Source: Acidimicrobiales bacterium (GTDB lineage Bacteria; Actinomycetota; Acidimicrobiia; Acidimicrobiales; GCA-2861595). From it: DNA of 64,000 nt. This document shows, one piece after another, positions 1 to 64,000 of the stretch. A model generated the notes under the pieces. That model had not been told where the DNA came from, searched no databases, and saw only the letters and a program-made list of their open reading frames with translations. The DNA lies in contig JBKJNA010000027.1 in assembly GCA_046596195.1 (NCBI GenBank), forward strand, positions 913 through 64,912, given 5' to 3'. Made by a program: the position numbers and the translations under genes. How positions within the stretch are numbered: position 1 is the stretch's first letter; every line of letters starts with the position of its first letter.

Positions 1-8
1 GGCCCACT

Positions 9-51
9 CCCGAGGAAATAGAGCGCCAGAATGGCGCTCTCTTTACTCGGG
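9..51. terminator. Palindromic hairpin element, copy 1 of a 4-member family (variant core)
   Basis: cccgaggaaatagAGCGCCA-gaa-TGGCGCTctctttactcggg forms 20-nt arms with 2 mismatches. The flanks CGAG[G/T]AAATAG / CT(a/c)TTTACTCG match copies at 23608, 38338 and 46801. The core differs from theirs but is still self-complementary. Confidence 0.5.
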
Positions 52-64
52 AACGAGGTGAGCG

Positions 65-673
65 GTGACGATCGAGAAGGGCAAGGCGTGGGGTACGCCA
101 GGGGCGCTGCCCGATGACGGCGTCGTCGTGCGCAGTGATTCCGAGGCGCGCGCCGCGCTGGAGGATGCCCGCCGGGAGGGCCGGCCGTTCCCCGCCCTCG
201 GTCTGCTCGGTGGCGACCTATGGCACACCCTCGGTGGACTGAGCGACGAGGCCCGCTTGCGTTCGCCGGAGGCCGTCACCTTCCCGGTCGACCTGGGCGA
301 GGCGCTGGTCGACGGGCGGCCGTACCTGTTCGTGGCCCACCTGGTGGCCCGGGACCGGTTCTGGCGCCACAGCTTCGTCGCCATGAACGCGCAGTGGCTG
401 GGGGAGTGGAACCTGGGGCCCCGGGCCCACCCGGGCGACGCCAAGCTCGACACCTACCAGTCCGACCTCACGCTGTCGGACCTGCCCAAGGTGCGGGCCC
501 GCCTCCACCACGGCACCCACCTGCCGCATCCCCGGATCACCGAGCGCCGGCGCCCGGCCGTGCAGGTCGAGCTGCCCCGGGCCCTCGAGGTGTGGGTCGA
601 CGGCGTCGCCGTGGGACGTGGCCGCACGCTGTCGGTGCGGGTCGAGGCGGACGCGCTCACAGTGGTGATCTAG
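65..673 (+). CDS. Conserved hypothetical protein (weak resemblance to the C-terminal half of diacylglycerol-kinase-like proteins)
   Basis: 202-aa ORF with a GTG start and high GC3. The motif FVAMNAQWLGEWNLGPRAHPGDAKLD resembles the DAGK-like N..y.GG...P.A...DG.LD segment. Confidence 0.5.
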   Translation: MTIEKGKAWGTPGALPDDGVVVRSDSEARAALEDARREGRPFPALGLLGGDLWHTLGGLSDEARLRSPEAVTFPVDLGEALVDGRPYLFVAHLVARDRFWRHSFVAMNAQWLGEWNLGPRAHPGDAKLDTYQSDLTLSDLPKVRARLHHGTHLPHPRITERRRPAVQVELPRALEVWVDGVAVGRGRTLSVRVEADALTVVI

Positions 674-729
674 CGCGCGGACGGCGGTCCGCGTCCGACG
701 GGGAGGTGGGTCGTACGCTGGCGATCCCC

Positions 730-2334
730 ATGGCCCTCCTCCCGCCGGAGACGTTCACCGAGGACGAGCAGGCCGTCCTGCGCCGCTACTTCACCAACCT
801 CGACCGGCCGGTCTTCGCCCTGGTGAACCTCCCGGAGGTCGTCAAGGGCGCCCTGTTCGCCCGCTACTCCCGCTCGGCCAAGAGCCTTCGGCGGCTGTTC
901 CTCGACGAGTTCGTGGTCGACCTCGACATGGCCGGCGACCTCACCGTCGATGCCACCATGGGCGTGGAGCGGGCCGAGAAGCTCTACGACAAGGTGTTCC
1001 TGGAGTACGGCGACGACTCGGTGGCCCAGCTGGGCGGGGTGCATCTGGCCTGCGAGCAGGCGTCGAACCTGCTGACCAAGGTCCTGGAGTGGGGCCGCCT
1101 CATGGCCTACCTGGAGCAGTCCACCCGCTATGTCGCCTACGACGTGCGCGACAACGGCCGGTACCGGTACGTCCGGGACCCGGAGGTGGTGGAGTCGCCC
1201 CTCGGCGCCCGCTACGTGGGCGCCATGGACCGCATGTTCGACACCTACGCCGAGCTCGTGCCCCAGATGCAGGAGTGGTTCGCAGGGCGCTACCCGAAGG
1301 AGGCGGGGGACTCCGACTTCGTCTACCGCCAGTCGATCCGGGCCAAGGCGTTCGACGCCTTGCGGGGCATCCTGCCCGCCGCTGCCCTTTCGAACGTGGG
1401 CATCTACGGCACCGGCCAGGCCTACGAGATGCTCCTCCTGCGCATGCGGGCGTCGGCCCTGCCCGAGGCCCGGGCCTACGCGGCGATGATGCTCGAAGAG
1501 CTTCGCAAGGTGATCCCGTCGTTCCTGAAGCGGGTCGACATGCCCTCCCGCGGCGGCGCCTGGTCGGCCTACCTGGAGACGAACAGCGGCGCCATGCACG
1601 CCGTCGCCGCCCGCCTGCTGGGCGACGAGAAGCCCGAGGAGCGGCCCGCCGTCACCCTGGTGGACTTCGACCCCGACGCGGAGGACAAGCTCGTCGCCGC
1701 CATGCTCTACCCGTACACAGACCTGCCCGACGACCAGATCCTCGCCAGGGTGCGCACATTGGGCGCCGACGAGAAGCTGACCGTGGCCCGGGCCTACGCG
1801 GGGGAGCGGTCCAACCGGCGCCAGCGCCCGGGGCGGGCGCTGGAGCGCATCGGCTACCGCTTCGACGTGGTGTCCGACTACGGGGCCTTCCGGGACCTCC
1901 AGCGCCACCGCATGCTCACCATCGAGTGGCAGGTCCTCACGCCGCACCACGGGTTCGTCCGGCCTGAGGCGGTCGACGAGGCGGGCCGGCAGGACGCGTT
2001 CGACGAGGCCATGGAGCGCTCGGCCCAGCTGCACGGCGACCTGGCCGGCCCCTTCCCGGCCCAGGCCGGCTACGCCGTGGCCCTCGCCTACAAGGTCCGC
2101 TACGCCATGCAGCTCAACGCCCGCTCGGCCATGCACATGCTCGAACTGCGCACCGGCCCCCAGGGCCACCCCGAGTACCGGCGGGTGTGCCAGGAGATGC
2201 ACCGCCTCATCGCCGAGCAGGCCGGCCATCGGGTGGTGGCCGAGATGATGACCTTCGTCGACCACGGAACCTACGACCTCGAGCGCCTGGAATCGGAGCG
2301 CCGGGCCGAGGCTCGGCGCTCGTCCCGCTCCTAG
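730..2334 (+). CDS. Double-length ThyX-like protein (FAD-dependent thymidylate synthase family, fused pseudo-dimer)
   Basis: In-frame ATG at 730 inside ORF 220..2334. The N-terminal half carries ARYSRS (the S.RY part of the ThyX motif) and the C-terminal half carries FRDLQRHRMLT (the RHR part). Product is about 534 aa. Confidence 0.6.
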   Translation: MALLPPETFTEDEQAVLRRYFTNLDRPVFALVNLPEVVKGALFARYSRSAKSLRRLFLDEFVVDLDMAGDLTVDATMGVERAEKLYDKVFLEYGDDSVAQLGGVHLACEQASNLLTKVLEWGRLMAYLEQSTRYVAYDVRDNGRYRYVRDPEVVESPLGARYVGAMDRMFDTYAELVPQMQEWFAGRYPKEAGDSDFVYRQSIRAKAFDALRGILPAAALSNVGIYGTGQAYEMLLLRMRASALPEARAYAAMMLEELRKVIPSFLKRVDMPSRGGAWSAYLETNSGAMHAVAARLLGDEKPEERPAVTLVDFDPDAEDKLVAAMLYPYTDLPDDQILARVRTLGADEKLTVARAYAGERSNRRQRPGRALERIGYRFDVVSDYGAFRDLQRHRMLTIEWQVLTPHHGFVRPEAVDEAGRQDAFDEAMERSAQLHGDLAGPFPAQAGYAVALAYKVRYAMQLNARSAMHMLELRTGPQGHPEYRRVCQEMHRLIAEQAGHRVVAEMMTFVDHGTYDLERLESERRAEARRSSRS

Positions 2335-2372
2335 CTGCATCCCACCGGACCTCTAGAAGTCGTCCCGTGCAA

Positions 2373-2388
2373 TGGTAGAATGCTACCA
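2373..2388. promoter_or_regulatory. Putative VapB operator dyad overlapping a -10-like TAGAAT
   Basis: TGGTAG-aatg-CTACCA at 2373-2388. TAGAAT at 2376-2381 ends 7 nt before the ATG at 2389. Confidence 0.35.
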
Positions 2389-2634
2389 ATGCGAACTACC
2401 ATCGACGGTGCCGGGCGAGTGGTGGTGCCCAAGTCGATACGCGACAGTCTCGGTCTCACGGCTGGTCAACCGCTGGAAATCGTCGAGCGCGATGGCCTGG
2501 CCGAGCTGCGCCCGGTCGGCCAGCGGGTCTGGATCGAGGAGCGCGACGGGGCGCTCGTCGCAGTCACGGAGGACCCGGTGCCGCTACTGACCACGGACGA
2601 CGTACGGGACCTCGTCGAACGCTCCCGGAGGTGA
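2380..2634 (+). CDS. vapB: AbrB/SpoVT-type antitoxin (VapB-like)
   Basis: MRTTIDGAGRVVVPKSIRDSLGL is a typical SpoVT/AbrB swapped-hairpin N-terminus. The gene lies directly upstream of a PIN gene. An alternative ATG is at 2389. Confidence 0.75.
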   Translation: MLPMRTTIDGAGRVVVPKSIRDSLGLTAGQPLEIVERDGLAELRPVGQRVWIEERDGALVAVTEDPVPLLTTDDVRDLVERSRR

Positions 2635-2647
2635 CGACGTCGATACC

Positions 2648-3055
2648 GTGGACACCAGCGTTGCTGTCCCGCTCTTGGCGTCCTGGCACGAGAGCCACGA
2701 TCTCGTGCGCACGGCATTGCACGGGCGAGCCATGCAGATCGGTGCCCATGTGGCGATCGAGACTTTCTCGGTCCTCACCCGCCTGCCGGCGCAGAGGCGG
2801 ATCTCCCCGCCCGACGCCTGGGCACTGCTGCGGGCGGGCTTCGACGGGAGCTGGCTCACTCTGCCGGCGAACGGCCACCGGCTCCTGGTGGAACGCCTGT
2901 CCGGGGCCGGGGTGGGAGGTGGAGCCGTCTATGACGGGCTGGTGGCGGCCACGGCTGCGCACCACCATGCCCGGTTGGTCAGCCTCGACCGGCGGGCCCA
3001 GCCGGTCTACGAGCTGATGGGCGTCGAGGTCGAACTGCTCCGGGAACCGGTGTGA
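2648..3055 (+). CDS. vapC: PIN-domain ribonuclease toxin VapC
   Basis: The N-terminal VDTSV carries the first PIN acidic residue and DGLVAATA sits in the C-terminal half. The ORF is 135 aa and starts 13 nt after the antitoxin stop. Confidence 0.75.
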   Translation: MDTSVAVPLLASWHESHDLVRTALHGRAMQIGAHVAIETFSVLTRLPAQRRISPPDAWALLRAGFDGSWLTLPANGHRLLVERLSGAGVGGGAVYDGLVAATAAHHHARLVSLDRRAQPVYELMGVEVELLREPV

Positions 3056-3117
3056 CTCGGTCAGCCGTCAGATTTGGCCGACCGGCTGAACCACGGCGGC
3101 CCTGGACGACACGGGCA

Positions 3118-3178
3118 TCGGCCCGGGTTCAGGCCCCGACCGCGTGCGCGACCGCAGCGTCGGCCCGGGTTCAGGCCC
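3118..3178. repeat. 19-bp direct repeat TCGGCCCGGGTTCAGGCCC x2 (3118-3136 and 3160-3178)
   Basis: Exact duplicate spaced 42 bp apart. The second copy contains the alr stop codon (3171-3173). Confidence 0.8.
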
Positions 3179-4319
3179 TGTCCCGGACCACCCTGGGCAC
3201 CCGCTTGGAGATGCCGCACAGGATCTCGTAGGCGATGGTGTCGAGGCGGCCGGCCCAGTCGTCGGCGGTGATCTCCTCGTCGCCCTGACGCCCGAGCAGC
3301 ACCACCTCGTCGCCGGCCGCCACGACGTCGCCCGGACCGCAGTCCACCATGAGCTGGTCCATGGTGACGGTGCCGGCGATCGGCCTTCGCCGGCCGCCGA
3401 CGAGCACCTCGCCGGCCACCGCCGACAGCCGCCGGGGCACGCCGTCGGCGTACCCGAGGGGCACGGTGGCCACCACCGAGTCAGCCGCCAGGGTGTAGCG
3501 CAGCCCGTAGGACACCCGCTCGCCGGCGGCCAGCGGCCGGGCCAGGCTCACCCTCGACCGGAGGGAGAGCGCCGGTCGCAGGGGCGGGCAGCCGTCCGGG
3601 AGGGGGACGGGGGAGTAGCCGTATACCGCGATGCCGCAACGGACCATGTCGTAGCGCGACGACGCCTCCGCGAGGGCGCCGGCCGAGTTGGCGGCGTGGA
3701 GCAGGCCGGGATCGATGCCGGCCGTCCGCAGCTCGGCCAGCACCGCGTCGAAACGGTGCAGCTGCGCCGTGGTGTACGACGCCTGGCCCGGCTCGTCGGC
3801 CACGGCCAGGTGCGTCCAGGTGCCGCCGAGGCGCAGACCCGGCGCATCGTCGATGGCCCGGGCGAGGGCGAGGGCATCCGCCGGGTCGGCGCCCACCCGG
3901 TGCATCCCGGTGTCCACCTTCAGGTGTGCGACCAAGGGCTCGCCACCCGCAGCGCCGGCGCTCGAGGCAGCGACCACACCGCCGGGCGTGTAGAGGGTGG
4001 GCGTCAGGCCCGCCGCCCGTACTGCGGCCATGGAGGCGGCGGGTGGCTCGGCCAGCAACAGGACCGGTGCATCGACGCCCCCGTCCCGCAACGCCTGGCC
4101 TTCCTCGACCAGCGCCACCGCCAGCCACGTGGCGCCACCGTCGAGGGCGGCCCGGGCGACGTCGACCGAGCCGTGGCCGTAGCCGTCCGCCTTCACCACC
4201 GCGCAGACGGCGGCGGGGGAGCACCGCTCGATCAGGACGCCGACGTTGTGGCGGACGGCGGCCAGGTCGATCTCCGCCCACGTGGCCCGCCATGCGCCGG
4301 CCACGTTCGTGTCCACCAC
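3171..4319 (-). CDS. alr: Alanine racemase
   Basis: Contains AVVKADGYGHG (PLP-lysine motif) and a C-terminal SYGxxY-type segment; 382 aa. Confidence 0.9.
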   Translation of the reverse strand: MVDTNVAGAWRATWAEIDLAAVRHNVGVLIERCSPAAVCAVVKADGYGHGSVDVARAALDGGATWLAVALVEEGQALRDGGVDAPVLLLAEPPAASMAAVRAAGLTPTLYTPGGVVAASSAGAAGGEPLVAHLKVDTGMHRVGADPADALALARAIDDAPGLRLGGTWTHLAVADEPGQASYTTAQLHRFDAVLAELRTAGIDPGLLHAANSAGALAEASSRYDMVRCGIAVYGYSPVPLPDGCPPLRPALSLRSRVSLARPLAAGERVSYGLRYTLAADSVVATVPLGYADGVPRRLSAVAGEVLVGGRRRPIAGTVTMDQLMVDCGPGDVVAAGDEVVLLGRQGDEEITADDWAGRLDTIAYEILCGISKRVPRVVRDRA

Positions 4320-4367
4320 GGTGGGGGCGACGTTAGCGGACGCCCGAACGTGCCCGGACTTCCGGTT

Positions 4368-4410
4368 CCGGAGCGATCTGTACCCGGGAACCGGTCACAG
4401 ATCGCTTCGG
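4368..4410. promoter_or_regulatory. Long inverted repeat in the alr / LysM-M23 divergent region
   Basis: ccggAGCGATCTGT-N15-ACAGATCGCTtcgg with a perfect 10-bp core (4372-4381 / 4397-4406). The loop contains CCCGGG. Confidence 0.4.
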
Positions 4411-4472
4411 ATCGGCCGCCCGTGATCGGTGCACGCTTCGAGCCAGGCACCGGTCCTGGGAGGCACCCTGTA

Positions 4473-4508
4473 GTTGCTGTTGAGGATGGGGTTGCTGTTG
4501 ACAATGGG
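4473..4508. repeat. 18-bp tandem repeat x2 (GTTGCTGTTGAGGATGGG / GTTGCTGTTGACAATGGG)
   Basis: Adjacent copies at 4473-4490 and 4491-4508 with 2 mismatches, in the leader of the M23 gene. Confidence 0.8.
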
Positions 4509-4567
4509 GTAGGAGTAGCCTTCCCGGTTGACTGGGCGGAGGAGCTCGCGTGCGAGGAGTGCAGGTG

Positions 4568-5377
4568 ATGGCGGGGCTGGTGCTGTTGGCCCTCGCCGGG
4601 TCGGCTGCCGCCGGGCCGGCGCCGTCGACCGGGACGTACAGGGTGAGCGAGGGCGAGACGCTCTCCCGCGTGGCCAAGAAGACGGGCGTGCCGATCGAGG
4701 CACTGGCCAAGGCCAACAACATCACCGACGTCAACTACGTACGGGCCGGCCGGGCGCTTACCATCCCAACGCAGGGGGAGCCGGCGCCCGCCGCCGCCAT
4801 CGCCCCGCTGCCGCCGCTGGCGTCCCCGGTCGTGGTGGCGGGCGGCGGGCGCAGCCATCAGGTGACGTCGGGCGAGAACCTGGCCGCCATCGCCCGCCTG
4901 TACGACACCACCGTGGCCGATCTGGTGGCGGCCAACAATCTGAAGAACGCCAACCTCATCCGCATCGGCGCAGACCTGGTGGTGCCGGGGCCGCCGTGGT
5001 TGTGCCCGGTGCAGGGCGCCCGCCAGTTCTCCGACGGCTGGGGTCAACCCCGTGAGGGTGGGCGGCGCCACCTCGGCGTGGATATCTTCGCTGCCCGCGG
5101 CACACCGGTGGTGGCCAACGTGGGCGGTACCACCCGGCACAGCCTCGGCGCAGTGGCCGGCAACGGCTACTACCTCGACGGCGACGACGGCAACACATAC
5201 TACGGCGCCCACCTCGACACCCTGGCGCCGGCGGGGCGGGTGGAGCGGGGCGCCGTCGTCGGCACCGTCGGCACCACCGGAAACGCCAGAGGCACCACGC
5301 CCCATCTGCACTTCGAGCTCAAGCCAGGAGGCGGATCTTCCGTGAACCCCTACCCGACGCTCCACCAGTGGTGTTGA
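4568..5377 (+). CDS. Secreted LysM-domain M23 family metallopeptidase
   Basis: A signal peptide is followed by two LysM repeats (YRVSEGETLSRVAKK..., HQVTSGENLAAIARL...). M23 motifs are HLGVDI and TTPHLHFEL. The ORF opens at 4550; GAGGAG at 4554-4559 favours a start at 4565 or 4568. Confidence 0.85.
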   Translation: MAGLVLLALAGSAAAGPAPSTGTYRVSEGETLSRVAKKTGVPIEALAKANNITDVNYVRAGRALTIPTQGEPAPAAAIAPLPPLASPVVVAGGGRSHQVTSGENLAAIARLYDTTVADLVAANNLKNANLIRIGADLVVPGPPWLCPVQGARQFSDGWGQPREGGRRHLGVDIFAARGTPVVANVGGTTRHSLGAVAGNGYYLDGDDGNTYYGAHLDTLAPAGRVERGAVVGTVGTTGNARGTTPHLHFELKPGGGSSVNPYPTLHQWC

Positions 5378-6096
5378 ACCGCCGCCTGCAGGGCGCGCTG
5401 GCCCTGGTCGGCGTCCTCGGTGTGACAGTCGGCGGCCAGGCTGCCGCCGCGCCCAAGGGTGCCGCCAGCGAGCCGGGCTCGCGCGTTGTCGTCACCGAAG
5501 GCGACACGCTGTCCGGTCTGGCCAGGTCGCTCGGGGTCAGCGTCGGCAGCCTGGCCCAGGTCAACGGTATCGACGATGTCCACAAGGTGCGGGCCGGGGC
5601 CCGGCTCGTCGTGCCGGGGGCTGCCGCCATCGCGCCACCGGCGGCCAAGTCCGCCGCCGCCAAGGTGCCGGTATCGCTTCCCGAGCGGCTGAAGGCCCAG
5701 CCCGACCGCCTCGCCATGCTCCCCACCTTCGACGCGGCGGCGGCCGAGTTCGGTGTGCCGGCCGATCTGTTCAAGGCCATGACGTGGCTGGAGTCGGGCT
5801 GGCAGAATGAAAAGGTGTCGTCCACCAAGGCGGTCGGCATCGGCCAGCTCATGCCTGACACCGTCGCCTTCGTGAACGGCATCCTCCTCAAGGCGAAGCT
5901 CGACCCGAAGAAGCCGGAGCACAACATCCGCATGTCAGCCCGGTTCCTCGCCTACCTGCTGCGCCAGAACAAAGGAGACGTGTCGCTGGCCCTGTCGTCG
6001 TACTACCAGGGGCTGGCCTCCGTGCGCCGCCAGGGGCCGTTGCCGGAGACGAAGCGCTACGTGGCGAACGTGTTGGCCCTCCGCGCAAAATTCTGA
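5368..6096 (+). CDS. Secreted LysM-domain lytic transglycosylase (SLT family)
   Basis: Signal peptide, one LysM repeat (VVVTEGDTLSGLARSL), then WLESGW...GIGQLMPDT...YYQG, which are typical SLT motifs. Confidence 0.8.
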   Translation: MVLNRRLQGALALVGVLGVTVGGQAAAAPKGAASEPGSRVVVTEGDTLSGLARSLGVSVGSLAQVNGIDDVHKVRAGARLVVPGAAAIAPPAAKSAAAKVPVSLPERLKAQPDRLAMLPTFDAAAAEFGVPADLFKAMTWLESGWQNEKVSSTKAVGIGQLMPDTVAFVNGILLKAKLDPKKPEHNIRMSARFLAYLLRQNKGDVSLALSSYYQGLASVRRQGPLPETKRYVANVLALRAKF

Positions 6097-6453
6097 GCAG
6101 AAAGTCGCGGGCCGAGCAACCCCTCTGACCTGGGAGGACGCGCGAAGCCGCAGGTCACGGCGCCTTGAGGGGGCGTGGGCGGGCGTGCGAGACTGTCCGC
6201 CGTCCCAAGACGCCCCAGACGCCAAGGTCGTGGGCCTCTGGTTCCCCTCGGGGAAGCGGAGGGGGTAGTCGCCGGGCATGCCGGGGTTACCAGGAAGCCA
6301 AGTAGAGAACGTCCCGATAACTCATCGTCGCGGCTGCGAACGGTCGAGCCACCGGACGGCACCAACGGCTTCCTGGGACCTCCGGCACCTTCCCGGATAG
6401 GTTCCGCCCCGGGTGTATCGTTCCGCCCGCCCGAACCGCTCGCAGGGGACGAC

Positions 6454-6918
6454 ATGGCTGAAGACAACGTCGACGAGGAACTCATCGACGAAGACGTAGA
6501 AGGACCCGAGGATCTCGAGGACGCCGATCTCGAGGACATGCCCGACGACGATCTCCTCGACGACGGTCTCGACGTCGCCGTCGACGAGGTCGAGCTGCCC
6601 GACATCGACGACGTGGTCGTGCCGGTGGCGCCGGTGGTCACCCCGGCCGCGTCGGACGACGACGAGGAGGAGGAGGACGACGACGAGGCCGACGAGGACG
6701 ACGTGGAGGCCAGCCTCGATGTGATCCTCAAGGAGAAACTGGTCGTCGCCGACGACGAGGACATCGAGGAGGCGGCCGACCAGGAGGATCGCGTCGAGAC
6801 CACCACCAAGGTGCTGCCCAAGCAGCCCGACGAGTTCTCCTGCCAGTCGTGCTTCCTCGTGAAGCACCCGAGCCAGTTGGCGGACGCCGAGCGCCAGCTG
6901 TGCCGGGACTGCGTGTGA
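6454..6918 (+). CDS. DUF4193 family protein (acidic N-terminus, C-terminal Cys4 knuckle)
   Basis: In-frame ATG at 6454. A D/E-rich tract is followed by FSCQSCFLVKHPSQL...LCRDCV. Confidence 0.7.
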   Translation: MAEDNVDEELIDEDVEGPEDLEDADLEDMPDDDLLDDGLDVAVDEVELPDIDDVVVPVAPVVTPAASDDDEEEEDDDEADEDDVEASLDVILKEKLVVADDEDIEEAADQEDRVETTTKVLPKQPDEFSCQSCFLVKHPSQLADAERQLCRDCV

Positions 6919-7436
6919 CGGCCGAGCGGTCGCCGGTCGACCGGGCCGTGGACCTGCTGATCCACGCGCCCCTGGGCGTGCTGGTCACGGCGCGGGAGGA
7001 GTTGCCCCGCCTCATCGCCAAGGGCCGTCAGGAGGCCACGGGCGCCCGCTTCATCGGCAAGATGGCGGTCGACATGGGCCAGCGGGAAGCGGGCAAGCTG
7101 GTCCGCCAGGCCACCGAGCGTCTGGCCGGCCTGGGCCTGGTGCCCGACCCCCGACGCTCCACCGCCACCACCGAGGAGCCTGCCGCCGACCAGGGCGGCC
7201 AGGCACCCAGCGACCCGGGTCCGGCCTGCCCACCGGCGCCGCCCGCGCCGGTCGTCCGGGCATCCGACGACGCTCTCGCCATCCCCGGCTACGACTCGCT
7301 GTCGGCGCCGCAGGTGGTGCAGCGCCTCGACGGCCTGTCGGCGGACGAGCTCGATGCCGTGCGGGCCTACGAGGCGACCACCCGAGGCCGCAAGACGATC
7401 CTCAGCCGGATCGCCCAGATTCAGTCCGCAGCGTAG
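6915..7436 (+). CDS. Hypothetical protein
   Basis: The GTG at 6915 overlaps the DUF4193 stop as GTGA. The C-terminus IPGYDSLSAPQVVQRLDGLSADELDAVRAYE resembles a Rho-N/SAP-like helix pair. Confidence 0.5.
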   Translation: MTAERSPVDRAVDLLIHAPLGVLVTAREELPRLIAKGRQEATGARFIGKMAVDMGQREAGKLVRQATERLAGLGLVPDPRRSTATTEEPAADQGGQAPSDPGPACPPAPPAPVVRASDDALAIPGYDSLSAPQVVQRLDGLSADELDAVRAYEATTRGRKTILSRIAQIQSAA

Positions 7437-7439
7437 GAC

Positions 7440-7919
7440 ATGGAGGCCGCCCGGCCGGCTATCGAGGCCGACGTGCCCCGGCTGGCCGACCTTTGCCGGA
7501 TGGCCCTCGCCGAGTTGGGGGCCCGGGAGCGGGGCGGGGCGGTGTTCGTGGCGCGCGAGGCGCGGGCCGAACCGGTCGATACCGGGTTGGCGGCCGCGGT
7601 GGCCGACCCCGACGTGGTCGTGATCGCCGGCATGCTCGACGACGTGGTGCTCGGCTATGCCACCGGCCGGGTGGAGGGCCTGCGGGACGGGACCTCGCTC
7701 GGCATCATCGACGAGTTGTTCGTCGAACCGGACGCCCGGGCCATCGGGGTGGGCGAGGCGATGATGAACCAACTGCTCGAGTGGTTCCGGCAGCGGACGT
7801 GCATCGGCGTCGACTCGACGGCCCTGCCCGGGGCGCGCGAGACCAAGAACTTCTTCGAAGAATCCGGCTTTACGGCCCGCCTGCTGGTGATGCACCACCG
7901 GATGAGCCCCCCGCCGTGA
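7440..7919 (+). CDS. GNAT family N-acetyltransferase
   Basis: Contains [20 protein letters not shown] (acetyl-CoA binding Q/RxxGxG/A motif); 159 aa. Confidence 0.8.
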
Positions 7920-7989
7920 CCGGCCCGGGAGGACGGTCCATCAACAGCTCGCTGGTGCAACGTCCCGAAGGGATGGCGCGCCAGTGACC
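7916..7989 (+). repeat. MIRU-like 68-bp interspersed repeat, copy A
   Basis: GTGACCGGCCCGGGAGGACGGTCC...CTGGTGCAACGTCCCGAAGGGATGGCGCGCCA|GTGACC, about 85% identical to the units at 29879-30016. It exactly fills the GNAT-NUDIX gap. Confidence 0.85.
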
Positions 7990-8415
7990 CTGCCCGTGGA
8001 GCACATGCAGACCCTGCGGCCCGAGGTCTGCGTCGGGGCGGTGACCGTCGATGCGGAGCGCCTGCTCCTGGTCCGCCGCGGGCACGGCCCCGCGGCCGGC
8101 GAGTGGTCGGTACCGGGGGGTCGGGTGGAGTGGGGCGAGACGCTGGCCGAGGCGGTCCTGCGCGAGGTGGCGGAGGAGACAGGCCTCGAGGGCATGTGCG
8201 ACGAGCTCATCGGATGGGTCGAGCGCATCGACGACGACCACCACTTCGTGATCCTGGACTTCCGGGTCAGCGTGCTCGACCCGGCCGACCCGGTGGCGGG
8301 ATCGGATGCGGCCGAGGCGGCGTGGGTCCCCCTCATCGACGTGGCCGACCTCAACCTGGTGGACGGCCTGGCGGAGTTCCTCCACGAGCACGGGATCCTC
8401 GACGTCATCACCTGA
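7984..8415 (+). CDS. NUDIX hydrolase
   Basis: Nudix box [24 protein letters not shown]. The start is GTG 7984 (inside the repeat) or ATG 8002. Confidence 0.85.
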
Positions 8416-8477
8416 TCGAGATCCGACGTCGACTCGGTTCACTCCTCGGTCCAACGCCCAGCGGAGTCCGACCACCC

Positions 8478-10313
8478 TCACGAAGCGTCGGTGCTCGGCT
8501 CCAACGGGCGCTCGGACTCGCCGGCGGGCGCTGCGGGCGGAGGGGCCTCGTCGGTCGCCGGCACCTCGGGCACGGCCACCGCGGTGGCCGCTGTGTTCCC
8601 GGCGAATGCCGGCGCCGTTGCCGCGTCGGCGGCCACAGGCTCGGTGGCCGGAGTGTCGCCGGTGACCGCGGGCGCTATCCGTGCCTCGGCGGGCGGCACG
8701 TCTATCGGGGTCGGCTCGGCGGCGGCCGCGTGGTCTTCGCCGGCCGCAGGCCTGGACGGCGTCGTCGGTGCGACATCTGCCGCGGGTGCCTCGCCGGCAG
8801 TCGGTGCCGTGTCAGCGGCGGCAGGTGCGCCAGTGGCAGCAGCAGTGCCGGGGGGCGGCGGCGGCGGGCGGCGGCGGGCGGGGGGTTTGGTGTCGCGACC
8901 CGGCCGGCTGCCGGGGCGGGGGGGACGCGGCGGGCCGGGGGGTGGCGGCATGGTGATGCCGAGGAGGGCCGCCAGCGCCGGCACCCGTCCGGAGGCCTGA
9001 CGGGCGGCCTGCAGCAGGGGCTCGCCCGGCTCGGCCGGCAGCGCCACCGGCTTCACCGTGCGCCGCACGGGGGAGTCGGCCACTGCCTCGAGCAGGGTGG
9101 CCCACCGGTCGGGTGTGGCCTCGGCCGTCATGGCCGCGCCGGCCGCCTCACCGAGGCGGACAGCCAACTCGGCCGGGAACCGCGTCGAGGGATCAGGCGG
9201 GTGGGCGGACAGGCGAAGCGCTCGCACCAGGCGGCCCTCGTCGAGCGAGCCCGACATGTCGGCGACCCACTTCTCCCGCTGCTCCTCCACCCGGCGCTCG
9301 AGGGCCTGACGAAGGGTGCCGGCGAGGATCCGGCCGTCGTCGTCGCGGGCGGCGTCGGCGCCGGACACGACAGAGCGGAGGTCGCGCAGGGACACCTCGT
9401 CGACGACCTTGGCCGCCGCTTCGGCCCGGTCGCGCCACTCGGCTGCCTTCAGCTGGGGGAGCAGTTGCTCCGCCATGGCCACGAGAGGGCCGGCCTGGAC
9501 CTCGGGCTCGCCCTGCTCGCGTAGGCGGGCGTTCTGGGCGTCGACGGCCTGGCGCACGGCCGGGATGCCGCCCCGAAGGACCTGCTCGGCGATGGGGCGC
9601 TGCTCGGGAACGAGCGTCTCCACGACGGCGGAGCGGTGGGTGTTGGCAGGAGCGAGCCGCTTGGGCTTGGGTGCCGCCTCGGTCGGCGCCTCGCGGCGAC
9701 GGTCCCGACCGGGGGTGCGGTGCCCACCCTCAGGACGCGGACCGCGTTCGGGTCGACCGCCTTCGGGGCGGGGAGCACCGGCACCCTGGGCGGCGTCGGT
9801 GCGGGGACGGGCTCCCTCGGGGCGCGGACGCCCTTCGGGCCGCGGCCGCCCGCCGGTGCCCGGGGGTCGACCACCGGTGCGCCCGGCGACGTCGTCGCGT
9901 GGGCGGGAGGCGCCGGCGCCCCGACCGCCGAAGTCCCGGCCGCCGGGGCCGCCGGGCCGGGGCCCGCGGTCACCACGGTCGCCTCGGTCACGGTCGCCAC
10001 CGCGGGGCGAACGGGGCCGCTCGGACTTGGGCACCAGCGACGACGTCACCCCCTGGTGGTCACGCTGGGGGCCGATGATCTCGAGGCGTTCCGGCTCCGA
10101 GCGCTTCTTCTCGCGTGGCGGCAGCACGGCGGTGATGAGGATGCCCTCGATCTCGAAATCGGCGTCGGCGCGCACCACGTCGCCGACCTGTGCACCCTCG
10201 TAGAGCAACGCCGCATCGACCACGCCCTTGGGCTGCTTGGCCCCTGCGGCGCGCCACGTCCACGTGCCGTCACCCTTCGTACTCGTGAGCTCGACTTCGA
10301 TGCGGCGACCCAT
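8478..10313 (-). CDS. Conserved hypothetical protein with a globular N-terminus and long Pro/Arg/Gly/Ala-rich low-complexity regions
   Basis: 611-aa ORF. The N-terminus is MGRRIEVELTSTKGDGTWTWRAAGAKQPKGVV, followed by RPRPEG-type repeats and a structured central domain. Coding GC3 bias is present. Confidence 0.55.
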   Translation of the reverse strand: MGRRIEVELTSTKGDGTWTWRAAGAKQPKGVVDAALLYEGAQVGDVVRADADFEIEGILITAVLPPREKKRSEPERLEIIGPQRDHQGVTSSLVPKSERPRSPRGGDRDRGDRGDRGPRPGGPGGRDFGGRGAGASRPRDDVAGRTGGRPPGTGGRPRPEGRPRPEGARPRTDAAQGAGAPRPEGGRPERGPRPEGGHRTPGRDRRREAPTEAAPKPKRLAPANTHRSAVVETLVPEQRPIAEQVLRGGIPAVRQAVDAQNARLREQGEPEVQAGPLVAMAEQLLPQLKAAEWRDRAEAAAKVVDEVSLRDLRSVVSGADAARDDDGRILAGTLRQALERRVEEQREKWVADMSGSLDEGRLVRALRLSAHPPDPSTRFPAELAVRLGEAAGAAMTAEATPDRWATLLEAVADSPVRRTVKPVALPAEPGEPLLQAARQASGRVPALAALLGITMPPPPGPPRPPRPGSRPGRDTKPPARRRPPPPPPGTAAATGAPAAADTAPTAGEAPAADVAPTTPSRPAAGEDHAAAAEPTPIDVPPAEARIAPAVTGDTPATEPVAADAATAPAFAGNTAATAVAVPEVPATDEAPPPAAPAGESERPLEPSTDAS

Positions 10314-10582
10314 GTCGTCTCAACCTACCAATGAGCGGCGGACGCGACCGATCCCTGTCGTGAAGACGACCGACGTCCGCAACCATCTCCCTACATAATC
10401 ATGCTTTAGCAGGGAGATATCGCCTAGTCCCGGCCCAGTGCGGTTCGACTGCCAAATTGGGCCTTGTCGCTCACCGACTCGCATGCTTTAGTCCAAGGGG
10501 TGTACAAACCGCTCACCCGAGTCAGCAGACCCACGGGAGTGCTGCCAGCCTGCTCGTCAGCGAGGGGCCCGACGTTCGGTCC

Positions 10583-11152
10583 GTGACGCAACGGTTCTCG
10601 ACAGCGCCAACGGCTCGCCTTGAGCTGGTGTTGACGTCGATCATCCTCTGCTACGTCGGCGGCGCGGTCATGTTCACCCTGCACTGCGTCCTTCGGGGCG
10701 AGCACGGGCCGGCGTTGAACGACTGGTACCACTGGCTTCTCGACTCGAGCGTGGGATTCCTGCTGTTGACCCCTGTACTGGGCGTACTCATCCCCCTCTC
10801 CCGGTGGATCGTCCGTCGCCACATCGCCACCAAGCCGCCGGGAGGCCTGGCCGACTGCGCCGTCCTCGCCGGGCTCTTCACCCTGGTGACTGTTCCCGGG
10901 CCGACGATCCACGGCTGGCTCCTCGGCGCCGACACGCCCATGGCCAGGATGGCGACGAGCACATTCGGCGAGGACCCGTCGGTCGCGGCGCGGATGCTGC
11001 ACCGCACCCCACCATCGCTCCTCAGCGAGAGTCTGCTCCAGGTCCTGATCGGGGCCCCCGTCTACCTGGCCTGTACCTTGCTTGCGTTCAAATGCCTGGC
11101 GATTCGGGACCAGCGTGGGAACGCCTACGACAACACCCTCCTCCGCCGGTAG
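10583..11152 (+). CDS. Hypothetical integral membrane protein
   Basis: In-frame GTG at 10583 in ORF 10457..11152. It has 4-5 hydrophobic helices and good GC3 bias, but local GC is lower than its surroundings. Confidence 0.5.
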   Translation: MTQRFSTAPTARLELVLTSIILCYVGGAVMFTLHCVLRGEHGPALNDWYHWLLDSSVGFLLLTPVLGVLIPLSRWIVRRHIATKPPGGLADCAVLAGLFTLVTVPGPTIHGWLLGADTPMARMATSTFGEDPSVAARMLHRTPPSLLSESLLQVLIGAPVYLACTLLAFKCLAIRDQRGNAYDNTLLRR

Positions 11153-11537
11153 ACGGCGACAAGGCGCCAAGAATCATCGGAGTCGGCAGTTTGTCGGGGC
11201 GGGGCCTTCAGCGGCGCCGACGTCAGCGCCGAAGCTTCCCGAGCCGGCCAACCTGGTGGCACTGAAGGGCGAGGTCCAGCGACGAGGGGATGGGCCCGGT
11301 CGCTACTTTGCCCCTGGTGACACGGACCCGAGTACTGGGCCGTCCCGCCAAGTGGGGCAAAAGCCACGCAGAGCCATCGTCGGCTGGTCGCCGCCCACGC
11401 CTTGTGAAGGAATTCAAGGAAACGGGACTTGTGCCGAAACCTCCACTATGCGCAACTTGTGGAAGCGACAAAACTTGACGAACCGGTCACGGCGGACCGC
11501 ACGATTCGGAAGGCATCCCGTGTTCCCTTCGAGAACA

Positions 11538-13220
11538 ATGCATCACGCTGCGTCCCGAGCCGTGCCCCATGCGCGGCGTGCCGTCGTGGTCGCGCTGGCG
11601 GTTGCTGCGTCGCTCCTCGCCCCACTGGCGCTCGCCGGCGCCTCGGGACCAGCCCAGAGGGCACAGGCGACAGCCGGCGGCGGCGACGTGCGTGTCATCG
11701 TGATGTCCCCCGCAGGCGGCGCCTCCGGTGCCGCCGCCGCCGTCGGCGACGTCGGCGGCGTGGTCACCAAGGCGCTCGACCTGGTGGACGGTGTCGCCGC
11801 CACCGTGCCCGCAGGAGGCGCCGCCCGCCTGGCTGGTACACCGGGCATCGCGGTCAGCCCCGACCTGGCGGTGCACGTCCAGGGCGAGGTTGGTGCTCCC
11901 GCCGGCCTGTCGGCCTTCCGCGACGTGGTCGGTGCCACCGAGCTCAACGCCCAGGGCAACCGGGGCGACGGCGTCACGGTGGCGGTCATCGACACGGGCA
12001 TCGCCGCCGTGGGTGACCTGGCCGGGCGCATCGTGGCGGTGAAGGACGACGTGAAGAACGTCATCACCGCCTGCGTGAACCTCTCCGGCGAGGCCGACTG
12101 CGGCGACTCCTACGGGCACGGGACGTTCATGGCCGGCCTCATCGCCGGCAGCGGCGCCGCCTCCGGCGGTCGGTACGCCGGCGTGGCGCCGGGCGCCCGA
12201 CTGGTGTCGATCAAGGTCGCCGGCCGTGACGGCTCGTCGGACGTGTCCACCATCCTGAGCGCCCTGCAATGGGTGGTGTCGTTCAAGGACCGCTACGGCA
12301 TCCGCGTGCTGAACCTGTCGCTCGGCACCGACTCCACCCAGAGCTACCGCATCGACCCGCTGAACTACGCCGTGGAGCGGGCGTGGACCGCCGGCGTGGC
12401 CGTGATCGTGGCCGCGGCGAACCGTGGGCCCGCGCCGCGCACCATCTCCAAGCCCGGCGACGACCCCTGGGTCGTCACCGTCGGCGCCATCGACGACCGG
12501 GGCACGGTCGACCTGGCCGACGACCACCTTCCCGACTTCACGTCCCGGGGCCCCACCGCCGCCGACGGCCTGGCCAAGCCCGATGTAGTCGCCCCCGGGG
12601 CCCACATCGTCTCCCTGGCCGCGCCCGGCAGTGCCATCGCCACCAACTTCCCGAGCACGGTCGGCGGCGGCTACCAGGTCGGCAACGGCACGTCGATGGC
12701 CACCGCCGTCGTGTCGGGCGCTGCTGCCCTGCTCATCAGGGCCGACCCGACCATCACACCCGACCGCTTGAAGTTCGCCCTCATGTCCACCGCCCGACCG
12801 GGCGCCGTGCCCGAGGCGGCCGCCGTCGGAGCGGGCGTCATCAGTGCTCCGGCCGCCACCACCGCTGCGCCCGGCACGGCCAACAACGGGCTCCTCCTGT
12901 CGACGGGCCAGGGCTCGCTCGAAGCCAGCCGCGGCACCGCGCAGGTCCGCACCCAGGGCTTTTTCTCCGTCGTCGTAACCGCCTCGATCACTCCGCAACT
13001 GCTGCCGTGGGATGCCGTCCGGTTCCTCACCGGCTCGTGGGGCGCCGCCTCCTGGTACGCCTCGCCGGCCTACCTGGTGCCGTGGCAGACGCTCCGCTGG
13101 GAGGGACTCACATGGCAGGGCTCGAAGTGGCACGGGTCCAAGTGGCAAGGCGGGTACGACACCACCAGCGTGTACGGCCGGAAATGGCAGGGCTCCGACT
13201 GGTACGGGGCGTGGGACTAG
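11538..13220 (+). CDS. Secreted S8 family (subtilisin-like) serine peptidase with a Trp-rich C-terminal tail
   Basis: ATG at 11538 followed by a signal peptide. The catalytic triad is VAVIDTGI (Asp), HGTFMAGLIAG (His) and GTSMATAVVSGAAAL (Ser). Confidence 0.85.
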   Translation: MHHAASRAVPHARRAVVVALAVAASLLAPLALAGASGPAQRAQATAGGGDVRVIVMSPAGGASGAAAAVGDVGGVVTKALDLVDGVAATVPAGGAARLAGTPGIAVSPDLAVHVQGEVGAPAGLSAFRDVVGATELNAQGNRGDGVTVAVIDTGIAAVGDLAGRIVAVKDDVKNVITACVNLSGEADCGDSYGHGTFMAGLIAGSGAASGGRYAGVAPGARLVSIKVAGRDGSSDVSTILSALQWVVSFKDRYGIRVLNLSLGTDSTQSYRIDPLNYAVERAWTAGVAVIVAAANRGPAPRTISKPGDDPWVVTVGAIDDRGTVDLADDHLPDFTSRGPTAADGLAKPDVVAPGAHIVSLAAPGSAIATNFPSTVGGGYQVGNGTSMATAVVSGAAALLIRADPTITPDRLKFALMSTARPGAVPEAAAVGAGVISAPAATTAAPGTANNGLLLSTGQGSLEASRGTAQVRTQGFFSVVVTASITPQLLPWDAVRFLTGSWGAASWYASPAYLVPWQTLRWEGLTWQGSKWHGSKWQGGYDTTSVYGRKWQGSDWYGAWD

Positions 13221-15724
13221 GACCGACGCCGTCGGGCGACGACGACGACCTGGGGGGTTTCCCGGTCGCCATCCGGTGGCTCTCCCTGGCGCTCGTCGGC
13301 GCCGGGGGAGCCAGCGCGCTCGCCGCCGCCCACCTGAGGGACGCCACCGGCTCACTCCCCCCGCTGGCCGTCCTCGCCCTCATGGGCGCCCTGGTGGGCG
13401 CCGCCTGCCTCCAGTTGCGCTTCTCCTACCGGGACCAGTTCGAGGCGCTCGACCTCTTCGACGCCGTGCTGGCGCCGGCGGTGTTCTCGCTGTCAGGGCC
13501 GGTGGTGGTGGTGGTGGCGGCCGCGGCCATGGCGCTGTCGGAGGGCATCCTCCATACCCGCCCGGTCAAGGCGTTCTTCAACGTGGCCCAGTGGGCGGCG
13601 GCAGCCGGCGCCGGGAGCCTCTGCTACGCCGTGCTGTCCTCCGGCGGCGGCGCCACGGCCCGCAACCTCGGCGCCCTCTCCTTGTCGATGGTGGCGGTGT
13701 CGGTCGTGAACCACGGCGCCATGATGGCCGTGTTCTCCCTCATGCCGGCCGGGCAGCGGGGCCCCGCCGCCGAGGTCGTGCCCGGCCGGCGCTGGGCCCT
13801 CGGCGGCACCGTGAACCTCGCATTGGGTCTCCTGCTGGTGGCGGCCATCGACACCAGCGCGCTGGCCATGGCCCTGTTCGCCGTGCCCCTCAGCATGCTG
13901 CACTGGGCCAACCGGGGCTATGCCGAGGGTCGGGCCGACAGGGCCCGCCTGGCCGGCCTCCAGCGGGCGACCCACGTGCTGGTCGGCCCGCTCGATCCAC
14001 GCGACGCCATCGCCGCATTCCTGGCCGAGGTGCGCGGGTGCTTCGGCGGCGAGGTGGCCGAGCTCACCCTGGTCGACCCCGACGACGACGGGTACCGGGC
14101 GCAGCGTCTCGCCAGCGCCGACCCGGCGTCGGTGCGCAGTTCCCGCCTGCCGCCCGGCGCCGGGACGCTCGCCGTCACGCTGCTGCGGGCGGGTCGGCCC
14201 GCGAGCGTTGCCGGCGCCAGCACCGGGCCGGCCGGGGCGCTGCTGCGAGAGGAGCGGTGGCGGAACTGCCTGGCCGCGCCGCTGATAGCCGACGGAGAAG
14301 TGCGGGGTATCCTGTGCGTCTACAACCGGGGCGGGTTGGAGAGCTTCCAGGCCGGCGAACTCCCGGTGTTGGCCGCGCTGGCGGCCGAGCTGATGGGCGC
14401 CCTGGAGAAGGCCACACTGGTCGAGAAGGTGCTCCATCAGGCGCTGCACGACGCTCTTACCGGGCTCCCCAACCGCACGCTGTTCCACGAGCGGGTCGAC
14501 CGGGCCATCGCCGCCGGGACGGGGGGCGGGTCGGTCGCCGTCATGCTCCTCGATCTCAATCGGTTCAAGGAGGTCAACGACACGCTCGGCCACTACCACG
14601 GCGACCTGCTCCTGCAGGATGTGAGCCGCCGCATCCAGTCCGCCCTGCGCCCCGACGACACCGTCGCCCGCTTCGGCGGCGACGAGTTCGCCATCGTGAT
14701 CCCCCGGGTGTCCGATGCCGGCGATGCCGAGGGAGTGGTGAAGCGGGTCCTGCGGGCCGTCGACGAGCCGTTCGTCGTCCAGGGCCTGGCCCTCGACGTG
14801 GACGTGGCGGTCGGCATCGCCCTGTACCCCGAACACGGAAGCGACGCCGTCACGCTGCTCCAACGGGCCGACGTGGCCATGTACTCGGCCAAGGCGTCGC
14901 AGCGCGGCTTCGAGCACTACGTCCCCGCCAACGACCGCTACAGCCCGCGCCGCCTGTCGCTCGTCACCGAGCTGCGGACAGCCGCTTCCCGGCGGGAGTT
15001 CCAGGTCCACTACCAGCCGAAGTCCTGCCTGCGCACCGGGCGCGTCACCGGGGTGGAGGCGCTGCTGCGGTGGCACCATCCCGTCCACGGCCCGGTGGCG
15101 CCGGACGAGTTCATCCCCATCGCCGAGCAGACGGGCAGCATCCGGGTGCTCACCACCTACGTGCTGCGCGAGGCGCTCACCCAGTGCGCCACCTGGCGGG
15201 CGGCCGGCCTCGATCTCGAGATGGCCGTCAACCTGTCGGTGCGCAGCCTGCTCGACGCCGACCTCCCCGGTGAGATCGCCGCCCTGCTCACCGAGACCGG
15301 CGTGCCGAGCCGGTGCCTCACCCTGGAACTCACCGAGACCAGCATGATGACCGACCCTGGGCGCACGGCCGAGGTTCTGGCCCGCCTCCATGACCTTGGA
15401 CTGCAATTGTCGATCGACGACTACGGCACCGGGTACTCGTCCCTCGCCTACCTGCGCCATCTCCCGGTCGACGAGATGAAGATCGACAAGTCATTCGTCA
15501 TGCGGATGGACGTCGACGACGACGCCGCCGTCATCGTCCGCTCCACCGTCGACCTCGGCCACAACCTCGGGCTGCGGGTGGTGGCCGAGGGCGTGGAGAC
15601 CAACGAGAGCTGGGAGCGACTGGTGGCGCTCGGCTGCGACTCGGCCCAGGGGTACTTCGTGAGCCGGCCGGTGCCCGCCACCGAGGTGGCCGCCCTCGTG
15701 GAGCGGCGCTCCGTCAGTCGTTGA
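13211..15724 (+). CDS. Membrane-bound GAF-GGDEF-EAL protein (c-di-GMP turnover)
   Basis: The GTG at 13211 overlaps the S8 stop. About 8 TM helices are followed by a GAF-like segment, RFGGDEFAIV (GGDEF) and EALLRW...DDYGTGYSSL...KIDKSF (EAL). Confidence 0.85.
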   Translation: MGLGPTPSGDDDDLGGFPVAIRWLSLALVGAGGASALAAAHLRDATGSLPPLAVLALMGALVGAACLQLRFSYRDQFEALDLFDAVLAPAVFSLSGPVVVVVAAAAMALSEGILHTRPVKAFFNVAQWAAAAGAGSLCYAVLSSGGGATARNLGALSLSMVAVSVVNHGAMMAVFSLMPAGQRGPAAEVVPGRRWALGGTVNLALGLLLVAAIDTSALAMALFAVPLSMLHWANRGYAEGRADRARLAGLQRATHVLVGPLDPRDAIAAFLAEVRGCFGGEVAELTLVDPDDDGYRAQRLASADPASVRSSRLPPGAGTLAVTLLRAGRPASVAGASTGPAGALLREERWRNCLAAPLIADGEVRGILCVYNRGGLESFQAGELPVLAALAAELMGALEKATLVEKVLHQALHDALTGLPNRTLFHERVDRAIAAGTGGGSVAVMLLDLNRFKEVNDTLGHYHGDLLLQDVSRRIQSALRPDDTVARFGGDEFAIVIPRVSDAGDAEGVVKRVLRAVDEPFVVQGLALDVDVAVGIALYPEHGSDAVTLLQRADVAMYSAKASQRGFEHYVPANDRYSPRRLSLVTELRTAASRREFQVHYQPKSCLRTGRVTGVEALLRWHHPVHGPVAPDEFIPIAEQTGSIRVLTTYVLREALTQCATWRAAGLDLEMAVNLSVRSLLDADLPGEIAALLTETGVPSRCLTLELTETSMMTDPGRTAEVLARLHDLGLQLSIDDYGTGYSSLAYLRHLPVDEMKIDKSFVMRMDVDDDAAVIVRSTVDLGHNLGLRVVAEGVETNESWERLVALGCDSAQGYFVSRPVPATEVAALVERRSVSR

Positions 15725-16083
15725 CGGCTCGGGCCATGTGTCCTCACCGGTACAGTTCGGCCGTGCCCAGCCGTGTCGCCGAACACGTCGTGCGGCGCCG
15801 GCCATTCGGCCGCCCGCAGCGCCTGCGGGTCGACCTCCACGGCGTCTCCGTCTTCGGCCCCGGCGACCATCACCAGGCCATCCGCTGGGAGTGGATCGAC
15901 TCGATCAGGGTGGCCGGTGGCGTGGTCGTCACCGGCAAGGGCGCCGAGATCCTCCTGCCCCCCGGCGCCTTCGGCCTCGCCCCCGACGCTCTGGCCGATT
16001 GCCTGCGGGAGGCGGGCGACATCGTCAACCGCACCGAGGTGATCGGCCGCCTCGGCGGCGCCGCCCCGCTCCACGGGGACTGA
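15721..16083 (+). CDS. Hypothetical protein
   Basis: 120-aa ORF whose TTG start overlaps the EAL gene stop (alternative ATG at 15736). No motif recognised. Confidence 0.4.
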   Translation: MTARAMCPHRYSSAVPSRVAEHVVRRRPFGRPQRLRVDLHGVSVFGPGDHHQAIRWEWIDSIRVAGGVVVTGKGAEILLPPGAFGLAPDALADCLREAGDIVNRTEVIGRLGGAAPLHGD

Positions 16084-16210
16084 GGCCCGCACGGGCGCTG
16101 GGTCGCACGCGCCGGCGGTCGAAGCGTTCCGGACGAGCGACCGGCTGCGCCATCCGGACGGCGCCAGACGGCATCGGGAATAATGAGCACTCGACCCAGG
16201 AGGATCCCCG

Positions 16211-17047
16211 ATGCGCCGGCTCACGATGTTCCTCACCCTCCTCGCAGCGACCGCGTCGTTCGCGGTGGCCGCTCCCGTCCCCGCACACGCGGCGGTGCTC
16301 AGCGCCACGCTGGTTCCCACGCCCACTGGCCTCGGGTACTGGCTGGCCAACGCCGATGGCGGGGTCTTCGCCTACGGCGACGCCCCGTTCCTCGGATCGG
16401 CCGCCGATCTCCGCCTCAACGGCCCGGTGGTCGGGATGGCCCGCACGCCGACCGGGCAGGGCTACTGGCTGGCCACGTCGGGAGGCGGCGTCTTCGCCTA
16501 CGGCGACGCCAACTTCGTGGGATCGGTCGCGTCCATCCAGGTTTCGCAGCCCATCGTCGACATCGTGGCCACCCCCAAGGGCGACGGCTACTGGCTGGTG
16601 TCGGCTGACGGCGGCGTGATCCCGTTCGGCAAGGCCACGTTCCAGGGGTCGCTGTCGACCACCGGCATCAAGCCGACCAAGGCGGTCGTGGGCATGGCGG
16701 CGACGCCGAGCGGGAATGGATACTGGCTGGTGGGGGGCGACGGTGGCGTCTACGCCTACGGCGACGCACGCTTCGTGGGATCGACCGGCGCCCTCCGCCT
16801 GAACCGGCCCGTGGTCGGCATGGCCCGCACGCCGAGCGGCGCCGGCTACTGGCTGGTGGCGTCCGACGGGGGCGTCTTCGCCTTCGGCGACGCCCGTTTC
16901 GCCGGCTCCACCGGGGCGATCCGGCTGAACCAGCCGGTCCTGCGTATGGCGCCCACGCCCTCGGGCGCCGGCTACCTGCTGGTGGCCTCGGACGGCGGCG
17001 TCTTCGCCTTCGGCGACGCCCGCTTCGTGGGGTCCCCCGCCGCCTGA
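16211..17047 (+). CDS. Secreted repeat protein with six ~42-aa GYWLV..DGGVFAFGDA.F.GS blades (putative beta-propeller)
   Basis: Signal peptide, then 6 tandem repeats. AGGAGG sits 7 nt upstream of the ATG. Confidence 0.75.
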   Translation: MRRLTMFLTLLAATASFAVAAPVPAHAAVLSATLVPTPTGLGYWLANADGGVFAYGDAPFLGSAADLRLNGPVVGMARTPTGQGYWLATSGGGVFAYGDANFVGSVASIQVSQPIVDIVATPKGDGYWLVSADGGVIPFGKATFQGSLSTTGIKPTKAVVGMAATPSGNGYWLVGGDGGVYAYGDARFVGSTGALRLNRPVVGMARTPSGAGYWLVASDGGVFAFGDARFAGSTGAIRLNQPVLRMAPTPSGAGYLLVASDGGVFAFGDARFVGSPAA

Positions 17048-17120
17048 CCGGGGACCGTTAGGCGCCCGCCAGACTAGGGACGCCATACTGGCGACACAGA
17101 CACTCGTGAGCACCTAAGGG

Positions 17121-18878
17121 GTGGGGTACATGGAGACCGGTCAACGGAGGGGCAAGAGCGCCCTGGTACGCAAGCTCGTCGTCATCGTGGCGTGCGTCGC
17201 CGTCACCGCCGGCATGGAGGCGTCCGCCCAGGCGGCTCCCGCCGGCGGTGCCGTCGTGCAGGCGGCACGGCCGGACACCCTTGCGCAGGTCGCCCGGCGC
17301 CGCTGCCGGCCCACACGCCTGCGGCGCTGTCCCGTGGCCAGGAGGGCCGGGCCGGTCCGCGGCGGCACCCTGGTGGTCGCCCTCAGCGCCGACCCCGGCC
17401 AGCTCAACCCCGCCATCACCACGTCGGGCGTCGTGCACCCGGCGGCCGAGCCCATGTTCAACGGGCTGGTGTCGATCGGTGAGGATTCCAGGCCCGCCGG
17501 CGAGCTGGCGCAGTCCTGGCGCATCACCGAGGGCGGCGCCCGGTACACCTTCACCCTGCGCGCCGGCGTGAAGTGGCACGACGGCCAGGCGTTCACCTCG
17601 GCTGACGTGAAGTACACCTACGAGCAGGTGCTCCTGAAGTTCCACGCCAGGACGCGCGCCTCGATGGCGGGCGCCCTCGACGGCATCGACACGCCCAACG
17701 CCCGAACGGTGGTGTTCCGCTTCAAGCGGCCCTACGCCCCACTGCTCCAGCAGATGGACGTCACCGAGGGCCCGATCCTCCCCAGGCACATCTACGAGGG
17801 CACCGATCCCAACACCAACCCGGCCAACGCCAGGCCGATCGGCACCGGACCGTTCAAGTTCGTCTCCTACGAGCAGGGCGCCCAGATCACGCTCGTGCGC
17901 AACCCCACGTACTTCCGCGCCGGGCTCCCCTACCTCGACAGGATGGTCCTGCGGGTGATCCCCGATGCCAACACGCGCATCGCCGCCCTGGAGGCGGGCG
18001 AGGTCGACTGGCTCCCCGGCGTGCCGCTCCCCGCCGCCGACCGGGCCCGGCTCAACTCCAGGCTGGCGCTGACCCGCACGGCGTGGAACCCGGGTGGCGC
18101 CAACTGCATCATCACCATGAGCTACAACCTCGACCGGCCGGCGCTGCGCGACGTGCGGGTCCGCCGCGCCATCGCCCACGCCATCAACCGTGACCAGTTC
18201 CTCTCCCAGGTGCTCTTCGGTGAGGGCAGGGTGGCCGACGCCCCCATCTCGAGCGGCATCCCCTTCGCCCACGCCACCACGGTGCACATCCCCGGTTTCA
18301 GCCCGGCGCTGGCCGGCGAGCTCCTCGACGCCGTCGGCTGGGCCCGGGAGGGTGACGTGCGTGTCGCCCGCGGTGTGTCCGGCGTGCCCGACGGGACCCG
18401 CCTCGCGCTGGACTTCGTGCAGCGGCCGGCCGACGGCAAGTACGGCGAGATCGTGCGCCAGCGCCTCGCCGCGGTGGGCATCCCGGTCACGTTGAAGACA
18501 CTCGAGGACCTGGTGTTCCGGCCCACCATCTTCCGGGACCGCAACTTCGACCTCAACGTCATCTCGTACTGCAACGCTACCGACCCCCAGGTGGGCGTCC
18601 GTCGCATGTACCACTCCAGCCAGATCGGCCCGACCGACTTCACCAACTCCTCCGGCTACCGCAACACCGAGGTCGACACGCTGTTCGACCAGGCCGCCCA
18701 GGCCGTCGACCGCAACGAGGCGCGGAGGATCTACATACGAATCCAGGAGATCCTGGTGGAGGATATGCCGTACCTGTGGTTGGTGGAGACGCTGAGCACG
18801 CGTGCCCATCCCGCCGTGTGCACGGGCTTCAAATACAACAGCGGGCTCTTCGCGGAGGCGGCATTCTGTAGGCGGTGA
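17121..18878 (+). CDS. ABC transporter substrate-binding protein, family 5 (peptide/nickel type)
   Basis: Signal peptide; size and sequence are typical of DppA/OppA-like SBPs; followed by two Dpp-type permeases. An alternative ATG is at 17130. Confidence 0.8.
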   Translation: MGYMETGQRRGKSALVRKLVVIVACVAVTAGMEASAQAAPAGGAVVQAARPDTLAQVARRRCRPTRLRRCPVARRAGPVRGGTLVVALSADPGQLNPAITTSGVVHPAAEPMFNGLVSIGEDSRPAGELAQSWRITEGGARYTFTLRAGVKWHDGQAFTSADVKYTYEQVLLKFHARTRASMAGALDGIDTPNARTVVFRFKRPYAPLLQQMDVTEGPILPRHIYEGTDPNTNPANARPIGTGPFKFVSYEQGAQITLVRNPTYFRAGLPYLDRMVLRVIPDANTRIAALEAGEVDWLPGVPLPAADRARLNSRLALTRTAWNPGGANCIITMSYNLDRPALRDVRVRRAIAHAINRDQFLSQVLFGEGRVADAPISSGIPFAHATTVHIPGFSPALAGELLDAVGWAREGDVRVARGVSGVPDGTRLALDFVQRPADGKYGEIVRQRLAAVGIPVTLKTLEDLVFRPTIFRDRNFDLNVISYCNATDPQVGVRRMYHSSQIGPTDFTNSSGYRNTEVDTLFDQAAQAVDRNEARRIYIRIQEILVEDMPYLWLVETLSTRAHPAVCTGFKYNSGLFAEAAFCRR

Positions 18879-19840
18879 TGGCACGGCCCGTCCTGCGGCG
18901 GGTGGCCGCGGCCCTCCTCGCAATTGCGGGCATCGTGGTCGTCACCTTCATCCTTCTTCACGCCGCCCCGGGCGACCCGGCCGCCGCCCTCGCCGGTGAG
19001 GGCGGCGATCCCGTCCATCTTGAGCTGCTGCGGGCCGAGTACGGCCTCGACCGCCCTCTCCCCCAGCAGTTCCTCACCTATACGGGCAACCTGCTCCGCG
19101 GTGACCTCGGCACGTCGATCGTGCGCGGCCGGCCGGTGTCGGAGGTCATCGCCGAGCGCGTCGGCCCGACGCTGCTGCTCCTGGGCTGCGCCCTCGTCGT
19201 GTCGAGCCTCGGCGGCGTGGCCCTGGGCGCGCTGGCCGCCCGCCGGCCGTACCGGGCCCTCGACCTCACCGTCACCGGCGCCGGCCTGGTCGGCTTCGCG
19301 GTGCCCGCCTTCTGGCTGGCCCAGCTGGCCGTCCTCGTCCTCGGGCTGCGGGCCGGTCTGTTCCCCATCCAGGGCATGACGGACGCCCGGGCCCCCCATA
19401 CCGGGCTGGCGGCGGCCCTCGACGTCGCCCACCACCTGGTCCTCCCGGCGGCCGTCCTGGCCGTCTCGGAGGTCGCCATCGTCGCCCGCCTCACCCGGGT
19501 CAACCTGATCCGGGTGCTCGACCAGGACTTCGTCCGCGTCGCCCGCGGCCTCGGCGTCGCACCCGCCCGCGTTCTGGTGCGCCACGCCCTGCCCAACGCC
19601 ATGGTGCCGGTGATGACCGTGATCGGCGCCCGCTTCGGGACCCTGTTCTCGGGCGCGGTACTCATCGAGACCGTGTTCGCCTGGCCGGGCCTGGGGCAGC
19701 TGCTGGTGTCCGCCACCCGCACGCGGGACTACCCGGTGCTGCTCGGTCTCGTGCTGCTTGCCTCGCTCAGCGTAGTGGTCGCCAACCTGGTCACCGACGT
19801 CGTCTGCGCGCGCATCGACCCCCGCCTGCGCCATGACTGA
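18875..19840 (+). CDS. ABC transporter permease (DppB/OppB-like)
   Basis: 321 aa with 6 TM helices. The start overlaps the SBP stop as ATGA. Confidence 0.85.
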   Translation: MMARPVLRRVAAALLAIAGIVVVTFILLHAAPGDPAAALAGEGGDPVHLELLRAEYGLDRPLPQQFLTYTGNLLRGDLGTSIVRGRPVSEVIAERVGPTLLLLGCALVVSSLGGVALGALAARRPYRALDLTVTGAGLVGFAVPAFWLAQLAVLVLGLRAGLFPIQGMTDARAPHTGLAAALDVAHHLVLPAAVLAVSEVAIVARLTRVNLIRVLDQDFVRVARGLGVAPARVLVRHALPNAMVPVMTVIGARFGTLFSGAVLIETVFAWPGLGQLLVSATRTRDYPVLLGLVLLASLSVVVANLVTDVVCARIDPRLRHD

Positions 19841-21221
19841 AATCGCATCGGCCGACCTCGGCCTCGCCGCCCTCCCCCGGCCGCGCTGGTCCCGTCGCCT
19901 CCTGGGTGTCCCGACCGCGGTGGCCGGGCTCGGCCTGACGGCGGGGACCGTGGCGGTCGCCGCCCTCGCCGGCGTGCTGGCGCCGGGGGACCCCTTCGCC
20001 ACCGTGGCCGAGCCCTTCCTGGCGCCGTCGACCGCCCACCCGATGGGCACCGACGACCTCGGTCGCGACCTGCTGCACGCCGTCGTGCACGGGGCGCGGA
20101 CCTCGATGATCGTGGTCGTGGGGGTGGTGGTGCTCTCGACGGCGATCGGGATCGCCGTCGGGCTGGGGGCCGGCTACGGCGGGCGGCTGGCCGACGAGGC
20201 GCTGATGCGCCTCACCGACATGTTCCAGGCCGTGCCCCGGTTCTTCCTGGCCATACTGGCCGTGGCGCTGTTCGGCCCGGGTACGGCGAACCTGATCCTC
20301 ATCCTGGCCGTGACGTCGTGGCCGCAACTGGCACGTATCGTCCGGGCCGAGACCGGATCGCTCAAGCAGCGGCCCTTCGTCGACGCCGCTCGGGTACTCG
20401 GCGCCACCGACCGCCGGATCCTGGCGCGCCATGTGGTGCCCCACCTGCTGCCGTCGGTCATGGTGCTCGTCTCGCTGACCGCCGGCCGGGTGATCCTCCT
20501 CGAGGCCAGCCTCGGCTTCCTCGGTCTCGGCGACCCCAACGCCATGAGCTGGGGCTACCTGGCCAACAATGCGCAGCGCTTCCTGCGCACGGCGTGGTGG
20601 ATGTCGTTCTTCCCCGGCGCCGCCATCATCCTGGCCGTCCTGGGCTTCACCCTCCTGAGCGACGCCGTCACCGACCTGCACGACCCGTTCACCGCCGGAC
20701 GCCGGGCGCGGCCCGTTCGGGTGGGCGGCCGGCGACGGGCGGCCAGGTGGCTGGTGCCCCTCGGCGCAGGCGCCCTGGCGGTGGCCGGTGTCGTGATGCT
20801 GGGCGGCGGCGGCGGCGAGCTGGCCCCGAAGCCGGCAGGCGGCCCGGCGGTGTCCGCTCCGGGGCCGGCGGGCGGCGGCGTGGCGCCGGCCGACCTGGCG
20901 AAAGGCGACTGCTTCGACCAGCCCGCCGGCGGGTCGGTGGAGGTGACCAGGGTCCCGTGCACCGAGTCGCACACCGACGAGGTCTTCGCCACGGTGCGCC
21001 TCGACGGGGCGCCCGGCAGCGACTACCCGCCGCAGATCGACGATCAGGCGGACGGACGTTGTTACAACGAGTTCGTAACCTTCGTCGGCGCCGACCCCGA
21101 CCGGTCGGCCTTCACCTACGACTGGTACACCCCCACGCGTGCGGCGTGGGAACGGGGCGAGCGACGCGTGCCCTGCGTCGTCGCCGACCCCGACGGCCGC
21201 CCGCTCACGGCGCCGGCCTGA
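19833..21221 (+). CDS. ABC transporter permease (DppC/OppC-like) fused in frame to an extra TM helix and a Cys-containing septum-formation-like domain
   Basis: The first ~285 aa are a DppC-type permease. They are followed by RRRAARWLVPLGAGALAVAGVVMLGG (a TM helix) and GDCFDQ...VPCTESHTDEVFA...GRCYNEF...VPCVV. Confidence 0.7.
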   Translation: MTEIASADLGLAALPRPRWSRRLLGVPTAVAGLGLTAGTVAVAALAGVLAPGDPFATVAEPFLAPSTAHPMGTDDLGRDLLHAVVHGARTSMIVVVGVVVLSTAIGIAVGLGAGYGGRLADEALMRLTDMFQAVPRFFLAILAVALFGPGTANLILILAVTSWPQLARIVRAETGSLKQRPFVDAARVLGATDRRILARHVVPHLLPSVMVLVSLTAGRVILLEASLGFLGLGDPNAMSWGYLANNAQRFLRTAWWMSFFPGAAIILAVLGFTLLSDAVTDLHDPFTAGRRARPVRVGGRRRAARWLVPLGAGALAVAGVVMLGGGGGELAPKPAGGPAVSAPGPAGGGVAPADLAKGDCFDQPAGGSVEVTRVPCTESHTDEVFATVRLDGAPGSDYPPQIDDQADGRCYNEFVTFVGADPDRSAFTYDWYTPTRAAWERGERRVPCVVADPDGRPLTAPA

Positions 21222-21236
21222 CACAAGGGCGGGGGG

Positions 21237-22382
21237 ATGCACCGCCGCAGGCGTCGAATGGACCACGCTGGGGTCGTGGCCCCGACCCCGACGCCGACCG
21301 ACGCTGCCCCCTACGCCGTGACGGTCGAGCGGTTCCTCCAGCGCCTCAGCAACGAGGGTCGCTCCGCCCGCACCCTGGCCGCCTATCGCTACGACCTCGA
21401 TGACACCATGGTCGACGTCGCCATCGGCGCCCGCCTCCTGGCCGACCGGCCCGCCCTCGACCGCCTCGAACCCGTCGACCGCGAGGCGCAGGTGCTGGCC
21501 GCCTTCGAGCGCCTCGACGTGGCCACCGTCACCCTCGACGACCTCGACGGTGCGCTGGCCGAGTTCCGCACCAGGCCCGACCCCCGCTTCGCCCGTCACC
21601 CCGAGCGCTCCCCCGAGGAGCGCTCACCGGCAACCGTGGCCCGGCGCACGGCCGCCCTGCGGTCGTTCTTCGCCTGGTGCTACCGCACGCAGCGGGTGGC
21701 CGCCGACCCGGCCGCCCTGCTCAAGCCGCCCAAGAAGCGCAAGCGCATGCCGCGCGCCATCGACGAGGCGACGGCGAGCCGGGCCCTGGCCGAAGCGGGT
21801 CAGGCGTCAGGCTGGCCCGAGCGCGACCTGCTGATCATGGCCCTGGCCCTGGCGTGCGGGCTGCGGCTCGACGAGATCGCCCGGCTGCGGGTCGACGACG
21901 TGCAGGGCGACCCGCCCGAGGGCGTCATCGTGCGGGGCAAGGGCGACAAGGAGCGCCGTCTCGGCCTCCCGCCGGTGGTGCAACAGGCGCTGGTCGACTA
22001 CCTGCCGACGAGGGCCGAACGGCTGGGCGCCCTGGGCCTGGACGCGACGACCGTGGTGGTGTCGAGCCGGGCCCGCCCCATCCGCTCCCGATCGGGCGAG
22101 GTCGTGGGCACCACCGTGGAGGCCAGCCGGGACACGGTGATCTACGTGGTGGACCGGGTGCTGCGCCACCTGGGCGCCCGGCGCGACGGCGTGCGCGTCC
22201 ACGCCCTCCGCCACACCTTCGCCACCCTCGGGCTGCGCGAGGGCGCCTTCAGCCTGCGCCAGCTCCAGGTGGCGCTGGGCCACGCCAGCCTGGCCACCAC
22301 CCAGATCTACACCGAGGTGGCCGACGAGGAGATCGCCGCCGCCATGCGGCTGCACCCCCTGGGCGGCGGGCCGCGCCGCTGA
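21237..22382 (+). CDS. Tyrosine recombinase / integrase (XerC/XerD family)
   Basis: The N-terminal SAM-like domain is LSNEGRSARTLAAYRYDL. The catalytic region is GKGDKERRLGL...HALRHTFAT...LGHASLATTQIYTEV. The start is uncertain (alternative at 21258). Confidence 0.8.
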   Translation: MHRRRRRMDHAGVVAPTPTPTDAAPYAVTVERFLQRLSNEGRSARTLAAYRYDLDDTMVDVAIGARLLADRPALDRLEPVDREAQVLAAFERLDVATVTLDDLDGALAEFRTRPDPRFARHPERSPEERSPATVARRTAALRSFFAWCYRTQRVAADPAALLKPPKKRKRMPRAIDEATASRALAEAGQASGWPERDLLIMALALACGLRLDEIARLRVDDVQGDPPEGVIVRGKGDKERRLGLPPVVQQALVDYLPTRAERLGALGLDATTVVVSSRARPIRSRSGEVVGTTVEASRDTVIYVVDRVLRHLGARRDGVRVHALRHTFATLGLREGAFSLRQLQVALGHASLATTQIYTEVADEEIAAAMRLHPLGGGPRR

Positions 22383-22427
22383 GCGAGCGGCGGCGCCCGG
22401 CCGGTTGATCCCGCGGCCGGCCGCGCG

Positions 22428-23618
22428 GTGGTAGGCCATTCGTCCATGGACTGCCCGTTGCGCTTCGGCGTCTTCCTCGCACCCTTCCACGCCGTGGGCC
22501 AGAACCCCACCCTGGCCCTCCAGCGCGACCTCGACCTGCTCGAGCACCTCGACAGGCTGGGCTACGACGAGGCATGGGTGGGCGAGCACCACTCGGCCGG
22601 TTGGGAGCTGATCGCGTCGCCCGAGGTGTTCCTGGCCGCCGCCGCCGGCCGCACCAGCCGCATCTCCCTCGGCACCGGCGTCAGCTCGCTCCCGTACCAC
22701 CACCCCTTTCTGCTGGCCGACCGCATGGTCCTGCTCGACCACCTCACCCGGGGTCGGGTGAAGTTCGGCGTGGGTCCCGGCGCCCTGCCGTCGGACGCCT
22801 TCATGCTCGGCATCGCCCCCGAGCGCCAGCGGGAGATGATGGAGGAGTCGCTGGAGGCCATCCTCGCCCTGCTCACCAGCGACGAGCCGGTGAGCCGCAC
22901 GACCGACTGGTTCACCCTGCGCGACGCCCGGCTCCAGCTCCGTCCCTACCAGCAGCCGTGCTTCGAGGTGGCGGTGGCGGCCCAGATCTCACCCGCAGGC
23001 CCCCGAGCGGCGGGCCGCTTCGGCGCCGGCCTGCTGTCCATCGGCGCCACCAGCCTGGGCGGCTTCGACGCCCTCGGCTCGCACTGGCAGGTGGCCGAGG
23101 AACGGGCCGCCAGGTTCGGCCAGACCATGGACCGCAGCCGGTGGCGCCTGGTCGGCCCGATGCACGTGGCCGAGACCGAGGCACAGGCCCGGGCCGACGT
23201 GGAGCACGGGCTGGCCGACTGGGTCCGCTACTTCCGCGAGGTCGCCGCCCTCCAGCTGGCCCCCTCCACCGACGATGCCGGCGAGCTGGTCGACGCCATG
23301 AACGCCAGTGGCTTCGCCGTCATCGGCACACCGGACATGGCGGCCGCCCAGATCGAGCGCCTGGCCGAGCGCTCCGGCGGCTTCGGCGCCTACCTGGTCA
23401 TGGCGCAGGAGTGGGCCGACCCGACCGCCACCCGCCGCTCCTACGAGCTCATCGCCCAAGAGGTGTTCCCCCGCTTCCAGGGCACGGCCGCACGCGCCGT
23501 CGCCTCGCGGGACTGGGCGGCCGAGCACCGGCCCGAATTCATCGGCGCCGCCGGCGCGGCGGTGATGAAGGCGGTCCAGGACCACCACGCCGAGCACGAC
23601 CCGCTTTCGAGTAAATAG
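22428..23618 (+). CDS. LLM-class (luciferase-like) flavin-dependent oxidoreductase
   Basis: Contains RFGVFLAPFH...LGYDEAWVGEHHS, the typical LLM N-terminus; 396 aa. Confidence 0.75.
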   Translation: MVGHSSMDCPLRFGVFLAPFHAVGQNPTLALQRDLDLLEHLDRLGYDEAWVGEHHSAGWELIASPEVFLAAAAGRTSRISLGTGVSSLPYHHPFLLADRMVLLDHLTRGRVKFGVGPGALPSDAFMLGIAPERQREMMEESLEAILALLTSDEPVSRTTDWFTLRDARLQLRPYQQPCFEVAVAAQISPAGPRAAGRFGAGLLSIGATSLGGFDALGSHWQVAEERAARFGQTMDRSRWRLVGPMHVAETEAQARADVEHGLADWVRYFREVAALQLAPSTDDAGELVDAMNASGFAVIGTPDMAAAQIERLAERSGGFGAYLVMAQEWADPTATRRSYELIAQEVFPRFQGTAARAVASRDWAAEHRPEFIGAAGAAVMKAVQDHHAEHDPLSSK

Positions 23619-23646
23619 CCACCGGAATTCGGTGGCTATTTACTCG
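23608..23646. terminator. Palindromic hairpin element, copy 2 (bidirectional terminator-like)
   Basis: CGAGTAAATAGCCACCG-gaatt-CGGTGGCTATTTACTCG is a perfect 17-bp stem. The TAG stops of both convergent genes (23616-23618 and 23636-23638) lie in its arms. Confidence 0.7.
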
Positions 23647-25228
23647 GGAGTGGGGGTCGGGGGCGGGCGTCCCAGGTCGGGATGAGGTGGCGGGCGGCGC
23701 GGGCCTCGTCGACCCGGCCGACCGGCGTGGACCGGGGGGCGGCGGACGCGCCTTCGGGGTCGGCGGCGATGCGCTCGAGGGCCTGGGCCAGGGCCTCCAT
23801 GGTCTGGGGGCTCTCGGTCTCGGTGGGCTCGATCATGAGCGCCTCCTCCACGATGAGGGGAAAGTAGACGGTTGGGGCGTGGAAGCCCTCCTCCAGGAGG
23901 CGCTTGGCCACGTCGACCGCCTTGAGGCCGGCGGCGCGCTTGAGCGACGCCGCCGATGCCACGAACTCGTGCATGCCGGGGCGGTCGTAGGGGATGTCGT
24001 AGGTACCCCGCAGCCGGTGGCGCAGCCAGTTGGCGTTGAGCACCGCCGCCTCGGCCACCTTGCGCAGGCCGTCGCCGCCGTTGGCCAGGATGTACGAGTA
24101 CGCCCGGGCGAGGGCGAGGGCGTTGCCGTGCCACGAGTGGACCCGCCCGATCGACCTCGCCGGCGTCACCCACCCCCACGCACCGTCGTCGCCCATCACC
24201 GGCACCGGGCCGGGCAGGTAGGGCGCCAGCCGTTCGGAGACGGCAACAGGGCCGGCGCCGGGCCCGCCGCCGCCATGGGGCACGGCGAAGGTCTTGTGCA
24301 GGTTCATGTGCACGATGTCGAAGCCCATGTCGCCCGGCCGGGTGACGCCGAGGATGGCGTTGAGGTTGGCGCCGTCGTAGTACAGGAGACCGCCCACCTC
24401 GTGGACGGCGGCCGCGATCTCGGCGATATCCTCCTCGAACAGGCCGAGAGTGTTGGGGTTGGTGAGCATGATCCCCGCCACGTCGTCGTCGAGGCGGTCG
24501 CGCAGGGCCGCCACGTCGACGCAACCTCTGGCGTCTGACGGCACGGTAACGGTGGTGTAGCCGCCGAGGGTGACCGATGCCGGGTTGGTGCCGTGGGCCG
24601 AGTCGGGGATGATCACCTTGGTGCGCTGGCGCCCCTGGTCACGGTGCCAGGCCCGCATGAGCAGCAGCCCGGTGAGCTCGCCCGCCGCGCCCGCCGGCGG
24701 CTGGAGCGTGGCGGCATGCATGCCCGTGACGGCGCACAGGCGGGCGGCCAGATCGGCCAGCACCTCCATCCAGCCCTGGGTGAGGTTGGCCGGGGCCGAC
24801 GGATGGGCGCCGGCCAGGCCGGCCAGCGACGCCGCGTCGTCGCACAGCTTGGGGTTGTACTTCATGGTGCACGACCCGAGGGGGTAGGCCCCGAGGTCGA
24901 CCGAGTACTGCCGGGCGCTCAGCCGGGTGACGTGGCCCACCAGGTCGCGCTCGGACACCTCGGGCAGCGCCAGCGGCTCCGGTCGGAGGTGACCGGCCGG
25001 CACCAGCTCCTCCGCCGTCCACTCGGGGACGCCCGTGGTACGGAACGACCACGCCGACCGTCCCGGGGACGAAAGCTCGAAGACGGTGGGCTCCTCGGCC
25101 CGCCCCATGATCGGGGCGCTCAGGGCCCGCCCGCCGGGGGCGCCCCCCGTCTGTGCCTTCTCCCCGGCCGGGGCCCCATCCCCGGCCTCCTCGCCGAGCG
25201 GGGTCCCCATCCCCGCCGGCGCCGTCAT
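23636..25228 (-). CDS. gcvPB: Glycine dehydrogenase (aminomethyl-transferring) subunit 2
   Basis: Contains FHAPTVYFP, HMNLHKTF (PLP lysine) and DSAHGTNPAS. The ATG overlaps the gcvPA stop as ATGA. Confidence 0.9.
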   Translation of the reverse strand: MTAPAGMGTPLGEEAGDGAPAGEKAQTGGAPGGRALSAPIMGRAEEPTVFELSSPGRSAWSFRTTGVPEWTAEELVPAGHLRPEPLALPEVSERDLVGHVTRLSARQYSVDLGAYPLGSCTMKYNPKLCDDAASLAGLAGAHPSAPANLTQGWMEVLADLAARLCAVTGMHAATLQPPAGAAGELTGLLLMRAWHRDQGRQRTKVIIPDSAHGTNPASVTLGGYTTVTVPSDARGCVDVAALRDRLDDDVAGIMLTNPNTLGLFEEDIAEIAAAVHEVGGLLYYDGANLNAILGVTRPGDMGFDIVHMNLHKTFAVPHGGGGPGAGPVAVSERLAPYLPGPVPVMGDDGAWGWVTPARSIGRVHSWHGNALALARAYSYILANGGDGLRKVAEAAVLNANWLRHRLRGTYDIPYDRPGMHEFVASAASLKRAAGLKAVDVAKRLLEEGFHAPTVYFPLIVEEALMIEPTETESPQTMEALAQALERIAADPEGASAAPRSTPVGRVDEARAARHLIPTWDARPRPPLPSK

Positions 25229-26547
25229 CGGACGACCTTCTCGAAGGTGGCGGCGTACTGGTCGATCTCGGCCCGGGTGCGGCGCTCGGTGACGGCCACC
25301 AGCAGGCCCCCGCCGTACTCGTCGGACAAGGCGATGCCGGCCAGGAAACCCTCGTCGGCCATGCGCTCCACGACGGTGGCGGCGGGCACCGGCGTGCGCA
25401 CGGTGAACTCCCGCAGCGTCGGCGCCCCGACCAGCGGGCTGACCCCGTCGATGCCCAGGAGGGCCTCACGGGCGTAGCGCGTGCCGCGGGCGCACCGCAG
25501 AGCCAGCTCGCGCAGGCCGCCGGTGCCCAGCCATGACAGCTGGATGGCGCACGCCACCGCGATCAGCGTCTGGTTGGTGCACACGTTCGACGACGCCTTC
25601 TCCCGGCGGATGTCCTGCTCGCGCGTGCGCAGGGTGGTGACGTAGGCCTTGCGGCCGTCGACGTCGAGCGTCTCCCCCACGAGGCGCCCGGGCAGCCGGC
25701 GGACGTGCGACAGCCGGCAGGCGAACAGGCCGAGGAGCGGGCCGCCGAACGACATCGGCGTGCCGAAGGGCTGCCCCTCCCCCACCACCACGTCGGCGCC
25801 GAACGACCCGGGCGACCGGAGCAGGCCGGTGGACACCGGGTCTGACACCACCACCAGCAGCGCCCCCGCCCGGTCGGCCACCCGGCGGGCCTCGGCCAGG
25901 TCCTCCAGGCAGCCCAGGTAGTTCGGGTACTGCACGACCACCGCCCCGACCTGGCCGTCGGCCGGCCAAACGGTGACGCCGTCGGCCAGCGGCACGTCGA
26001 CAAGCTCGTGGCCCGTCCCCACCGAGAAGGTCTCCAGTACCGAGCGCCAGCTCGGGTTCACCCCCCGGCTGAGCCAGACGGCCGAGCGCCCGCTGGCCGC
26101 CACCCCCAGGTTGACGCCCTCCACCAGGGCGCTGGCGCCGTCGTACAGCGAGGCGTTGGCCACCTCCACGCCGGCCAGGCGGGCCACCATCGTCTGGTAC
26201 TCGAAGAGCATCTGGAGAATGCCCTGGGCCACCTCGGGCTGGTACGGCGTGTAAGCGGTGACGAACTCGGACCGGAAGGTGAGCGAGCGGGTCGCAGCGG
26301 GCACCTCGTGGTCGTAGACGCCGCCGCCGGCGAAGCACACCAGCCGGGGGAACACGGCATTGGCCGCCGCCAGCCGCCCCATCTCGGCCGCCACGTCGGG
26401 CTCCGACAGGCCTGACGCCATGGCGAGGCCGCCGGCCAGCCGCAGTGCCTCGGGCACGGTGGCAAACAGCTCGTCGGCCGACGACAGGCCGAGGAACGCC
26501 AGCATCTCCGCCACCTCGGCGTCGGTGTGGGGGACGAAGTGGCCCAC
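25225..26547 (-). CDS. gcvPA: Glycine dehydrogenase (aminomethyl-transferring) subunit 1
   Basis: The N-terminus MGHFVPHTDAEVAEMLAFLGL and the motif YTPYQPEVAQG are typical of GcvPA; 440 aa. Confidence 0.9.
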   Translation of the reverse strand: MGHFVPHTDAEVAEMLAFLGLSSADELFATVPEALRLAGGLAMASGLSEPDVAAEMGRLAAANAVFPRLVCFAGGGVYDHEVPAATRSLTFRSEFVTAYTPYQPEVAQGILQMLFEYQTMVARLAGVEVANASLYDGASALVEGVNLGVAASGRSAVWLSRGVNPSWRSVLETFSVGTGHELVDVPLADGVTVWPADGQVGAVVVQYPNYLGCLEDLAEARRVADRAGALLVVVSDPVSTGLLRSPGSFGADVVVGEGQPFGTPMSFGGPLLGLFACRLSHVRRLPGRLVGETLDVDGRKAYVTTLRTREQDIRREKASSNVCTNQTLIAVACAIQLSWLGTGGLRELALRCARGTRYAREALLGIDGVSPLVGAPTLREFTVRTPVPAATVVERMADEGFLAGIALSDEYGGGLLVAVTERRTRAEIDQYAATFEKVVR

Positions 26548-26551
26548 CTCG

Positions 26552-27619
26552 TCAGCCCTTCTTCCCGCTGCCGGCGAAGGGGGGCTTGACGACCCGGGCG
26601 GGCACGAGGTTGTCCCGGATGTCGACCGCCACCTCGGCCCCGACCTCGGTGGCCGGCGGCACGAAGGCGAGGGCGATGCCCCGCCCCAGCACCGGCGAGA
26701 AGTTGCCGCTGGTGACCTCGCCCGCCGGCTCGCCGTCGACGACCACCGGGTAGCCCTGGCGGGGGGGCTGGCGACCTTCCACCAGCAGGCCGCGCAGGAC
26801 CCGGGCGGGGCCCCGCTCCCGTTCTGCGTGGAGGGCGGCCTTGCCGGCGAAAGCCGGCTTGTCCCACGCCACGACCCAGCCCAGGCCGGCCTGCAGCGGG
26901 GTGATCCCCGCGCCCAGCTCGTGGCCGTGGAGCGGGAGGCCCGCTTCGAGGCGCAGCGTGTCCCGGGCGCCGAGGCCGGCGGGGGTGATCCCGCAGCCCA
27001 TCACCGCCGCCCAGAACGACGGCGCGGCGGTGGCCGGCACGGCGCACTCCACGCCGTCCTCGCCGGTGTAGCCGGTGCCGGCGGCCACGCAGGGGATGCC
27101 CTCCCAGTCGAACTCCGCCACCTCGAAGCGGGGGACGGCGGCGGCCTGCGGCGCAGCGATGGACAGCCACTCGCGTGCCAGCGGGCCCTGGACGGCGATG
27201 ATGGCCCGGCCGGCGGTGACGTCCTCGCCGCCGATGGCCTCGACCACCCTGGACGTGTTGGACGCGTTGGGCATCACATCGAAGGCGCCGTCCGGGCGCC
27301 ACCACACGATGATGTCGTCGAGCACCGAGGCGTCGGCGTCGTCGAGCAGGTGGGTGTACTGGGCCCGGCCGGGGCCGATGCGCCCGAGATCGTTGGTGAG
27401 CACGCCGTTGAGGTGCTCGAAAGCCCCTGCGCCCTCCATCCGTACGGTGCCCAGGTGGCTGACGTCGAACGCCACCGCGCCCTCCCTGCACGCCCGGTGC
27501 TCGGCCAGGGTGCCGGCCGGGTACGACAGCGCCATGTCCCAGCCCCCGAAACTGACCATCTTGGCGCCCAGGGCGCGGTGAGCTGCGTCGAGAGGCGAAC
27601 GGCGCAGGGGGTTGGCCAC
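26552..27619 (-). CDS. gcvT: Glycine cleavage system aminomethyltransferase T
   Basis: Contains SPLDAAHRALGAKMVSFGGWDMALSY...AFDVSHLG...GYTGEDGVE. Confidence 0.9.
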   Translation of the reverse strand: MANPLRRSPLDAAHRALGAKMVSFGGWDMALSYPAGTLAEHRACREGAVAFDVSHLGTVRMEGAGAFEHLNGVLTNDLGRIGPGRAQYTHLLDDADASVLDDIIVWWRPDGAFDVMPNASNTSRVVEAIGGEDVTAGRAIIAVQGPLAREWLSIAAPQAAAVPRFEVAEFDWEGIPCVAAGTGYTGEDGVECAVPATAAPSFWAAVMGCGITPAGLGARDTLRLEAGLPLHGHELGAGITPLQAGLGWVVAWDKPAFAGKAALHAERERGPARVLRGLLVEGRQPPRQGYPVVVDGEPAGEVTSGNFSPVLGRGIALAFVPPATEVGAEVAVDIRDNLVPARVVKPPFAGSGKKG

Positions 27620-27689
27620 CTCGTCAGCCTACGGCCGGCGCCTACCCCCGGCACCGATGCCTACACGCCACCGGGGGCGGTAGCGGCCT

Positions 27690-28274
27690 TCAGTCGCCGA
27701 CGGCGAAGTCGAGAGAACGTGGCTCCTGGTCGTCGAGGGCGGCGTCGGCCAGCTGCGACGGCTCCTCGAGCCCGTATTTCACCAGCAGGTTGAGGTAGTC
27801 CCGCTGGTAGAAGATCTTGACGTTGACGTCCGGGTACTGCTCACGGAGGCGGCGGATCTTGGCGTTCTTCTTCGTGACCAGCTTCTGGTTGAGCGTGGTG
27901 ATCTCGATGTACAGCTCGTAGGCCGGCAGGTAGAAGTCGGGACGGAAGGCCTGCACCGGCTTGCCCACCCGGTCGTAGGCGAGAGTGAACTCCGTGGGCT
28001 CGTAGTCCCACGTGATGCCGTAGAAGTCGAGGAGCTTGGCGAACTGGCGCTCCGAGTTGTGGGCGAAGCGGACCTGTTCGTGGGGGAGCGGCTCCCCGTC
28101 CAGGGTGCTATCCCCGGCTGCCGGACCTGGCCAGGCTGCTGCCGTCGCCCTCTCCCTCCGCGTTGACGACGACGGGCGCCGGCACCTCGGGGGCGGGCGC
28201 CAGGTCGGTGATGGCGGCGTCGAGCTCGCGCACGACGCCGGCCAGGGGCACGATGTTGAGCACGCCCTGGCCAC
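27690..28274 (-). CDS. Conserved hypothetical protein with a PD-(D/E)xK-like core; start codon unresolved
   Basis: The C-terminal 135 aa are strongly coding (FAKLLDFYGITWDYEP...RPDFYLP...ELYIEITTLNQK). The only ATG/GTG/TTG in frame upstream of the conserved part is GTG 28274, which is 167 nt inside the MerR gene. Confidence 0.55.
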   Translation of the reverse strand: MARACSTSCPWPASCASSTPPSPTWRPPPRCRRPSSSTRRERATAAAWPGPAAGDSTLDGEPLPHEQVRFAHNSERQFAKLLDFYGITWDYEPTEFTLAYDRVGKPVQAFRPDFYLPAYELYIEITTLNQKLVTKKNAKIRRLREQYPDVNVKIFYQRDYLNLLVKYGLEEPSQLADAALDDQEPRSLDFAVGD

Positions 28275-28608
28275 CCTTGAGCAGGTCGATGATCTCCTCG
28301 CCCGACTGGGCCAGCACGGACTGGGACCCGTGCAGGACCAAGTTGGCGGTTGCTACCTCGGCGCCGCTGTGGCGCAGCACCTCCAGGGCGCGCCGGGCCG
28401 ACTGGAGCGACACGCCGGCGTCGAGCAGGCGCTTGATCACCTTCAACTCGAGCAGGTCCCGGTAGGAGTACCTGCGCTGCGTGCCGCTCCCGCGCGCCTC
28501 GCTGATCGACGGACGCAACAGATCGGTACGGGCCCAGTAATCCAGCTGGCGGTAGGTGATCCCCACGATCTTGCAGACCTGCGGACCGCGGAACCCATCT
28601 TCAGGCAT
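28108..28608 (-). CDS. MerR family transcriptional regulator (Rv1830-like position)
   Basis: HTH sequence VCKIVGITYRQLDYWARTDLL...RRYSYRDLLELKVIKRLLDAGVSL. AGGAGG lies upstream of the ATG. Confidence 0.85.
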   Translation of the reverse strand: MPEDGFRGPQVCKIVGITYRQLDYWARTDLLRPSISEARGSGTQRRYSYRDLLELKVIKRLLDAGVSLQSARRALEVLRHSGAEVATANLVLHGSQSVLAQSGEEIIDLLKGGQGVLNIVPLAGVVRELDAAITDLAPAPEVPAPVVVNAEGEGDGSSLARSGSRG

Positions 28609-28646
28609 CGGGGAAGTGCCCTCCTGTGCCGGCTACGCCGGATGGC

Positions 28647-28671
28647 CCACTGTGACCCGGTGCCACAGTGG
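28647..28671. promoter_or_regulatory. Perfect dyad CCACTGTG-N9-CACAGTGG upstream of the MerR gene
   Basis: 8-bp arms at 28647-28654 and 28664-28671, 39-63 nt upstream of the MerR ATG. The right arm overlaps the first 17-bp repeat unit. Confidence 0.5.
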
Positions 28672-28733
28672 CTGAATTACGACAGTGGCTGAATTACGAC
28701 AGTGGCTGAATTACAACAGTGGCGGAATTACAC
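28666..28733. repeat. 17-bp tandem repeat x4 (CAGTGGCTGAATTACGA)
   Basis: Units at 28666, 28683, 28700 and 28717. The first two are identical, the third has 1 change and the fourth has 3 changes. The sequence is AT-rich relative to the genome. Confidence 0.9.
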
Positions 28734-28756
28734 CGTTGGAACCACGGTACGACGCC

Positions 28757-28793
28757 CCGGCCCGCCCGTCAACGACCGGCCCGGGCGGGCAGG
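28757..28793 (-). terminator. GC-rich hairpin downstream of the bifunctional-nuclease gene
   Basis: GCCCGCCCG-N13-CGGGCGGGC forms a 9-bp perfect stem, extendable to 12. There is no U-tract. Confidence 0.35.
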
Positions 28794-28797
28794 CGGC

Positions 28798-29313
28798 TCA
28801 GGAGCTGAAGTCCTCGGGGCGGATGCCCTCGATGAACTGGCGGAACTGCGAGACGAGCTCGTCGGGAGCGGTCTCGTCGTCGTCGTCCTCGGCGTCGAGC
28901 ACCACGCCGGCGGCGTCGAGGAGGTCGTCCTCAGCGAAGATGGGCGTGCCCGTGCGGGCGGCCAGGGCGATGGCGTCGGACGGTCGGGCCGAAATGACCT
29001 GGGACTCGCCGCCCTGGCGCAGGTGCAGCTCGGCGTAGTAGGTGCCGCTGCGTCCGTCCTCGCCCATCCGAAGCTCGGTGACGACGACCCGCTCCAGCGT
29101 GGCGCCCAGGGCGACGAGGAGGTCCCGCATGAGGTCGTGGGTCATGGGCCGCGGCGGCACGACCTTCTGCAGGGCGAACGCGATGGCGGTGGCCTCGGGC
29201 GCGCCGATGAAGATGGGCAGCGTTCGCCGGGCGCCCTCGACCTCCTGGAGTAACACGACCGGATTGTTGGTGGGCAGCTCAACGCGTACTGCGGCGAGGT
29301 GCATCTCCACCAT
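28798..29313 (-). CDS. Bifunctional nuclease family protein (DUF151; Rv1829-like)
   Basis: Contains NNPVVLLQE...RTLPIFIGAPEATAIAFAL...RPMTHDL...ARPSDAIALA and an acidic tail. Confidence 0.8.
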   Translation of the reverse strand: MVEMHLAAVRVELPTNNPVVLLQEVEGARRTLPIFIGAPEATAIAFALQKVVPPRPMTHDLMRDLLVALGATLERVVVTELRMGEDGRSGTYYAELHLRQGGESQVISARPSDAIALAARTGTPIFAEDDLLDAAGVVLDAEDDDDETAPDELVSQFRQFIEGIRPEDFSS

Positions 29314-29322
29314 GAGCCAACC

Positions 29323-29880
29323 CTACCGTGCGAAGAACTGCTCCACGTGCGCATCGGGATCGGCCCGCAGCGCCGCCAGGTCGCCCGCCGCCACGAGTTC
29401 CAGGTTCCGGTAGCGCTCGGCGAAATCGAGGCCGTAGCCGACCACGAAGTCGTCGCCGATGGTGAACCCGACGAAGCGCACCGGCGTGGGCACGATGCGC
29501 CGGGTGGCCTTGTCGAGCAACGCGCAGGCCTCGAGGCTGCGCGGGCCGCGCCGGCCCAGCTGGCCGAGCAGGTAGGTGAGGGTGAGCCCGGTGTCGACGA
29601 TGTCCTCGACCAGCACCACGTCGCGCCCGGCGATGTCGATGTCGAGGTCCTTCACGAGGCGGACCCGGCCGGTGTCGGGCGCGTACGACGAGATGGCCAG
29701 GAAGTCCACCTCGGGGACGATCGACAGCGCCCGCACCAGGTCGGCCAGGAACGGGACGCTGCCCTTGAGCACGGCGACGAGCACCACGCCGTCGCCGTAG
29801 ACAGCCGAGATCTCGTCCGCCAACCGGGCCACGCCGGCGCGCAGCTCGTGGACCGGGATCAGGACCCGGGCGTCGGTCAT
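29323..29880 (-). CDS. hpt: Hypoxanthine phosphoribosyltransferase
   Basis: PRPP motif VVLVEDIVDTGLTL, with KGS..F.ADL and YGLDF. The in-frame ATG at 29880 gives 185 aa; the ORF extension to 29979 is repeat-derived. Confidence 0.9.
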   Translation of the reverse strand: MTDARVLIPVHELRAGVARLADEISAVYGDGVVLVAVLKGSVPFLADLVRALSIVPEVDFLAISSYAPDTGRVRLVKDLDIDIAGRDVVLVEDIVDTGLTLTYLLGQLGRRGPRSLEACALLDKATRRIVPTPVRFVGFTIGDDFVVGYGLDFAERYRNLELVAAGDLAALRADPDAHVEQFFAR

Positions 29881-30033
29881 GACCGGCCCGGGAGGACGGT
29901 CCCATGAACAACTCGCTGGTGCGACATCACGAAGGGATGGTGCACCAGTGACCGGCCCGGGAGGACGGTCCATGAGCAACTCAGTGGTGCGCCATGCCGA
30001 AGGGCATGGTGCACCAGTGACCGGTCCGGCCCT
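29879..30033 (+). repeat. MIRU-like repeat array: two 69-bp units plus a 17-bp partial unit
   Basis: Units at 29879-29947 and 29948-30016, with partial GTGACCGGTCCGGCCC at 30017-30033. The orientation is the same as copy A, but the flanking genes are on the opposite strand. Confidence 0.85.
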
Positions 30034-30090
30034 TCTGGTCGGTGAAACAGTGCGAAGTTCACACCGATTCGCCGACCGGAACGCGGCGGC

Positions 30091-31155
30091 TCACCCGCCC
30101 GAGAGGCGGCGCAGCGACTGGCGCAACACGGCGGCCCGCAGGCTCTGCCCCAGGCGGGTGAGCTCTTCGAGGGACTCCACCGCCTGACGGCGGGCCTCGG
30201 GGTTGCGCTGCTTGAGCAGCGGCGTGACGATCTGCTCGAACAGGCCGGCCTCGCGTTCGGCCGAGTTCTTGTAGATCCGCAGGTGACGGCCCTCAATGCC
30301 GAAGCTGGCGAAGCCCACGGCCAGGTTGGCCACGACCAGGGCCTCCTCGTCGTAGTACACGGTGCCGGCCACGGGCCGGCCGGCGATGAACCCGTACCTC
30401 TCCAGCTCCCGAAGGCGGTCGTAGGGCAGGCCGGTGGCCGACGCCAGTTCCTCGAGGGAGAGGCTCACGCCGCTCATGCCGGCCGACAGGCTGGTGGCAT
30501 GGGCGGCGGGGGGCGGCGGCCTGGTGGGCGGTGTCAGCGGTTGAGACGGCTCGACCGCCGGCGGGGGGGCTGCAGCAGGGGCGGGGCCAGGGGCCACTAC
30601 GGGTGGGGCGGCCATCGCCACCTCGGCCGCCGGGACAGTGGGCTTGTGGCCGGCGGGGGCCGGCGGAGCGGCAACCGGAGCCGCCGGAGCGGGCTGGGCG
30701 GCAACCGGTGGCGGTGAAGCGAGCGGGCCGGGGGCGGCGGCCGGCGACGCGGGCGCCGCGGCAACCGGGGCGGGAGGAGGCGGGGCGGTGGCGGCAACCG
30801 GCCCGGGGCCCGGTGGCGCCACCGGAGGTGCGTCGACCACGGCGGTGGCGAGACTGTCCCTCCCGGCAGCGGGCACCGGCCCGCCGTCGTCGGCGCCGGC
30901 GTCGTCGCCCGTGCTCACACCGAGGCGGCCCTTGATCACCTTCAGGGGCAGGAAGTGCTCGCGCTGCTGGCGAAGGATCCACCGCAGCCGGTCGACGTCG
31001 GGCTCGTAGAACTTCCGGTACCCCGAGGCCGTTCGCTCGGGGTCGAGCAGGCCCTGGCTCTCCAGAAAGCGGATCTTCGAGATGGTGACGTCGGGGAACT
31101 CGTCCTTGAGGAGGGACAGCACCTCACCGATGGACAGGTACGCCCGGTCCCCCAC
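30091..31155 (-). CDS. MerR family regulator with a long Pro/Ala-rich linker (Rv1828 / FtsR-like)
   Basis: Contains LSIGEVLSLLKDEFPDVTISKIRFLESQGLL...SGYRKFYEPDVDRLRWIL, and a C-terminal second MerR-like dimerisation region. Confidence 0.8.
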   Translation of the reverse strand: MGDRAYLSIGEVLSLLKDEFPDVTISKIRFLESQGLLDPERTASGYRKFYEPDVDRLRWILRQQREHFLPLKVIKGRLGVSTGDDAGADDGGPVPAAGRDSLATAVVDAPPVAPPGPGPVAATAPPPPAPVAAAPASPAAAPGPLASPPPVAAQPAPAAPVAAPPAPAGHKPTVPAAEVAMAAPPVVAPGPAPAAAPPPAVEPSQPLTPPTRPPPPAAHATSLSAGMSGVSLSLEELASATGLPYDRLRELERYGFIAGRPVAGTVYYDEEALVVANLAVGFASFGIEGRHLRIYKNSAEREAGLFEQIVTPLLKQRNPEARRQAVESLEELTRLGQSLRAAVLRQSLRRLSGG

Positions 31156-31161
31156 CGACGC

Positions 31162-31641
31162 TCACACCTCGCCGGCGGCGAGGAAGACGAGCTTGAACTT
31201 GCCGATCTGCACCTCGTCGCCGTGGGCCAGCGGCGCCTCGTCGAGGCGCTCGCGGTTCAGGTACGTGCCGTTCAGCGAGCCGACGTCGCGCACGACATAG
31301 CCAGGGCCCTGGCGCACGAACTCGGCGTGGCGCCGCGACACGGTGATGTCGTCGAGGAAGATCTCGCTGTCGGGATGACGCCCGGCGCGGGTTGTGTCGG
31401 CCTCCAGCATGAACCGGGAGCCGGCGTTGGGGCCCCGCTTCACCATCATCATCCCCATGCCCTCGGGGATGCCATCCATGCTGACGCTCAGGTCGTCCTC
31501 GCCGGCGTCCCCCGCCGCCTCGTTGGTGAACACGATGGTGGTCTCCTCACCTCCGGCGGCCAGCACGCCACCGCACGACGAGCAGAAGTTGGCCCCGGCG
31601 GGATTGCGATGGCCACACCGGTTGCAGAACACGCCATCCAC
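31162..31641 (-). CDS. FHA-domain protein (GarA/OdhI-like) with an N-terminal zinc ribbon
   Basis: Contains CNRCGHRNPAGANFCSSCGG, an EETTIVF motif, and the FHA core GRHPDSEIFLDDITVSRRHAEF...SLNGTYLN. The GTG at 31641 follows the gcvH stop; the longer ORF start at 31692 would overlap gcvH. Confidence 0.8.
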   Translation of the reverse strand: MDGVFCNRCGHRNPAGANFCSSCGGVLAAGGEETTIVFTNEAAGDAGEDDLSVSMDGIPEGMGMMMVKRGPNAGSRFMLEADTTRAGRHPDSEIFLDDITVSRRHAEFVRQGPGYVVRDVGSLNGTYLNRERLDEAPLAHGDEVQIGKFKLVFLAAGEV

Positions 31642-31642
31642 G

Positions 31643-32038
31643 CTATTCCGCCGGAGCGTCGCCCGTGACCAGTGCCCGGTACGCGTCCGCATCGAGCAGC
31701 CCCTCGAAGCTGGTCGCGTCGGTCGGGGCGATCACGCAGATCCAGCCGTCGCCGTAGGGATCCTCGTTCACCCGCTGCGGTGCGTCGACCAGCGCCGAGT
31801 TGACCTCGACGACGTGGCCGGCCACCGGCGCGTAGATGTCGGACACCGACTTGGTGGACTCGACCTCGCTGAACGACGCCCCTACGTCGACGGCCGTGCC
31901 CGGTTCGGGGAGCTGGACGAACACCACGTCGCCCAGAGCGTCCTGGGCGAAGTCGGTGATGCCGATGCGGATGCCGCCCGCGTCCAGCCGGGCCCACTCG
32001 TGGTCGGCGGTGTACCGGAGCTCGGGGGGAACGTTCAT
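31643..32038 (-). CDS. gcvH: Glycine cleavage system protein H
   Basis: Contains YTADHEWAR...GITDFAQDALGDVVFV and the lipoyl-lysine motif EVESTKSVSDIYAPV. In-frame ATG at 32038. Confidence 0.9.
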   Translation of the reverse strand: MNVPPELRYTADHEWARLDAGGIRIGITDFAQDALGDVVFVQLPEPGTAVDVGASFSEVESTKSVSDIYAPVAGHVVEVNSALVDAPQRVNEDPYGDGWICVIAPTDATSFEGLLDADAYRALVTGDAPAE

Positions 32039-32076
32039 CGGTGGAGAACCTCCGTGGGCGGCGCCTGGAGCGCCCG

Positions 32077-32874
32077 TCAAGGGCCGGACCCTACCGGACG
32101 CGCCACCCGGAAGGCGGGGGCGCGGGCGAGGGCGGGCACGTCGAGCTTGGCCGACCGTGCCACCTCGGCCCGGACCCCCCGGAGGGCGTCGAGGGTGTCG
32201 AGCACGCCGCCGGGAATCTTGAGCCCTCCCTCGAGGGTGGTGGCCTGGCCGATGGCGGTGATCCGGAACGGCGCCGACAACGGGCTGGCGTCGAGGAGGA
32301 CGCGCCCCTCCCGCTCGGCCAGCGACGACGCCACGCCGATGCGTATGTCGTTGATGGCCACCGCCTCGGCGCCCGCGTCGCGCAGCTCCTGCACCGCGTC
32401 GATGAGGGCGTCGTAACCGACGGCGCCCTCGGGGTCGTCCACCACCAGGGTGAGGCCGGGGCCGGTGACGGCCACCGTGCCCGCCAGCACCGCCAAGGCA
32501 TCGATCTGGGAACGGGCGGCACGCTCGGCGGTGCCGTCCTGGCGCGAGCTGTTGCGCAGGTTGACGAGCTGGAGCTTGAGGTCGCTGATCTCGTCGCGTA
32601 GGGAGTCGGCCTCGTCGGTGAGGCTGGCCAGGATCCGGGCCAAGTCCTCCTCGCTCTCCGCCTCCAGGCGCTGGCGGAATCGCTCGCTGGCGCCCATCTG
32701 GCTGACGAGGAGGAAGCCGACGACGGCCGTGGCCACCACCACGAGGGCAGGGCCGGAACCGAACGACCGCGCCCGGGCGCCGGCCGCCGGCCGCGTGGGC
32801 GCACCGGTCGGCCGGCCACCGGTCCGCACCCAGCGCCGGCGCAGGCGGCCCAGCTCGGCGCCGAGCGAGATCAC
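32077..32874 (-). CDS. DUF881 domain membrane protein (Rv1825-like)
   Basis: An N-terminal TM helix and coiled coil are followed by a conserved C-terminal domain. The gene is paired with a second DUF881 gene and a small basic protein, as in other actinobacteria. Confidence 0.7.
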   Translation of the reverse strand: MISLGAELGRLRRRWVRTGGRPTGAPTRPAAGARARSFGSGPALVVVATAVVGFLLVSQMGASERFRQRLEAESEEDLARILASLTDEADSLRDEISDLKLQLVNLRNSSRQDGTAERAARSQIDALAVLAGTVAVTGPGLTLVVDDPEGAVGYDALIDAVQELRDAGAEAVAINDIRIGVASSLAEREGRVLLDASPLSAPFRITAIGQATTLEGGLKIPGGVLDTLDALRGVRAEVARSAKLDVPALARAPAFRVARPVGSGP

Positions 32875-32887
32875 ACCGCCTCCGCCC

Positions 32888-33214
32888 TCATCCGCCTACC
32901 AGGCGACGCCTGATGGCGGCCACGTTCTGGAAGATGCGGATGCCGAGCACCACGACGACGGCGGTGACGAGGTCGACCGACAGCTGGTCGCCCAGCCACA
33001 CCAGGGCGATGGCCACCAGGGCGTTCGAGAGGAAGGAGATGACGAAGATGCGGTCGTTGAAGGTGCGTTCGAGCGACGACCGCATGCCGCCCAGGGTGGC
33101 GTCGAGGGCGGCGACGACGGCCATGGCCACGTACCGCGACAGGTCCTGGGGAACGGTGGGCTGGAGCAGCACGGCGACGAGCGCCCCGATGGCGAGGCCG
33201 ATCAGCGGGAGCAT
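32888..33214 (-). CDS. Small basic membrane protein (DUF1290; Rv1824-like)
   Basis: 108 aa with 3 TM helices, lying between the two DUF881 genes. Confidence 0.7.
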   Translation of the reverse strand: MLPLIGLAIGALVAVLLQPTVPQDLSRYVAMAVVAALDATLGGMRSSLERTFNDRIFVISFLSNALVAIALVWLGDQLSVDLVTAVVVVLGIRIFQNVAAIRRRLVGG

Positions 33215-33958
33215 CTAGGAGGGCTGGGCCGAGGTGATCGCCACCCGCCCGGCGTAGGCGGGGACGGTCAGCTCCCGTTGCTGGACACTGAAGCCGAGGC
33301 CGAACAGCTTCGTCCAGCGGTCGAAGCGCCGGGCGATCTCGCTGTCCTCGAAGCCTGTGCGGTCGGCGCCGATGGCCGAAACCTTGTAGGGCGGGCTGAG
33401 GGGGCGGAAGTTCACGACGATGGTGTCCCCCGCCGCCCGGATGGGCGTGGTGGCCACCAGCCGACTGTCGTTGACCGCCACCGCCTCGGCCCCTGCCGCG
33501 AAGAGGGCGTTCACCACCAGTTGGAGATCCGAGTCATGGATGCGGAACGCGCCGGCGTTCTCCTCGGAGTCGGGCTTGCGGGATGAGTCGTTCAAGGTCA
33601 CCGTGAGGCCCTTTCCCTCCACTGCGACGGTGCCGGCCTGCATCGCCAGGGTGGCGGCCGCGTCGGCGTCGGCCCGGTCGAGTTGGCTGCGCCGGGCCAC
33701 CTGGCGTTGCGCGTCGGCCACCTCGCCCCGCAGTACGTGGAGGGCCTCGTCCTGCTCGGCCACCAGTGACCGCCGGCGCTGGATCAGGTCGATCAGCTCG
33801 GTCTTGCGGGGCTGCGCCTCCCGCCGGGCGTCGCCGGCCGACGACGCTGCCGTCACCAGCAGGAAGCCCAGCACGGCGCAGGCACCGGCGAGGACGAGGG
33901 ATGGCGGGCGTCGCACACGTCCATTCTCCCCCGCCGGAGGGTGCCGCTGAACAGCCAA
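33215..33958 (-). CDS. DUF881 domain membrane protein (Rv1823-like)
   Basis: Paralogue of 32077..32874 with the same architecture. Confidence 0.7.
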   Translation of the reverse strand: MAVQRHPPAGENGRVRRPPSLVLAGACAVLGFLLVTAASSAGDARREAQPRKTELIDLIQRRRSLVAEQDEALHVLRGEVADAQRQVARRSQLDRADADAAATLAMQAGTVAVEGKGLTVTLNDSSRKPDSEENAGAFRIHDSDLQLVVNALFAAGAEAVAVNDSRLVATTPIRAAGDTIVVNFRPLSPPYKVSAIGADRTGFEDSEIARRFDRWTKLFGLGFSVQQRELTVPAYAGRVAITSAQPS

Positions 33959-34009
33959 TATGCGCAGGTGCCGATCTGACCGGAGGATGACCAGGCCCGG
34001 CGCCGGGCG

Positions 34010-34516
34010 CTACAGCGACTTCAGGAGCTTGGCGGCCGTGTCCTTGGGGCTGACCTTGTGCCAGGCCTCGGCCACGACACCCTTCCCGTCGACCAGGAAG
34101 GCGGACCGGACGATGCCCATGTACTTCTTGCCGTACATGCTTTTCTCGCCCCACGCGCCGTACGCCTCGGCCACCGCGTGGTCGGCATCGGACAGCAGCA
34201 GGAAGCCGAGTCCGTGCTTCTCGTCGAACATGGCCTGCTTGGCCGGCGTGTCGGGGCTGAGGCCGATGACGACCGTGGCACCTATGTCGGCGGCCACGTC
34301 GCGCAGCCCGCACGCCTGGGCCGTGCAACCCGGTGTGTCGGCCTTGGGATAGAAGAAGAGCAGGTGGCGCGCCTTTCGCCGCCTGAGCGAGCCGCGCAAC
34401 GAGAAGGGCTCGCCGCGTTGGTCGAGCAGGGTGAAGTCGGGGGCTCTGTCACCTGGCTCGAGCAGCACGTTCCCGACTCTACGGTCAGTCGACCGATCCA
34501 GCAGGCACGACCCCAC
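34010..34516 (-). CDS. bcp: Thioredoxin-dependent thiol peroxidase (peroxiredoxin Bcp)
   Basis: Contains GDRAPDFTL...LLFFYPKADTPGCTAQACGLRD. An alternative GTG start is at 34468. Confidence 0.85.
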   Translation of the reverse strand: MGSCLLDRSTDRRVGNVLLEPGDRAPDFTLLDQRGEPFSLRGSLRRRKARHLLFFYPKADTPGCTAQACGLRDVAADIGATVVIGLSPDTPAKQAMFDEKHGLGFLLLSDADHAVAEAYGAWGEKSMYGKKYMGIVRSAFLVDGKGVVAEAWHKVSPKDTAAKLLKSL

Positions 34517-34749
34517 TCCACCCGTTGTCCCGGGCGGCGACCGGAGAACCCGACCTCGCTGTCGGTGCAGGCGTCCCGTGCGGGGCGGGGTGGGGTGCTG
34601 GTACCCCCATCCGCGAGGCCGGGCACCACTCTTCCGCTGATTCGGACGATGTCGTACCGTCGCGACGAGCCGGTCGTTTCATGCCGGCTCTCCGGGGGGG
34701 AGCACCAGAGCATGAGCGCGCACGGCAGGCCCCGCACGACAGGAGCACC

Positions 34750-35031
34750 ATGAGCATCCTCGGTCGACGGGCCCGGCGGCGCGTACCCGGCAGCCGCAGC
34801 GCGGCCTCGGATCCCCTCGTCGCTGCCACTGTTCCAACGAACAACCCCGTGGCCGAGGCCGCCCCGACCGTGATCGACGACGACCTTGGTCGTGTACCCG
34901 ACACGGTGCCGGTGGCGTGGGAGCTGACGTTCGGCCGGTCTGCCCGTATCGACGTCCGTACCGCCCGCCGGCGCCGGTGGTTCGGGCGCCTGCGTGCGGG
35001 TGCCAGCGCGACGAGGCGAGCGGGCGGCTGA
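34750..35031 (+). CDS. Small Arg-rich hypothetical protein
   Basis: 93-aa segment of ORF 34525..35031 with AGGAG 5 nt upstream of ATG 34750. GC3 bias is only moderate and no motif is recognised. Confidence 0.3.
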   Translation: MSILGRRARRRVPGSRSAASDPLVAATVPTNNPVAEAAPTVIDDDLGRVPDTVPVAWELTFGRSARIDVRTARRRRWFGRLRAGASATRRAGG

Positions 35032-35036
35032 GGCTG

Positions 35037-36257
35037 TCAGCGGGTGCGGCGTCCTCCGGCGGCGGCGGCGGCGGGCCGCGGCACGGGCGGTGGCTGCGAC
35101 TCGGCGGGGTCCCAGGAGGTCAGGTCGGCCAGGCGCTTGTCGTTGGAGAACACCTCGACGAAGGGCTGGCGCACCCCGATGCGCTTCTGGAGGCGCTCCA
35201 CCTCCAGTTCCTGGTCCCACAGCACGAGGGTGACCACCACGCCCTCCACGCCCGCACGGGCGGTGCGGCCGGAGCGGTGTAGGTAGGCCTTGTGGTCCTC
35301 GGGCGGGTCGTAGTGGATCACCACGTCGATGCCCTCCACGTGGATGCCCCGGGCGGCCACGTCGGTGGCCACCAGCACGGGGAGCTTGCCGGCGGTGAAG
35401 TCCGAGAGCGCCTTCTCCCGCTGCTGCTGGCGCAGGTCGCCGTGGATGACGCCGACAGCCAGGCCCTCACGCTCGAGCTGGAGGGCGAGGCGGTCGGCCC
35501 CCCGCTTGGTGCGGACGAACACCAGGGTGCGCTGCTGGCTGCGGGCCACCGACGCCGCCACCTTGGGCTTGTCCATCTGGTGGACCTTCAAGAAGCGGTG
35601 GGACATCTCCTCGACCGTGGCCTGGTCGGACTCGACCTCGTGGCGCACCGGGTCCTTCAGGTACATCTTCACCACGTGGTCGACGTCGCCGTCGAGGGTG
35701 GCGGAGAACAGCAGCGTCTGGTGGTCGCTCTGGATGCGGCGCAGGAACCACTCGACCTGGGGCAGGAACCCCATGTCAGCCATGCGGTCGGCCTCGTCGA
35801 GCACCACGTGCTTCACGCCGGCCACGCTGACCGAGCCCCGCTCCCCCAGGTCGATGAGGCGACCTGGCGTGGCGATGACGATGTCGGCGCCGCTCGACAC
35901 CTCGGCCACCTGGCGCTCCATGCTGGCGCCGCCGTACACGGCGGCCACCTTGCGGCCACGGACGGCGGCCAGGGGCGACAGCACGGCGGCCACCTGTACG
36001 GCCAGCTCACGGGTGGGCACGAGCACGAGCGAGTCGGGCCGGCCGGGGGGGGACGGCTTGCTCAACTCGAGCAGGGCGAGGCCGAAGGCGAGGGTCTTGC
36101 CGGAGCCGGTCTTGGCCTTCCCGCACACGTCGCGCCCGGCCAGGGCGTCGGGAAGGGTGAGGGCCTGGATGGGGAACGGCTCCTCGATCCCGTCCCTGGC
36201 CAGGGCGGCGACCAGGTCTGCGGATACGCCGAGCGCGGCGAACGTCGTCTTCTGCAA
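35037..36257 (-). CDS. DEAD/DEAH-box ATP-dependent RNA helicase
   Basis: Q-motif region, AKTGSGKTLAF (motif I), VLDEADRM (DEAD), SAT, and HRSGRTARAG (motif VI). Confidence 0.9.
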   Translation of the reverse strand: MQKTTFAALGVSADLVAALARDGIEEPFPIQALTLPDALAGRDVCGKAKTGSGKTLAFGLALLELSKPSPPGRPDSLVLVPTRELAVQVAAVLSPLAAVRGRKVAAVYGGASMERQVAEVSSGADIVIATPGRLIDLGERGSVSVAGVKHVVLDEADRMADMGFLPQVEWFLRRIQSDHQTLLFSATLDGDVDHVVKMYLKDPVRHEVESDQATVEEMSHRFLKVHQMDKPKVAASVARSQQRTLVFVRTKRGADRLALQLEREGLAVGVIHGDLRQQQREKALSDFTAGKLPVLVATDVAARGIHVEGIDVVIHYDPPEDHKAYLHRSGRTARAGVEGVVVTLVLWDQELEVERLQKRIGVRQPFVEVFSNDKRLADLTSWDPAESQPPPVPRPAAAAAGGRRTR

Positions 36258-36444
36258 CGGGGGAACTCCTCGGTATGCTCAGGGTGGGCCTGCCTCGCAC
36301 CCGAGTCCGAAAGGAGCCGTTGAGGTGAGCCCTCGAACGACGCACCCTGCGTTGCTCGCGAGGCAAGGTTACCTCACCTGGTGTGAACTTCTGTGAACTG
36401 CTCAATCCACCCCGTTCAGTGCCGACGAAGAATGGGAAGGTGAG

Positions 36445-38328
36445 TTGTCTGGACTCGCCACGAAAGGCTTCCTCCTCATGCGCATGACGCCTCCTCCCGG
36501 ACGGCCGGGGCCCGAGCGGAACAAGAGCCGCAACACGCGTTTGCAGATGGTCGGCATCGGGGTCCTGTTCGCGCTGGTCCTGGCCCTGCTGTTCAATCTC
36601 CCCGGTGGCTCAACCTCCAAGGAGGACACGCCCGAGGTCACGCTGTCAGGCGCCGTGCAGGCCATCAAGGAGGGAAAGGTCGCCCGCCTCCACCTGAACG
36701 ACGGCTCCCGGCGGGCCACGCTGCTCCTGTCCAACGGCACCGAGGTCCAGACGGCCTACCCCGTGGGTTCGGGCCCGGAACTCAGCACCACCGCCATCGA
36801 GGCCGACGTCAAGGTTACCGCGGCGCCGAACAAAGCCAGCTCCCCGTGGATGAGCCTGCTTTTCACCCTCCTCCCCGTCGCCCTCCTCATCGCCTTCTTC
36901 GTCTTCTTCATGGGCCCCAAGATGGGCATGAACGTGGGCAAGATGCACAAGTCGCGCCGGGCACCCATCGATGTGCCCGAGACCCGCTTCAGCGACGTGG
37001 CCGGATCCGACGAGGCCGTCTCCGAACTGGCCGAGGTCGTCGAGTTCCTCAACACCCCCGAGCGCTTCATCAACGCCGGAGCGCGCATGCCCAACGGTGT
37101 GCTGCTGGTCGGCCCCCCCGGCACCGGCAAGACCCTTCTCGCCCGGGCCGTGGCCGGCGAGGCGGGCGTGCCCTTCTTCGCCCTGTCGGGCTCCGACTTC
37201 GTGGAGACCTTCGTCGGCGTCGGCGCCTCCCGCGTGCGCCAGGTGTTCACTGCCGCCCGCAAGCTCGGCAGCGCCATCATCTTCATCGACGAGATCGACG
37301 CCGTGGGCAAGGCCCGATCGTCCCAGTCGAGCGGGAGCGGCAACGAGGAGCGGGAGAACACGCTCAACCAGTTGCTGGTGGAGATGGACGGGTTCAGCGA
37401 GTCCGGCATCATCGTGCTCGCCGCCACCAACCGGGCCGACGTGCTCGACGCCGCCCTCACCCGGCCGGGCCGCTTCGACCGGCACATCACCGTCCCCGCC
37501 CCCGACCGGGTGGGCCGCACCAAGATCCTGGAGCTCTACGCCCGCAACCGCCGCTTCTCGCGTGACGTCGACTTCGTCTCGCTGGCCCGGCGCACGCCCG
37601 GTCTCACCGGCGCCGACCTGTCGTCCCTGATGAACGAGGCCGCCCTCGAGGCGGCCCGCCACGGCTCCGGCGAGATCACCAACGCCCACCTCCAGGCCGC
37701 CCTGTCCACCTCGTACATGGGCCGGGCCCGCACGTCGGCCGTCGTCACCGAGCGCGACCGACGCATCACCGCCTGGCACGAGGCCGGCCACGCCGTGGCG
37801 GCCATGCTGCTGCCCCACGCCGACGACCCCGTCTCCGTCACCATTGTCCCCCGGGGCGTGGCCGGCGGCGTCACCTGGATGGGCGGCAACGACAACTCGT
37901 TCCTCACCCGCTCCGAGGCCGAGGCCCGCCTGGTGGTCGCCATGGCCGGCCGGGCCGCCGAGGAGTACCACCTCGACGGCGACTACACCCAGGGGGCGGC
38001 CAGCGACTTCGCCTCGGCCACCGCCCTCGCCACGTCGATGGTCACCGAGTTCGGCATGAGCCCCCTCGGCCCCACCACCCGGTCCAGCTACGGCCACATC
38101 GGCGGCGCCCAGGCCGACCGGGTCGGCGAGGCGGTCGATACCCTCCTCGACCAGGCCATCACCGACGCCCGGAACCTGGTCGCCGACAACTTGCAGCTGC
38201 TCGAAGCCCTCGTTCGCGAGCTCCTGGTAGAGGAGACGGTGAGTGGCCAGGAGCTCTCGGTCCTGGCCGACTGCCTAGGCGACCGCCCGGCCCCGGTTTA
38301 CGCCACGGAGCTGCACCAGCTCCCCTGA
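36445..38328 (+). CDS. ftsH: ATP-dependent zinc metalloprotease FtsH
   Basis: Contains GPPGTGKTLLA, IIFIDEIDA, the SRH region and the Zn site HEAGHAV. TTG start at 36445; alternative ATG at 36478. Confidence 0.9.
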   Translation: MSGLATKGFLLMRMTPPPGRPGPERNKSRNTRLQMVGIGVLFALVLALLFNLPGGSTSKEDTPEVTLSGAVQAIKEGKVARLHLNDGSRRATLLLSNGTEVQTAYPVGSGPELSTTAIEADVKVTAAPNKASSPWMSLLFTLLPVALLIAFFVFFMGPKMGMNVGKMHKSRRAPIDVPETRFSDVAGSDEAVSELAEVVEFLNTPERFINAGARMPNGVLLVGPPGTGKTLLARAVAGEAGVPFFALSGSDFVETFVGVGASRVRQVFTAARKLGSAIIFIDEIDAVGKARSSQSSGSGNEERENTLNQLLVEMDGFSESGIIVLAATNRADVLDAALTRPGRFDRHITVPAPDRVGRTKILELYARNRRFSRDVDFVSLARRTPGLTGADLSSLMNEAALEAARHGSGEITNAHLQAALSTSYMGRARTSAVVTERDRRITAWHEAGHAVAAMLLPHADDPVSVTIVPRGVAGGVTWMGGNDNSFLTRSEAEARLVVAMAGRAAEEYHLDGDYTQGAASDFASATALATSMVTEFGMSPLGPTTRSSYGHIGGAQADRVGEAVDTLLDQAITDARNLVADNLQLLEALVRELLVEETVSGQELSVLADCLGDRPAPVYATELHQLP

Positions 38329-38337
38329 TCCCTGTTT

Positions 38338-38376
38338 CGAGGAAATAGCCACCGGAATCCGGTGGCTATTTCCTCG
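38338..38376. terminator. Palindromic hairpin element, copy 3
   Basis: CGAGGAAATAGCCACCGG-aat-CCGGTGGCTATTTCCTCG is a perfect 18-bp stem between convergent ftsH and trpA. Confidence 0.7.
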
Positions 38377-38393
38377 GAAGCGCCTGCGGTGGC

Positions 38394-39185
38394 CTAGCCG
38401 GCGTCCAGGGCAGCCCTGAACCCGGCCACCGTCGAACCGATCTGGTCGGGCGAGGCGCCGTCGATCAACCGGCGCATGAGGGCGGAGGCGACGACGACGC
38501 CGTCCGCCTCCGCACACGCCTCCACCGCGTGGGCGGGCGTGGAGATGCCGAAGCCGAGGAGGACGGGCTTGTCGGTGTGGGCCTTGAGGCGCTTGGCCAT
38601 GACGCCGGCCGAAGCGGCCAGACGCTGGCGCTCCCCCGTGATGCCCATGGCGCTCACGCCGTACACGAACCCCTGCGAGCGCTCGCAGATGAGGGCCAGG
38701 CGGTCGTCGGGGGTGACGGGCGCCGCCAGCAGCACTGTCTCGACGCCCTCCGACTCGGCGGCCCGGGCCCACGGGTCGAGCTCCTCCAGCGGGATGTCCG
38801 GCACGATGGCCCCGGACACGCCGTTGCCGGAAAGGGCGTGGGCGAAACGGCGGTGGCCGCCCCGGTAGACGATGTTGTAATAGGTCATCGCCACAAGCGG
38901 CACGCCGGCGTCGACGGCGCCCACGGCGTCGAGGATGGCCGTCGGCGTGGCCCCCAGCTCCAGCGCCTTCTGCGACGCCTCCTGGATGGTGGGGCCGTCC
39001 ATCACCGGGTCCGAGAAGGGGATCCCCACCTCGATGGCGTCGGCCCCCGCCGCCGCCATGGCCTCCAGGACCTCGGTCCACCGGGGCCCGAGCCCGCCGG
39101 TCACATAGGGCACGAGCAGCTTGGCACCGGCCGCCCGCCGCTCGCGCAGGTGGCGCTCCAAGAAGCCCGGCTCGGGCACGCTCAC
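38394..39185 (-). CDS. trpA: Tryptophan synthase alpha chain
   Basis: Contains LVPYVTGG...GADAIEVGIPFSDPVMDGPTIQ. GTG at 39185 is preceded by GGTGGAGG; the rest of ORF 38394..39689 is non-coding read-through. Confidence 0.85.
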   Translation of the reverse strand: MSVPEPGFLERHLRERRAAGAKLLVPYVTGGLGPRWTEVLEAMAAAGADAIEVGIPFSDPVMDGPTIQEASQKALELGATPTAILDAVGAVDAGVPLVAMTYYNIVYRGGHRRFAHALSGNGVSGAIVPDIPLEELDPWARAAESEGVETVLLAAPVTPDDRLALICERSQGFVYGVSAMGITGERQRLAASAGVMAKRLKAHTDKPVLLGFGISTPAHAVEACAEADGVVVASALMRRLIDGASPDQIGSTVAGFRAALDAG

Positions 39186-39194
39186 GCCTCCACC

Positions 39195-39281
39195 CCGGCA
39201 CCGGTCAGCCCGGCACTGATCAGCCCGGCACTGGTCAGCGAGATGGGGGCGAGACGGTCCACGCCGGCTGACCACTGCCCG
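39195..39281. repeat. 15-bp direct repeat x3 plus one inverted copy in the trpB-trpA spacer
   Basis: CCGGCACCGGTCAGC / CCGGCACTGATCAGC / CCGGCACTGGTCAGC at 39195-39239. The inverted GCTGACCACTGCCCG at 39267-39281 matches 13 of 15 positions. Confidence 0.85.
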
Positions 39282-39285
39282 ACCG

Positions 39286-40476
39286 TCATCCGGTGCCCAG
39301 CATGCCCATGACGTGCTCGGCGTCCTTGTCGCCCCGGCCGGACATGGTGATGAGCACGGTGGACCCGGTGGGCAGGGCGTCGGTGCCGGCGGCCCGGATG
39401 ACCCAGGCCACGGCGTGGGCGGGCTCCAGGGCGGGGATGATGCCCTCGGTGGTGGCCAGCAGCTGGAGGGCGGCCAGCACCTCCCCGTCGGCGGCGGGCA
39501 CGTACACGGCACGCCCCACGTCGGCCAGGTGGGCGTGCTCGGGCCCCACGCCCGGGTAGTCGAGGCCGGCCGACACCGAGTGGGCCTCGATGATCTGGCC
39601 GTGCTCGTCCTGGAGCAGCTGGGACAGCGAGCCGTGGACCACACCGGGGATGCCCCGGCCCACGGCCGCCCCGCCGGCCGGCTCCACACCCACCAGGCGG
39701 GCGCCGGTGTCCACGAAGCCGGCGAAGGTGCCCGCCGCGTTGGACCCGCCGCCCACGCACGCCACCACGTAGTCGGGGTCGGCGCCGTCGAGGATGGAGC
39801 GGCACTGCCCGCGTGCCTCGTCGCCGATGACCCGCTGCAGCTCCCGGATCATCCACGGGTACGGGTGCGGGCCGGTGACCGAGCCGAGAAGGTAGTGGGT
39901 GGTCTCCACCGACGAGACCCAGTCCCGGAAAGCCTCGTTGATGGCGTCCTTCAGCGTGCGGCTGCCGGAGCCGACCGGCACCACCTTGGCGCCCAGCAGC
40001 TTCATGCGGAACACGTTGAGGGCCTGGCGCTCCACGTCGACCTCGCCCATGTAGATCACGCACTCGAAACCGAACATGGCGGCGGCGGTGGCGGTGGCCA
40101 CACCGTGCTGGCCGGCGCCGGTCTCGGCCACCACACGCGTCTTGCCCATGCGCCTGGTGAGCAGAGCCTGGCCGATGACGTTGTTGATCTTGTGCGAGCC
40201 GGTGTGGGTGAGGTCCTCCCGCTTGAGCAGCACGCGCACGCCGAGCCGCTCGGACAGGCGCCGGCACTCGCTCACCGGCGTGGGGCGGCCGTTGGCCGCC
40301 AGGATGCCGAGGTACTCGTCGTGGAAGGCGGGGTCGGCCCAGGCGGCCCGGAAGGCGGCCTCGAGCTGCTGGCACGCAGGTACCAGCGCCTCGGGCAGGA
40401 ACCGCCCCCCGAACCTGCCGAAACGACCCTCGGGGGTCGGCTCGCGCATCAGCCCCGCAGTGTCCGTCGACTCCAT
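39286..40476 (-). CDS. trpB: Tryptophan synthase beta chain
   Basis: Contains [15 protein letters not shown] (PLP lysine) and GGGSNAAG; 396 aa. Confidence 0.95.
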
Positions 40477-41138
40477 CAGTCTGCCTCCTCCCAGTCGAAC
40501 GGCCCGTCGCCGTCGGTGCCACTCTCGTAGGGGGCCGGGGCGGCCGCCTTGGCCGCGGCCACGAACCGCTGCAGCTTCACCGCGTCCTTGCGCCCCGGCT
40601 CAGACTCCACGCCGGTGCACACGTCGACGCCCCAGGGCCGGGCCTGGCGGATGGCGTCGGCGACATTGCCCGGCGTGAGCCCGCCGGCCAGCAGGAGCCG
40701 GGAGCCCGGAGGCACGCCGTCGACCAGCGACCAGTCGAACACCTGGCCCGAGCCGGGCGACGGTGCGTCGAGCATCACGATCTGGGCGCCGTAGTCCTTG
40801 GCCTTGCGGATGGCGCTGCTGCCGGCCGGGAAGGCGTTGATGACGACGGCCACCCGCTCGGCCACGAACCGGACCTGCTCCGGCGTTTCATGGCCGTGTA
40901 GCTGGGCCGCCTTCAGCCCGATGCCGTTGACGATCTTCACGACCTGCTCGGGGGCTTCGTCGCGGAAGACGCCGACGGTGACGACCTCCGGTGGTAGGCG
41001 GTTGACGATCTGGCCCACCACGGTGACCGAGACCTGGCGGGGCGAGGGGGCGAAGATGAAACCCACCCCGTCCGCGCCCATGGCCACGGCCAGCAGGGCG
41101 TCTTCCTCCGTTGTGGTGCCGCACACCTTCACGAACAC
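40476..41138 (-). CDS. trpF: Phosphoribosylanthranilate isomerase
   Basis: [29 protein letters not shown] is a typical TrpF N-terminus. The stop overlaps the trpB ATG by 1 nt. Confidence 0.85.
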
Positions 41139-41926
41139 GCGGCCGCCGATCGCAGGGCCCGCACGGCGCCGGCCGGGTCGGCGCTGGTGACGAGGGACTC
41201 CCCCACCAGCACGGCGTGGTAGCCGGCGTCGGCCAATCGGGCGACGTCATCGGGGCCGGTGATGCCCGACTCGGCCACCCGCACCACCCCCGGGGGGATG
41301 GCGGCCGCGACCCGCACCGCCCTGTCGGCGTCGACGGCGAAGGTGGTGAGGTCGCGCTGGTTGACGCCGATGAGCGTGGCGCCGGCGGCCAGCGCCCGCT
41401 CCACCTCGGCCTCGTCGTGCACCTCGACGAGGGCGTCGAGCCCGACGTCCGCGGCCAGCGCCCCGAACGCAGCCAACTCCGCGTCGGAGAGGGCGGCCAC
41501 GATGAGCAGGACGGCGTCCGCTCCCATCAGCCTGGCGTCGCACACGTCCCGCTCGGACACGGTGAAGTCCTTGCGCAGCACGGGCAACCCGCATGCCGTC
41601 CGGGCCTCGGCCAGATCGGCAGGCGAGCCGGCGAAGAACGGGGCGTCGGTGAGGACCGACAGGCAGGCCGCCCCGCCCTCGGCGTAGGCCCTGGCCAGCA
41701 CGCCGGCCACGAGGCCCGCAGCCAGGTCGCCCTTCGACGGCGACCGGCGCTTGACCTCGGCGATCACGGCCAGGCGGCCACCGCCGGTGCCGGCGGCCAG
41801 CGAGGCGACGAAGCCCCGGGCCGGCGCCTGGGCCCGCGCCGCCGCGGCCAGCTGGTCGAGCGGCCGGAGGTCGGCGGCCGCCGCGCTTCGATGGGCGGCC
41901 AGGATGGTGTCGAGATAGGTGGCCAC
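41129..41926 (-). CDS. trpC: Indole-3-glycerol phosphate synthase
   Basis: Contains YLDTILAAHR...AVIAEVKRRSPSKGDL...LRKDF...IGVNQRDL. Probable GTG start at 41926 within ORF 41129..42028. Confidence 0.85.
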   Translation of the reverse strand: MATYLDTILAAHRSAAAADLRPLDQLAAAARAQAPARGFVASLAAGTGGGRLAVIAEVKRRSPSKGDLAAGLVAGVLARAYAEGGAACLSVLTDAPFFAGSPADLAEARTACGLPVLRKDFTVSERDVCDARLMGADAVLLIVAALSDAELAAFGALAADVGLDALVEVHDEAEVERALAAGATLIGVNQRDLTTFAVDADRAVRVAAAIPPGVVRVAESGITGPDDVARLADAGYHAVLVGESLVTSADPAGAVRALRSAAACS

Positions 41927-42077
41927 GGCCGGCAAGCGTACCGGGGCGCCTTCTCCACGCCGCCGGGGTGCACGATCACAGCCCGAACAGCCCTCAGAAC
42001 CGGGCTCCTGGCGAGTGTGCAACCCCAACCGCCCGGGGCTTCACACTTCGCTCACAGGGAGGTGCCACGCTTCTCGC

Positions 42078-42779
42078 GTGCAGACCGATCTGGGCACGAT
42101 CGTCGTCGTGGAGGACGACCCCAACATCGCCGACCTGGTGGACCTCTATCTCCGCCGCGAGGGCTACCGCGTATTGCAGGCCGGCGACGGCGAGCAGGGG
42201 CTCGAGCTCGTCTCGCGCGAGCGCCCCCGGCTGGTGGTCCTGGACGTGGGCCTCCCCGGAGCGGTCGATGGATTGGAGGTGTGCCGGCGTCTTCGGGGGA
42301 CCGACCGTGGTGGCGGGGGGGTGGCCACGATCCCGGTCGTGATGCTCACGGCGCGTGACGGCGAGGTGGACCGGGTGCTCGGCCTCGAGCTGGGCGCCGA
42401 CGACTACATCACCAAGCCGTTCTCGCCCCGCGAGCTGGTGGCCCGGGTGAAGGCGGTGCTGCGCCGGACCGACGGCCCCCGCCCCGCCGGCCCCGACATC
42501 CTGGCTGCCGGCCGGGTGGCGGTGGACACCGGCCGGCGGGAGGCTGCCGTCGACGGGGCCGTGGTGCCGCTCGCCGCCCGCGAGTTCGACCTCCTCCGCT
42601 TCCTGGCCGAGCACCCCGGCCTGGCCCTCAGCCGCCGCCAGCTGCTCGACGGCGTGTGGGGCCCGGCCTGGTACGGCGACGACCGCACCGTCGACGTCCA
42701 CGTGCGCCAGCTGCGCAGGAAGCTGGGCGACGCCCTCCCCCTCGCCACCGTGTGGGGCGTGGGCTACCGGCTCGGCTGA
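42078..42779 (+). CDS. OmpR-family response regulator
   Basis: The receiver is IVVVEDDPNIADL...VVLDVGLP...MLTARD and the winged-helix is REFDLLRFLAEHPG...TVWGVGYRL. In-frame GTG at 42078. Confidence 0.85.
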   Translation: MQTDLGTIVVVEDDPNIADLVDLYLRREGYRVLQAGDGEQGLELVSRERPRLVVLDVGLPGAVDGLEVCRRLRGTDRGGGGVATIPVVMLTARDGEVDRVLGLELGADDYITKPFSPRELVARVKAVLRRTDGPRPAGPDILAAGRVAVDTGRREAAVDGAVVPLAAREFDLLRFLAEHPGLALSRRQLLDGVWGPAWYGDDRTVDVHVRQLRRKLGDALPLATVWGVGYRLG

Positions 42780-42786
42780 GAACCCG

Positions 42787-44166
42787 ATGCGCCGCCGCCT
42801 CACCCTCACCATCGTTGGCCTCGTGGCGGCCGCCCTGGTGGTGGCCGGCCTGGGTACCCTCGTACTGGCCCGGGTGGGGGCGCGCAACGAGACGAGGTCC
42901 GACCTGGAGGACCAGGCCATGGCCCTGGCCGACGTGGCCGACGGGCTCCAGCGGCCCCCGGTGCTGACCGCTCTGCGGCGATCGTTGCGGCTCGAGGGCG
43001 CCGACATCGTGCCGGTAGGCCCCGTCCTCGCCGGACGGAACGGGCGCGGATCTCTGCACCCGCCCGCAGCGCCACTGGTCGGCGGCGCCGTCCTGACCGA
43101 GTCGGAGCTCGAGCTGCTGCACAGCGGCACGGCCGTGGTGTCCGGCTGGCGCGGCGACACGGCCTACGCCGCCGCGCCCGTGCATCGGGGCGGCGAGATA
43201 CGCGTGGCCGTCCTGCTCACCCGGAAGCAGTCGTCGGGCCTGGGCACCGCCTTGCCATGGTTCCTGCTGTCGGCTGGCACCGCGCTGGTGGCGGCGGCGG
43301 TGGCGGCCGACCGGCTGGCCCGCCGGTTCATCCGGCCGGTGGCGGCCGCGGCCGACGCGGCCCGGCGCATTGCGGCGGGCGACCTGGCCGTACGGGTCGA
43401 GGCGGCCGGCCCCGGCGCGGAGGCGGAGCTGGCCCGCCTGGCCACGTCCGTCAACGCCATGGCCACCGAGCTGGAGCGGGCCCGGGGCCTCGAGCGCCAG
43501 TTCCTGCTGTCCGTGTCCCACGAGCTGCGCACGCCCCTCACGTCGGTGCGGGGCTTCGCCGAGGCCATCGCCGACGGCGCCGCGCCCGACACAAGGCGGG
43601 CGGCCGAGGTCATCGGGTCGGAGGCCCGCCGGCTGGAGCGCCTGGTGGCCGACCTGCTGGACCTGGCCAAGCTGGACGCCCGGTCCTTCTCGCTCCACAT
43701 GGAGCCGGTCGACGTGGCCGCCGTCGTGGTCGACACAGCCGAGGGCTTCCGGCCGGCGGCCGATGCCGCCGGCCTCTCACTCGACGTGCGCGTCGACGGG
43801 GGCAACAGCGGTTCGCCCGTGTTGCTGGCGATGGCCGATCCGGAGCGCCTGGCCCAGGTGGTGGCCAACCTGGTCGAGAATGCCCTGAAGTTCGCCGCCC
43901 GGCACATCACCGTCACCGCCGGCAGCGAGGACGGCCAGGTCGTGCTGGCGGTCTCCGACGACGGCGCCGGCATCGCCGAGGCCGACCGGGACCACGTGTT
44001 CGACCGCCTCTTCCAGTCGAGCCGAACCCCGGCCCGCCAGGCCGGCTCGGGGCTCGGGCTCACCATCGTGGCCGAGCTGGCGTCGGCCATGGGTGCAGGC
44101 GTCGACGCCCAGTCGGTGCCCGGCGCCACCCGCATGGTGGTCCGCCTCCGGGCGCCCGGGCCCTGA
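42787..44166 (+). CDS. Sensor histidine kinase (2 TM, HAMP, HisKA, HATPase_c)
   Basis: H-box SVSHELRTPLTSVRGF, N-box NLVENALKF, and G-boxes DDGAGI and GSGLGL. Confidence 0.85.
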   Translation: MRRRLTLTIVGLVAAALVVAGLGTLVLARVGARNETRSDLEDQAMALADVADGLQRPPVLTALRRSLRLEGADIVPVGPVLAGRNGRGSLHPPAAPLVGGAVLTESELELLHSGTAVVSGWRGDTAYAAAPVHRGGEIRVAVLLTRKQSSGLGTALPWFLLSAGTALVAAAVAADRLARRFIRPVAAAADAARRIAAGDLAVRVEAAGPGAEAELARLATSVNAMATELERARGLERQFLLSVSHELRTPLTSVRGFAEAIADGAAPDTRRAAEVIGSEARRLERLVADLLDLAKLDARSFSLHMEPVDVAAVVVDTAEGFRPAADAAGLSLDVRVDGGNSGSPVLLAMADPERLAQVVANLVENALKFAARHITVTAGSEDGQVVLAVSDDGAGIAEADRDHVFDRLFQSSRTPARQAGSGLGLTIVAELASAMGAGVDAQSVPGATRMVVRLRAPGP

Positions 44167-44174
44167 GGGGCGAC

Positions 44175-45227
44175 TCAGGGCTTTCGGGTGGTCGTGGTGG
44201 TTACCGGTCTCGTGGTGGGGACGGTCGTGACGGCCGGACCGGTGGTGGTGGTCACCGGTCTGGTGGTGGGGGCGGTGGTGACGGCCGGACGGGTGGTCGT
44301 GGTCACCGGGCTGGTCGTGGGGGTGGTGGAGCCGGGAGGGCGGCTCGTCGTGGCGCCCGGGACAGTCGAGGCGACCGGCGCCGTGGTGACCGGCGTCGGC
44401 GGGTCGGCGCATGCCGGCAACGCCAGCTGGAACTGTTCGGCGCCATTGACGACGAGCCGCAAGGCCTGCACCCCGACGCCCTGGCAGGTCAGCTCCCAGC
44501 GGGCCCGTCCGGTGGCATCGGTCACCGTGGGGTTCGCCAGACCGACGCTCCAGCCCGACCCGCCCGCCAGCTCCACGGTGGCGCCCGCCATGGCCACACC
44601 GTTCACCACCCCGCCCGGGTCGACCGAGCGGTTGCTCAGCTGCAGGACCAGGTTGCTGGTCCCGCCCACGACCGGCGGGTTGGGCGCAATCGCCGGCTGC
44701 GGCGTGGTGCCGAAGTTGCGCTCCAGCTTCAGATCCACCGAATAGGTCTCCGTCGCTCCGACGAAGAAGAAGGCGGGGACGGCGATGGCGATGTCAGGCA
44801 CCCGCCACGCCCGGACCCGGTAGCCGCCGCCGAGCACGTTCTGGGCCGACCAGCTGCCGTCGGGGGCCGAGGCCACGTCGATGCCGGCGACCGACCTGCC
44901 CACCAACCGCTCCACCCGGATCGTTGCGCCGTCCACCGGAGTGCCGTCCGGCCCGACCACCGTGCCCTTGATGGTGCCCTTGCCCGGCCCCACCACCACG
45001 GTGGTCATGGTGGCCCGCCCGGCGGGCACGGCCGGCAGGGCCACCCCGGTGAAGTCCGGCGGGGAGGTGGTGGACGGCCGGGCCTGCGTGCTGGGCGGCG
45101 GCGGCAGCGGGTCGAGAGCGACGTCGCCGCCCGAGCACGCGGCCAGGAGGGCAGCGACCGCCAGTGCGGCCACCACCGACCGCAGCGTGCCACGGGCGCC
45201 GACGGCGGCGCCCGCCGGGCCGAGCAC
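44175..45227 (-). CDS. Lipoprotein with a carboxypeptidase-regulatory-like domain and a Thr/Pro-rich repeat tail
   Basis: Lipobox ALLAACSGG. GTIKGTVVGPDGTPVDGATIRVE is CarboxypepD_reg-like. The C-terminus is (PVTTTTxPAVTTxPTTR)n. Start GTG 45227 lies within the long ORF 44175..46931. Confidence 0.65.
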   Translation of the reverse strand: MLGPAGAAVGARGTLRSVVAALAVAALLAACSGGDVALDPLPPPPSTQARPSTTSPPDFTGVALPAVPAGRATMTTVVVGPGKGTIKGTVVGPDGTPVDGATIRVERLVGRSVAGIDVASAPDGSWSAQNVLGGGYRVRAWRVPDIAIAVPAFFFVGATETYSVDLKLERNFGTTPQPAIAPNPPVVGGTSNLVLQLSNRSVDPGGVVNGVAMAGATVELAGGSGWSVGLANPTVTDATGRARWELTCQGVGVQALRLVVNGAEQFQLALPACADPPTPVTTAPVASTVPGATTSRPPGSTTPTTSPVTTTTRPAVTTAPTTRPVTTTTGPAVTTVPTTRPVTTTTTRKP

Positions 45228-45295
45228 CCACGGACGACGCCGGGCGCGCTCAGGCCGCCGTGGGGGAACCGGATGGGGCGCAACCAGATGGTGCA

Positions 45296-46207
45296 CTAGC
45301 CCACGAGCGGCAGGGTCTCCACGCTGGCCGCCGCCGTCCCGGCCTCCCAGCGCACCTCCACCTGGGCCGGCGTCTCCACGTCCCTGCGCACGTAGGCCAA
45401 CGCCACCACTCCCCCGCCGGCCGGACCGGGGGCCACCGAGGTGAGGGCGCCTACTTCCTTGTCGCCCACGAAGAGCGCGGCGCCCACGGGCGGGGTGGCG
45501 GTATCCACCACCACGCCCCGCAGGTTCCGAGGCACGTTGCCGCCGCGCGAATCGATGCGGGCCACCAGCTCCTGGCCGGTGTAGCAGCCCTTGGTGAAAC
45601 TCACCGTGCGGGCCACGATGCCGGCTTCGGCGGGGATCGTCTTCTCGGTGAGCTCGGCGCCCATGGCCGGGATGCCCGCCTCGATGCGCAGCGTCTGCCA
45701 GCTGTCGACACTGCACCGGCGCACCGGGGGCTCCGACAAGGCGGGCGCCTCGCCGAGCACGTCGACGCCGGGCAGGCCCGGCCAGTCGGCCGGGACCACC
45801 ACGCCGCCGGTGGCGCACGGGCCGAGCTCGGCCGCCCGCGGGCCCCGCAGGGCGAGGCAGTGCCAGTCGATCGGCTCGAGGTCGGCCTTGATGCGGATCT
45901 TGAACCTGCGCAAGCGCTCGATCACGGCCTCGCCGAACCCCTCGTCGACGTCGAGCACGAGCTCGTGCGTGCCCGTGCGGAGCACGCGCACCAGCGCCTC
46001 GACCTTGCCCTGGGGCTGCAAGAGCAGGGAATCGGCCGCCTCCCCGACAGCGAGAGCGGCGACGTCCTGGCTCAGCTGGCCCTGCATCCACGACACGGCG
46101 TCGGGGCCCGAGACCCGCAGGAAGTCCCGGGGCAGTTCGAAGGCCCCCACGTCGTTGCGCATGGCCTGGTAGTCGGGGGACGGGTCCACAGGGGCATTGT
46201 CGCTCAC
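45296..46207 (-). CDS. ygfZ: Folate-binding YgfZ/CAF17 family protein (GcvT-like fold)
   Basis: Contains FLRVSGPDAVSWMQGQLSQDV and KGCYTGQELVARI. Confidence 0.75.
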   Translation of the reverse strand: MSDNAPVDPSPDYQAMRNDVGAFELPRDFLRVSGPDAVSWMQGQLSQDVAALAVGEAADSLLLQPQGKVEALVRVLRTGTHELVLDVDEGFGEAVIERLRRFKIRIKADLEPIDWHCLALRGPRAAELGPCATGGVVVPADWPGLPGVDVLGEAPALSEPPVRRCSVDSWQTLRIEAGIPAMGAELTEKTIPAEAGIVARTVSFTKGCYTGQELVARIDSRGGNVPRNLRGVVVDTATPPVGAALFVGDKEVGALTSVAPGPAGGGVVALAYVRRDVETPAQVEVRWEAGTAAASVETLPLVG

Positions 46208-46235
46208 ACCCGCTCCGGCGAGGGAGAATCAGGTG

Positions 46236-46796
46236 ATGAAGTCCGCGCAGCTCACCGGCCGGCTCCTCGTGGCGACGCCCATCCTGGGCGACCCCAACTT
46301 CGACCGCACCGTCGTGCTCCTCCTCGAACACTCCGAGGAGGGGGCGGTCGGCCTCGTGTTGAACCGCCCGAGCAAGACCGAGGTGGCCGAACCGCTGCCT
46401 GAGTGGGACGAGGTGACGGCCGTGCCGTCGGTGATCTTCGTGGGCGGGCCCGTATCGCAGTCGGCGGTCATCGGCCTGGCCCGCTGCGACAGCGGCGCCA
46501 GCTCCGCCGCCGGCTGGCGGGCGGTGGGCGGGGGCATCGCCATCGTCGACCTCACCGACGCCGCCCCGGACGCAGCCGCACCCATCGAGGCGCTCCGCCT
46601 CTTCGCCGGCTACGCCGGCTGGGGCCCGTTCCAGCTGGAGGCGGAGATCGACGCCGGCGCCTGGTGGGTGGTCGACGCCAGCCCCGACGACGCCCTCAGC
46701 CCTGACCCCGAGGGCCTGTGGTCCGCCGTCCTGCGCCGCCAGCGAGGCCGAGTGGCCATCCACGCCTTCTTCCCCGACGACCCCTCGTCCAACTGA
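46236..46796 (+). CDS. YqgE/AlgH family protein (UPF0301)
   Basis: Contains LTGRLLVATPILGDPNFDRTVVLLLEHSEEGAVGLVLNRPS. The ORF opens at 46197; GAGGGAGAA favours a start at 46233 or 46236. Confidence 0.8.
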   Translation: MKSAQLTGRLLVATPILGDPNFDRTVVLLLEHSEEGAVGLVLNRPSKTEVAEPLPEWDEVTAVPSVIFVGGPVSQSAVIGLARCDSGASSAAGWRAVGGGIAIVDLTDAAPDAAAPIEALRLFAGYAGWGPFQLEAEIDAGAWWVVDASPDDALSPDPEGLWSAVLRRQRGRVAIHAFFPDDPSSN

Positions 46797-46800
46797 CCGT

Positions 46801-46847
46801 TCCCGAGTAAATAGCCACCGGATTCCGGTGGCCCTATTTACTCGGGA
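46801..46847. terminator. Palindromic hairpin element, copy 4 (2-nt bulge)
   Basis: TCCCGAGTAAATAGCCACCGG-att-CCGGTGGC(cc)CTATTTACTCGGGA. The trpE TAA stop (46838-46840) lies in the right arm. Confidence 0.7.
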
Positions 46848-48364
46848 GTGCGGAGGTTGGCGGCGCGGGCGGCGGTCATGCGGCGGGCGGCGGGGACGGC
46901 GGCGAGGAGGGCGGCCGCCTTGTTGCAGCACTCCAGGTCCTCCATGGCGGGGTCGCTGTCGGCCACGATGCCGGCGCCCGCCTGGACGCTGGCCTTCCCG
47001 GCCGGGGTGACGAGCATGGTGCGGATGGCGATGGCGGTGTCGAGGTTGCCGGAGAAGTCGACGTAGCCCACCACGCCGGCGTACGGGCCGCGCTTGGTGG
47101 GCTCCAGCTCGTCGATGATCTCCATGGCCTTGACCTTGGGGGCGCCCGACACCGTGCCCGCCGGCAGGGTGGCCCGCAGCACGTCGATCGGGCCGAGACC
47201 TGGAGCCAGCCGGCCCGACACCTGCGAGCTGAGGTGCATGACGTGGCTGTAGCGCTCGAGGGTGAGCAGTTCGTCGACCTGCTCGGTGCCGAAGCGCACC
47301 ACCCGCCCCACGTCGTTGCGGGCCAGGTCGACCAGCATCACGTGCTCGGCCAGCTCCTTGGGGTGCTCGCGCAGCTCGCCGGCCAGCCGGCGGTCCTCCT
47401 CGTCGGTGCGGCCCCGGCGGCGGGTGCCGGCGATGGGCCGCGACACGACCCGGTCGCCCAGCAGCTGCACCATGGGCTCGGGTGACGAGCCCACCACGGT
47501 GACGGCCGGATGGCGCAGGAAGTACATGTACGGCGACGGGTTCACCTGGCGCAGCGCCCGGTACACGTCGAAGGGGTCGGCGCCGAGGTCGAGGTCGAAC
47601 CGCATCGACAGCACGACCTGGAAGATGTCGCCGTCGAGGATGCGCTCCTTGGCCGCCGCCACCGCCCGGGCGTAGTCCGCAGCGCTCACCGTGCGGGTGA
47701 CGTCGGGCGGCGGCTCGTCGCGCTCGGGCGGTTCCACCACCGGCTCGTCGAGGGGACGGGCGCCGTCGGCCGCCAGCCGGTCGAGGCGGGCCTCGGCGTC
47801 GTCGTAGAGGGCGTCGATGTCGTCAGCCGACGCGTCCGGGGGGACGAAGGCGTTGGCGATCAGGGTGACCCGCTGGCGCCAGTGGTCGTAGGCGGCGATC
47901 TCCCCCACCACCGACAGCACGGCGTCGGGATGGCCCAGGTCGTCGGGCGGGACGTCGGGCAGGCGCTCGACCTCGCGCGCCACGTCGTAGCCCAGGTAGC
48001 CGACCACACCGCCGTGCAGCGGTGGCAGGTCGGGCACCGGCGGCGAGTGGTAGGCGGCCAGCAGCCCCTCGAGAGCGGCCAGCACGCCCCGGTCGAGGGC
48101 CACGCCGGCGGGCACGCCGTTGTCGGCCTCTATGCGCCCGCCCCGGGCCACCAGGGTGGTCGACGGGTTGCGGCCGACGAACGACCACCGGCTCCAGCGC
48201 TCGCCGTGCTCCACCGACTCGAACAGGAACCCGGCGCCGTCGCCCACCACCCGTAGGAACCCGGCCACTGGCGTGGTGAGGTCGCCCAGGATCTCCCGCC
48301 ACACCGGCACCACGGGGGCGCTACGGGTTAGGGCGCGGAAGTCGTCCCTACTGGGGCGGGGCAC
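46838..48364 (-). CDS. trpE: Anthranilate synthase component I
   Basis: Contains [18 protein letters not shown]-type [19 protein letters not shown], and [10 protein letters not shown]. Confidence 0.95.
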
Positions 48365-48797
48365 CGAACGGCCGGTAGAAGCAGGTGAACTCGCCGGTGT
48401 GGCAGGCGCCCTTGCCTACCTGGTCGACGACGAACAGCAGGGCGTCGCCGTCACAGTCGTAGGACGCCTCGACTACGTTCTGGACGTCGCCCGACGTGTC
48501 GCCTTTGGCCCACCGCTCCTGACGCGACCGGCTCCAGTACACCATCCGCCCCGTCTCCAGGGTCTCCCGCAGCGTGTCGGCGTTCATCCACGCCAGCATC
48601 AGCACCTTCCCTGTGGCCCGGTCCTGGGCGATGGCGGGCACGAGGCCAGAGGCGTCGTACCTCACCTGATCGAGGCCAGCAATCGGGTCGGGCGTCACGA
48701 CAGCCCCGGGGGAAGCAGGGCGCCCGGCCACCGCACGCCGCCGAAGGCGGCCCCGATGGCTGGGCGCAACCGCCGGCGAAGCCGGCGGCGAGGACAA
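48348..48797 (-). CDS. hisI: Phosphoribosyl-AMP cyclohydrolase
   Basis: Contains GLVPAIAQD...VLMLAWMN...YWSRSR...WAKGDTSG...DCDGDALL...GACHTGE. The start is uncertain because the N-terminal 30 aa look non-native. Confidence 0.85.
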
Positions 48798-48807
48798 ACG
48801 AGCGGAG

Positions 48808-48830
48808 GCAGACCGGCTCCGCCGGTCTGC
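48808..48830 (-). terminator. Hairpin downstream of the GroES-like gene
   Basis: GCAGACCGG-ctccg-CCGGTCTGC, followed on the minus strand by CTCCGCTCGTTTGTCC. Confidence 0.45.
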
Positions 48831-48876
48831 TGGAGCACGGACAACTCGCTGAGCAAGCTCCGCTTGCGAAGCGAAA

Positions 48877-49203
48877 TCACAGGTACAGCCCCGTGGCGTC
48901 CTCGTTGCGGTCGGAGGCGACGGCGTGCACGTCGCGCTCGCGCAGGATCAGGTACTCCTCGCCCTGGACCTCCACCTCGAAGCGGTCCTCGGGGTTGAAC
49001 AGCACCCAGTCGCCCGTGCGCACGCTGCGCACATTCGGCCCCACCGCCACCACCTCGGCCCACGCCAGGCGCTTGCCGACCTGGGCGGTGGCGGGGATGA
49101 GGATCCCCGACCGGGACCGGCGCTCACCCTCGGCTGCCGGGATCTGCACCAGCAGCCGGTCGGCCAGCATGGTGATGGGCTGCTTGTGGTCGCGCTCGGG
49201 CAC
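48877..49203 (-). CDS. Divergent GroES/Cpn10-like co-chaperonin family protein
   Basis: LADRLLVQ..(mobile-loop region)..SGILIP....G.VVAVGP......GDWVLF......[17 protein letters not shown] follows the Cpn10 pattern. It stands alone with no groEL nearby. Confidence 0.6.
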
Positions 49204-49213
49204 CCCCCACGGT

Positions 49214-49318
49214 AATGGACGGCAGCGGGTGGGGATGGGGTCCCCACCTCGCGGAGGAGGCCGGGGTTGGGGCCCCGGCCGGGCAGATTGAAATGGACGG
49301 CAGCGGGTGGGGATGGGG
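49214..49318. repeat. 27-bp direct repeat x2 (AATGGACGGCAGCGGGTGGGGATGGGG)
   Basis: Exact copies at 49214-49240 and 49292-49318 in the GroES-like / MerR divergent region. The first copy is followed by TCCCCACC, which forms GGTGGGGA-tgggg-TCCCCACC. Confidence 0.9.
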
Positions 49319-49457
49319 CCACTGGTCGTATCGTTACTTCAACTGATGGCACTATACAACGAGGCATGGTCGTGGTAGCGTGGGCCACGTGGCCCCGACC
49401 CCCGCTGCACCCACCGTCCCCCCCGACGGCGAGGTTCGCGGGGCGGCGGGGCCCACG

Positions 49458-50180
49458 ATGACGATCGACGAGCTGGCCCGCCGGGCCGGGTGCACCACCC
49501 GCAACGTCCGGAACCACCAGACGGCTGGCCTCCTGCCCCCGCCGGTGATCGACGGACGGGTGGGTCGCTACGACGAGGGCCATCTGGCCCGCCTGCGCCT
49601 CATCGCCCAGCTCCAGGAGCAGGGTTACTCGCTGGCCGGGATCGCGTCGCTGCTGGAGGCCTGGCAGAAGGGTCACAGCCTGGCCGAGGTACTCGGCTTC
49701 GAGCAGGCCCTCACCGCTCCGTGGACCGACGAGGAGCCCGAGGTCGTCTCCCCCGGCTACCTGTTCGAGCTGTTCCCGGAGAGCGCCACCCGCCCGGATC
49801 TCGTCCTGCGGGCCGTGGAGCTCGGCCTCTTCGAGGCGGACGGGCCCGACGTGCGGGTGCTCAGCCCCCGGCTCGTGAAGGCGGGCGCCGAGTTGGTGGC
49901 GGTGGGGGTGCCCCTGGCCGCCACACTGGCGGAGCTGGGCGAGCTGCGCCGGGACCTCGACCGGGTGGCCACCCGGCTCGTGCACCTGTTCGAGGAGCAC
50001 GTCTGGAAGCCCTTCGCCGACGCCGGCATGCCGGCCGACCAACTTCCCCACGTCACCGACGCCCTCCGGCGCATGCGCCCGCTGGCCGCCGCCACCGTCC
50101 AGGCGGTGCTGGCCCGGGCCATGGAGAGCCGCACCGCCGCGTCCACCACCATGGCGGCGGTCCGGGAAGGCATGCGATGA
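49458..50180 (+). CDS. MerR family transcriptional regulator
   Basis: Contains MTIDELARRAGCTTRNVRNHQTAGLLPPP...GRYDEGHLARLRLIAQLQEQGYSLAGI. In-frame ATG at 49458. Confidence 0.8.
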   Translation: MTIDELARRAGCTTRNVRNHQTAGLLPPPVIDGRVGRYDEGHLARLRLIAQLQEQGYSLAGIASLLEAWQKGHSLAEVLGFEQALTAPWTDEEPEVVSPGYLFELFPESATRPDLVLRAVELGLFEADGPDVRVLSPRLVKAGAELVAVGVPLAATLAELGELRRDLDRVATRLVHLFEEHVWKPFADAGMPADQLPHVTDALRRMRPLAAATVQAVLARAMESRTAASTTMAAVREGMR

Positions 50181-50253
50181 CCACCGCAGGAGCAGCAGCA
50201 CCGACAGCACGGCACCGCACGGCCCCGTCGACGCGCAAGGAAGGAAGCACGCC

Positions 50254-52080
50254 ATGATCGCCTTCGCCGGATGGGGCACCGACTGGCCGTTCGTGGCCGC
50301 GCCCTTCGTCTTCTATTTCTTCACCGTCTTCTGGCTGCTCTGCATGGGCGACCACGAGGGCGAGACCAACCCGATCCGCATGTTCTTCCGGCGCATCTCC
50401 ACCGCCATGGAGGACGTCACCGGGTACCCCGGCTGGGCCATGGCCGGCGCCCTGAGCGGCCTGCTGGTTCTGGCCGTGGCCGCTCTCGGCCTCTACTGGG
50501 ACGTGGCGTACCACATCGATTTCGGCCGGGACAACCAGCTGATGACGCCCAGCCACACGATGATCCTGCTGGGCCTCGGCGGCATGGTCTACGCAGCGGT
50601 GATCGCGGTGATCTTCGCCACCAACGACCGCACGCAGGTGGGCTTCGGGTTCGCCGGCATGCGCATCCCGTGGTCGGCCCTCATGCTCGCCGTCCTCGGC
50701 TTCGGCGGCGTGGCCGCCTTCCCACTCGACGAGCTTTGGCACCGGGCCTACGGCGTCGACGTCACCCTGTGGAGCCCCACCCACCTGCAGCTGGTCGCCG
50801 GTGGCGGGCTCGGCCCCATCGCCGTCCTGCTCATGCTCCTCGAAGGCCGCTCCCAGGCGAGCCCTCGGGCCCTCGGCCGCATCATCGAGGCCACCACCGG
50901 TGGCGCCGTCCTCGTGGGCCTGTCGACCTTCCAGGGCGAGTTCGACTTCGGTGTCCCCCAGTTCCAGGCCCTGTACCTGCCCGTCCTGTTCGCCGTCGTC
51001 ATGGGCTTCGGCCTGGTGCTCGTGCGCATGGCCCTCGGCCAGGGCGGCGCCATCACGTCGGTGATCGCGTTCCTCGTCCTGCGCATCTCCCTTGCCCTCC
51101 TGGTGGGCGGCGCCCTCAACCACACCACGCCCCGCTTCCCGCTCTACCTGGTGGGCGCCGTCTGCGTGGAGGTGGTGGCGTACGTGCTCGGCACCGACAA
51201 GACGCTGCGGTTCGCCCTGGTGGCAGGGGCGGCGGCGGGCACAATCGGCCTGGCCGGCGAGATGGCGTTCGTCGACGTCTCCGGGTGGTTCGACGTCGAC
51301 CCGACCGCCATGCTCCTGCCGGCGCTCGTCATCTGCCTGGTGGCGGCGACGGCGGCGGCCGTCCTGGGCGCCGGCCTGGGCAGGGCGTGGCGGCCGTCGG
51401 GGGACGAGTCCTCCACGCCGATGCCGCTCGCCGCTCTCGGCGTCGCGGGCCTGGCCGTCATCGTGGCGCTGGCGCTGCCGCTGCCCCGCAACGTCGGCCA
51501 GGTCGACGCCGTCATCCGGCTGGAGCCGGCCGGCGACCTGGCCAAGGTGGCGGTCGACGTCACGCCGGCCGATGCGGCCGACAACGCCACCGCCTTCGGG
51601 GTCATGTCCTGGCAGGGCGGCGGCCGGGTGTGGGCCGAGCTCGAGAAGGCCGGCCCGGGACACTGGGTCACCACCAAGGCGGTGCCCATCGCCGGGTCGT
51701 GGAAGTCGATGGTGAGCCTCCAGCGGGCCGACGAGGTGATGGCGGCGCCGATCTACCTGCCCGCCGACGCCGAGATCGGCGCCTCCGCCGTGCCCGCCCT
51801 GCCCGAGCGGTCCGCCCCGTTCGTGCGCAACACGGAGATCCTCCTGCGGGAGGCCAAGGACGGGCCCGGCTGGCCGGCGCTCCTCGCCTACGCCGGCGTG
51901 GCCCTCGTGGCGGCCGTGTGGATCGGCCTGTTCGCCTTCACCGGCCGGCGCCTGGCCGGCGCCGAGCCGCCCCCGCCAGCGCCGCCGGCCGACAGGGGCA
52001 GCGACGCCGGGACCGCCTTTGTGCCTGGCGGCAGGCTCGAGCCCGTCGGCGGCCACACCCGCTCCTGGGCCAACTGGTAG
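50254..52080 (+). CDS. Large polytopic membrane protein of unknown function with conserved His motifs and a C-terminal extracytoplasmic domain
   Basis: 608 aa with about 12 TM helices. Motifs are WDVAYHIDFGRD..TPSH and PLDELWHRAYGVDVTLWSPTH. AAGGAAGG lies upstream of the ATG. Confidence 0.6.
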   Translation: MIAFAGWGTDWPFVAAPFVFYFFTVFWLLCMGDHEGETNPIRMFFRRISTAMEDVTGYPGWAMAGALSGLLVLAVAALGLYWDVAYHIDFGRDNQLMTPSHTMILLGLGGMVYAAVIAVIFATNDRTQVGFGFAGMRIPWSALMLAVLGFGGVAAFPLDELWHRAYGVDVTLWSPTHLQLVAGGGLGPIAVLLMLLEGRSQASPRALGRIIEATTGGAVLVGLSTFQGEFDFGVPQFQALYLPVLFAVVMGFGLVLVRMALGQGGAITSVIAFLVLRISLALLVGGALNHTTPRFPLYLVGAVCVEVVAYVLGTDKTLRFALVAGAAAGTIGLAGEMAFVDVSGWFDVDPTAMLLPALVICLVAATAAAVLGAGLGRAWRPSGDESSTPMPLAALGVAGLAVIVALALPLPRNVGQVDAVIRLEPAGDLAKVAVDVTPADAADNATAFGVMSWQGGGRVWAELEKAGPGHWVTTKAVPIAGSWKSMVSLQRADEVMAAPIYLPADAEIGASAVPALPERSAPFVRNTEILLREAKDGPGWPALLAYAGVALVAAVWIGLFAFTGRRLAGAEPPPPAPPADRGSDAGTAFVPGGRLEPVGGHTRSWANW

Positions 52081-52106
52081 CGAACGAGGGAGTCCCCCCG
52101 GCATCT

Positions 52107-52874
52107 CTAAACGGGGCGAACCGACACGCCGGCGGCGGCCAGATGGGCCTTCGCCTGGGCGACCGTGAGGTCGCCGAAGTGGAACACCGAGGCGGCGAGC
52201 AGCGCATCGGCGCCGCCCTCCACCGCCCCCGCCACCAGGTGGTCGAGCGTGCCCACGCCGCCGCTGGCGATCACCGGGATGTTGCAGGCGTCGACGACCG
52301 ACCGCAGCAGCTCGAGGTCGAATCCGTCGCGGGTGCCGTCGCGGTCCATCGAGGTGAGCAGGATCTCCCCCGCCCCGAGCCGCTCGCACTCGCCCGCCCA
52401 CGCCACCGCGTCGAGCCCCGTGGGCGTGCGCCCGCCGTGGGTGTGCACCTCGAAGCCCGCCGTAGCGTCCGTGCGCCGTCGGGCGTCGATGGCGACGACC
52501 ACGCACTGCGCCCCGAACTCGGTGGACAGGTCGGCCACGAGCTCTGGACGGGCCACGGCGGCGGTGTTCACTCCGACCTTGTCCGCCCCGGCCCGCAGGA
52601 GCGCCCGGGCATCGTCGACGGTGCGCACGCCGCCGCCCACGGTGAGGGGGATGAACACCCGCTCGGCCGTCCTCCACACCACGTCGATCATGGTGGACCG
52701 GGCGCCCGACGACGCCGTGATGTCGAGGAACACGATCTCGTCGGCTCCCGCCTCGTCGTAGCGGGCGGCCAGTTCGGCCGGGTCACCGGCGTCGCGTAGG
52801 TCGACGAAGCGCACGCCCTTCACCACCCGGCCGGCGTCGACGTCGAGGCAGGGGATGATCCTCACGGCTCGCAC
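52107..52874 (-). CDS. hisF: Imidazole glycerol phosphate synthase cyclase subunit
   Basis: Contains [15 protein letters not shown]...GDP and GADKV..NTAA. Confidence 0.95.
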
Positions 52875-53593
52875 GCCAGCACCGCCTCCCGCACGCTGAA
52901 CACGCCCTCGTGGATTGCGGTACCGACGATGGCGCGGGCGAGCGGCCGCCCACCGGCCTCCACCAGGGCAAGGGCCCGAAGGTCGTCGAGCGTGCCCACG
53001 CCACCCGACGCCACCACAGGGTGACGGGTCGCCGCCAGCACGCCGGCGAGGCCATCGAGATCGGGCCCCCCGAGCATCCCGTCGCGAGAGATGTCGGTTA
53101 CCACCACGGCTCCCAGCTCGGCGTCCTCGATCTCGTTCAGGACGTCGGTCAGGGTGCGGCCCGACCCCTCCGTCCAGCCCCGCACCGCAACCTCACCGTG
53201 ACGCGCATCGAGACCGACGGCCACCCGGTGGGGGTGGCGCTGGGCCACGCGCCGCAACAAGCCGGGGTCCTCCAGCGCGGCGGTCCCGAGCACGATCCGG
53301 CTCACGCCGGCCCCGAGGAGCGCCTCAGCCGAGAACTCGTCCCGGATGCCGCCCCCCGCCTGTACCGGGATCGCCACGGCCGCGGCGATGGCGGCGACGA
53401 CGGCCCGGTTCTCGGGCCGACCGGTCCGGGCCGCGTCGAGGTCGACCACGTGGATCCACGACGCCCCGTCCGCCTCGAACTCCTTGGCCACCGCCACCGG
53501 ATCGCCCCCGTACACCTTCTCCCGCGCGTAGTCCCCCTGCACGAGCCGCACGCACGCCCCACCCCGGATGTCGATCGCCGGATAGAGCTCCAT
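52862..53593 (-). CDS. hisA: 1-(5-phosphoribosyl)-5-[(5-phosphoribosylamino)methylideneamino]imidazole-4-carboxamide isomerase (HisA/PriA family)
   Basis: Contains [22 protein letters not shown] and VVDLDAA. The ATG at 53593 overlaps the hisH stop as ATGA. Confidence 0.9.
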
Positions 53594-54195
53594 CAGGAAC
53601 ACGCCTTCGCGAAGTTGGCCAGCACACGCGCACCGACGGCTCCGGACTTCTCCGGGTGGAACTGCGTCGCCCACAGGGGACCGCGTTCGACAGCGGCGAC
53701 CACAGTGCCCCCGTAGTCGCAGGTGGCGACAACGTCAGCAGTCGGAGCAGGCGCGAATGAATGCACGAAGTACACCCAGGGCTCGGGCCCGAGGCCATCG
53801 AGTAGCGCACTCGCGGGGCGGGTGGGAACGAGCACGTTCCACTGCATCTGCGGCCGCTTGACGCCGTCCGGCAACCGGACGACGGTCGCATCGATCACAC
53901 CCAGCCCGTCGATCCCGGGGCTCTCCTCGGACGACGCATACAGCATCTGCATGCCGATGCAGATGCCGAGGAAGGGCGTTCCCGCAGCGATGGCGTCGAA
54001 CGCAACCTTGTCGAGCCCGGTCGACCGGAGCGCTTCCATGCACCGCCCGAACGCCCCGACCCCAGGAAGCACAACTCCCGCCGCACCCGCAGCCGAGGCC
54101 GGATCGCTGACGAGGACGGCGTCCGCCCCGGCCTTCTCCAACGCCTTCTGTGCCGACCGGAGGTTCCCGATCCCGTAGTCGAGGACAGCGATCAC
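53593..54195 (-). CDS. hisH: Imidazole glycerol phosphate synthase glutamine amidotransferase subunit
   Basis: Contains IAVLDYGIGNLRSAQKAL, the nucleophile motif GICIGMQML and HSF. In-frame GTG at 54195. Confidence 0.9.
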   Translation of the reverse strand: MIAVLDYGIGNLRSAQKALEKAGADAVLVSDPASAAGAAGVVLPGVGAFGRCMEALRSTGLDKVAFDAIAAGTPFLGICIGMQMLYASSEESPGIDGLGVIDATVVRLPDGVKRPQMQWNVLVPTRPASALLDGLGPEPWVYFVHSFAPAPTADVVATCDYGGTVVAAVERGPLWATQFHPEKSGAVGARVLANFAKACS

Positions 54196-54259
54196 TGGCG
54201 ATCCCGCCTCGCGGTGTCGGGAGGCATCCCACCGACCCGAACGGCGCCCGCCGATCGGA

Positions 54260-54859
54260 TCACAACGAGCCTTTCGTCGAGGGCACACCGACACCGTCGA
54301 CCCGGATCGCATCGCGCAAGGCCCGGGCCACGCCCTTGAACGAGGCCTCCAGGATGTGGTGCGTATTGCGACCACTCCGCAACCGGATGTGCAACGTGAT
54401 GCCAGCCGACGTGGCGAACGACTGGAAGAAATGCTCCCCCATCTGCGGGTCGAACGGCGGCGTCCCCAGCGGCAACGAATCGGGCGGGCATTCCACCTCG
54501 TAGACGATGAACGGACGTCCGGACAGGTCCAGGGCGACCTCGACCAGGGCCTCGTCCAGGGGCAGGAGGATCGACCCGAAGCGCCGGATCCCCTCCTTGT
54601 CCCCCAAGGCTTCGCGCACAGCCTCGCCCACCACGATGGCCACGTCCTCGACCGTGTGGTGGGTATCCACGTGCAGGTCGCCCCGGGCGACGACCTTGAG
54701 GTCGATACCGCCGTGGCGCCCGAGCTGGGAGACCATGTGGTCGAAGAAGGGCAGGCCGGTATCGACCTCGGTGGCGCCGGTGCCGTCGAGGTCGACCCGG
54801 ACCTCGATCTCGGTCTCCTTGGTCGACCGGGTGCGGGTGGCGGTACGGGGCGACGTCAC
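54260..54859 (-). CDS. hisB: Imidazoleglycerol-phosphate dehydratase
   Basis: Contains TKETEIEV..DLDG, GLPFFDHM, DTHHTVEDV and HHILEA. The GTG at 54859 overlaps the hisC stop as GTGA. Confidence 0.9.
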   Translation of the reverse strand: MTSPRTATRTRSTKETEIEVRVDLDGTGATEVDTGLPFFDHMVSQLGRHGGIDLKVVARGDLHVDTHHTVEDVAIVVGEAVREALGDKEGIRRFGSILLPLDEALVEVALDLSGRPFIVYEVECPPDSLPLGTPPFDPQMGEHFFQSFATSAGITLHIRLRSGRNTHHILEASFKGVARALRDAIRVDGVGVPSTKGSL

Positions 54860-55917
54860 AGGACCTCCGCTACGGCGGCGAGGAACGTGTCGTCCTCGGC
54901 GGGGGTGCCGACCGTGACCCGGAGGCAGCCGTCGAGGCCGGGCCACGAGCTGCAGTTGCGCACCAGCACCGACCGGTCGAGCAGCCCCTGCCACACCTCG
55001 GCCGACGGCCGCGAGCGGGGCCGGAACAGGATGAAGTTGGCGTCGGACGGCCACGTCTCCAGGTCGAGATCGGCCAGGGCGGCGAAAAGGCGGTCGCGCT
55101 CGGCCGCCACCGCCCGCACCCGCGCGTCCATCTCGGCCCGGTAGCGCAGGGCGAGGAGGCCGGCCGCCTGCTTCACCGCGTCGAGGTGGTACGGCAGGGC
55201 CCGCGCCTCCATCTCGGCCACCACCGACGCCGGGCCGATGACGTAGCCGAGGCGGGCGGCCGCCATCGACCACGTCTTCGAGTAGGTGCGCACCACGGCC
55301 AGGCCGGCGTCGTCGTCCACCAGCTCGACGGCCGACCACGGCGCGAACTGGCCGTACGCCTCGTCCACCACCACCAGGCCCGGGGCGAGGTCGACCACGT
55401 CGGTGACCACGGCCGGAGGGTCGGCCCGGCCGGTGGGGTTGTTCGGCGAGCACAGGAAGGTGACGGCCGGGTCGGCCTCGGCCACGACCCGTTTCACCTC
55501 GCCGATGTCGAGGGTGAAGTCGGGGGCCCGGTCACCGGTGGTCACGCCCGTGCCGGTGAGGCGGGCGATGTGGGAGTGCAGCGCGTAGGTGGGCTCGAAC
55601 ACGGCCGCCGTCCGCCCCGGCCCGCCGTAGGTGAGCAGCAGGACCTGGAGCACCTCGTTGGAGCCGTTGGCGGCGAAGACCTGCTCGGGTCGCACCCCGT
55701 GCAGCTCGGCCAGCCCGGCCCGCAGGGCGGTGGCCGAGCGGTCTGGATAGCGGTTGAACGCGATGGCGGCGACCGCTGCGGCCAGCTCGTCGACCCAGGC
55801 CTGTGGTGGCGGGTAAGGCGACTCGTTGGTGTTGAGGCGCACGGCCACGTCGACCTGGGGCGAGTGGTAGCCCGCGCCGAGGCCCTGGTCGGGGCGCGGC
55901 GGGATCAGCGCTGCCAT
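54856..55917 (-). CDS. hisC: Histidinol-phosphate aminotransferase
   Basis: Contains LNTNESPYPPP, a class-II aminotransferase core, and the PLP lysine in YSKTWSMA. Confidence 0.9.
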   Translation of the reverse strand: MAALIPPRPDQGLGAGYHSPQVDVAVRLNTNESPYPPPQAWVDELAAAVAAIAFNRYPDRSATALRAGLAELHGVRPEQVFAANGSNEVLQVLLLTYGGPGRTAAVFEPTYALHSHIARLTGTGVTTGDRAPDFTLDIGEVKRVVAEADPAVTFLCSPNNPTGRADPPAVVTDVVDLAPGLVVVDEAYGQFAPWSAVELVDDDAGLAVVRTYSKTWSMAAARLGYVIGPASVVAEMEARALPYHLDAVKQAAGLLALRYRAEMDARVRAVAAERDRLFAALADLDLETWPSDANFILFRPRSRPSAEVWQGLLDRSVLVRNCSSWPGLDGCLRVTVGTPAEDDTFLAAVAEVL

Positions 55918-57197
55918 CGGAGGTTGACCGACTGGGCGTGGGCGGGCAGGCCCTCGGCGTCCGCGATGGCAGCCACGTGGGGGGCGATACGGGCCAGCGT
56001 GGGCTCGTCGAGCGACACCACGTGCACCGCCTTCACGAAGTCGTCCACCCGCAGGGCGCCCGAGAAGCGGGCCGAGCCGTAGGTGGGCAGGACGTGGCTG
56101 GGGCCGGCCAGGTAGTCGCCCACGCTGGCGGGAGCGAAGGCGCCGCAGAACACGGCGCCGGCGTGGCGCACCAGGGGCAGCAGCGCCTCGGGGTCGGCCG
56201 TCATCAGCTCGAGGTGCTCGGGGGCGATGGCGTTGGCCACCTCGATGGCCTGCTCGGGCCCGTCGACCAGGGCGGTGTAGCCGTTGGCCGCCAGGTTGGC
56301 CTCGATGACCGCCCGGCGCGGGTTGGTGGCGGCCAGGCGGGTGATCTCCGCCTCGATGCGGCTCGCCGCCTCCTCTGACCAGGTGATGAGCCAGCCCACG
56401 CTGTCGGGACCGTGCTCGACCTGCACGATGACGTCGATGGCGGCGTAGGTGACCGGCGTGGTGTCGTCGGCCACGACGACCACCTCGCTCGGTCCCGGGA
56501 ACGAGCCCGGCACGCCCACCACACCCTCGGCCGCCACCTGCTGCTTGGCTACCGAGGTGAACAACCCGCCGGGCCCCACGATCACATCAACCGGGCGGAT
56601 CGACTCGGTGCCGTAGGCCATGGCCGCCACCGCCTGGGCGCCGCCGATCCGGAACACCTCGTCGACGCCTGCCAGCGCAGCCGCGGCCAGGATGCCGGGT
56701 GCCACCGTGGCGCCCTCGGCGGTGGGCGGCGAGCACAGGACGACCTCGCCCACGCCCGCCACACGGGCGGGAATGGCGGTCATCAGCACGGTGGACATGA
56801 GGGGCGCCTCACCGCCGGGGATGCACAGGCCGGCCCGGTCGACGGGCCGGTACAGCTCCCGGAGGACGATGCCGTCGCGCTCGTGGCGGGCGTCCTCGCG
56901 CACCTGGTGGCGGTGGTAGGCGAGGACGTTGGCCCTCGATGCCTCAAGCGCCTCGCGCAGCAGGGGCGGGATCGACTCCAGGGCGGCGTCGATCTCGGCC
57001 TGCGGGACGCGCAGCGCCCCGAGGCGCACACCGTCGAACTTCTCGGTGAGGTTGCGGACGGCGTCGTCACCGCCCGAGCGGACCTCGGCCAGGATCGCCT
57101 GGACGGCGGCGACCGGGAGGTTGGTGGCGGCGGTGGGCCGGGGCAGGCGGGCGCGCCAGTCACCGTCGGTGCCGCGCAGGTCGAGTCGGGTGAGCAT
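55905..57197 (-). CDS. hisD: Histidinol dehydrogenase
   Basis: Contains IDVIVQVEHGPDS and GDYLAGPSHVLPT. In-frame ATG at 57197 (MLTRLDLRG); the upstream ORF extension is non-coding. Confidence 0.9.
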   Translation of the reverse strand: MLTRLDLRGTDGDWRARLPRPTAATNLPVAAVQAILAEVRSGGDDAVRNLTEKFDGVRLGALRVPQAEIDAALESIPPLLREALEASRANVLAYHRHQVREDARHERDGIVLRELYRPVDRAGLCIPGGEAPLMSTVLMTAIPARVAGVGEVVLCSPPTAEGATVAPGILAAAALAGVDEVFRIGGAQAVAAMAYGTESIRPVDVIVGPGGLFTSVAKQQVAAEGVVGVPGSFPGPSEVVVVADDTTPVTYAAIDVIVQVEHGPDSVGWLITWSEEAASRIEAEITRLAATNPRRAVIEANLAANGYTALVDGPEQAIEVANAIAPEHLELMTADPEALLPLVRHAGAVFCGAFAPASVGDYLAGPSHVLPTYGSARFSGALRVDDFVKAVHVVSLDEPTLARIAPHVAAIADAEGLPAHAQSVNLRWQR

Positions 57198-57302
57198 GGG
57201 GAAGGACGATCGTACCGCCGCCCCCGCCACCCCCTTCGGTGGCTGCCCCGGCACCACGTCGGCCACGACGATTCCGAGGAGCGCCGTCCGGCGGGGTGGA
57301 GC

Positions 57303-57318
57303 TGCACGGGCCCGTGCA
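57303..57318. promoter_or_regulatory. Perfect 16-bp palindrome TGCACGGGCCCGTGCA between hisD and a divergent small ORF
   Basis: Self-complementary over all 16 nt. It lies 106 nt upstream of the hisD ATG and 76 nt upstream of ATG 57394. Confidence 0.35.
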
Positions 57319-57393
57319 CCGGTCCTGGCGGCAGGCGACCCGGGACCGCAGCCCACCGGAACGACCGCCGGGCGAGGAGGGCACAATGGGGCC

Positions 57394-57615
57394 ATGTCGT
57401 CGCCCACCGCCGAGTTGTCCTCTCTCGCGACCGCCCTGGACGACGTCGCCAAGCGGGTCACCGCCATCGCCGAGTCCTACGCCGGCGCCCGCAGGGACGA
57501 CCTCGCCACCGAGCTCTACCAGGTCGAACGAGCGCTCGCCGGAGCCCGCAGAGGCCTGGCCAGAGTCCTCGACAGCTCCCGCCCGTCAGGTCGATCAAGA
57601 CCCGGAGCCCGCTGA
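57394..57615 (+). CDS. Small helical hypothetical protein (73 aa)
   Basis: GAGGAGG at 57375-57381. The sequence MSSPTAELSSLATALDDVAKRVTAIAESY... is coiled-coil-like with good GC3 bias. Confidence 0.45.
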   Translation: MSSPTAELSSLATALDDVAKRVTAIAESYAGARRDDLATELYQVERALAGARRGLARVLDSSRPSGRSRPGAR

Positions 57616-57691
57616 GCGGGCCGGAAGACGCCGGTCATCCCCCGCACCGTCAGACTCGTCGAAGGAACCTCCGGTTCCGAGGCGAAAGAGA

Positions 57692-57717
57692 CCGACGGCG
57701 CCCGAAGGCGCCGTCGG
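57692..57717. terminator. Bidirectional-type hairpin between convergent genes
   Basis: CCGACGGCGCC-cgaa-GGCGCCGTCGG is an 11-bp stem. On the minus strand it is followed by TCTCTTTCG. A second small hairpin, GGAACC-tcc-GGTTCC, is at 57664-57678. Confidence 0.55.
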
Positions 57718-57766
57718 CCGAGCGGCGGCGGGACCGCTCTGGGGACGAGAGGCGGGGACTCGTCCC

Positions 57767-58498
57767 TCAGTTGTTTGGAACGACGGGAGCTTCGCCGTTG
57801 TTCCCGGGCGCCGACTCGTGCGCAGGGTCGCCCGGCATCGGCGGCTTTGTGTGCTCGGGGTCGCGCTGCACGACCTGGGTCGCCTTGGCGTCCTTGGAGA
57901 TCACCATGGCCGGCTCGCCCTTCTTGATGCCGGCGGCGTCAGCGATGCCGTGGTACTTGGTGTCGGCGGTCAGGGCGATGGTGACGGTCTCACCGTCGGG
58001 TCGGTCAAGGACGATCCTGGAGCCGTCGGTCGTCGCGTCCACCTTCCCGCGGTCGAAGGTGACCGTCTGCCACGTGCCCTCGGTGGGACCCGGCACCACG
58101 ACGCTTCCGTGCACCGCCTTGCCCAGCAGGCCGAGGCCGGCGTGGCCGGGACGCCCGGGGCCACCGGGGCCCGGGCCCGGATGCCCGGGGCCGTGCGGGG
58201 CGCCGGCGGGCCGACACGCCCGGCGGGCGGCGGCGTCCCCACCTGCGGCCTCGATGCAGGCCCGGACCGCGTCGTGCTTGGCCTGCCGCTCGGCTGCAGC
58301 GAGCGGCGCATGCTGCGTGACGGGGTCGCCCGGGGTGGATGCGTGCGGGACCGTCTCGTCCGTCTGGGCAGCGGCGAGCACGGTGGGCCGCGCGGGGCTG
58401 CCCCCCGCCCAGGCAGCGGCGGCGCCTCCGAACACCAGGCCGGCCAGCACGACCACGGCTGCATTTCGTTTCAGTAGCGACATCGGGTTCTCCTTCAA
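57767..58498 (-). CDS. Secreted hypothetical protein with a Gly/Pro/His-rich linker
   Basis: Signal peptide LLKRNAAVVVLAGLVFGGAAAAWA, a HGPGHPGPGPGGPGRPGH tract and a beta-rich C-terminal domain. Confidence 0.55.
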   Translation of the reverse strand: MKENPMSLLKRNAAVVVLAGLVFGGAAAAWAGGSPARPTVLAAAQTDETVPHASTPGDPVTQHAPLAAAERQAKHDAVRACIEAAGGDAAARRACRPAGAPHGPGHPGPGPGGPGRPGHAGLGLLGKAVHGSVVVPGPTEGTWQTVTFDRGKVDATTDGSRIVLDRPDGETVTIALTADTKYHGIADAAGIKKGEPAMVISKDAKATQVVQRDPEHTKPPMPGDPAHESAPGNNGEAPVVPNN

Positions 58499-58519
58499 CA
58501 GTGGGTGGGCCCTCGGTCC

Positions 58520-59257
58520 TCAGGATCGACGGCCCTCGTGAGGAGAATGCAGCGAACGTGTGAGGGAAGTGTGAGGGGCCTGCGATTTCGCGGCAAGGCG
58601 GCGGGCCGGCACCAGCGATGTCGGGCAGAAGTCGGCCAGCACGCAGGCCTCGCACCGGGGCTTGCGGGCCACGCACACCGCCCGGCCGTGCAGGATCAGG
58701 CGGAGGCTGAGGGCGCCTCCGTCGGCGGTGGGCACCATGGCGTTGAGATCGGCCTCCACCTTCACCGGGTCGTCGTGGACGGTGAGGGCCAGGCGTCGGC
58801 TCAGGCGGCCGACATGGGTGTCCACCGGCAGGCCGGGCAGGCCGAAACCGACGCTGCGCACCACGTTGGCCGTCTTGCGCCCCACGCCGGGGATGGTGAC
58901 CAGGTCGGCCATGGCGGTGGGCACCTCGCCGTCATAGCGGTCCACCAGGGCCGCGGCCATGCCGATCAGGCTTCTGGCCTTGGCCCGGAAGAAGCCGGTG
59001 GGGTGGATGAGGGCCTCCAACTCGCCGGGCTCGGCTCCGACGAGGTCGGCGGGCGTCGGATAGCGAGCGAACAACGCCGGCGTCACCAGGTTCACACGCG
59101 CGTCGGTGGTCTGGGCCGACAGGATCGTGGCGGCGAGAAGCTGGAACGCGTTGTCATGGCGGAGCGCGCACAGCTCGGCGGCGGTGCCCGGGTACTCCGC
59201 CGCCAGGCGGGCAAGCGTCTCCCGCGCCCGCCCCTTGGGGGTTCGGGGCCTTGTCAT
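58520..59257 (-). CDS. nth: Endonuclease III
   Basis: Contains ILSAQTTD, the HhH-GPD motif IPGVGRKTANVV, and the 4Fe-4S cluster motif C.ARKPRCEACVLADFC. Confidence 0.9.
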   Translation of the reverse strand: MTRPRTPKGRARETLARLAAEYPGTAAELCALRHDNAFQLLAATILSAQTTDARVNLVTPALFARYPTPADLVGAEPGELEALIHPTGFFRAKARSLIGMAAALVDRYDGEVPTAMADLVTIPGVGRKTANVVRSVGFGLPGLPVDTHVGRLSRRLALTVHDDPVKVEADLNAMVPTADGGALSLRLILHGRAVCVARKPRCEACVLADFCPTSLVPARRLAAKSQAPHTSLTRSLHSPHEGRRS

Positions 59258-59271
59258 GAGGAGCCACTACT

Positions 59272-60192
59272 TTGGCATTCGTGCATCACCTCGAGGTGAA
59301 GCGGCAGATGGGGCAGGGCGACATCGACGCCGTGCGGGAGCTGCTCGAGGTGGCCACCGAGGCCGACGGCCATCCGCCTCTCGGCGAGCACCAGTGGCTC
59401 GACCTTGTGGAGGGCGGCCGCGCCGGCTTCGCCGGCCTGGTGGCCTGGGAGCCGGGCCACGACCACCCCGTGGGCTATGCCCAGGTCACCCGGGGCGACA
59501 CCAGCTGGGCCCTTGAATTCGTCGTCGACCCCCACCACCGGGACACCGGCTGTGCCATCGACCGGGACCTGGTGCGCGCCGCCCTCGACGTGGTGCGCGA
59601 CGAGGGCGGGGGCCGCATCACCCTCTGGGTTCCGAAACCCACCGAGGACCGCGACAAGGTCGCCACCGATGCAGGCCTGCGTCGCGTCCGGGACCTGTGC
59701 CAGATGCGCCGTCCCCTGCCCGCGAGCCGGCCCTTCGAGCTCGCCACCCGGCCGTTCGAGCCCGGTCACGATGAGACGGCATGGCTCGAGGTCAACAACC
59801 GGGCTTTCGCCGCCCACCCCGAGCAGGGCGGGTGGGATCTCGAGACGCTGAAGCGCCGGGAGGCCGAGCCCTGGTTCGACCCTGCCGGCTTCCTGCTCCA
59901 CGAACGCGACGGCCTCCTGGCCGGGTTCTGCTGGACCAAGGTGCACGACCACGACTCGCCTGCGCTGGGCGAGATCTACGTGGTGGCCGTCCACCCCGAC
60001 TTCCAGGGTGAGGGCCTCGGGCGGCGCCTCGTACTTGCCGGTCTCGACTCGCTGGCCCGGCAGGGGCTCACCACCGGCATGCTCTACGTGGACTCGTCCA
60101 ACGGGGGCGCGGTGCACCTCTACGAGGACCTTGGGTTCACCGTCGACCATGTGGACCGGGCCTACGTCGGCGAGGTGGCGGCGGGAGGCTGA
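59272..60192 (+). CDS. mshD: Mycothiol synthase (two-domain GNAT)
   Basis: 306 aa with tandem GNAT halves. The N-terminal ATEADGHPPLGEH and the second-domain GEIYVVAVHPDFQGEGLGRRL are typical of MshD. Confidence 0.7.
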   Translation: MAFVHHLEVKRQMGQGDIDAVRELLEVATEADGHPPLGEHQWLDLVEGGRAGFAGLVAWEPGHDHPVGYAQVTRGDTSWALEFVVDPHHRDTGCAIDRDLVRAALDVVRDEGGGRITLWVPKPTEDRDKVATDAGLRRVRDLCQMRRPLPASRPFELATRPFEPGHDETAWLEVNNRAFAAHPEQGGWDLETLKRREAEPWFDPAGFLLHERDGLLAGFCWTKVHDHDSPALGEIYVVAVHPDFQGEGLGRRLVLAGLDSLARQGLTTGMLYVDSSNGGAVHLYEDLGFTVDHVDRAYVGEVAAGG

Positions 60193-60246
60193 TCTGCGCC
60201 GCCTGGGTGGCGGCGCAAAACGAGGCGAGGCGGGGCGGCGGTGGCG

Positions 60247-61020
60247 CTATGTGAGGCCGCCGACACCCACTGCGTTGCCGACGGCGAAGGTGACCCCTGC
60301 GGCGGCAGCGGCGATGACGAGCTGGCGGACGGCCGACTTCACGGGCGAGCGGCCGGTGAAGGCGGCCAGGGCCAGCCCGACCCCCACGGAGGCAAGGGCG
60401 CCGACCACCACCGAGGCGAGGGTGGCACCGGCGCCCTTGGCGAAGAACCACGGGAGCAGGGGGAGGATGGCGCCGCAGGCGAATGCCACGAACGACGACA
60501 GCGAGGCGGTGCGTGGCGACCCAAGCTCGTTGGGGTCGATCCCCAGCTCCTCCCGGGCGTGGGTCTCGAGGGCCAGCTCGGGATCGCGCATCATCTCTGT
60601 GGCCAGCTCGTCGGCCGTGTGGGGCGCCACGCCCCGCTCCCGGTAGATGGCGGCAAGCTCCCGCCGCTCGTTCTCGGGCCGGCGCTTGATCTCGATGCGC
60701 TCCAGGTCCAGCTCCCGCTCGAGCAGCTCCGACTGTGCCTTCATCGACACGTACTCCCCCGCCGCCATGGAGAACGCCCCGCCCACCAGGCCGGCCAGAC
60801 CGGCCAGGCGGACGACGCCGGGCGCCGGGTTGGCGCCGGCCACGCCGAGGATGAGCGACACGTTGGACACGAGCCCGTCGCTCACGCCGAAGACCGCGGC
60901 CCGGGCCGCTCCCCCCTGAATCCTGCGGTGGTGGTGCTCGTGGGGTACCTCGGAGGCATGACCGGCACCGGCCGCCGGAGCGGGTTCGGCGCTGGGTGAC
61001 GGTGTCGAGATGCGCTCCAT
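60247..61020 (-). CDS. VIT1/CCC1 family iron/manganese transporter
   Basis: Contains AAVFGVSDGLVSNVSLILGVAGA, a central ferritin-like/EF region, and C-terminal TM helices. Confidence 0.8.
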   Translation of the reverse strand: MERISTPSPSAEPAPAAGAGHASEVPHEHHHRRIQGGAARAAVFGVSDGLVSNVSLILGVAGANPAPGVVRLAGLAGLVGGAFSMAAGEYVSMKAQSELLERELDLERIEIKRRPENERRELAAIYRERGVAPHTADELATEMMRDPELALETHAREELGIDPNELGSPRTASLSSFVAFACGAILPLLPWFFAKGAGATLASVVVGALASVGVGLALAAFTGRSPVKSAVRQLVIAAAAAGVTFAVGNAVGVGGLT

Positions 61021-61041
61021 GTCCCCCTAGCCTACGGGGCT

Positions 61042-62079
61042 GTGGCCCGCTACGACCTCACGCCGACGGACATGGCCGGGCTGCTCGCCAGCGAGCCCGC
61101 CTACCGCGCCCGCCAGGTGTGGGACGGGCTCTACCGCCAGGGCAAAGGGCCCGAGCAGTTGACCGCGCTCCCCCGCATGTTGCGGGACCGGCTGGCGTCG
61201 GAGCCGGCGCTGGCGCCCGCCCTCAGCCTCGACGCCGAGGTGGAGTCGGACGGCGGCGACACCGTCAAGTGGCGTTGGGCGCTGCACGACGGCCGCATGA
61301 TCGAGACGGTCCTGATGCACTACACCGGCCGCACCACCGTGTGCGTGTCCAGTCAGGCCGGGTGCGCCATGGCCTGCGGCTTTTGCGCCACCGGCCAGGC
61401 CGGGTTCGAGCGCAGCCTGACCACCGGCGAGATCGTGGAGCAGGTCGTCCGGGCGGCCGCCAAGGCCCGTGGCAAGGACCGGCGCCTGTCCAACGTGGTC
61501 TTCATGGGCATGGGCGAGCCCCTCGCCAACTACGACCGGGTGTGGGCGGCGGTCGAGCGCCTCCACGCCGACGCCGGCCTGTCCGCCCGCCACCTCACCA
61601 TCTCCACCATCGGCATCGTCCCCGGCATCCGCCGCCTGGCCGCCGCCCCCCTGCCGGTCAACCTGGCGGTGTCCCTCCACGCCGCAGACGACGCCCTCCG
61701 CGACGAGCTGGTGCCGATCAACCGCCGGTACCCGCTGGGGGAGCTGATGGAGGCCTGCCGGGTGTGGGTCGACGCCAAGGGCCGGCGCCTGTCGTTCGAG
61801 TGGGCACTCATCGCCGGCGTGAACGACCGCCCGGCCGACGCCGCCCGCCTCGCCACCCTCGCCCGGGACGTGCGGGCCCACGTGAACCTCATCCCCCTCA
61901 ACCCCACCCCCGGCTTCCTCACGAGGGGCACGCCGGCGGCCGGGGTGCGGGCGTTCGCCGCCCTGCTGACCTCCCTCGGCGTGAACGCCACCGTCCGCCG
62001 CAACCGGGGCACCGACATCGACGCCGCCTGCGGGCAGTTGGCGGCGCAGGTCACCCAGCGCCCGGATAGGACAGACTGA
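61042..62079 (+). CDS. rlmN: 23S rRNA (adenine2503-C2)-methyltransferase, radical SAM
   Basis: Contains CVSSQAGCAMACGFCATG (CxxxCxxC), GMGEPLAN and NLIPLNP. Confidence 0.9.
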   Translation: MARYDLTPTDMAGLLASEPAYRARQVWDGLYRQGKGPEQLTALPRMLRDRLASEPALAPALSLDAEVESDGGDTVKWRWALHDGRMIETVLMHYTGRTTVCVSSQAGCAMACGFCATGQAGFERSLTTGEIVEQVVRAAAKARGKDRRLSNVVFMGMGEPLANYDRVWAAVERLHADAGLSARHLTISTIGIVPGIRRLAAAPLPVNLAVSLHAADDALRDELVPINRRYPLGELMEACRVWVDAKGRRLSFEWALIAGVNDRPADAARLATLARDVRAHVNLIPLNPTPGFLTRGTPAAGVRAFAALLTSLGVNATVRRNRGTDIDAACGQLAAQVTQRPDRTD

Positions 62080-62083
62080 GTCG

Positions 62084-62449
62084 ATGGAGACAGGTCAGTG
62101 GATGAACCGGGGCCAGCCGCAGACCCTGCAGATCGCGGTGTTCCTCCTGTACGCCAACGCCGTGTTCCTGGTGCTCGACATGCTGCGCTACAGCGTGTTC
62201 CCGCCGCTGTTCCTGCTGAACGCGGTCGGCCTCGTGGTCGCCGGCAACCGCATCGCCAACGAGCGCAAGCTGGAGGGCTACGTCCTCGGCGTGATCATGG
62301 CCTTCAGCCCGTTCCTGCTGCGCTGGTACTACGTCGGGCTCGGCAACGTGTTCTCCACCAGCCTCATCAGCCTCATGTTCGAGATCGCCCTCATCGGACT
62401 GATCCTCCACCCCCAGAGCAGGGACTACCAGCGCATCTGGTTCAAGTAG
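62084..62449 (+). CDS. Small hypothetical membrane protein
   Basis: 121 aa with 3-4 TM helices, starting 2 nt after the rlmN stop. Confidence 0.5.
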   Translation: METGQWMNRGQPQTLQIAVFLLYANAVFLVLDMLRYSVFPPLFLLNAVGLVVAGNRIANERKLEGYVLGVIMAFSPFLLRWYYVGLGNVFSTSLISLMFEIALIGLILHPQSRDYQRIWFK

Positions 62450-62503
62450 CAGCTGCTCCCTCGGGGCCGTCCCTCCGTCGACCGATCGAGGAGTTCTGGA
62501 ACC

Positions 62504-62860
62504 TCAGGCCAACACGCCGCTCAGGTGCACCAGGCGGTTCGGCACAGCCCGGTACCAGACCCAGCGACCTCGTTTCTCGCCGACGATCAGTCCGGCGTCG
62601 GCCAGGACCTTGAGGTGATGGGACACCGTCGGTTGCGAGCGCGCCAGCGGCTCGACCAGCTCGCACACGCAGGCCTCCCCGGTGGGAGCGGATGCCAGCA
62701 TGCTGAGAAGCCGGAGTCGGACCGGGTCGGCAAGCACCGCGAAGTCCTTGGCCAACTCGGCGGCACGTTCCTCCGACAGCGTCGACGCCAGCGCGGCCGG
62801 GCAGCATTCGGCGTCGACCACCGCAATCGTCGCCCCAGACCTCGTCGACCTCGTCGCCAT
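62504..62860 (-). CDS. arsR: ArsR/SmtB family metalloregulator
   Basis: Contains LADPVRLRLLSMLA....ACVCEL......SQPTVSHHLKVLADAGLI. ATG at 62860; the ORF opens with TTG at 62878. Confidence 0.85.
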   Translation of the reverse strand: MATRSTRSGATIAVVDAECCPAALASTLSEERAAELAKDFAVLADPVRLRLLSMLASAPTGEACVCELVEPLARSQPTVSHHLKVLADAGLIVGEKRGRWVWYRAVPNRLVHLSGVLA

Positions 62861-62870
62861 GCCACCACCT

Positions 62871-62921
62871 ATTGACAATGATCGATGGTTCGGGTTAACT
62901 CATCGACGTCAGTCTATCAAT
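62871..62921. promoter_or_regulatory. AT-rich imperfect dyad in the arsR / arsI divergent region (candidate ArsR operator)
   Basis: ATTGA-N6-TCGATG ... CATCGA-N10-TCAAT. It contains the hexamer palindromes ATCGAT, GTTAAC and GACGTC. Confidence 0.4.
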
Positions 62922-62932
62922 TCGGAGGCCCG

Positions 62933-63403
62933 ATGTCGCGAGTCCAGCTTGCCCTCAACGTCGACGACATGGATGCCGCCGTGGGCTTCTACTCGAAGCT
63001 GTTCGCCACCGTCCCTGCCAAGCTGCGGCCTGGCTACGCCAACTTCGCAATCGAGGACCCGCCGCTCAAGCTCGTCCTCTTCGAGCAGCCCGGTGCCGGC
63101 GGCACCATCAATCACCTCGGTGTCGAGGTCTCCAGCGCAGCGGAGGTCGGTGCCGCCCAGATCCGCCTGGCCGGGGAGGGGCTCGCCACCGCCTCCGAAG
63201 ACGGCGTCGACTGCTGCTACGCCCGCCAGGACAAGGTATGGGTCGACGGCCCGTCCGGCGAGCCGTGGGAGATCTACACGGTCCTGGAGCACGTCGAGAT
63301 GCCGGGCGGTCAACTGCGGACCGTCGACCCCGAGACCGGCGCCGCCTGCGGCGCGACGGTCGTTGACCAGACCGTCGAGGCAGGCTCGAACCGATGCTGC
63401 TGA
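62933..63403 (+). CDS. arsI: ArsI/CadI family glyoxalase-fold protein (candidate C-As lyase)
   Basis: The VOC fold begins MSRVQLALNVDDMDAAVGFYSKLF, with metal ligands NHLGVEV. The vicinal Cys pair VDCCYARQDKVW is characteristic of ArsI. GGAGG lies 5 nt upstream of the ATG. Confidence 0.7.
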   Translation: MSRVQLALNVDDMDAAVGFYSKLFATVPAKLRPGYANFAIEDPPLKLVLFEQPGAGGTINHLGVEVSSAAEVGAAQIRLAGEGLATASEDGVDCCYARQDKVWVDGPSGEPWEIYTVLEHVEMPGGQLRTVDPETGAACGATVVDQTVEAGSNRCC

Positions 63404-63425
63404 CGGTTCGAGGAGCTCGGGCCCG

Positions 63426-64000
63426 GTGACCGTGACGCCGCTCGGTCGGCGGGCACTGGGCGAGTTCATCGGGACCGCCCTGCTGCTGGCGGCCGTCATC
63501 GGCTCGGGCGTCGCTGCCCAGCGGCTGTCGCCCGGCGACGTCGGCCTGCAGCTGCTCGAGAACGCGGCCGCCACTGCTGCCGCCCTGATGGCCATCATCC
63601 TCGCCATCGGGCCCGTGTCGGGAGCCCATCTCAACCCGGTGGTCACCCTGGCCGACCGCGTCTTCGGCGGGATCACCACCGGCGAGGCGGGCGTCTACGT
63701 CGGCGCCCAGGTAGCCGGTGGAGTCTTCGGTGCTGTGGTGGCCAACCTCATGTTCTCCCTGCCCGCCGTCGAACTCTCGACCAAGGTCCGCAGCTCCGGG
63801 GGCCTGTGGCTCGGGGAGGTCGTGGCCACGTTCGGGCTGCTGCTCGTCATTTTCGCCCTCGTCCGCTCCGGCCGGACCTCGTCCGCCCCCTTCGCCGTCG
63901 GCGCCTACATCGGCGGCGCCTACTTCTTCACCTCGTCCACCAGCGTGGCCAACCCGGCGGCAACGATCGCCCGTGGCCTGAGCGACAGCTTCGCCGGCAT
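63426..64000 (+). CDS. MIP-family aquaglyceroporin (AqpS/GlpF-like), 3-prime partial at the window edge
   Basis: This frame is not in the ORF track because it runs off the window. It reads GEFIGTALLL...SGAHLNPVVT (first NPx box) ...SVANPAATIAR (second NPA box). GTG at 63426, with GAGGAG upstream. Confidence 0.75.
   Translation, partial: MTVTPLGRRALGEFIGTALLLAAVIGSGVAAQRLSPGDVGLQLLENAAATAAALMAIILAIGPVSGAHLNPVVTLADRVFGGITTGEAGVYVGAQVAGGVFGAVVANLMFSLPAVELSTKVRSSGGLWLGEVVATFGLLLVIFALVRSGRTSSAPFAVGAYIGGAYFFTSSTSVANPAATIARGLSDSFAG

Follow-up and report, generated by a model that had tools for sequence, protein, structure and literature searches.

A family of MIRU-like repeats at gene start codons in uncultured Acidimicrobiales

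The MIRUs of mycobacteria, reportedly described by Supply et al. in 1997, have been used for decades in the typing of tuberculosis strains. To our knowledge, they have so far been treated as a mycobacterial peculiarity, and their strategy of coupling at start codons has been described only there. MIRUs are mobile repeats of 40-100 bp, which insert at start codons and contain an ORF coupled at -4 nt; they have inverted repeats rich in G+C in their interior, are accompanied by short direct repeats, and are described with empty as well as filled sites (PMC3184786, Delihas; PMC12548453, a review on translational coupling from 2025). Units of 77 bp and of 53 bp are on record (PMC4213456, PMC2453075).

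Other dispersed elements share single aspects of this organization. Classical MITEs, such as Correia/NEMIS and Nezha, are short and non-autonomous, form stable stem-loops, are recognized from empty and filled sites, and sometimes fuse to host reading frames or bring expression signals (PMC3184786). The REP2 repeats of Neisseria and the upstream repeats of Borrelia are located directly 5' of genes, contain two stem-loops and supply the translational start, bringing a promoter and an RBS as well as an ATG for independent expression (PMC3184786). For REPs, effects on translation are considered possible when they lie near a stop codon (PMC12306157). Synthetic bicistronic or coupling cassettes, as far as they are cited in the coupling review, have a leader ORF whose stop overlaps the gene start, and ribosomes clear the inhibitory structure and bring about initiation (PMC12548453).

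The repeat analyzed here was noticed within a stretch of 64,000 nucleotides from an Acidimicrobiales bacterium (contig JBKJNA010000027.1), hereafter the window, where one unit separates a GNAT acetyltransferase gene from a NUDIX hydrolase gene. Taken as a whole, the explanation that we regard as probable is a small non-autonomous mobile element located at start codons, whose mini-ORF is coupled to the gene that it displaces.

The repeat unit and its family

The features found at the two sites of the window are collected in Table 1. The letters of 7916-7989, as quoted in the preliminary description, agree exactly with the window sequence. Both GTGA overlaps of a stop and a start codon, one at either end of the unit, are present, the 23-codon mini-ORF read from GTG 7916 is found in the ORF list, and the SD-like GGGAGGA is located at the position given in the table. 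A hairpin of 15 bp had previously been placed at 7952-7984; in the computed fold two hairpins are formed. The terminal GTGAC of the unit also regenerates the target sequence.

Table 1. Position of repeat units, their parts and neighbouring genes in the window
Feature	Position	Strand	Basis or context
GNAT acetyltransferase gene	7440..7919	+	ORF; Pfam Acetyltransf_1 on orthologues
Complete repeat unit, period 68, 5' GTGA to 3' GTGAC	7916..7988	+	At NUDIX start codon
5' junction GTGA	7916..7919	+	GNAT TGA 7917-7919 overlaps mini-ORF GTG 7916-7918
Mini-ORF, 23 codons and stop	7916..7987	+	ORF list
Hairpin 1, with GGGAGGA (7927-7933) in or beside the loop	7916..7939	+	Predicted fold; most sequence-conserved part of the family
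Hairpin 2, foot pairing with GUG start and UGA stop of the 3' junction	7949..7987	+	Predicted fold
3' junction GTGAC	7984..7988	+	Mini-ORF TGA 7985-7987 overlaps NUDIX GTG 7984-7986
NUDIX hydrolase gene, GTG start 7984, 143 aa	7984..8415	+	ORF; orthologue starts
hpt (hypoxanthine phosphoribosyltransferase, 185 aa)	29323..29880	-	ORF and homologues
Repeat unit, period 69, 5' ATGA	29879..29952	+	Antisense to hpt; profile and covariance-model matches
Second tandem unit, period 69	29948..30021	+	GTGAC in common with first unit
Native hpt 5' leader	30022..30090	-	Alignment with L041 and L042; kept in array-less relatives
MerR-like gene	30091..31155	-	ORF

The unit at the NUDIX start is matched by nhmmer with E = 5e-19 and scores 91 bits with covariance model R1. 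A count of its first 24 bases gives three occurrences within the window, where 0.01 would be expected. It folds with an MFE of -38 kcal/mol (z = -3.0), and in all three window copies the + strand folds better than the - strand.

The NUDIX ORF is 100% identical, over 143 aa, to the database protein P0001. An ATG at 8002 had been proposed as its alternative start; the true in-frame ATG is found at 8005-8007, and a further GTG at 7996. Initiation at a later ATG is contradicted by the orthologues lacking the element, which begin at the same GTGAC, and the closest of them (L040) has ACG in place of ATG 8005; the NUDIX start is therefore GTG 7984. No promoter-like or terminator-like site was found between GNAT and NUDIX, and the reading of the unit as an intrinsic terminator, or as a promoter of the downstream gene, was discarded on this ground.

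An exact 21-mer from hairpin 1 was found at 29 genomic loci, within six Acidimicrobiales/Actinomycetota MAGs (11 in nzgw85, 12 in SC-S bin.62, 4 in SMAG_U1186 and 3 singletons), and an nhmmer profile, applied to these loci and to the window, detected 42 copies. Metagenomes were scanned with a pattern that specified hairpin 1 in its 5' arm only, together with the final 8 bases, and left the remainder free: 91 of the 120 loci were chance matches, removed by nhmmer, leaving 29 further true loci with 39 copies. All together the family comprises 78 copies in 62 arrays, from the six MAGs and 29 metagenome contigs, where the copy counts, as well as some of the measured conservation, are biased by the fixed part of the element in both scans. 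Further copies in relatives, for which a search had been proposed, are thus numerous. Most arrays (47) consist of one unit, while 14 contain two and one contains three.

Nothing beyond the repeat itself is common to the window and the 21-mer loci, and the proteins flanking 33 arrays are mutually unrelated. As surmised from the gene content, the host is not a mycobacterium: every genomic match lies in an Acidimicrobiales or unclassified Actinomycetota MAG, and the host of the window is an uncultured Acidimicrobiales bacterium. Rfam gave no match in the window at gathering thresholds, the best E-value over the element being 4.7 (search at E ≤ 10); nothing similar to the repeat was found in the viral contig and plasmid collections, and no description of it in the searched literature. 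The earlier suggestion of an independent, undescribed family of coupling repeats can be kept in so far as the family looks undescribed, with no match in the databases and literature searched; its kind is already known from the MIRUs (PMC12548453).

Unit ends, reading frame and secondary structure

The 5' tetramer of the 78 copies is GTGA in 46 and ATGA in 27 cases, and the 3' tetramer is GTGA in 68, followed by C in 66 out of 70. The coding status of the flanks was judged by open frame length and third-position G+C (GC3). Of the 59 arrays that could be assessed, 50 have a long, high-GC3 downstream gene in the frame of the 3' GTG, 41 have a 5' TGA that serves as stop codon of a long upstream sense gene, and 36 show both overlaps together. 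With the chance rate of such coincidences set at a generous 1/6, the p-values are ~1e-30 for starts and ~1e-19 for stops, which supports the expectation that unit ends would coincide with stop and start codons. By these counts, the repeat is primarily a start-codon element, and stop/start bridging is its commonest special case. Four to five arrays, the second site of the window among them, are located away from the start of a sense gene. An SD-like 4-mer precedes the 5' RTG in 32% of the arrays, compared with 17% of control RTGAC sites; this enrichment would fit a 5' RTG that had been the original start of the gene.

Unit length ranges between 62 and 70 bp. In 60 of 70 units the period is 62 (1 unit), 65 (17 units) or 68 (42 units), so that an internal ORF of 21-23 codons spans the unit from its RTG and terminates at the TGA of the terminal GTGA; no internal stops are found in these 60 mini-ORFs. 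In nine units, with a period of 66 (1 unit) or 69 (8 units), the frame of the 5' RTG continues into the gene, which acquires an N-terminal extension. Only one of the 70 units, with a period of 70, is of a harmful length, by which upstream ribosomes would enter the gene out of frame. The pattern is consistent with selection for harmless insertion, but the independent length changes behind it are few, and it is regarded as suggestive only: a master copy of 68 bp, shortened once at an early stage by 3 bp, could account for much of the frame bias without selection acting repeatedly.

An open frame in 60 out of 60 in-frame units, together with a near-invariant N-terminal octapeptide (V/M-TGPGGRS), might be taken as the mark of a small protein gene family, in which the mini-ORF would encode a functional peptide of 21-23 residues (MTGPGGRS…), co-made with the products of many operons. 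We regard this as very improbable. Conservation of the peptide is confined to the stretch encoded by the nucleotide-invariant hairpin 1, with which the octapeptide coincides, whereas the remainder varies freely, tracking base-pair covariation and not amino-acid conservation. Moreover, the nine units which fuse the frame to the downstream gene persist, and units in antisense context persist too.

Secondary structure was analyzed on the alignment of the 78 copies produced by the covariance model. In this alignment, which leans towards the structure to which it was fitted, 88% of the cells of hairpin 2 are paired, and compensatory double changes affect 15 of its 16 pairs (114 cells), a result reached by none of 500 shuffles; in slid controls pairing collapses to 24-43%. 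On a plain MAFFT alignment, with the structure named by hand, compensatory changes of hairpin 2 are found at 12 of 16 pairs. From this same MAFFT alignment RNAalifold recovered hairpin 1 only, since alignment by sequence does not bring the hairpin 2 arms into register; the hand-named structure was then refitted by the covariance model. In about 95% of the copies a conserved CRC is base-paired to all three positions of the GUG start, and in the modelled structure the start codon is hidden by hairpin 2. G.U pairs outnumber A.C pairs by 68 to 21, or by 39 to 20 without the start-codon column, an excess which, in an alignment fitted to the model, favours a structure formed by the sense-strand RNA.

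Hairpin 1 (GACCGGCC-CGGGA-GGNCGGTC) is near-invariant across the family, with 99% of its cells paired and no covariation. Its columns left free by the metagenome pattern (loop and 3' arm) are at least 95% conserved in that set, compared with 30-80% for the linker, and in most metagenome copies it is a perfect 8-bp stem, GACCGGCC-CGGGA-GGCCGGTC. The SD-like GGGAGG, some 50 nt away from the 3' GUG, has no evident function in the coupling model.

Empty and filled sites

The GNAT-NUDIX junction is found without the 68 bp in four relatives, in which the identity of NUDIX to that of the window is 95% (L040), 90% (L036), 89% (L033) and 96% (L030, corresponding to nzgw85). The empty site has the pattern …GTGAC followed by CCTGCC…. 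In L040 it reads …GTCGCC GTGAC CCTGCCCGTGGAGCAC, with ggagggaTGAggccgtcgcc as longer upstream context, and in the window …ccccgcc GTGAC, then 68 bp ending in GTGAC, then CCTGCCCGTGGAGCAC, so that GTGAC is present on both sides of the insert. Four empty orthologous sites mean that the element has moved; the family is therefore mobile. The reading of the repeat as a vertically conserved leader or riboswitch is ruled out by the empty sites and by the non-orthologous contexts of the copies. The direct repeat at the unit ends is RTGAC, and may be the element's own sequence; a target-site duplication of 4-5 bp would be indistinguishable from an element-borne TGAC.

Compared with its relatives, the window has a GNAT 3' end shorter by 8 nt (CATGGAGG). 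The deleted segment had held the ancestral GNAT stop and the ancestral NUDIX SD; at present, GNAT terminates at the TGA of the element, and NUDIX is without an SD of its own.

Units 96-100% identical to one another were found at four loci with unrelated flanks, which, to judge from their sequences, indicate recent spread. Arrays are made up either of identical units (L020) or of clearly different ones (L123, L050), and thus both duplication and repeated insertion into a regenerated GTGAC are plausible. One locus is represented on two metagenome contigs (L068 and L077), with near-identical unit and flanks, and has one unit in each.

A different situation is found at hpt, whose product has the length of most of the homologues listed (185 aa). 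Tandem Repeats Finder reports, at 29880-30029, a period of 69 with 2.2 copies and 89% matches, and two and a quarter units had previously been assigned to 29879-30033. Two units are confirmed (29879-30021), but the quarter, at 30017-30033, is most simply read as part of the native hpt leader. Its interpretation as a truncated third copy was dropped, a native leader being simpler and excision of two units restoring the spacing of the relatives: without them the site reads CCAGAAGG-12 nt-ATGACCGAC, with the same spacing as in L041. The array is absent in L041 and L042. In nzgw85, a remnant of 15-16 nt (ATGACCGGCCCGGGA) was left beside hpt by a deletion of about 185 nt; the hpt insertion is therefore older than the split from nzgw85, and the NUDIX insertion younger. 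The ATGA of the first unit overlaps the hpt ATG within the palindrome CGGTCATGACCG (29874-29885), where ATGAC is available on both strands and the element has gone into the 'wrong' one, 3 nt upstream of the hpt ATG. An inverted sense insertion would require an extra 3-nt change, and this reading was not retained, since direct insertion 3' of the plus-strand TGAC fits exactly. The period of 69 breaks the mini-ORF frame in both units. As hpt and the MerR-like gene both lie on the minus strand and the units are antisense, they couple nothing; this site is not a coupling arrangement, and is an exception within the family.

At hpt, the palindrome GGTCATGACC contains a plus-strand TGAC, 3' of which the insertion fits, and excision restores the L041 spacing; this is also what would be expected of a single-stranded DNA hairpin element of IS200/IS605 or REP/RAYT type, inserted 3' of TGAC without duplication by a putative Y1 HUH transposase. 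Start bias and sense orientation would then derive from later selection and strand-specific insertion, and the mini-ORF would be a by-product. The two hairpins are subterminal, the same TGAC stands both left of the element and at the right terminus, with a variable R at the 5' and a fixed G at the 3' side, terminal inverted repeats are weak (6/10 by eye, on the consensus), and the sequence of hairpin 1 is conserved as would be expected of a site that a protein binds. Still, we consider this origin possible rather than likely. TGAC is common genome-wide, yet 50 of 59 arrays are located exactly at a start codon, which selection alone hardly explains, since insertion ought to be tolerated at TGAC sites elsewhere between genes. 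A freely covarying hairpin 2 and the sense-strand G.U excess, too, are more in keeping with an RNA than with DNA recognized by a protein. This reading concerns the movement of the element and is compatible with the coupling model.

According to the start-codon explanation which we favour, the element would insert beside RTGAC at the start codon of a gene, usually in sense orientation. The gene's own initiation context, be it an SD or an overlapping stop codon that belongs to the upstream cistron, would then drive a mini-ORF of 21-23 codons from the 5' RTG, which would traverse both hairpins and end in the UGA of the terminal GUGA. Within this GUGA, the GUG would become the new start of the displaced gene, paired at the base of hairpin 2. 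Ribosomes on the mini-ORF would open hairpin 2, terminate and reinitiate 4 nt back, so that the gene would stay expressed and coupled to its operon. Translation of the mini-ORF, followed by termination and reinitiation, is what the anatomy suggests, and the mini-ORF probably hands ribosomes on to the displaced gene. RTGAC, regenerated at both ends of the element, would make head-to-tail arrays possible. The invariant hairpin 1 may be the part recognized by a putative mobiliser, an enzyme whose existence we infer.

It is doubtful whether the unit is instead a domesticated regulatory module, retained for use by the host. Hairpin 2 would in this case occlude the start, making downstream translation dependent on upstream translation, on a factor or on temperature; as part of the same doubtful reading, the GGGAGG of hairpin 1 would serve as a ribosome- or protein-binding site tuning operon stoichiometry. 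Such a role would accord with the paired start codon in about 95% of the copies, the hairpin 2 held by covariation, the hairpin 1 conserved at 95% or more beside a drifting linker, and the G.U bias, which points to constraint on sense-strand RNA. With its ancestral SD deleted, NUDIX in the window would now depend on the element. However, the flanking genes are functionally unrelated, sites are not conserved across species, close relatives having the same junction without the element, and near-identical copies at unrelated loci mean recent spread, not long retention. Conservation itself is equally expected from mobilization or from harmless insertion.

Comparison with known repeats and significance

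The repeat has much in common with MIRUs. Both are dispersed repeats of actinobacterial operons in the 40-100 bp range, here with 62-70 bp and 78 copies in 62 arrays; both appear to be mobile, their sites being found filled and empty (here at GNAT-NUDIX and hpt) and their ends marked by short direct repeats; both are inserted at start codons, with an internal ORF and a -4 overlap with the gene; both contain internal G+C-rich inverted repeats and occur as single units or head-to-tail arrays. The MIRU lengths of 77 and 53 bp are 2 mod 3, as are the 62, 65 and 68 bp of the Acidimicrobiales repeat. The latter differs in its host, which belongs to Acidimicrobiia, known from uncultured MAGs only, and not to Mycobacterium, in its unit size (62-69 bp in all but one unit), and in having two defined hairpins, of which the first is invariant and the second covaries and buries the start. 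Because the host is not a mycobacterium, and the comparison was made on features given in published descriptions, the repeat is called here a likely functional analogue of MIRUs, and not a MIRU.

Like classical MITEs, it is short, seemingly non-autonomous and able to form stable stem-loops, has empty and filled sites, and is in places fused to host frames or a source of expression signals. It differs from them in that it lacks convincing terminal inverted repeats, GTGACCGGCC and GTCACTGGTG matching at 6/10 positions of the consensus, and is found at start codons, mostly in sense orientation, with a built-in reading frame. With the REP2 and Borrelia repeats it shares dispersal, a location directly 5' of genes, two stem-loops and the supply of a translational start. 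Those repeats provide for independent expression, whereas the Acidimicrobiales repeat has no promoter-like site and, according to the model, would rely on upstream translation and hide the start codon.

REPs are single palindromes of 20-40 nt with GTAG or CGTC tags, mostly extragenic, often located between convergent genes and in inverted pairs. Likeness to REP/BIME-RAYT and to IS200/IS605-derived elements lies in the use of hairpins and in possible insertion beside a fixed tetranucleotide without duplication. The Acidimicrobiales repeat cannot be classed as a REP or BIME, having two hairpins, no tag, sense orientation at gene starts and head-to-tail arrangement; its anatomy and both reconstructed empty sites are compatible with the IS200/IS605 type. 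It resembles bicistronic cassettes in the stop of a short leader ORF lying over the gene start. These are engineered and have a second SD 5-10 nt before the start, whereas the only strong SD-like motif of the repeat is located about 50 nt upstream.

A further, rather speculative view combines mobility with function: in a cassette homing to start codons, the mobiliser would recognize RTGAC specifically at translation starts, and not just any TGAC, while hairpin 1 with its exposed GGGAGG would work as a module for the binding of ribosomes or of a protein. Such an element would be a parasite and, at the same time, a portable coupling device open to co-option by the host. The loss of the native NUDIX SD in the window hints at such co-option. 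If this were true, the MIRU strategy would have arisen more than once, or would be ancient across Actinomycetota, and a second, structurally cleaner system would be available for solving how such repeats move.

By analogy, the start-codon repeat appears as a second family with MIRU logic, in a distant actinobacterial class. Its anatomy of two hairpins is simple, covariation is abundant, empty sites can be cleanly set against filled ones, and there are recent copies that are almost identical. In the annotation of MAGs, gene callers face GTG starts within hairpins and spurious 22-codon ORFs, and N-terminal extensions of 23 residues and apparent intergenic gaps within operons are also to be expected. 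The element is a putative natural, compact cassette for translational coupling and, as such, a candidate part for synthetic biology. More generally, it suggests a way by which a small element may occupy operons without polar effects.

Junctions of the element with flanking genes

At the junction between the GNAT and NUDIX genes, the 3' end of GNAT lacks 8 nt (CATGGAGG) which are present in all orthologues, as seen by comparing window positions 7895-7915 with positions 448-507 of L040, a relative where the junction carries no element. The loss removes both the ancestral stop codon and the Shine-Dalgarno motif of NUDIX, GGAGGGA, and the stop/start overlap of GNAT with the element results from this deletion.

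In the Acidimicrobiales/Actinomycetota MAG nzgw85, the element adjoining hpt is reduced to a remnant of 15-16 nt (ATGACCGGCCCGGGA). A deletion of about 185 nt beside the gene has taken the native hpt leader with it (about 1170-1200 of the nzgw85 locus L164, aligned to window positions 29895-30079), and 25 nt now separate the hpt ATG from the stop codon of the MerR-like gene. The latter, located upstream of hpt, is called as 301 aa in one ENA contig (L163) and as 358 aa in nzgw85 (L164); the sole difference seen between them is one TAG/TCG substitution, at about position 1004 of L163.

The decayed copy found in the MAG locus L002 does not interrupt the upstream ORF, which continues through it and ends only about 10 nt before the 3' ATGA of the element. 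By this readthrough, about 20 residues encoded by the element are added at the C-terminus of the protein.

Other repeats

Another dispersed repeat, of about 58 nt and unrelated to the element, was observed (CCCCGGCCGGGGCCCCAwCCCCGGCCTCCTCC…GGGGTCCCCATCCCC; GGAGGAGG on the opposite strand). It contains nested palindromes, and its three copies, one of them in the MAG locus L005, share a mean identity of 81%. The copy at 25160 is flanked on both sides by minus-strand ORFs.

Coordinates of the decayed element copy and of the other repeats
Feature	Location	Strand	Copies	Matches	Remark
Decayed element copy	L002 1993-2064				5' TGA lost (GAGG…)
~58-nt repeat	window 25160-25217	+
~58-nt repeat	window 49231-49283	-
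~58-nt repeat	L005 1226-1283
17-bp tandem repeat, ACAGTGGCTGAATTACG	window 28665-28731		3.9	96%	near-perfect
126-bp period repeat	window 16353-17044		5.4	67%
51-bp period tandem repeat	window 44190-44353		about 3	84-88%	GGTGGTGG-rich

Among the tandem repeats, the 17-bp one, whose A+T content is unusually high for this genome, lies just downstream of a BFN-domain ORF (28798-29313, minus strand). The repeat of 126-bp period has counterparts, 72-78% identical to it, in two further MAG loci (L011, about 1990-2550; L025, about 3210-3960), and looks like the gene for a repeat-domain protein.

Follow-up and report, generated by a model that had tools for sequence, protein, structure and literature searches.

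To our knowledge, how transcripts end in high-GC actinobacteria, which do without canonical terminators, is a standing question. One conserved candidate motif is the mycobacterial TRIT (Gardner et al. 2011), for which 147 palindromic, mostly bidirectional copies were described, starting at about −8 relative to stop codons, and whose sequence conservation led its authors to infer additional machinery as well (PMC3152330). Few of the 3′ ends mapped by Term-seq in Mycobacterium tuberculosis are overlapped by TRITs. Mycobacterial RNA polymerase is reported to need a free U-tract (PMC3993855), and in E. coli terminators lying a few bases past a stop codon are repressed by the ribosome (PMC4824070). 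Among dispersed repeats, mixed REPIN types occupy 13 of 20 conserved extragenic spaces (bioRxiv 10.1101/2024.10.14.618302), SPRITE and in-frame RPEs offer precedents (PMC10969869), and inverted pairs of DUS and USS occur within terminators of Neisseria and Pasteurellaceae (PMC1852404).

We investigated four palindromes in a window of 64,000 nucleotides (the whole stretch of DNA that was analysed). Compared across public genomes, they are members of a previously uncurated, lineage-restricted family of short hairpin repeats in uncultured, high-GC, Acidimicrobiia-like actinobacteria. We read this family, with a probability of roughly 0.6, as a short copied palindromic element of the REP, mycobacterial TRIT or pneumococcal SPRITE kind, kept at transcript ends. 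The copies, and the stop codons that lie in their arms, are as follows.

Positions 3–57 (conserved unit 11–49), no strand: copy 1, with the minor core type AGCGCCA-gaa-TGGCGCT and two arm mismatches.
Positions 23600–23654 (conserved unit 23608–23646), no strand: copy 2, CGAGTAAATAG-CCACCGGAATTCGGTGG-CTATTTACTCG.
Positions 23616–23618, + strand: the oxidoreductase gene ends here on TAG, within the left arm of copy 2 (tail ...PLSSK-stop).
Positions 23636–23638, − strand: TAG stop of gcvPB, read as CTA within the right arm of copy 2 (tail ...PPLPSK-stop).
Positions 38330–38384 (conserved unit 38338–38376), no strand: copy 3, with G-type arms CGAGGAAATAG…CTATTTCCTCG and core CCACCGG-aat-CCGGTGG.
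Positions 46796–46852 (conserved unit 46804–46844), no strand: copy 4, with core CCACCGG-att-CCGGTGG and a 2-nt CC bulge.
Positions 46838–46840, − strand: TAA stop of trpE, read as TTA within the right arm of copy 4 (tail ...LRTPE-stop).

All four palindromes, with their letters, are present where a sequence-only reading of this DNA had placed them, and the neighbouring genes are those it had named (Bac_luciferase with GcvPB, FtsH with TrpA, and DUF179, or YqgE, with TrpE). Its unit bounds needed redrawing: the sites are real, but what is conserved is the 39-nt unit given above for each copy. Copies 2–4 do lie between convergent genes, but copy 1 sits at a co-directional junction, with a Thy1-domain gene downstream. 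Copy 2 makes up the entire gap of the convergent pair formed by the luciferase-like oxidoreductase gene and gcvPB, and both genes do stop inside its arms, as had been claimed (TAG at 23616–23618 on the + strand, CTA at 23636–23638 for the − strand); the trpE stop, likewise placed in a right arm, is the TTA at 46838–46840. Copy 3 is flanked by convergent ftsH (stop 38326–38328) and trpA (stop 38394–38396), and copy 4 by trpE and a convergent yqgE-like gene (DUF179, stop 46794–46796).

A covariance model trained on 104 members of the family found exactly four sites in the window, at 54–67 bits, with copies 1 to 4 scoring 58, 67.5, 66 and 57 bits; the next match, of 16 bits at 6523–6567, is a coding acidic repeat and was rejected as a fifth copy. 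Each copy is predicted to fold, on both strands, into a single long hairpin (−34 to −47 kcal/mol, z −5.9 to −11.3; −46.7 and −37.9 kcal/mol for copy 2). With at most two mismatches, AAATAGCCACCGG matched six times in the window against 0.44 expected, a count reached in 0 of 100 shuffles; CGAGKAAATAG, with at most one mismatch, matched eight times against 0.21 expected, all eight inside the four elements; and AAATAG-N8-38-CTATTT matched three times against 0.00 expected. The 39-nt core palindrome did not occur in shuffled sequence. No tRNA or tmRNA was found in the window, 87% of which is covered by rough GC3-based gene calls.

The element has constant arms around a variable core hairpin. The arms, CGAG[G/T]AAATAG…CTATTT[A/C]CTCG, or more fully (y)yyCGAG[G/T]AAATAG … CTATTT[A/C]CTCGrr(r), enclose a 17-nt hairpin with a G/C-rich 7-bp stem and a 3-nt loop, and the palindrome often reaches about 55 nt (CCCACTCCCGAG…CTCGGGAGTGGG); part of the arm conservation seen across MAGs comes from the search pattern, which fixed the arms. 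The core is bordered by ATAG to its left and CTAT to its right, which are invariant and mutually paired, and the length of the element is exactly 39 nt in 106 of the 112 matches listed. The arms are the sole A/T-rich island in a 72% GC genome, and hold TAA and TAG stop codons in two reading frames per strand. Each of the seven core pairs shows 2–5 pair types, six of them being paired in at least 93% of copies and the loop-closing pair in 90%; the K/M position of the arm, left free in the search pattern, pairs in 99 of 104 copies. Covariation scored 0.374, compared with 0.158 for shuffles and at most 0.108 with partners slid.

Half-arm matches fell within full elements in 220 of 225 cases, the other five being degenerate or truncated copies, which indicates that the whole palindrome is the unit; AAATAG/CTATTT hexamers (234 in 807 kb) are nearly all within elements. 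No empty arm-only sites (AAATAGCTATTT) were found in the clade, which counts against the core being a cassette inserted into a pre-existing arm palindrome. The sequence-only reading had taken a shared 18-nt stem as the dispersed repeat; the repeat family stands, but its arms are the conserved part and the stem is a variable, genome-specific module.

The public genome scan returned at least 107 further copies in 12 related Acidimicrobiia/Actinomycetota MAGs of 70–76% GC, bearing out the dispersed repeat family that had been proposed, and at least 110 stretches matched the pattern in genome contigs overall. SAR125 has at least 24 copies and nzgw85 at least 20, and the window holds four in 64 kb; a pattern search for the window's own stem, suggested earlier as a check, returned nine further loci, all in one metagenome. 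Relatives whose gcvPB is 79–84% identical (L111 and L112; 42 kb) had no copies. Viral contigs gave no matches, and a phage origin was rejected on that ground. In Rfam, which has no TRIT model, nothing reached the gathering score, and a permissive search gave generic hairpin and miRNA-like matches far below threshold. Five pattern matches outside the clade (Bryobacterales, Anaerolineales, Clostridium, Buchananbacteria and a proteobacterium) were treated as unrelated because their lengths differ and the surrounding DNA is low in GC, and because about three chance matches are expected in 596 Gb of random sequence (hand estimate).

The family is strongly tied to gene ends. Among 98 classifiable copies, 57 lie at convergent (58%), 38 at tandem (about 39%) and three at divergent junctions (3%), compared with 20.5% convergent and 19% divergent among background junctions (p = 4e-16 and 3e-6, respectively), and most fall within −11 to +20 nt of a stop codon. 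The 158 adjacent gene 3′ ends include 24 on the arm TAG and 31 on the arm TAA (35%), with a further 94 at 0–30 nt; stop offsets of −7 or −11 account for 55 of 158, with the recurrent C-terminal tails ...[LV][PS][SR]K-stop and ...PE-stop or ...FE-stop. At co-directional junctions the next start codon lies less than 20 nt from some copies, and within about 10 nt in some instances (9 nt in one case). Where a native stop has been lost or overwritten, the arms would supply a stop codon within 2–4 codons. The proposed origin of the SK tails in the element agreed with the homologues: a ...PSK ending occurs in 0 of 120 GcvPB homologues, and at an orthologous junction without the element the genes end in ...MGWTP-stop and ...PPLAN-stop, versus ...SLSSK-stop and ...LPVPE-stop.

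We then compared core versions between genomes. CTCGCCA is the core in 18 of the 24 copies listed for SAR125 and GGTGTC[A/G] in 17 of the 20 listed for nzgw85, GTCACCG occurs in N_bin.10 and M3-S, GCCACGG in BP_98, and CCACCGG in three of the four window copies. At orthologous sites with flanks 83–97% identical, the arms stay and the core is swapped, as seen in 20 cross-genome pairs and at one site in four genomes (L011, L081, L056 and L095). The window and nzgw85 differ in core at two of three shared sites, with flanks 92–95% identical. Copy 1 keeps its AGCGCCA core in MAG nzgw85 (L064:2244); the sites orthologous to copies 2 and 4 carry GGTGTCA (L097:2638 and L080:2608), the latter site having CCACCGG on metagenome contig L113; and the SAR125 orthologue of copy 3 (L077:443) carries CTCGCCA. 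Since the window's core version is common to a more distant population (83–87% identical, nine loci), it is the nzgw85 lineage that was swept recently.

These alignments indicate homogenisation of the core stem within each genome towards that genome's own version, even at ancestrally inherited sites. Most likely this would occur by ectopic conversion among copies through the 11–20 nt of identical arm, which palindrome breakage and repair, or a hairpin-specific enzyme, might promote. Constant arms with a replaced core make an unusually clean case of concerted evolution, involving about 100 dispersed 17-nt segments, and argue for an active or breakage-driven copying process. A possible, though doubtful, extension is that the core stem is the recognition code of a fast-evolving trans-acting factor, so that a change of specificity would be followed by copy-replacement rewriting around a hundred gene-end hairpins in place. 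Candidate factors would be a hairpin-specific nuclease or transposase, or a sequence-specific termination or processing factor that binds RNA hairpins; arms and sites would be left untouched, over a time span of about 5–8% sequence divergence. If true, a terminator-like repeat would here be undergoing a homing-like exchange of cassettes across the genome.

Comparison of orthologous loci shows that copies arise through insertion or copy-replacement, based on filled versus empty junctions (L066 versus L069; L043 versus L042) and on an in-frame insert of 51 nt in dnaE2. The latter copy (L108:2498–2536) corresponds to a clean 51-nt gap (17 aa) in the closest homologue, with CTCGAA at both junctions; this hexamer is also the element's own arm end, and may therefore reflect microhomology, not duplication. 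In-frame copies are about three of at least 107. A third orthologous junction holds an unrelated GC hairpin in BP_99, which suggests an equivalent role. With E. coli TnpArep (the same sequence as PDB 4ER8) and an approximate IS608 TnpA sequence as queries, tblastn returned no RAYT/IS200-like gene across about 0.9 Mb of loci anchored on elements, the matches to PolA and a serine protease being spurious; similarly, no transposase gene adjoined copies at the loci inspected. The genes between the two closest copy pairs inspected (L100 and L023) were rejected as transposases; their products are a DUF559 protein, a protein of 355 aa that by eye resembles caspases, and TadA (likewise assigned by eye).

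That copies persist almost exclusively where a gene ends suggests a function. The transcribed hairpin would fix the 3′ terminus of one converging transcript or of both, either as a partial intrinsic terminator, in which an 8-bp GC stem is followed by UAUUUAC and the upstream A-tract gives the same geometry on the other strand, or alternatively as a barrier to 3′-exonucleases. A stable G/C-rich RNA hairpin is present (the seven core pairs, extended by the G-C pair between TAG and CUA), and UAUUUACU, in which five of 8 nt are U, directly follows the 8-bp inner stem. Folding prediction pairs this U-rich segment with the upstream A-tract and continues the helix through CGAG/CUCG, so that no free U-tail would be left; furthermore, with stops inside the 5′ arm, the terminating ribosome would cover the hairpin. 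A simple consensus terminator scan did not call the element sites of the window. The symmetric bidirectional intrinsic terminator put forward by the sequence-only reading is probably too simple a description, given the paired U segment, the silent scan and the copies that cannot be strong terminators because they are co-directional (about 39%), precede a start codon by 9 nt, or lie within a gene (dnaE2). We consider that the element is probably retained as a two-way transcript-end hairpin, and that termination by it is plausible, strong termination everywhere being impossible. At the 38 tandem junctions, a comparison of RNA with DNA level gave 38 G-U and 139 non-standard (mismatched) cells in sense versus 32 and 145 in antisense, and loop orientation at co-directional junctions was AAA in 11 versus TTT in five; neither difference was significant. 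A promoter reading was rejected, with no sigma-70-like sites and, by eye, no arm TANNNT −10 hexamer usefully spaced from downstream starts.

A purely selfish REP/MITE-like element, with gene-end positions reflecting tolerated insertions and arm stops limiting damage in the last codons, would fit the signs of insertion (orthologous sites filled in one genome and empty in another, and the in-frame insert) and the avoidance of divergent, promoter-bearing spacers, which purifying selection alone would yield; copy 1 even appears to decay in a neutral-like manner, with three differences per 39 nt from its nzgw85 orthologue, similar to the flanks. We nevertheless find this unlikely. Sites remain occupied in four genomes despite flanks down to 83–89% identity, in a compact genome (87% of the window coding, by rough calls) where elements form essentially the whole convergent spacer and 35% of neighbour genes need their stop, and an unrelated hairpin holds the same junction in a genome that has no element at that site. 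That BP_99 hairpin is equally what a host-evolved bidirectional intrinsic terminator cassette, used again at many operon ends, would lead one to expect, its similarity being kept by termination selection alone with no mobility, as are a GC stem with A-tract and T-tract on both strands, the strong enrichment at convergent gene ends, and sites kept at orthologous junctions with flanks 83–89% identical. Such a cassette leaves too much unexplained to be other than improbable: the invariant arm bases in 12 MAGs and constant 39 nt (106 of 112 listed), whole-core replacement between genomes 92–95% identical, the in-frame dnaE2 insert, and copies 9 nt ahead of a co-directional start codon; its U-tract is moreover paired in the predicted fold.

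Perfect symmetry, strictly constant spacing, the lack of strand asymmetry and half-sites that change in parallel per genome could also describe a DNA-level site, that is, a palindrome bound or cleaved by a dimeric protein, or a cruciform between converging units, with the core tracking protein specificity. E. coli REP/BIME elements bind gyrase and IHF, and candidate proteins here would be a nucleoid protein, a topoisomerase or a recombinase. This appears very improbable, since the spacer is always self-complementary up to the 3-nt loop although half-sites need no such thing, the loop flips orientation freely, genes really use the arm stop codons, and no candidate protein was found. Finally, a conserved oligomer in gene-end hairpins with lineage-specific variants resembles DUS/USS, as if DNA-uptake-like signals had been paired by chance in terminators, cf. 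Neisseria and Pasteurellaceae; uptake sequences, however, are mostly single and also intragenic, whereas here half-arms lie in full palindromes (220 of 225) with no free singletons, and neither module has additional copies in the window. We rejected this model, to which we give almost no credence. The copied element kept at transcript ends is the reading we carry forward.

TRIT is still unexplained, and an analogous element in a second, unrelated lineage turns it into a comparative, testable question: the natural variants differ in the stem alone, and the A/U-rich module stands out from the 72% GC background. For annotation, the arms give a stop and 2–5 C-terminal residues to about one third of neighbour genes, and 17 residues inside a protein are possible. 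Furthermore, the core version could be used as a per-genome barcode for binning MAGs of this clade.

Compared with known systems, the element shares with DUS/USS one oligomer reused in the stems of many terminators and species-level variants, but uptake signals are mostly genome-wide singletons and the element has none. Like the RPE of Rickettsia, it is palindromic and can add a peptide by in-frame insertion (cf. the 17-aa DnaE2 insert), but RPEs are about 150 bp and frequently intragenic, whereas here the normal site is a gene end, with about three in-frame copies of at least 107. SPRITE is likewise a dispersed repeat resembling an intrinsic terminator, in an unrelated low-GC host and with an unrelated sequence, and symmetry, stop donation and a genome-specific core are not described for it. 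Set beside a MITE, the whole element is here one inverted repeat. TRIT, whose own support as a terminator is weak, is also a sequence-conserved palindromic hairpin of Actinobacteria, mostly bidirectional and numbering of the order of a hundred in each genome, and is similarly tied to gene termini, beginning inside the CDS (about −8 for TRIT, −7 and −11 here). By description, which is how the two were compared, TRIT differs in being reported as Mycobacterium-restricted, while the present hosts are Acidimicrobiia-like MAGs; two-module architecture, a genome-specific core and orthologous-site replacement are not described for it.

REP/REPIN elements are, like this family, short multi-copy extragenic palindromes at 3′ ends and between convergent genes, and those of E. 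coli are reportedly often near stop codons, as Liang, Rudd and Deutscher are said to have described in 2015. Both have a conserved short head beside a variable, lineage-specific hairpin, and in both differing types can occupy the same orthologous extragenic space of related strains. The unpaired GT[AG]G head of REPs is absent here, its place being taken by base-paired ATAG/CTAT on both sides, and the copies are perfect single palindromes, not imperfect doublets, with one adjacent pair (L085:1242–1296 and 1313–1367). What is exchanged in the present family is the 17-nt core alone, not the whole element.

We located four palindromes in the window, where the sequence-only reading had placed them, and the gene names and stop codons it had assigned there proved correct:

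11-49, core of the copy beside a Thy1-domain gene
23608-23646, core of the copy between a luciferase-like oxidoreductase gene and gcvPB
38338-38376, core of the copy between ftsH and trpA
46804-46844, core of the copy between a yqgE-like gene and trpE

Because the window is 71–74% GC throughout, its AAATAG/CTATTT islands are conspicuous. Element modules were over-represented against dinucleotide-preserving shuffles (6 vs 0.44, 8 vs 0.21 and 3 vs 0.00 for three patterns), with no shuffle reaching the observed counts, and either strand of each copy was predicted to form one long hairpin (−34 to −47 kcal/mol, z −5.9 to −11.3). A covariance model built from 104 family members recovered these four sites at 54–67 bits and no others; the next match and only weak extra (6480-6620, 16 bits) codes for an acidic Asp/Glu-rich repeat and is no element. 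The gene-end palindrome is real and non-random.

The window holds other repeats and hairpins. An unrelated hairpin at 44150-44195, GCCCTGAG-gggcga-CTCAGGGC followed by TTTCGGG (−32.1 kcal/mol, z −4.0), bridges the 8-nt gap that separates two other convergent genes, overlapping the stop codon of each; like the element it places stops within a hairpin at gene ends, but it lies outside the element family. The 18-mer CGGCCCGGGTTCAGGCCC, which occurs twice, ~50 nt apart (3118-3178), in a 115-nt convergent spacer whose flanking genes end at 3055 and 3171, may be a different small repeat. In a secreted protein (16205-17047) a ~40-residue unit, GYWLV..DGGVFAFGDA.F.GS, is repeated about six times; paralogues or orthologues at several element-bearing loci (L076, L094, L010 and L090) produce many offset BLAST matches.

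We searched 185,579 species, each represented by one genome, with the pattern CGAGKAAATAG-N8-30-CTATTTMCTCG, which returned at least 110 stretches. Twelve related MAGs labelled Acidimicrobiia, Acidimicrobiales or Actinomycetota (70–76% GC) hold 107 of the matches listed, bearing out the earlier inference of a dispersed repeat family, and the exact 39-nt length occurs in 106 of the 112 listed. Five off-clade matches among those listed (L015, L030, L050, L057 and L082, from Bryobacterales, Anaerolineales, Clostridium, Buchananbacteria and a proteobacterium) are palindromic too, but differ in length and come from low-GC DNA; roughly as many would be expected by chance, and they were treated as chance. 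The counts are minimum values: the MAG SAR125 has at least 24 copies and nzgw85 at least 20, alongside the 4 of the 64-kb window, whose DNA is 89–95% identical to nzgw85 contigs and ~82% to SAR125. The element was absent from 42 kb of two relatives with GcvPB 79–84% identical and from the viral contigs searched, and the Rfam search gave no matching family. The family is new and uncurated, and of a known general kind.

Alignment of the copies revealed invariant arms, CGAG-K-AAATAG and CTATTT-M-CTCG, whose conservation between MAGs is partly built in by the search pattern, around a 17-nt core in which a 7-bp stem closes a 3-nt loop; pairing frequently extends outward beyond the arms (CCCACTCCCGAG…CTCGGGAGTGGG or TTTCGAG…CTCGAAA). 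At the K/M position, left free by the pattern, 63 copies have a T-A pair and 36 a G-C pair, and only 5 are unpaired. Two to five pair types occur at every one of the seven core pairs, pairing is at least 93% at six of them and 90% at the loop-closing pair, and the covariation score of 0.374 compares with 0.158 for shuffles and no more than 0.108 with partners slid. Orthologues with conserved arms exist for all four window sites. Across 807 kb, 220 of 225 half-arm matches lay inside full elements, nearly every AAATAG/CTATTT hexamer of element-bearing genomes sat in an element, and arm-only empty sites were not found; the whole palindrome is the unit. Within genomes, a structure-aware model added only about 8 slightly degenerate copies in 708 kb. 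The MAG SMAG_U10959 differs in its outer flank (GAGGTCGAGG…CCTCGACCTC) and has imperfect cores and the sole adjacent pair of copies seen (L085:1242-1296 and 1313-1367).

Genes were called with our own GC3-based caller, for which start codons are rough and stop codons unambiguous. The 98 classifiable copies lay at 57 convergent, 38 co-directional and 3 divergent junctions, against background junctions that are convergent in 20.5% of cases (p = 4e-16) and divergent in 19% (p = 3e-6). Among 158 adjacent gene 3′ ends, 94 fell 0–30 nt upstream of the element, and the stop codon was the arm TAG in 24 and the arm TAA in 31; because neighbouring genes stop on the arms, unrelated proteins share recurrent tails, …[LV][PS][SR]K or …PE/FE before the stop. 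A check of C-terminal tails, which the sequence-only reading had proposed, found …PSK in 0 of 120 GcvPB homologues, most of which end …PTWDAR(P), so the window GcvPB tail RPPLPSK is element-derived.

Filled and empty sites could be compared directly. At one convergent junction the two genes end …NQSLSSK and …NLPVPE in nzgw85 (filled), and …MGWTP and …GFDTSAPPSRADTWPPLAN in SAR125 (empty). A co-directional nzgw85 junction has a 56-nt spacer that is nearly all element, with the next start codon 9 nt on; the orthologous junction in CP_BM_ER_R9_26 is empty, with a 29-nt spacer. In dnaE2 (error-prone DNA polymerase) of nzgw85, the reading frame runs through a complete element bearing that genome's core (L108:2498-2536, contig JAHFUS010000010.1), which contributes 17 residues (…HSRVNRVSKRHPIYS…) to a loop that varies naturally; CTCGAA stands at both junctions, and the closest homologue, L122 (79% identical DNA), shows a clean gap of 51 nt at exactly this position. 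The reading frame also continues through two further copies, whose G-type arms lack the TAA frame. The convergent junction orthologous to the element-bearing nzgw85 junction L084 carries, in the MAG BP_99 (L053:6826-6870), an unrelated GC-only hairpin, TTCGAG-CGTGCCCG-cga-CGGGCACG-CTCG, which has the outer CGAG/CTCG in common with the element and lacks the A/T module. This suggests that the element stands in functionally for an ordinary hairpin at a gene end, and the GC-only hairpin could be its ancestral or precursor state.

The element core is homogenised within each genome, with the following dominant stems:

SAR125, CTCGCCA, 18 of 24 copies listed
nzgw85, GGTGTC[A/G], 17 of 20 copies listed
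N_bin.10, GTCACCG, 8 of 13 copies listed
M3-S, GTCACCG, 4 of 5 copies listed
BP_98, GCCACGG, 6 of 15 copies listed
SC-S62, GGCCCGG, 3 of 3 copies listed
window, CCACCGG, 3 of 4 copies

Matching by flanks gave 20 cross-genome orthologous pairs of copies. One junction holds three different cores across four genomes (flanks 83–97% identical); of the three sites shared by the window and nzgw85, two have wholly different cores (flanks 92–95% identical) and the third keeps the minor core AGCGCCA in both; and the loop is flipped, AAA vs TTT, between genomes with 96–97% identical flanks. The window-stem search proposed from sequence alone matched nine separate loci, every one from a single metagenome, which are 83–87% identical to the window in overlaps and take in two sites of the window itself; CCACCGG is therefore common to the window and a more distant relative. 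In the closer relative, nzgw85, GGTGTCR is accompanied by relict copies with CCACCGG and NNCGCCA, and this lineage must have rewritten most sites recently. Such replacement cannot be reached by point mutation and calls for information transfer between copies or repeated re-insertion. The unusual property is this modular design, with the core rewritten genome-wide while arms and sites persist. Ectopic conversion via the identical 11–20-nt arms, perhaps triggered by palindrome breakage, would be the simplest mechanism, and enzyme-driven homogenisation the more novel alternative; a RAYT-like gene was not found in ~0.9 Mb of fragments. In BP_98, a 302-aa DUF559 (restriction-endonuclease-like) gene lies between two elements ~1 kb apart (L100:6248-7274), of which one is slightly degenerate. 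Actinobacteria commonly carry DUF559 genes, and we found no evidence for this one as an element partner.

The element is a copied, palindromic, structurally constrained repeat, kept at gene ends, where it donates stop codons. Its transcribed hairpin would mark transcript 3′ ends in both directions, and the symmetric bidirectional intrinsic terminator of the sequence-only reading is plausible, given an 8-bp GC stem followed by UAUUUAC and a matching A-tract that lets the opposite strand present the same arrangement; that reading cannot be a complete account. The U-tract, reported necessary for mycobacterial RNA polymerase (PMC3993855), is base-paired in the predicted fold, and the E. coli ribosome represses terminators a few bases past the stop codon (PMC4824070), both counting against strong termination. 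So do a simple terminator scan, which does not call the element sites, the 39% of copies within co-directional gene pairs, the one intragenic copy, and the few mapped M. tuberculosis 3′ ends that overlap TRITs. A partial terminator and/or a 3′-exonuclease barrier, a role proposed for REPs, would fit all of these facts. Copies showed no wobble or loop asymmetry relative to transcription direction, a comparison that does not separate RNA- from DNA-level roles.

Among known systems, DUS/USS in terminators (PMC1852404) were ruled out by the lack of singletons in 807 kb. The closest analogue is the mycobacterial TRIT, described as actinobacterial, palindromic, bidirectional, present in ~147 copies and starting ~−8 of stop codons, with sequence conservation unexplained (PMC3152330); host range argues against membership. 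The GT[AG]G head and doublet organisation of REP/REPIN-RAYT systems were absent and a RAYT was not found in the ~0.9 Mb searched, but the logic of a conserved head with a lineage-specific hairpin is common to both, and REPINs, like the element, show mixed types at orthologous spaces (bioRxiv 10.1101/2024.10.14.618302). Pneumococcal SPRITEs indicate that mobility is possible for terminator-like repeats, and Rickettsia RPEs provide a precedent for in-frame insertion (PMC10969869).

Follow-up and report, generated by a model that had tools for sequence, protein, structure and literature searches.

The region upstream of a MerR-family regulator gene in an Acidimicrobiales genome is probably the operator of that gene's own product, part of which has been copied in this lineage. 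In the 64,000-nt stretch of DNA that was analyzed (the window, to which all coordinates refer), a predicted promoter is directly followed by a 28-bp element whose geometry is fixed across the Acidimicrobiia. The element can be read as a head-to-tail pair of McdR boxes, each TnACA-N4-TGTnA flanked by AAT and ATT; their 14-bp offset gives them a common core that resembles TGTAATTACA. In the mechanism we propose, the regulator would most likely bind over the predicted transcription start site (TSS), probably as two dimers, and repress its own transcription. In the lineage of the window, three further copies of operator positions 10-26 have been added in tandem, most likely through slippage during replication and with two substitutions arising en route, and they lengthen the leader by 51 nt. 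The extra copies are probably weak or neutral; at most, they could serve as low-affinity sites in the leader.

The regulator gene lies on the minus strand at 28108..28608 and encodes a protein with a match to Pfam MerR_1 (E=8.6e-16). Along that strand the gene order is FHA/zinc-ribbon (OdhI/GarA type), FtsR, phosphoribosyltransferase, bifunctional nuclease, MerR, small ORF, gcvT and gcvP. The FtsR assignment comes from an NCBIfam equivalog (220.9 bits), and the bifunctional (BFN) nuclease gene has a Pfam match with E=5e-37. The segments cg1630-cg1633 and Rv1827-Rv1830 have the same conserved actinobacterial block order (PMC6683498); thus, the MerR gene can be regarded as the positional orthologue of Rv1830 (McdR/ResR) and of cg1633. 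Family membership (the MerR_1 domain) and synteny together indicate that the genome encodes an Rv1830-type regulator. The closest proteins come from Acidimicrobiales metagenome-assembled genomes (MAGs), and none of the structures in the PDB is of a close homologue (the top match is Alr3614, E=7e-6). A search of the 64 kb for WhiB genes gave none.

A promoter for the MerR gene can be predicted from the comparison of relatives. On the minus strand, it consists of a -35 hexamer TTGACG (28767..28772) and a -10 hexamer TACCGT of the TAnnnT type (28744..28749), separated by a 17-nt spacer. The -10 hexamer is retained in all members of the clade as TACCGT, TACCCT, TACGGT or TAGCCT, and the spacer is 17 nt long, or 18 nt in a minority of lineages. 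Of the 129 distinct lineages among the loci listed, 74 have the pattern TTGAC-N17-20-TAnnnT no more than 45 nt upstream of the 28-bp element. In 87 of the 129, a predicted TAnnnT -10 is placed such that the first position of the element falls -3 to +13 nt after it; thus, the element covers the predicted TSS, which in the window would be at about 28737/28736. A promoter and terminator consensus scanner returned nothing in 28300-29100 because TACCGT agrees with TATAAT at too few positions, and the promoter surfaced only via the relatives.

The order of -35, -10 and element in the window places the repeat array described below in the predicted transcribed leader. The initial annotation had placed the array in the promoter region; it lies downstream of the -10. 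Closer to the gene, the leader also contains a small hairpin, CCGGC-GTA-GCCGG (28629..28641, minus strand), which is kept with loop changes in relatives L001, L085, L087, L088 and L172 (relatives are designated here by locus number), and downstream of it a Shine-Dalgarno sequence, AGGAGGG (28619-28625, minus strand). On the other side, after the stop codon of the nuclease gene, is a GC-rich inverted repeat (28757..28793, minus strand) that had been taken for the hairpin ending that gene. This interpretation does not hold: the repeat has no T-run, folds like shuffled sequences (minimum free energy -31.9 kcal/mol, z=0.00) and encloses the -35 box of the MerR gene, and the 28300-29100 region contains no terminator-like site, so that an intrinsic terminator after the nuclease gene is not indicated.

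The operators of the classical MerR-type activators (MerR, CueR, SoxR) are located inside an over-long -35/-10 spacer of 19-20 bp. The present region resembles them in combining a MerR-family winged-helix protein with a dyad-symmetric site, but the spacer here is 17 bp and the site follows the -10, an arrangement expected of a repressor.

The 28-bp palindromic element, TnACA-N5-GTARYTAC-N5-TGTGA, is found with fixed geometry upstream of the MerR gene in at least about 130 Acidimicrobiia lineages, including 70 of 80 genome loci and at least about 61 further metagenome lineages. The sample consisted of 80 genome loci and 80 metagenome loci among the matches listed, the latter including few members of the close clade. 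Columns C4, G11, A13, T16 and C18 are invariant, and A3, T12, T24, G25 and T26 are nearly so. Because the instances were selected by a pattern that scores 18 of the 28 columns, the conservation is somewhat inflated; a listing based on the core only shows the arms independently. In the window, the ancestral copy of the operator reads TTCCA ACGGT GTAATTCC GCCAC TGTTG (28714..28741, minus strand). It is a weak instance, with TTCCA as the left arm (A3 replaced by C), 14 of 18 positions on the class-wide pattern, and 3 and 4 mismatches in its two boxes relative to the McdR 18-mer AATnACAnnnnTGTnATT (12 specified positions). The only match to this 18-mer with three or fewer mismatches in the 64 kb is at 28726-28743, inside the ancestral element, and no other boxes or cores were found in the window besides the operator locus.

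The element does not behave like a structured RNA. Its covariation score is 0.180 versus 0.166 in shuffled alignments, 76 of 500 of which reach it, and at variable column pairs 26-40 of 69 sequences (38-58%) are unpaired, with which a separate count agrees; pairs are not kept by compensatory change. Conserved blocks at fixed spacing with no covariation point to a protein-binding site rather than an RNA hairpin, and the hairpin interpretation of the 28-bp element was rejected on these counts.

The protein most likely to use the site is suggested by published binding data. McdR binds AATnACA-N4-TGTnATT around the whiB2 start site (PMC9040748), and its binding has been confirmed by a second group (PMC10336103). 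Sites in Mycobacterium tuberculosis include AATCACATCAGTGTCATT at whiB2, 1 nt from the TSS, and AATTACAGGTGTGTAATT at Rv0996 (PMC9040748); their half-sites, AATCACA and TGTAATT, respectively, are the arms and core of our element. The element can be parsed as two McdR boxes with a 14-bp offset and a 4-bp overlap, where box 1 is xxT1-n-A3C4A5, N4, y10G11T12-n-A14y15T16, and box 2 is A13A14y15-n-A17C18r19, N4, T24G25T26-n-A28xx. The low-information columns (2, 6-9, 20-23 and 27) are exactly the ‘n’ positions of the McdR motif, and columns 2 and 27 stayed variable although they were scored by the selection pattern.

The McdR 18-mer also locates the element. At three or fewer mismatches, 56 of 70 loci have a match within the element, and 233 kb of sequence elsewhere contain 8; at four or fewer, there are 123 matches in 69 of the 70 loci, or about two per element. 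When the search is restricted to the 300 nt upstream of the gene, 123 of the 160 distinct loci listed have a match at three or fewer mismatches, versus 0.0235 per 300 nt elsewhere. Where the double box is absent, there is a single one (a perfect match in L066), and two other lineages (L079 and L044) have three boxes at a 14-bp period.

Further likenesses to the McdR/ResR box, known from the promoters of whiB2, Rv0996 and MSMEG_0833 (PMC9040748, PMC10336103), are the TCACA/TGTGA arms and TGTAATT/AATTACA core, the inverted orientation with a fixed 4-bp spacer in a geometry that is invariant class-wide, the placement on the TSS (predicted here), and the same regulator family within the same conserved gene block. 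There are also differences: here a pair of boxes with the 14-bp offset forms a single 28-bp palindrome, the class consensus mostly has CGTnA instead of TGTnA as its inner half-sites, the site is on the regulator's own promoter, which is not a reported target in mycobacteria, and the window's site is partly tandem-amplified.

A second point of comparison is BldO, a MerR-family repressor of whiB with a footprint of ~40 nt that is centred on TGxAATTxCA and extends over the -10 and TSS (PMC5485038). We infer that BldO is the same orthologue as McdR; no link between BldO and McdR/ResR was found in the literature searched. The operator at whiB p2 of Streptomyces venezuelae (PMC5485038) resembles the present one in being used by a MerR-family repressor and in overlapping the -10 and TSS, and the BldO 10-mer equals the idealised centre of the double box. 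Of its eight specified bases, seven agree with the ancestral core in the window, TGTAATTCCG. The class consensus, CGTAACTACG, fits the 10-mer less well, with two or fewer mismatches in 33 of 70 loci.

Repression by binding at the start site has been described for both McdR at whiB2 and BldO at whiB (PMC9040748, PMC5485038), and a repressor is what the placement of the element would predict here. The adjacent MerR protein, which the initial annotation had named as one candidate, is the best candidate for the binder. What argues against autoregulation is that the regulator's own promoter has not been reported as a target where the regulator was profiled: ChIP-seq of BldO in S. venezuelae gave whiB only, reported as the sole target (PMC5485038), IDAP-seq of ResR in M. 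tuberculosis gave four sites, and DIP-seq in Mycobacterium smegmatis gave five enriched peaks, the named upstream regions being those of whiB2, MSMEG_0833 and MSMEG_5468 (PMC9040748). For mycobacteria or Streptomyces, no conserved pair of McdR-type boxes placed like this, on the predicted TSS of the regulator gene itself, has been described.

Superimposed on the operator is the tandem array. Four 17-bp units stand head-to-tail at 28666-28733 with 0, 0, 1 and 3 changes relative to CAGTGGCTGAATTACGA, as initially annotated. The array is well beyond what shuffled sequences produce (0.01 matches expected; none of 100 shuffles reaches four), and Tandem Repeats Finder calls it at 28665-28731 with period 17, 3.9 copies and a score of 120. 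The window contains no further copies of the unit beyond the array. Other particulars of the annotation also stand: the units are 58-125 nt from the MerR ATG at 28608, they are AT-rich relative to the genome (GC fraction 0.52 over 28650-28749 versus ~0.70), and the plus-strand ORFs drawn through them (28685-29038 and 28702-29253) can reasonably be dismissed as artefacts because they run antisense through the bifunctional-nuclease gene, with its strong Pfam match.

Read on the minus strand, unit 1 (TGTAATTCCGCCACTGT, 28716..28732) is the ancestral copy, corresponding to operator positions 10-26. It is identical to the single copy in L001/L002, L085, L171 and L172, and it is the very unit that had been scored as the most diverged. 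Units 2-4 (TGTAATTCAGCCACTGT followed by CGTAATTCAGCCACTGT twice; 28665..28715, minus strand) are a lineage-specific tandem insertion: aligned with five single-copy relatives, the window differs by one clean insertion of 51 nt, seen as a single 51-column gap. In all three, the C of operator position 18, present in 70 of 70 lineages, has become A, and an additional T-to-C change is common to two of them. One change common to three units and another common to two fit stepwise duplication and mutation.

At the unit junctions, each extra core happens to regain a 28-bp frame in which C4, A5 and T24-T26 are correctly placed. This frame is degraded by the change of C18 to A: the derived frames have 12-13 of 18 positions on the class-wide pattern, versus 14 of 18 in the ancestral one, and the box mismatches increase from 3 and 4 to 4-6 of 12. 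Every unit does carry a regulator half-site, in that TGTAATT/CGTAATT matches the published McdR TGTnATT, and each extra copy would supply this one good half-site (yGTAATT) and little else.

The comparison of unit number across relatives that had been proposed as a check gives counts of 1, 2, 2 decayed and 4. The relative L001/L002, which is 96% identical and represented by two independent assemblies, has one unit, TGTAATTCCGCCACTGT, directly followed by a perfect dyad with 10-bp arms. Single copies are also found in L085, L171, L172, L174 and L090. L003/L004 have two copies, but of a 16-bp unit in another register, which indicates an independent duplication. L088/L089 have a second, decayed 17-bp copy, L042 has a decayed 17-bp duplication, and in L087 the same junction holds ~45 nt of unrelated inserted sequence. 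L003 and L004 come from different samples and are identical in sequence, as are L088 and L089. Among the lineages listed, only that of the window has more than two copies.

Clear tandem duplication over the operator core is seen in 3 of ~135 lineages (among the loci listed), versus a background of 1.1%, the duplication rate at random sites within the same loci. Recurrent, selected duplication of the operator was rejected on this basis, first with 3 of 74 and later with 3 of ~135 of the lineages listed. The array instead has the properties of a variable-number tandem repeat (VNTR) of the kind formed in promoters and leaders by slipped-strand mispairing: perfect or near-perfect head-to-tail units, with a number that varies among close relatives (4, 1, 2 of 16 bp, 2 decayed), in a genome with another such expansion nearby. 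Unlike typical VNTRs, its units have already diverged at two positions, and more than two copies occur in one lineage only. The second lineage-specific tandem expansion is 1.2 kb away, and the 96% identical relative does not have it. The suggestion that the repeat is slippage-prone is thus borne out, and the array, judged by its alignment with relatives, is a partial amplification of the putative operator in one lineage. Most simply, the array arose sporadically by slippage and has little or no selected role; it may have a modest effect on autoregulation or on the leader.

The array is adjoined by a dyad, CCACTGTG-N9-CACAGTGG at 28647-28671. Read on the minus strand, it can be lengthened to a stem of 10 bp, one of them a G.U pair: CCACTGTGGC-ACCGG-GTCACAGTGG. 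This stem is part of the centroid structure and the dominant predicted stem in the leader fold. Its left arm is supplied by the right-hand part of the last unit, and thus of the operator (GCCAC TGTGA C), and the right arm is a downstream inverted copy that is not retained as a McdR half-site. The perfect dyad is present as the initial annotation had it, but the proposal that it is completed by the array did not survive: the dyad already exists in single-copy relatives, with a 10-of-10 stem in L001, and by this comparison it predates the array and is not its product.

Perfect 8-bp inverted repeats with 3-12 nt spacers are common in the window (76, versus ~45 in first-order Markov simulations), so the dyad alone is not beyond chance, and it carries weight only because it is kept in close relatives. 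Stems of 8-10 bp, with U.G or mismatched variants, are found in L085, L171, L172, L088, L087 and L003; the stem is confined to the clade, and L174, L090 and the rest of the class do not have it. Within the clade, a small sample of about 10 lineages, the arms show U.G-compatible drift and, in two lineages, a mismatch. The dyad may be a leader stem-loop, a relic, or the cause of an indel hot spot at the array/dyad junction, so called because 4 of 10 clade members have an indel there.

Several other explanations of the region can be weighed against the operator reading. The one that fares best is that the array is a selected, iteron-like structure in which four units bind the regulator cooperatively or titrate it, giving a new autoregulatory set-point in this lineage. 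Every unit keeps 5-6 of the 6 half-site positions (yGTAATT), and the 17-bp period puts the CCA of GCCAC and the TGT at the end of the unit in register with C4, A5 and T24-T26 of the next frame. The same 17-bp register has been duplicated again in L088 and L042, and three-box arrangements occur naturally in L079 and L044, though with a period of 14 bp instead of 17. These points are countered by the single copy in five close relatives, a duplication frequency that is about background, and the C18-to-A change in all derived copies at a position that is otherwise invariant, with the accompanying box mismatches. Decay of the duplications in L088 and L042 gives no hint of selection.

The array resembles plasmid iterons and BldC arrays in having short, AT-containing head-to-tail units next to a dyad; BldC is described in PMC5859096 as a MerR-like protein that multimerises on AATT-containing direct repeats. 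However, the window's array has no replication gene or origin context, its copy number is not kept among relatives, and it is located in a chromosomal housekeeping block. Its unit is a fragment of a palindromic operator (the 28-bp double palindrome), and BldC has 68 residues, whereas the window's regulator is a full-length MerR protein. The iteron-like design favoured by the initial annotation is accordingly unlikely.

Another explanation retains an operator but assigns the element or the dyad to a different regulator: WhiA/WhiB2 (GACAC, cGACACGc), a CRP/GlxR-type protein (TGTGA-N6-TCACA) or FtsR. WhiB2 activates mycobacterial mcdR through TCGACACGC, bldO is activated by WhiAB, and the left arm is TGACACG in several lineages. 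However, only 17 of 70 lineages have G at position 2, which means that the conserved arm is not GACAC, and the mycobacterial WhiB2 site is upstream of the -10, whereas the element here is downstream. For a CRP-like protein, the clade's dyad in L001 reads TGTGA-N7-TCACA; this possibility was rejected because the spacer is N7 or N8, not N6, and because relatives have TCCCA, TCGCG or TCCCG in the drifting right arm. FtsR was rejected as the binder since its motif, AACCCTAAAGTAAAGGTTGAGGGTA, is unrelated. With both the specified and the unspecified columns fitting the McdR motif, we consider a different regulator quite improbable.

Alternatively, the repeats and the stem-loop could work at the RNA level as part of the 5′ leader, affecting mRNA stability, translation or attenuation. 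The array and dyad are predicted to be transcribed with the leader, the 10-bp stem is the dominant feature of its predicted fold and is kept partly by U.G-compatible changes in the right arm (L171, L172, L087 and L088), and the second, small hairpin precedes the Shine-Dalgarno sequence. Against this, the class-wide 28-bp element shows no covariation, the folding energy of the leader is ordinary (z=-0.11 in the window and -1.51 in L001), and an Rfam scan of 27000-31000 gave no match at E<=1. The stem, moreover, is limited to one clade and absent from L174 and L090, contains a mismatching C in two lineages, and belongs to a kind of 8-bp dyad that is common in the genome. An RNA-level element is very unlikely on this evidence. 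Finally, although the source is a MAG, it is hardly credible that the extra copies were made during genome assembly, given that the array (68 bp) is below typical read length, that the two positions at which its copies differ changed in an orderly, step-by-step way, and that independent assemblies of relatives show other duplications there (L003/L004 and L088/L089, each pair identical between different samples).

By itself, the array is an unexceptional result of slippage in one lineage. Together with its single-copy relatives, it constitutes a natural allelic series (1, 2 and 4 cores) for the relation between operator copy number and feedback. The class-wide double box on the gene's own promoter predicts direct autoregulation with two-dimer binding, and could reconcile the two published descriptions of the site. 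The protein concerned is of wider interest: McdR/ResR is an essential division regulator and, in M. tuberculosis, a target of positive selection linked to antibiotic resilience, and BldO, its Streptomyces counterpart by our proposed orthology, gates sporulation. The fullest version of the proposal is that in the Acidimicrobiia the McdR/ResR/BldO regulator would be in direct negative autoregulation via a composite 14-bp-periodic TnACA/TGTnA operator, and that amplification of the core would adaptively reset the set-point in this lineage. As a whole it is unlikely; if true, a string of half-sites with a 14-bp period would account for both the 18-mer of mycobacteria and the TGxAATTxCA footprint of Streptomyces.

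The spacer between ftsR, which stops at 30091, and the phosphoribosyltransferase start is only 25 nt long in L001, a relative with 96% identity. In the window, the same spacer carries about 185 nt more (29880-30050, minus strand). This insertion is composed of a 69-bp tandem repeat in 2.2 copies (TRF score 237), with the hairpin GGTGCACCATGCC-CTTC-GGCATGGCGCACC in each unit, and it ends with the ancestral CCCGGGCCGGTCA 5' of the ATG. The TTG-initiated ORF at 29323-29979 has 218 aa in the window, as compared with the 185 aa called in relatives, and is over-extended. A third copy of the ~70-bp unit, GGTCACTGGCGCGCCATCCCTTCGGGACGTTGCACCAGCGAGCTGTTGATGGACCGTCCTCCCGGGCCGGTCA, can be found at 7918-7990 on the minus strand; therefore, the unit is a member of a small dispersed repeat family in this genome, REP- or MITE-like in kind. 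Another tandem repeat in the window, at 16353-17044 (126 bp in 5.4 copies; TRF score 413, 67% matches), is probably a coding region for repeat domains.

Ahead of the MerR gene, the positional orthologue of Rv1830, the boundary between the predicted operator and the stem-loop that follows it looks like a hot spot for indels. The homologous locus L087 contains a GC-rich insertion of about 45 nt (1290-1340, after GTCGCTGG) that is unrelated to the duplications in the window, L088 and L003, and shares their junction.

McdR-type boxes (AATnACA-N4-TGTnATT) are absent from L065, L068, L080, L083 and L084, which are the most distant loci of the genome set (80 loci; 52-56% identity); thus, an own-promoter operator is not universal among the homologues. 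In these five, a -10 element (TAGCCT, TAGCGT or TAGTGT) lies 7-10 nt ahead of the MerR start codon, and the gene appears to be leaderless.

In other lineages lacking the 28-bp double box, the MerR promoter has a single McdR-type box instead, which precedes the gene by ~70-85 nt. The box is perfect in L066 (1429-1446; AATTACACTGTTGTAATT) and reads AACTACACTCGTGTAGTc in L072, L076, L082, L163, L165, L166 and L169. Three consecutive boxes are present in L079 (~1410-1455) and L044 (1405-1447), exemplified by TCACC-CCGT-TGTAA, TTCCA-ACTC-TGTAG and TTCAA-CCTG-TTGTC in succession. The class includes predicted multi-box operators, and their natural period is 14 bp, not 17 bp.

Follow-up and report, generated by a model that had tools for sequence, protein, structure and literature searches.

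Between hpt and the gene for an Rv1828-like MerR regulator, both on the minus strand according to Pfam and the open reading frames (ORFs), the window (the whole stretch of DNA that was analysed, 64,000 nucleotides) contains a tandem array of a short repeat and, next to it, a different hairpin repeat, here called module 2. Beyond hpt lies a BFN gene, and beyond the MerR gene lie FHA and GcvH genes (Pfam). The features of the locus, together with the one further copy of the array's repeat in the window, are listed below.

29323-29880, minus strand: hpt, 185 aa, Pfam Pribosyltran; the true start is the ATG at 29880
29879-29883, plus strand: putative native target ATGAC, as read by comparing empty with filled sites; shares bases with the hpt start codon (CAT 29878-29880)
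29879-29947, plus strand: unit B1, 69 nt, antisense to hpt and the MerR gene, covariance-model (CM) score 68.9 bits; hairpin 1 at 29881-29901, hairpin 2 at 29913-29951
29948-30016, plus strand: unit B2, 69 nt, CM score 83.2 bits; hairpin 1 at 29950-29970, hairpin 2 at 29981-30020
30017-30032, plus strand: tract first described as a partial unit; element-borne terminal GTGAC, then native spacer CGGTCCGGCCC
30033-30083, no strand assigned: module 2, a near-palindromic hairpin repeat TTCTGGTCGG...CCGACCGGAA, unrelated to the unit, directly 3' of the MerR stop codon
30091-31155, minus strand: Rv1828-like MerR regulator (Pfam), with its stop inside GGGTGAG
7916-7987, plus strand: copy A, the canonical sense copy with a 68-nt period, between plus-strand GNAT and Nudix genes

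The initial annotation had described a tandem array in front of hpt, lying between two minus-strand genes and inverted relative to them, and this description is borne out. The array consists of two 69-nt units (29879-30016), and TRF reports it at 29880-30029 with a period of 69, 2.2 copies, 89% matches and a score of 237, as the sole long-period non-coding array in its part of the window. Copy A, which is sense between its plus-strand neighbours, brings the window to three units at two sites and makes the inversion at hpt evident. The 69-bp unit length proposed at first holds for B1 and B2 but not for the family, in which the normal unit is 68 nt; B1 and B2 have one 1-nt insertion apiece, and not the same one, the surplus C of B1 lying at 29901-29903 by comparison with the 68-nt consensus and that of B2 within GGGCATGG. 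The 5' part, (A/G)TGACCGGCCCGGGAGGACGGTCC, is invariant in B1, B2 and copy A. In the variable part B1 and B2 are 78% identical, and each of them is closer to JAHFUS copies from other loci (L027 with 88%, L002 and L010 with 84%) than to the other, so that the array is not a recent local duplication. Directly after B2 the sequence reads GTGACCGGTCCGGCCC. The supposed 17-bp partial unit matches the unit over its first 8 nt only (GTGACCGG), while the rest is native spacer, the tract 30017-30032 aligning with GGTCTCCTGGGACC at the L114 locus, which carries no unit. What remains of the intergenic region (30033-30083) is module 2.

The start codon of hpt at CAT 29878-29880, likewise correctly placed at the outset, falls inside a 12-nt palindrome, CGGTCATGACCG (29875-29886), and nearly all close Hpt homologues have 185 aa and start at the same residue. 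A 218-aa hpt ORF running to 29979 is for that reason regarded as a false extension; an in-frame TGA at about 29985 caps any extension of Hpt at 33 aa, and a Shine-Dalgarno (SD) sequence before the extension is absent. The plus-strand ORF 29879-30187 owes its open frame to unit lengths divisible by three, and it is as much an artefact as the extension, as had been suspected. For annotation in general this means that units of this kind create false ORFs and false N-terminal extensions, hpt being an example. The hpt ATG itself has no SD sequence upstream, and the array places an anti-SD-like CCUCCC upstream of the AUG.

Folded as a whole, the array gives -120.8 kcal/mol on the plus strand (z -5.2) and -113.7 kcal/mol on the minus strand (z -4.65) relative to shuffled sequences, and the minus-strand RNA forms three strong hairpins. 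A scan of 29300-30400 for promoter and terminator consensus returned nothing within the array, and the region 29880-30090 contains no terminator-like site (GC-rich hairpin plus U tract) on either strand, so that the array does not qualify as an intrinsic terminator. Rfam gave no matches at the gathering threshold over the whole window and none at E<=1 in 29700-30200, which argues against a known structured RNA such as a purine riboswitch upstream of hpt.

The gene order around the array is common to relatives of the window. The order GcvH-FHA-MerR-Hpt-BFN-MerR-orf-GcvT was recovered by tblastn with the window's proteins in L034, L036, L038, L039, L040, L053, L058 and L068, and the order from GcvH to GcvT is also kept in L114, L115, L116 and L123; the unit occurs in none of the contigs sharing it. 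This argues against a rearrangement linked to the repeat, which the initial annotation had suggested, since relatives carry hpt at the same position without any repeat, and the place of hpt between MerR and BFN is, on these comparisons, ancestral in the lineage. The GGGTGAG at the MerR stop can likewise be read as the remnant of an ancestral GTGA stop/start overlap with hpt. It was also correctly noted that hpt does not adjoin ftsH, which lies at 36445-38328; the separation of the two genes is old in the lineage. A CM search of 80 metagenomic hpt loci (372 kb) gave zero copies of the element, which is thus not tied to hpt, and the array is missing at all orthologous hpt loci examined (the 80 metagenome loci, L114-L116 and L123). 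One further locus, L124 (ENA contig k141_4599364), otherwise matches JAHFUS and has an in-frame TAG in its Rv1828-like MerR gene at about position 2100 (AAGAACTAGGCC), which shortens the called product to 301 aa; the TAG could reflect a pseudogene or a sequencing error.

The distribution of the repeat was followed by scanning a shared 21-mer through one genome per species. This gave 33 loci, nearly all of them in Acidimicrobiales MAGs (JAHFUS01 with assembly GCA_023264975.1, JBOGHQ01, DASSMA01 and others). L024 and L030 were discarded as chance matches; the 31 genuine loci and the window's own two sites form the 33 sites analysed here, and since no two sites have flanking sequence in common they represent 33 independent insertions. 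The alignment (A1) comprises 35 units, and a search with model R1 added only three further diverged copies in 295 kb. Short arrays of 1.3-2 units occur in the window and in L002, L004, L010, L013, L014, L021 and L028, and copy number at the hpt site itself ranges from two units in the window to a footprint only in JAHFUS.

The boundaries of the element are sharply defined with respect to the flanking genes. The tetranucleotide at the 5' end is GTGA at 19 of the 33 sites, ATGA at 11, TTGA at one and something else at two, and that at the 3' end is GTGA at 31, ATGA at one and another at one, with C as the next base in 31/33. The 5' TGA ends a long ORF of high GC3 (above 83-90%) at 22 sites, the 3' GTG starts a long high-GC3 ORF at 28, and both junctions hold at 21. 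The element is sense to the downstream gene at 32 of the 33 sites, the single exception being the hpt array; the upstream gene is divergent at two sites (L004 and L028). Copy A exhibits the typical arrangement, in which the 5' GTGA (7916-7919) merges the GNAT stop (TGA 7917-7919) with the start of a mini-ORF encoding a peptide of 23 residues, and the 3' GTGA (7984-7987) merges the mini-ORF stop with the GTG start of the Nudix gene (7984).

Unit length follows a reading-frame rule. The normal unit has 68 nt (or 65 or 62), which is always 3n-1, and in such units an ORF of 20-23 codons, the putative relay ORF, runs from the 5' xTG to the 3' TGA. Among the 35 aligned units, 29 have one of these lengths and six have 69 nt (3n), none being 3n+1; the six 69-nt units read in frame into the next unit or gene. 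In L002, L022, L031 and L014 two separate indels in each jointly restore the phase. Second units of arrays can break the rule, as seen in L002b (70 nt) and in L010b, which has an in-frame stop. The mini-ORF is open in 35/35 units, but the other sense frames are likewise free of stops in 31-33/35, and at such high GC we rejected the absence of stop codons as uninformative about coding. Individual sites show variations of the arrangement: in L011 (4890-4961) the unit's ORF forms an in-frame C-terminal extension of the upstream gene, in L027 (4951-5023) the frame of a 69-nt unit continues into the downstream gene, and in L008 (2223-2324) the start of the relay ORF is a GTGA 30 nt before the unit, whose own 5' TGA is mutated to CGA.

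The unit contains two hairpins, of which the 3' one (hairpin 2) was tested as a manually specified 17-bp structure against shuffles and slid controls, an RNAalifold consensus having missed its middle part. Over the 35 units 89.7% of the stem cells are paired, compared with 24-48% in the slid controls, and double-sided changes occur in 10 of the 17 pairs (31 cells); none of 500 shuffles reached any of the observed measures. The earlier proposal of selection on the structure of the hairpin is upheld by these figures. Its companion claim that the outer stem is kept in all copies is not, since copy A has GCGCCAG (giving a G·U pair) and B2 has GTGGTGC (one mismatch). The inner stem and loop occur as ATCCC-GAA-GGGAT, ATCGC-AAG-GCGAT, ATCGC-GAC-GCGAT and CACCCC-GAA-GGGGTG. 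Non-Watson-Crick stem cells on the sense strand are G·U in 59 cases and A·C in 10, an excess in favour of a fold formed by the sense transcript. Within the 3' GTGA, each of the four bases takes part in a pair in 29-33 of the 35 units, and the start codon of the downstream gene is therefore predicted to be buried in the stem. Hairpin 1 consists of GACCG, an 11-nt loop with GGGAGGA, and CGGTC. The invariance of these 5' 21 nt follows from the 21-mer having been the search key, and a compensatory change is seen in one diverged copy only (L002:1993, GACCG/CGGTC to GGCCG/CGGCC).

Comparison of empty and filled sites gives an indication of the target. The GNAT|Nudix junction is empty in JAHFUS (L117), where the genes have a 4-nt overlap, CGCC ATGAC GCTG, and reads CCGCC GTGAC[CGGCCC...CCAGTGAC]CCTGCCC in the window; in L119 and L121 a 10-nt spacer precedes GTGAC. 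The MerR|hpt junction is empty in L116, with a GTGA overlap, has module 2 only in L114, and has module 2 and the two antisense units in the window. In the closest relative, JAHFUS L123 (92% nt identity), the same junction holds a 25-nt spacer, GCCACCGCGTTC|TCCCGGGCCGGTC, made up of the left edge of module 2 and, in reverse complement, the 13 nt that follow TG at the start of the unit. The CM match at this spacer has a weak score and antisense orientation, and the 13-nt remnant is best read as the deletion footprint of a unit. From the two empty/filled pairs the element appears to insert at (A/G)TGAC, the 5' base (A or G) being in all appearance native and the near-fixed 3' G supplied by the element. 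The junctions fit equally well with a 4-bp target duplication and with insertion 3' of TGAC without duplication. A blastn comparison of the 33 loci with the window for more orthologous empty sites returned coding-repeat matches only, and L003, which has a similar 3' flank, was rejected as an orthologous hpt locus; its genes differ, and the similarity stems from module 2.

Overall, we consider the array to be a pair of units of an Acidimicrobiales repeat that is ~68 nt long, mobile and intercistronic, MIRU-like in design and present at hpt as a backwards passenger, a reading to which we give a probability of about 0.75. According to this reading, the element would insert where the stop and start of two co-directional genes overlap in (A/G)TGAC, namely at the TGAC. 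The upstream gene would still stop at the native xTGA, which would at the same time turn into the start of a relay ORF of 20-23 codons, while the element would bring a new 3' GTGA at which the relay ORF ends and the downstream gene restarts with its second codon ACN kept, the length of 3n-1 preserving the frame relationship. The RNA hairpin would hide this GTGA, so that the downstream start would be opened only by ribosomes on the relay ORF. Ribosomes that initiate at the native start codon, or do so again once past the upstream stop, would translate the relay ORF and melt the hairpin, and would then terminate at GTGA and reinitiate on the downstream gene; with the hairpin opened in this manner an insertion would be nearly harmless. 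Since the GTGAC at the end of the element is itself a target, more copies could be added head to tail, which would explain the tandem arrays. The sequences show family membership, the bias in orientation, the anatomy of the junctions, the rule of length and phase, covariation and G·U asymmetry in the hairpin, empty sites and the footprint in the sister genome; translation of the relay ORF we infer from the length phase and the junctions, and reinitiation, the chemistry of insertion and neutrality at hpt are inferred as well.

The situation at hpt would be a special case. A plus-strand ATGAC is available there because the start codon lies within the palindrome CGGTCATGACCG, and two divergent units would have come to sit backwards in a spacer that module 2 had already opened. 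The relay design would be inoperable in this orientation, and the array is probably a tolerated passenger that uncouples hpt from the MerR gene; in the sister lineage it is already gone. That B1 and B2 each reached 69 nt (3n) by an insertion of their own could point to a constraint on reading frame over the whole array, something not expected of a passenger.

Other explanations have to be weighed against the same data. The initial annotation had preferred an orientation-independent hairpin element acting at the DNA level, of the REP/REPIN type, such as a protein-binding or recombination site. One antisense copy does exist, shuffled sequences fold much less well than either strand of the array, and mobilisation itself may use single-stranded DNA hairpins. 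However, the strong orientation bias (32/33 sites sense to the downstream gene), the 21 sites bounded exactly by a stop and a start, and the prevalence of G·U over A·C in the sense-strand stem (59 against 10) all speak against it; a reading-frame rule for unit length has no rationale at the DNA level, and the antisense copy was deleted in the sister genome. We regard this explanation as very improbable. It could also be argued that the array has become a functional cis-regulatory leader of hpt (an attenuator, a processing or stability element, or a source of promoters) recruited after MerR and hpt were uncoupled, since it makes up the entire 5' region of hpt, its minus-strand RNA forms three strong hairpins, and an ATG without an SD sequence requires some unusual route of initiation. 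Such a role is nevertheless improbable for an array that is absent at the 80 metagenome loci, L114-L116 and L123, that has no promoter or terminator consensus and no Rfam match even at E<=1, and whose 68-nt unit flanks unrelated genes as well.

That the repeat encodes a micro-peptide, (M/V)TGPGGRS..., or by in-frame reading of the minus strand a real N-terminal extension of Hpt, seems to us scarcely tenable. The mini-ORF is indeed open in all 35 units, but compensatory stem changes freely alter the peptide (HPEGMV, HRNAMV, HRKAMV), and the 69-nt variants shift the frame and replace its whole C-terminal half. As to Hpt, both antisense units became 3n by independent 1-nt insertions and the minus-strand frame is open into hpt; against this stand the 185-aa homologues with their common starting residue, the TGA at about 29985 that leaves 33 aa at most, and the missing SD sequence before the extension.

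The second repeat at this locus, module 2, follows the pattern TTCTGGTCGG..GCGAAgTTC..CCGACCAGAA and was found by blastn also in L003 (1660-1709, minus strand), L001 (3370-3422) and L114 (516-593). In L114 it stands alone at the MerR|hpt junction, where, with direct GTGAGCGA repeats on either side, it measures 74 nt from GTGA to GTGA and contains an open mini-ORF of 25 codons, the same relay design as in the 68-nt unit. At the corresponding junction of L115 (2924-3004, GCA_036262515.1) there is a different insert of 77 nt, again from GTGA to GTGA, with an open mini-ORF of 26 codons, a hairpin of its own (GGTCGCC..GGCGACC) and an SD-like sequence. A strict relay scan of the window and the retrieved loci, for ORFs of 12-45 codons bounded by xTGA at either end and situated between two long coding ORFs, recovered the units, module 2, two spacers in L115 and two in the window, at 50177-50257 (plus strand) and 39182-39289 (minus strand). 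The latter two extend from ATGA to xTGA, with an open relay mini-ORF of 26 codons in the first and 35 in the second; the spacer at 39182-39289 holds a 15-bp tandem repeat of 3.1 copies (39194-39239). These matches give hints that relay ORFs between coupled genes may be common in these genomes.

At least three unrelated inserts (the 68-nt unit, the 74-nt module 2 and the 77-nt insert of L115) thus share one design, from xTGA to xTGA, 3n-1 in length and with an open mini-ORF. It is tempting to speculate, and we do so tentatively and at somewhat less than even odds, that Acidimicrobiales harbour a class of structured mobile elements, "relay-ORF" elements, which has not been described before and has as its target the TGAC of overlapping stop and start codons. 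If so, these elements would either be moved by one shared machinery or have converged repeatedly on termination-reinitiation, the only way of surviving between coupled genes.

The window contains several other repeats. A third dispersed repeat is a perfect palindrome of ~51 nt with an AT-rich core (CGAGTAAATAGCCACCGGAATTCGGTGGCTATTTACTCG), present in four copies in 64 kb (3-53, 23600-23650, 38330-38380 and 46796-46846) with folding energies of -43 to -55 kcal/mol; it may be a bidirectional terminator or a REP-like element. At 28665-28731, between the BFN gene and a small MerR gene, a 17-bp tandem repeat (ACAGTGGCTGAATTACG, 3.9 copies) adjoins an operator-like palindrome, CACTGTGAC..GTCACAGTG. 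The 17-bp repeat is present as a single copy in JAHFUS L123, indicating a lineage-specific expansion of copy number in what is likely a regulatory region. A 126-bp repeat of 5.4 copies in coding sequence (16353-17044) probably represents a protein domain in several copies, since L011 and L027 have similar repeats (70-76% nt identity), and a 51-bp repeat of three copies at 44190-44353 (GGTGGTGGTGGTCACCGG...) is probably also coding.

Several families of short repeats can be compared with the element. The REP/BIME/REPIN, ERIC, NEMIS/Correia, BOX and RUP sequences are similar in being short, dispersed, hairpin-forming, intergenic, sometimes tandem and probably mobilised in trans, but they are not known to follow a frame rule or to be delimited exactly by a stop and a start, and they are generally found in both orientations. 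The ability to work in either orientation, characteristic of REP/REPIN, which are associated with a RAYT transposase, is not what we find here, where a hairpin is present together with a strong orientation bias and a frame rule. Miniature elements derived from IS200/IS605 (PATE-type, with Y1 transposases) have subterminal hairpins at both ends, insert strand-specifically by a fixed tetranucleotide, which would here be TGAC, and carry a related or identical tetranucleotide at their right end. The two hairpins of our unit are unlike each other, however, and a simple 4-bp target duplication explains the junctions equally well. The Rickettsia palindromic elements (RPE) resemble it as palindromic mobile repeats that survive by respecting reading frames, but they lie in frame inside genes and become part of the protein, whereas the Acidimicrobiales element lies between genes and has a separate relay ORF.

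The closest likeness is to the MIRUs of mycobacteria. According to the account of Supply et al. 1997 given in PMC12548453, these are mobile, insert at start codons with little disturbance of expression, and have an ORF coupled to the gene at a spacing of -4 nt. As far as that account goes, MIRUs are units of 40-100 bp dispersed between operon genes and oriented as the genes, with a small ORF inside that overlaps the stop of the gene before it and the start of the gene after it, so that coupling is kept, and they form short tandem arrays with copy numbers varying between genomes. The family described here shares the short dispersed unit, the gene orientation, the overlapping small ORF and the variable tandem arrays; the hpt array itself lacks two of these, being antisense to both neighbours and having no overlapping small ORF. 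MIRU units have lengths of 77 and 53 bp, which likewise are 3n-1. MIRUs are, to our knowledge, described as being without dyad symmetry, whereas the Acidimicrobiales element has a long covarying hairpin over the downstream start and a 5' hairpin with an SD-like GGGAGGA loop. Its hosts are also different, uncultured Acidimicrobiales in another class, which makes the element at most an analogue. With this reservation, it is a new, structured form of MIRU-like element, from outside the mycobacteria.

MIRUs are used worldwide in the typing of M. tuberculosis. Another difference from MIRUs is that the putative target of the Acidimicrobiales element, TGAC, can be read from empty sites; if our reading is correct, a defined target and defined hairpins would make the movement of MIRU-type elements directly testable. 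An independent family in another actinobacterial class with the same "translationally transparent" architecture as the MIRUs suggests that this design may be a general solution for mobile DNA inside operons.
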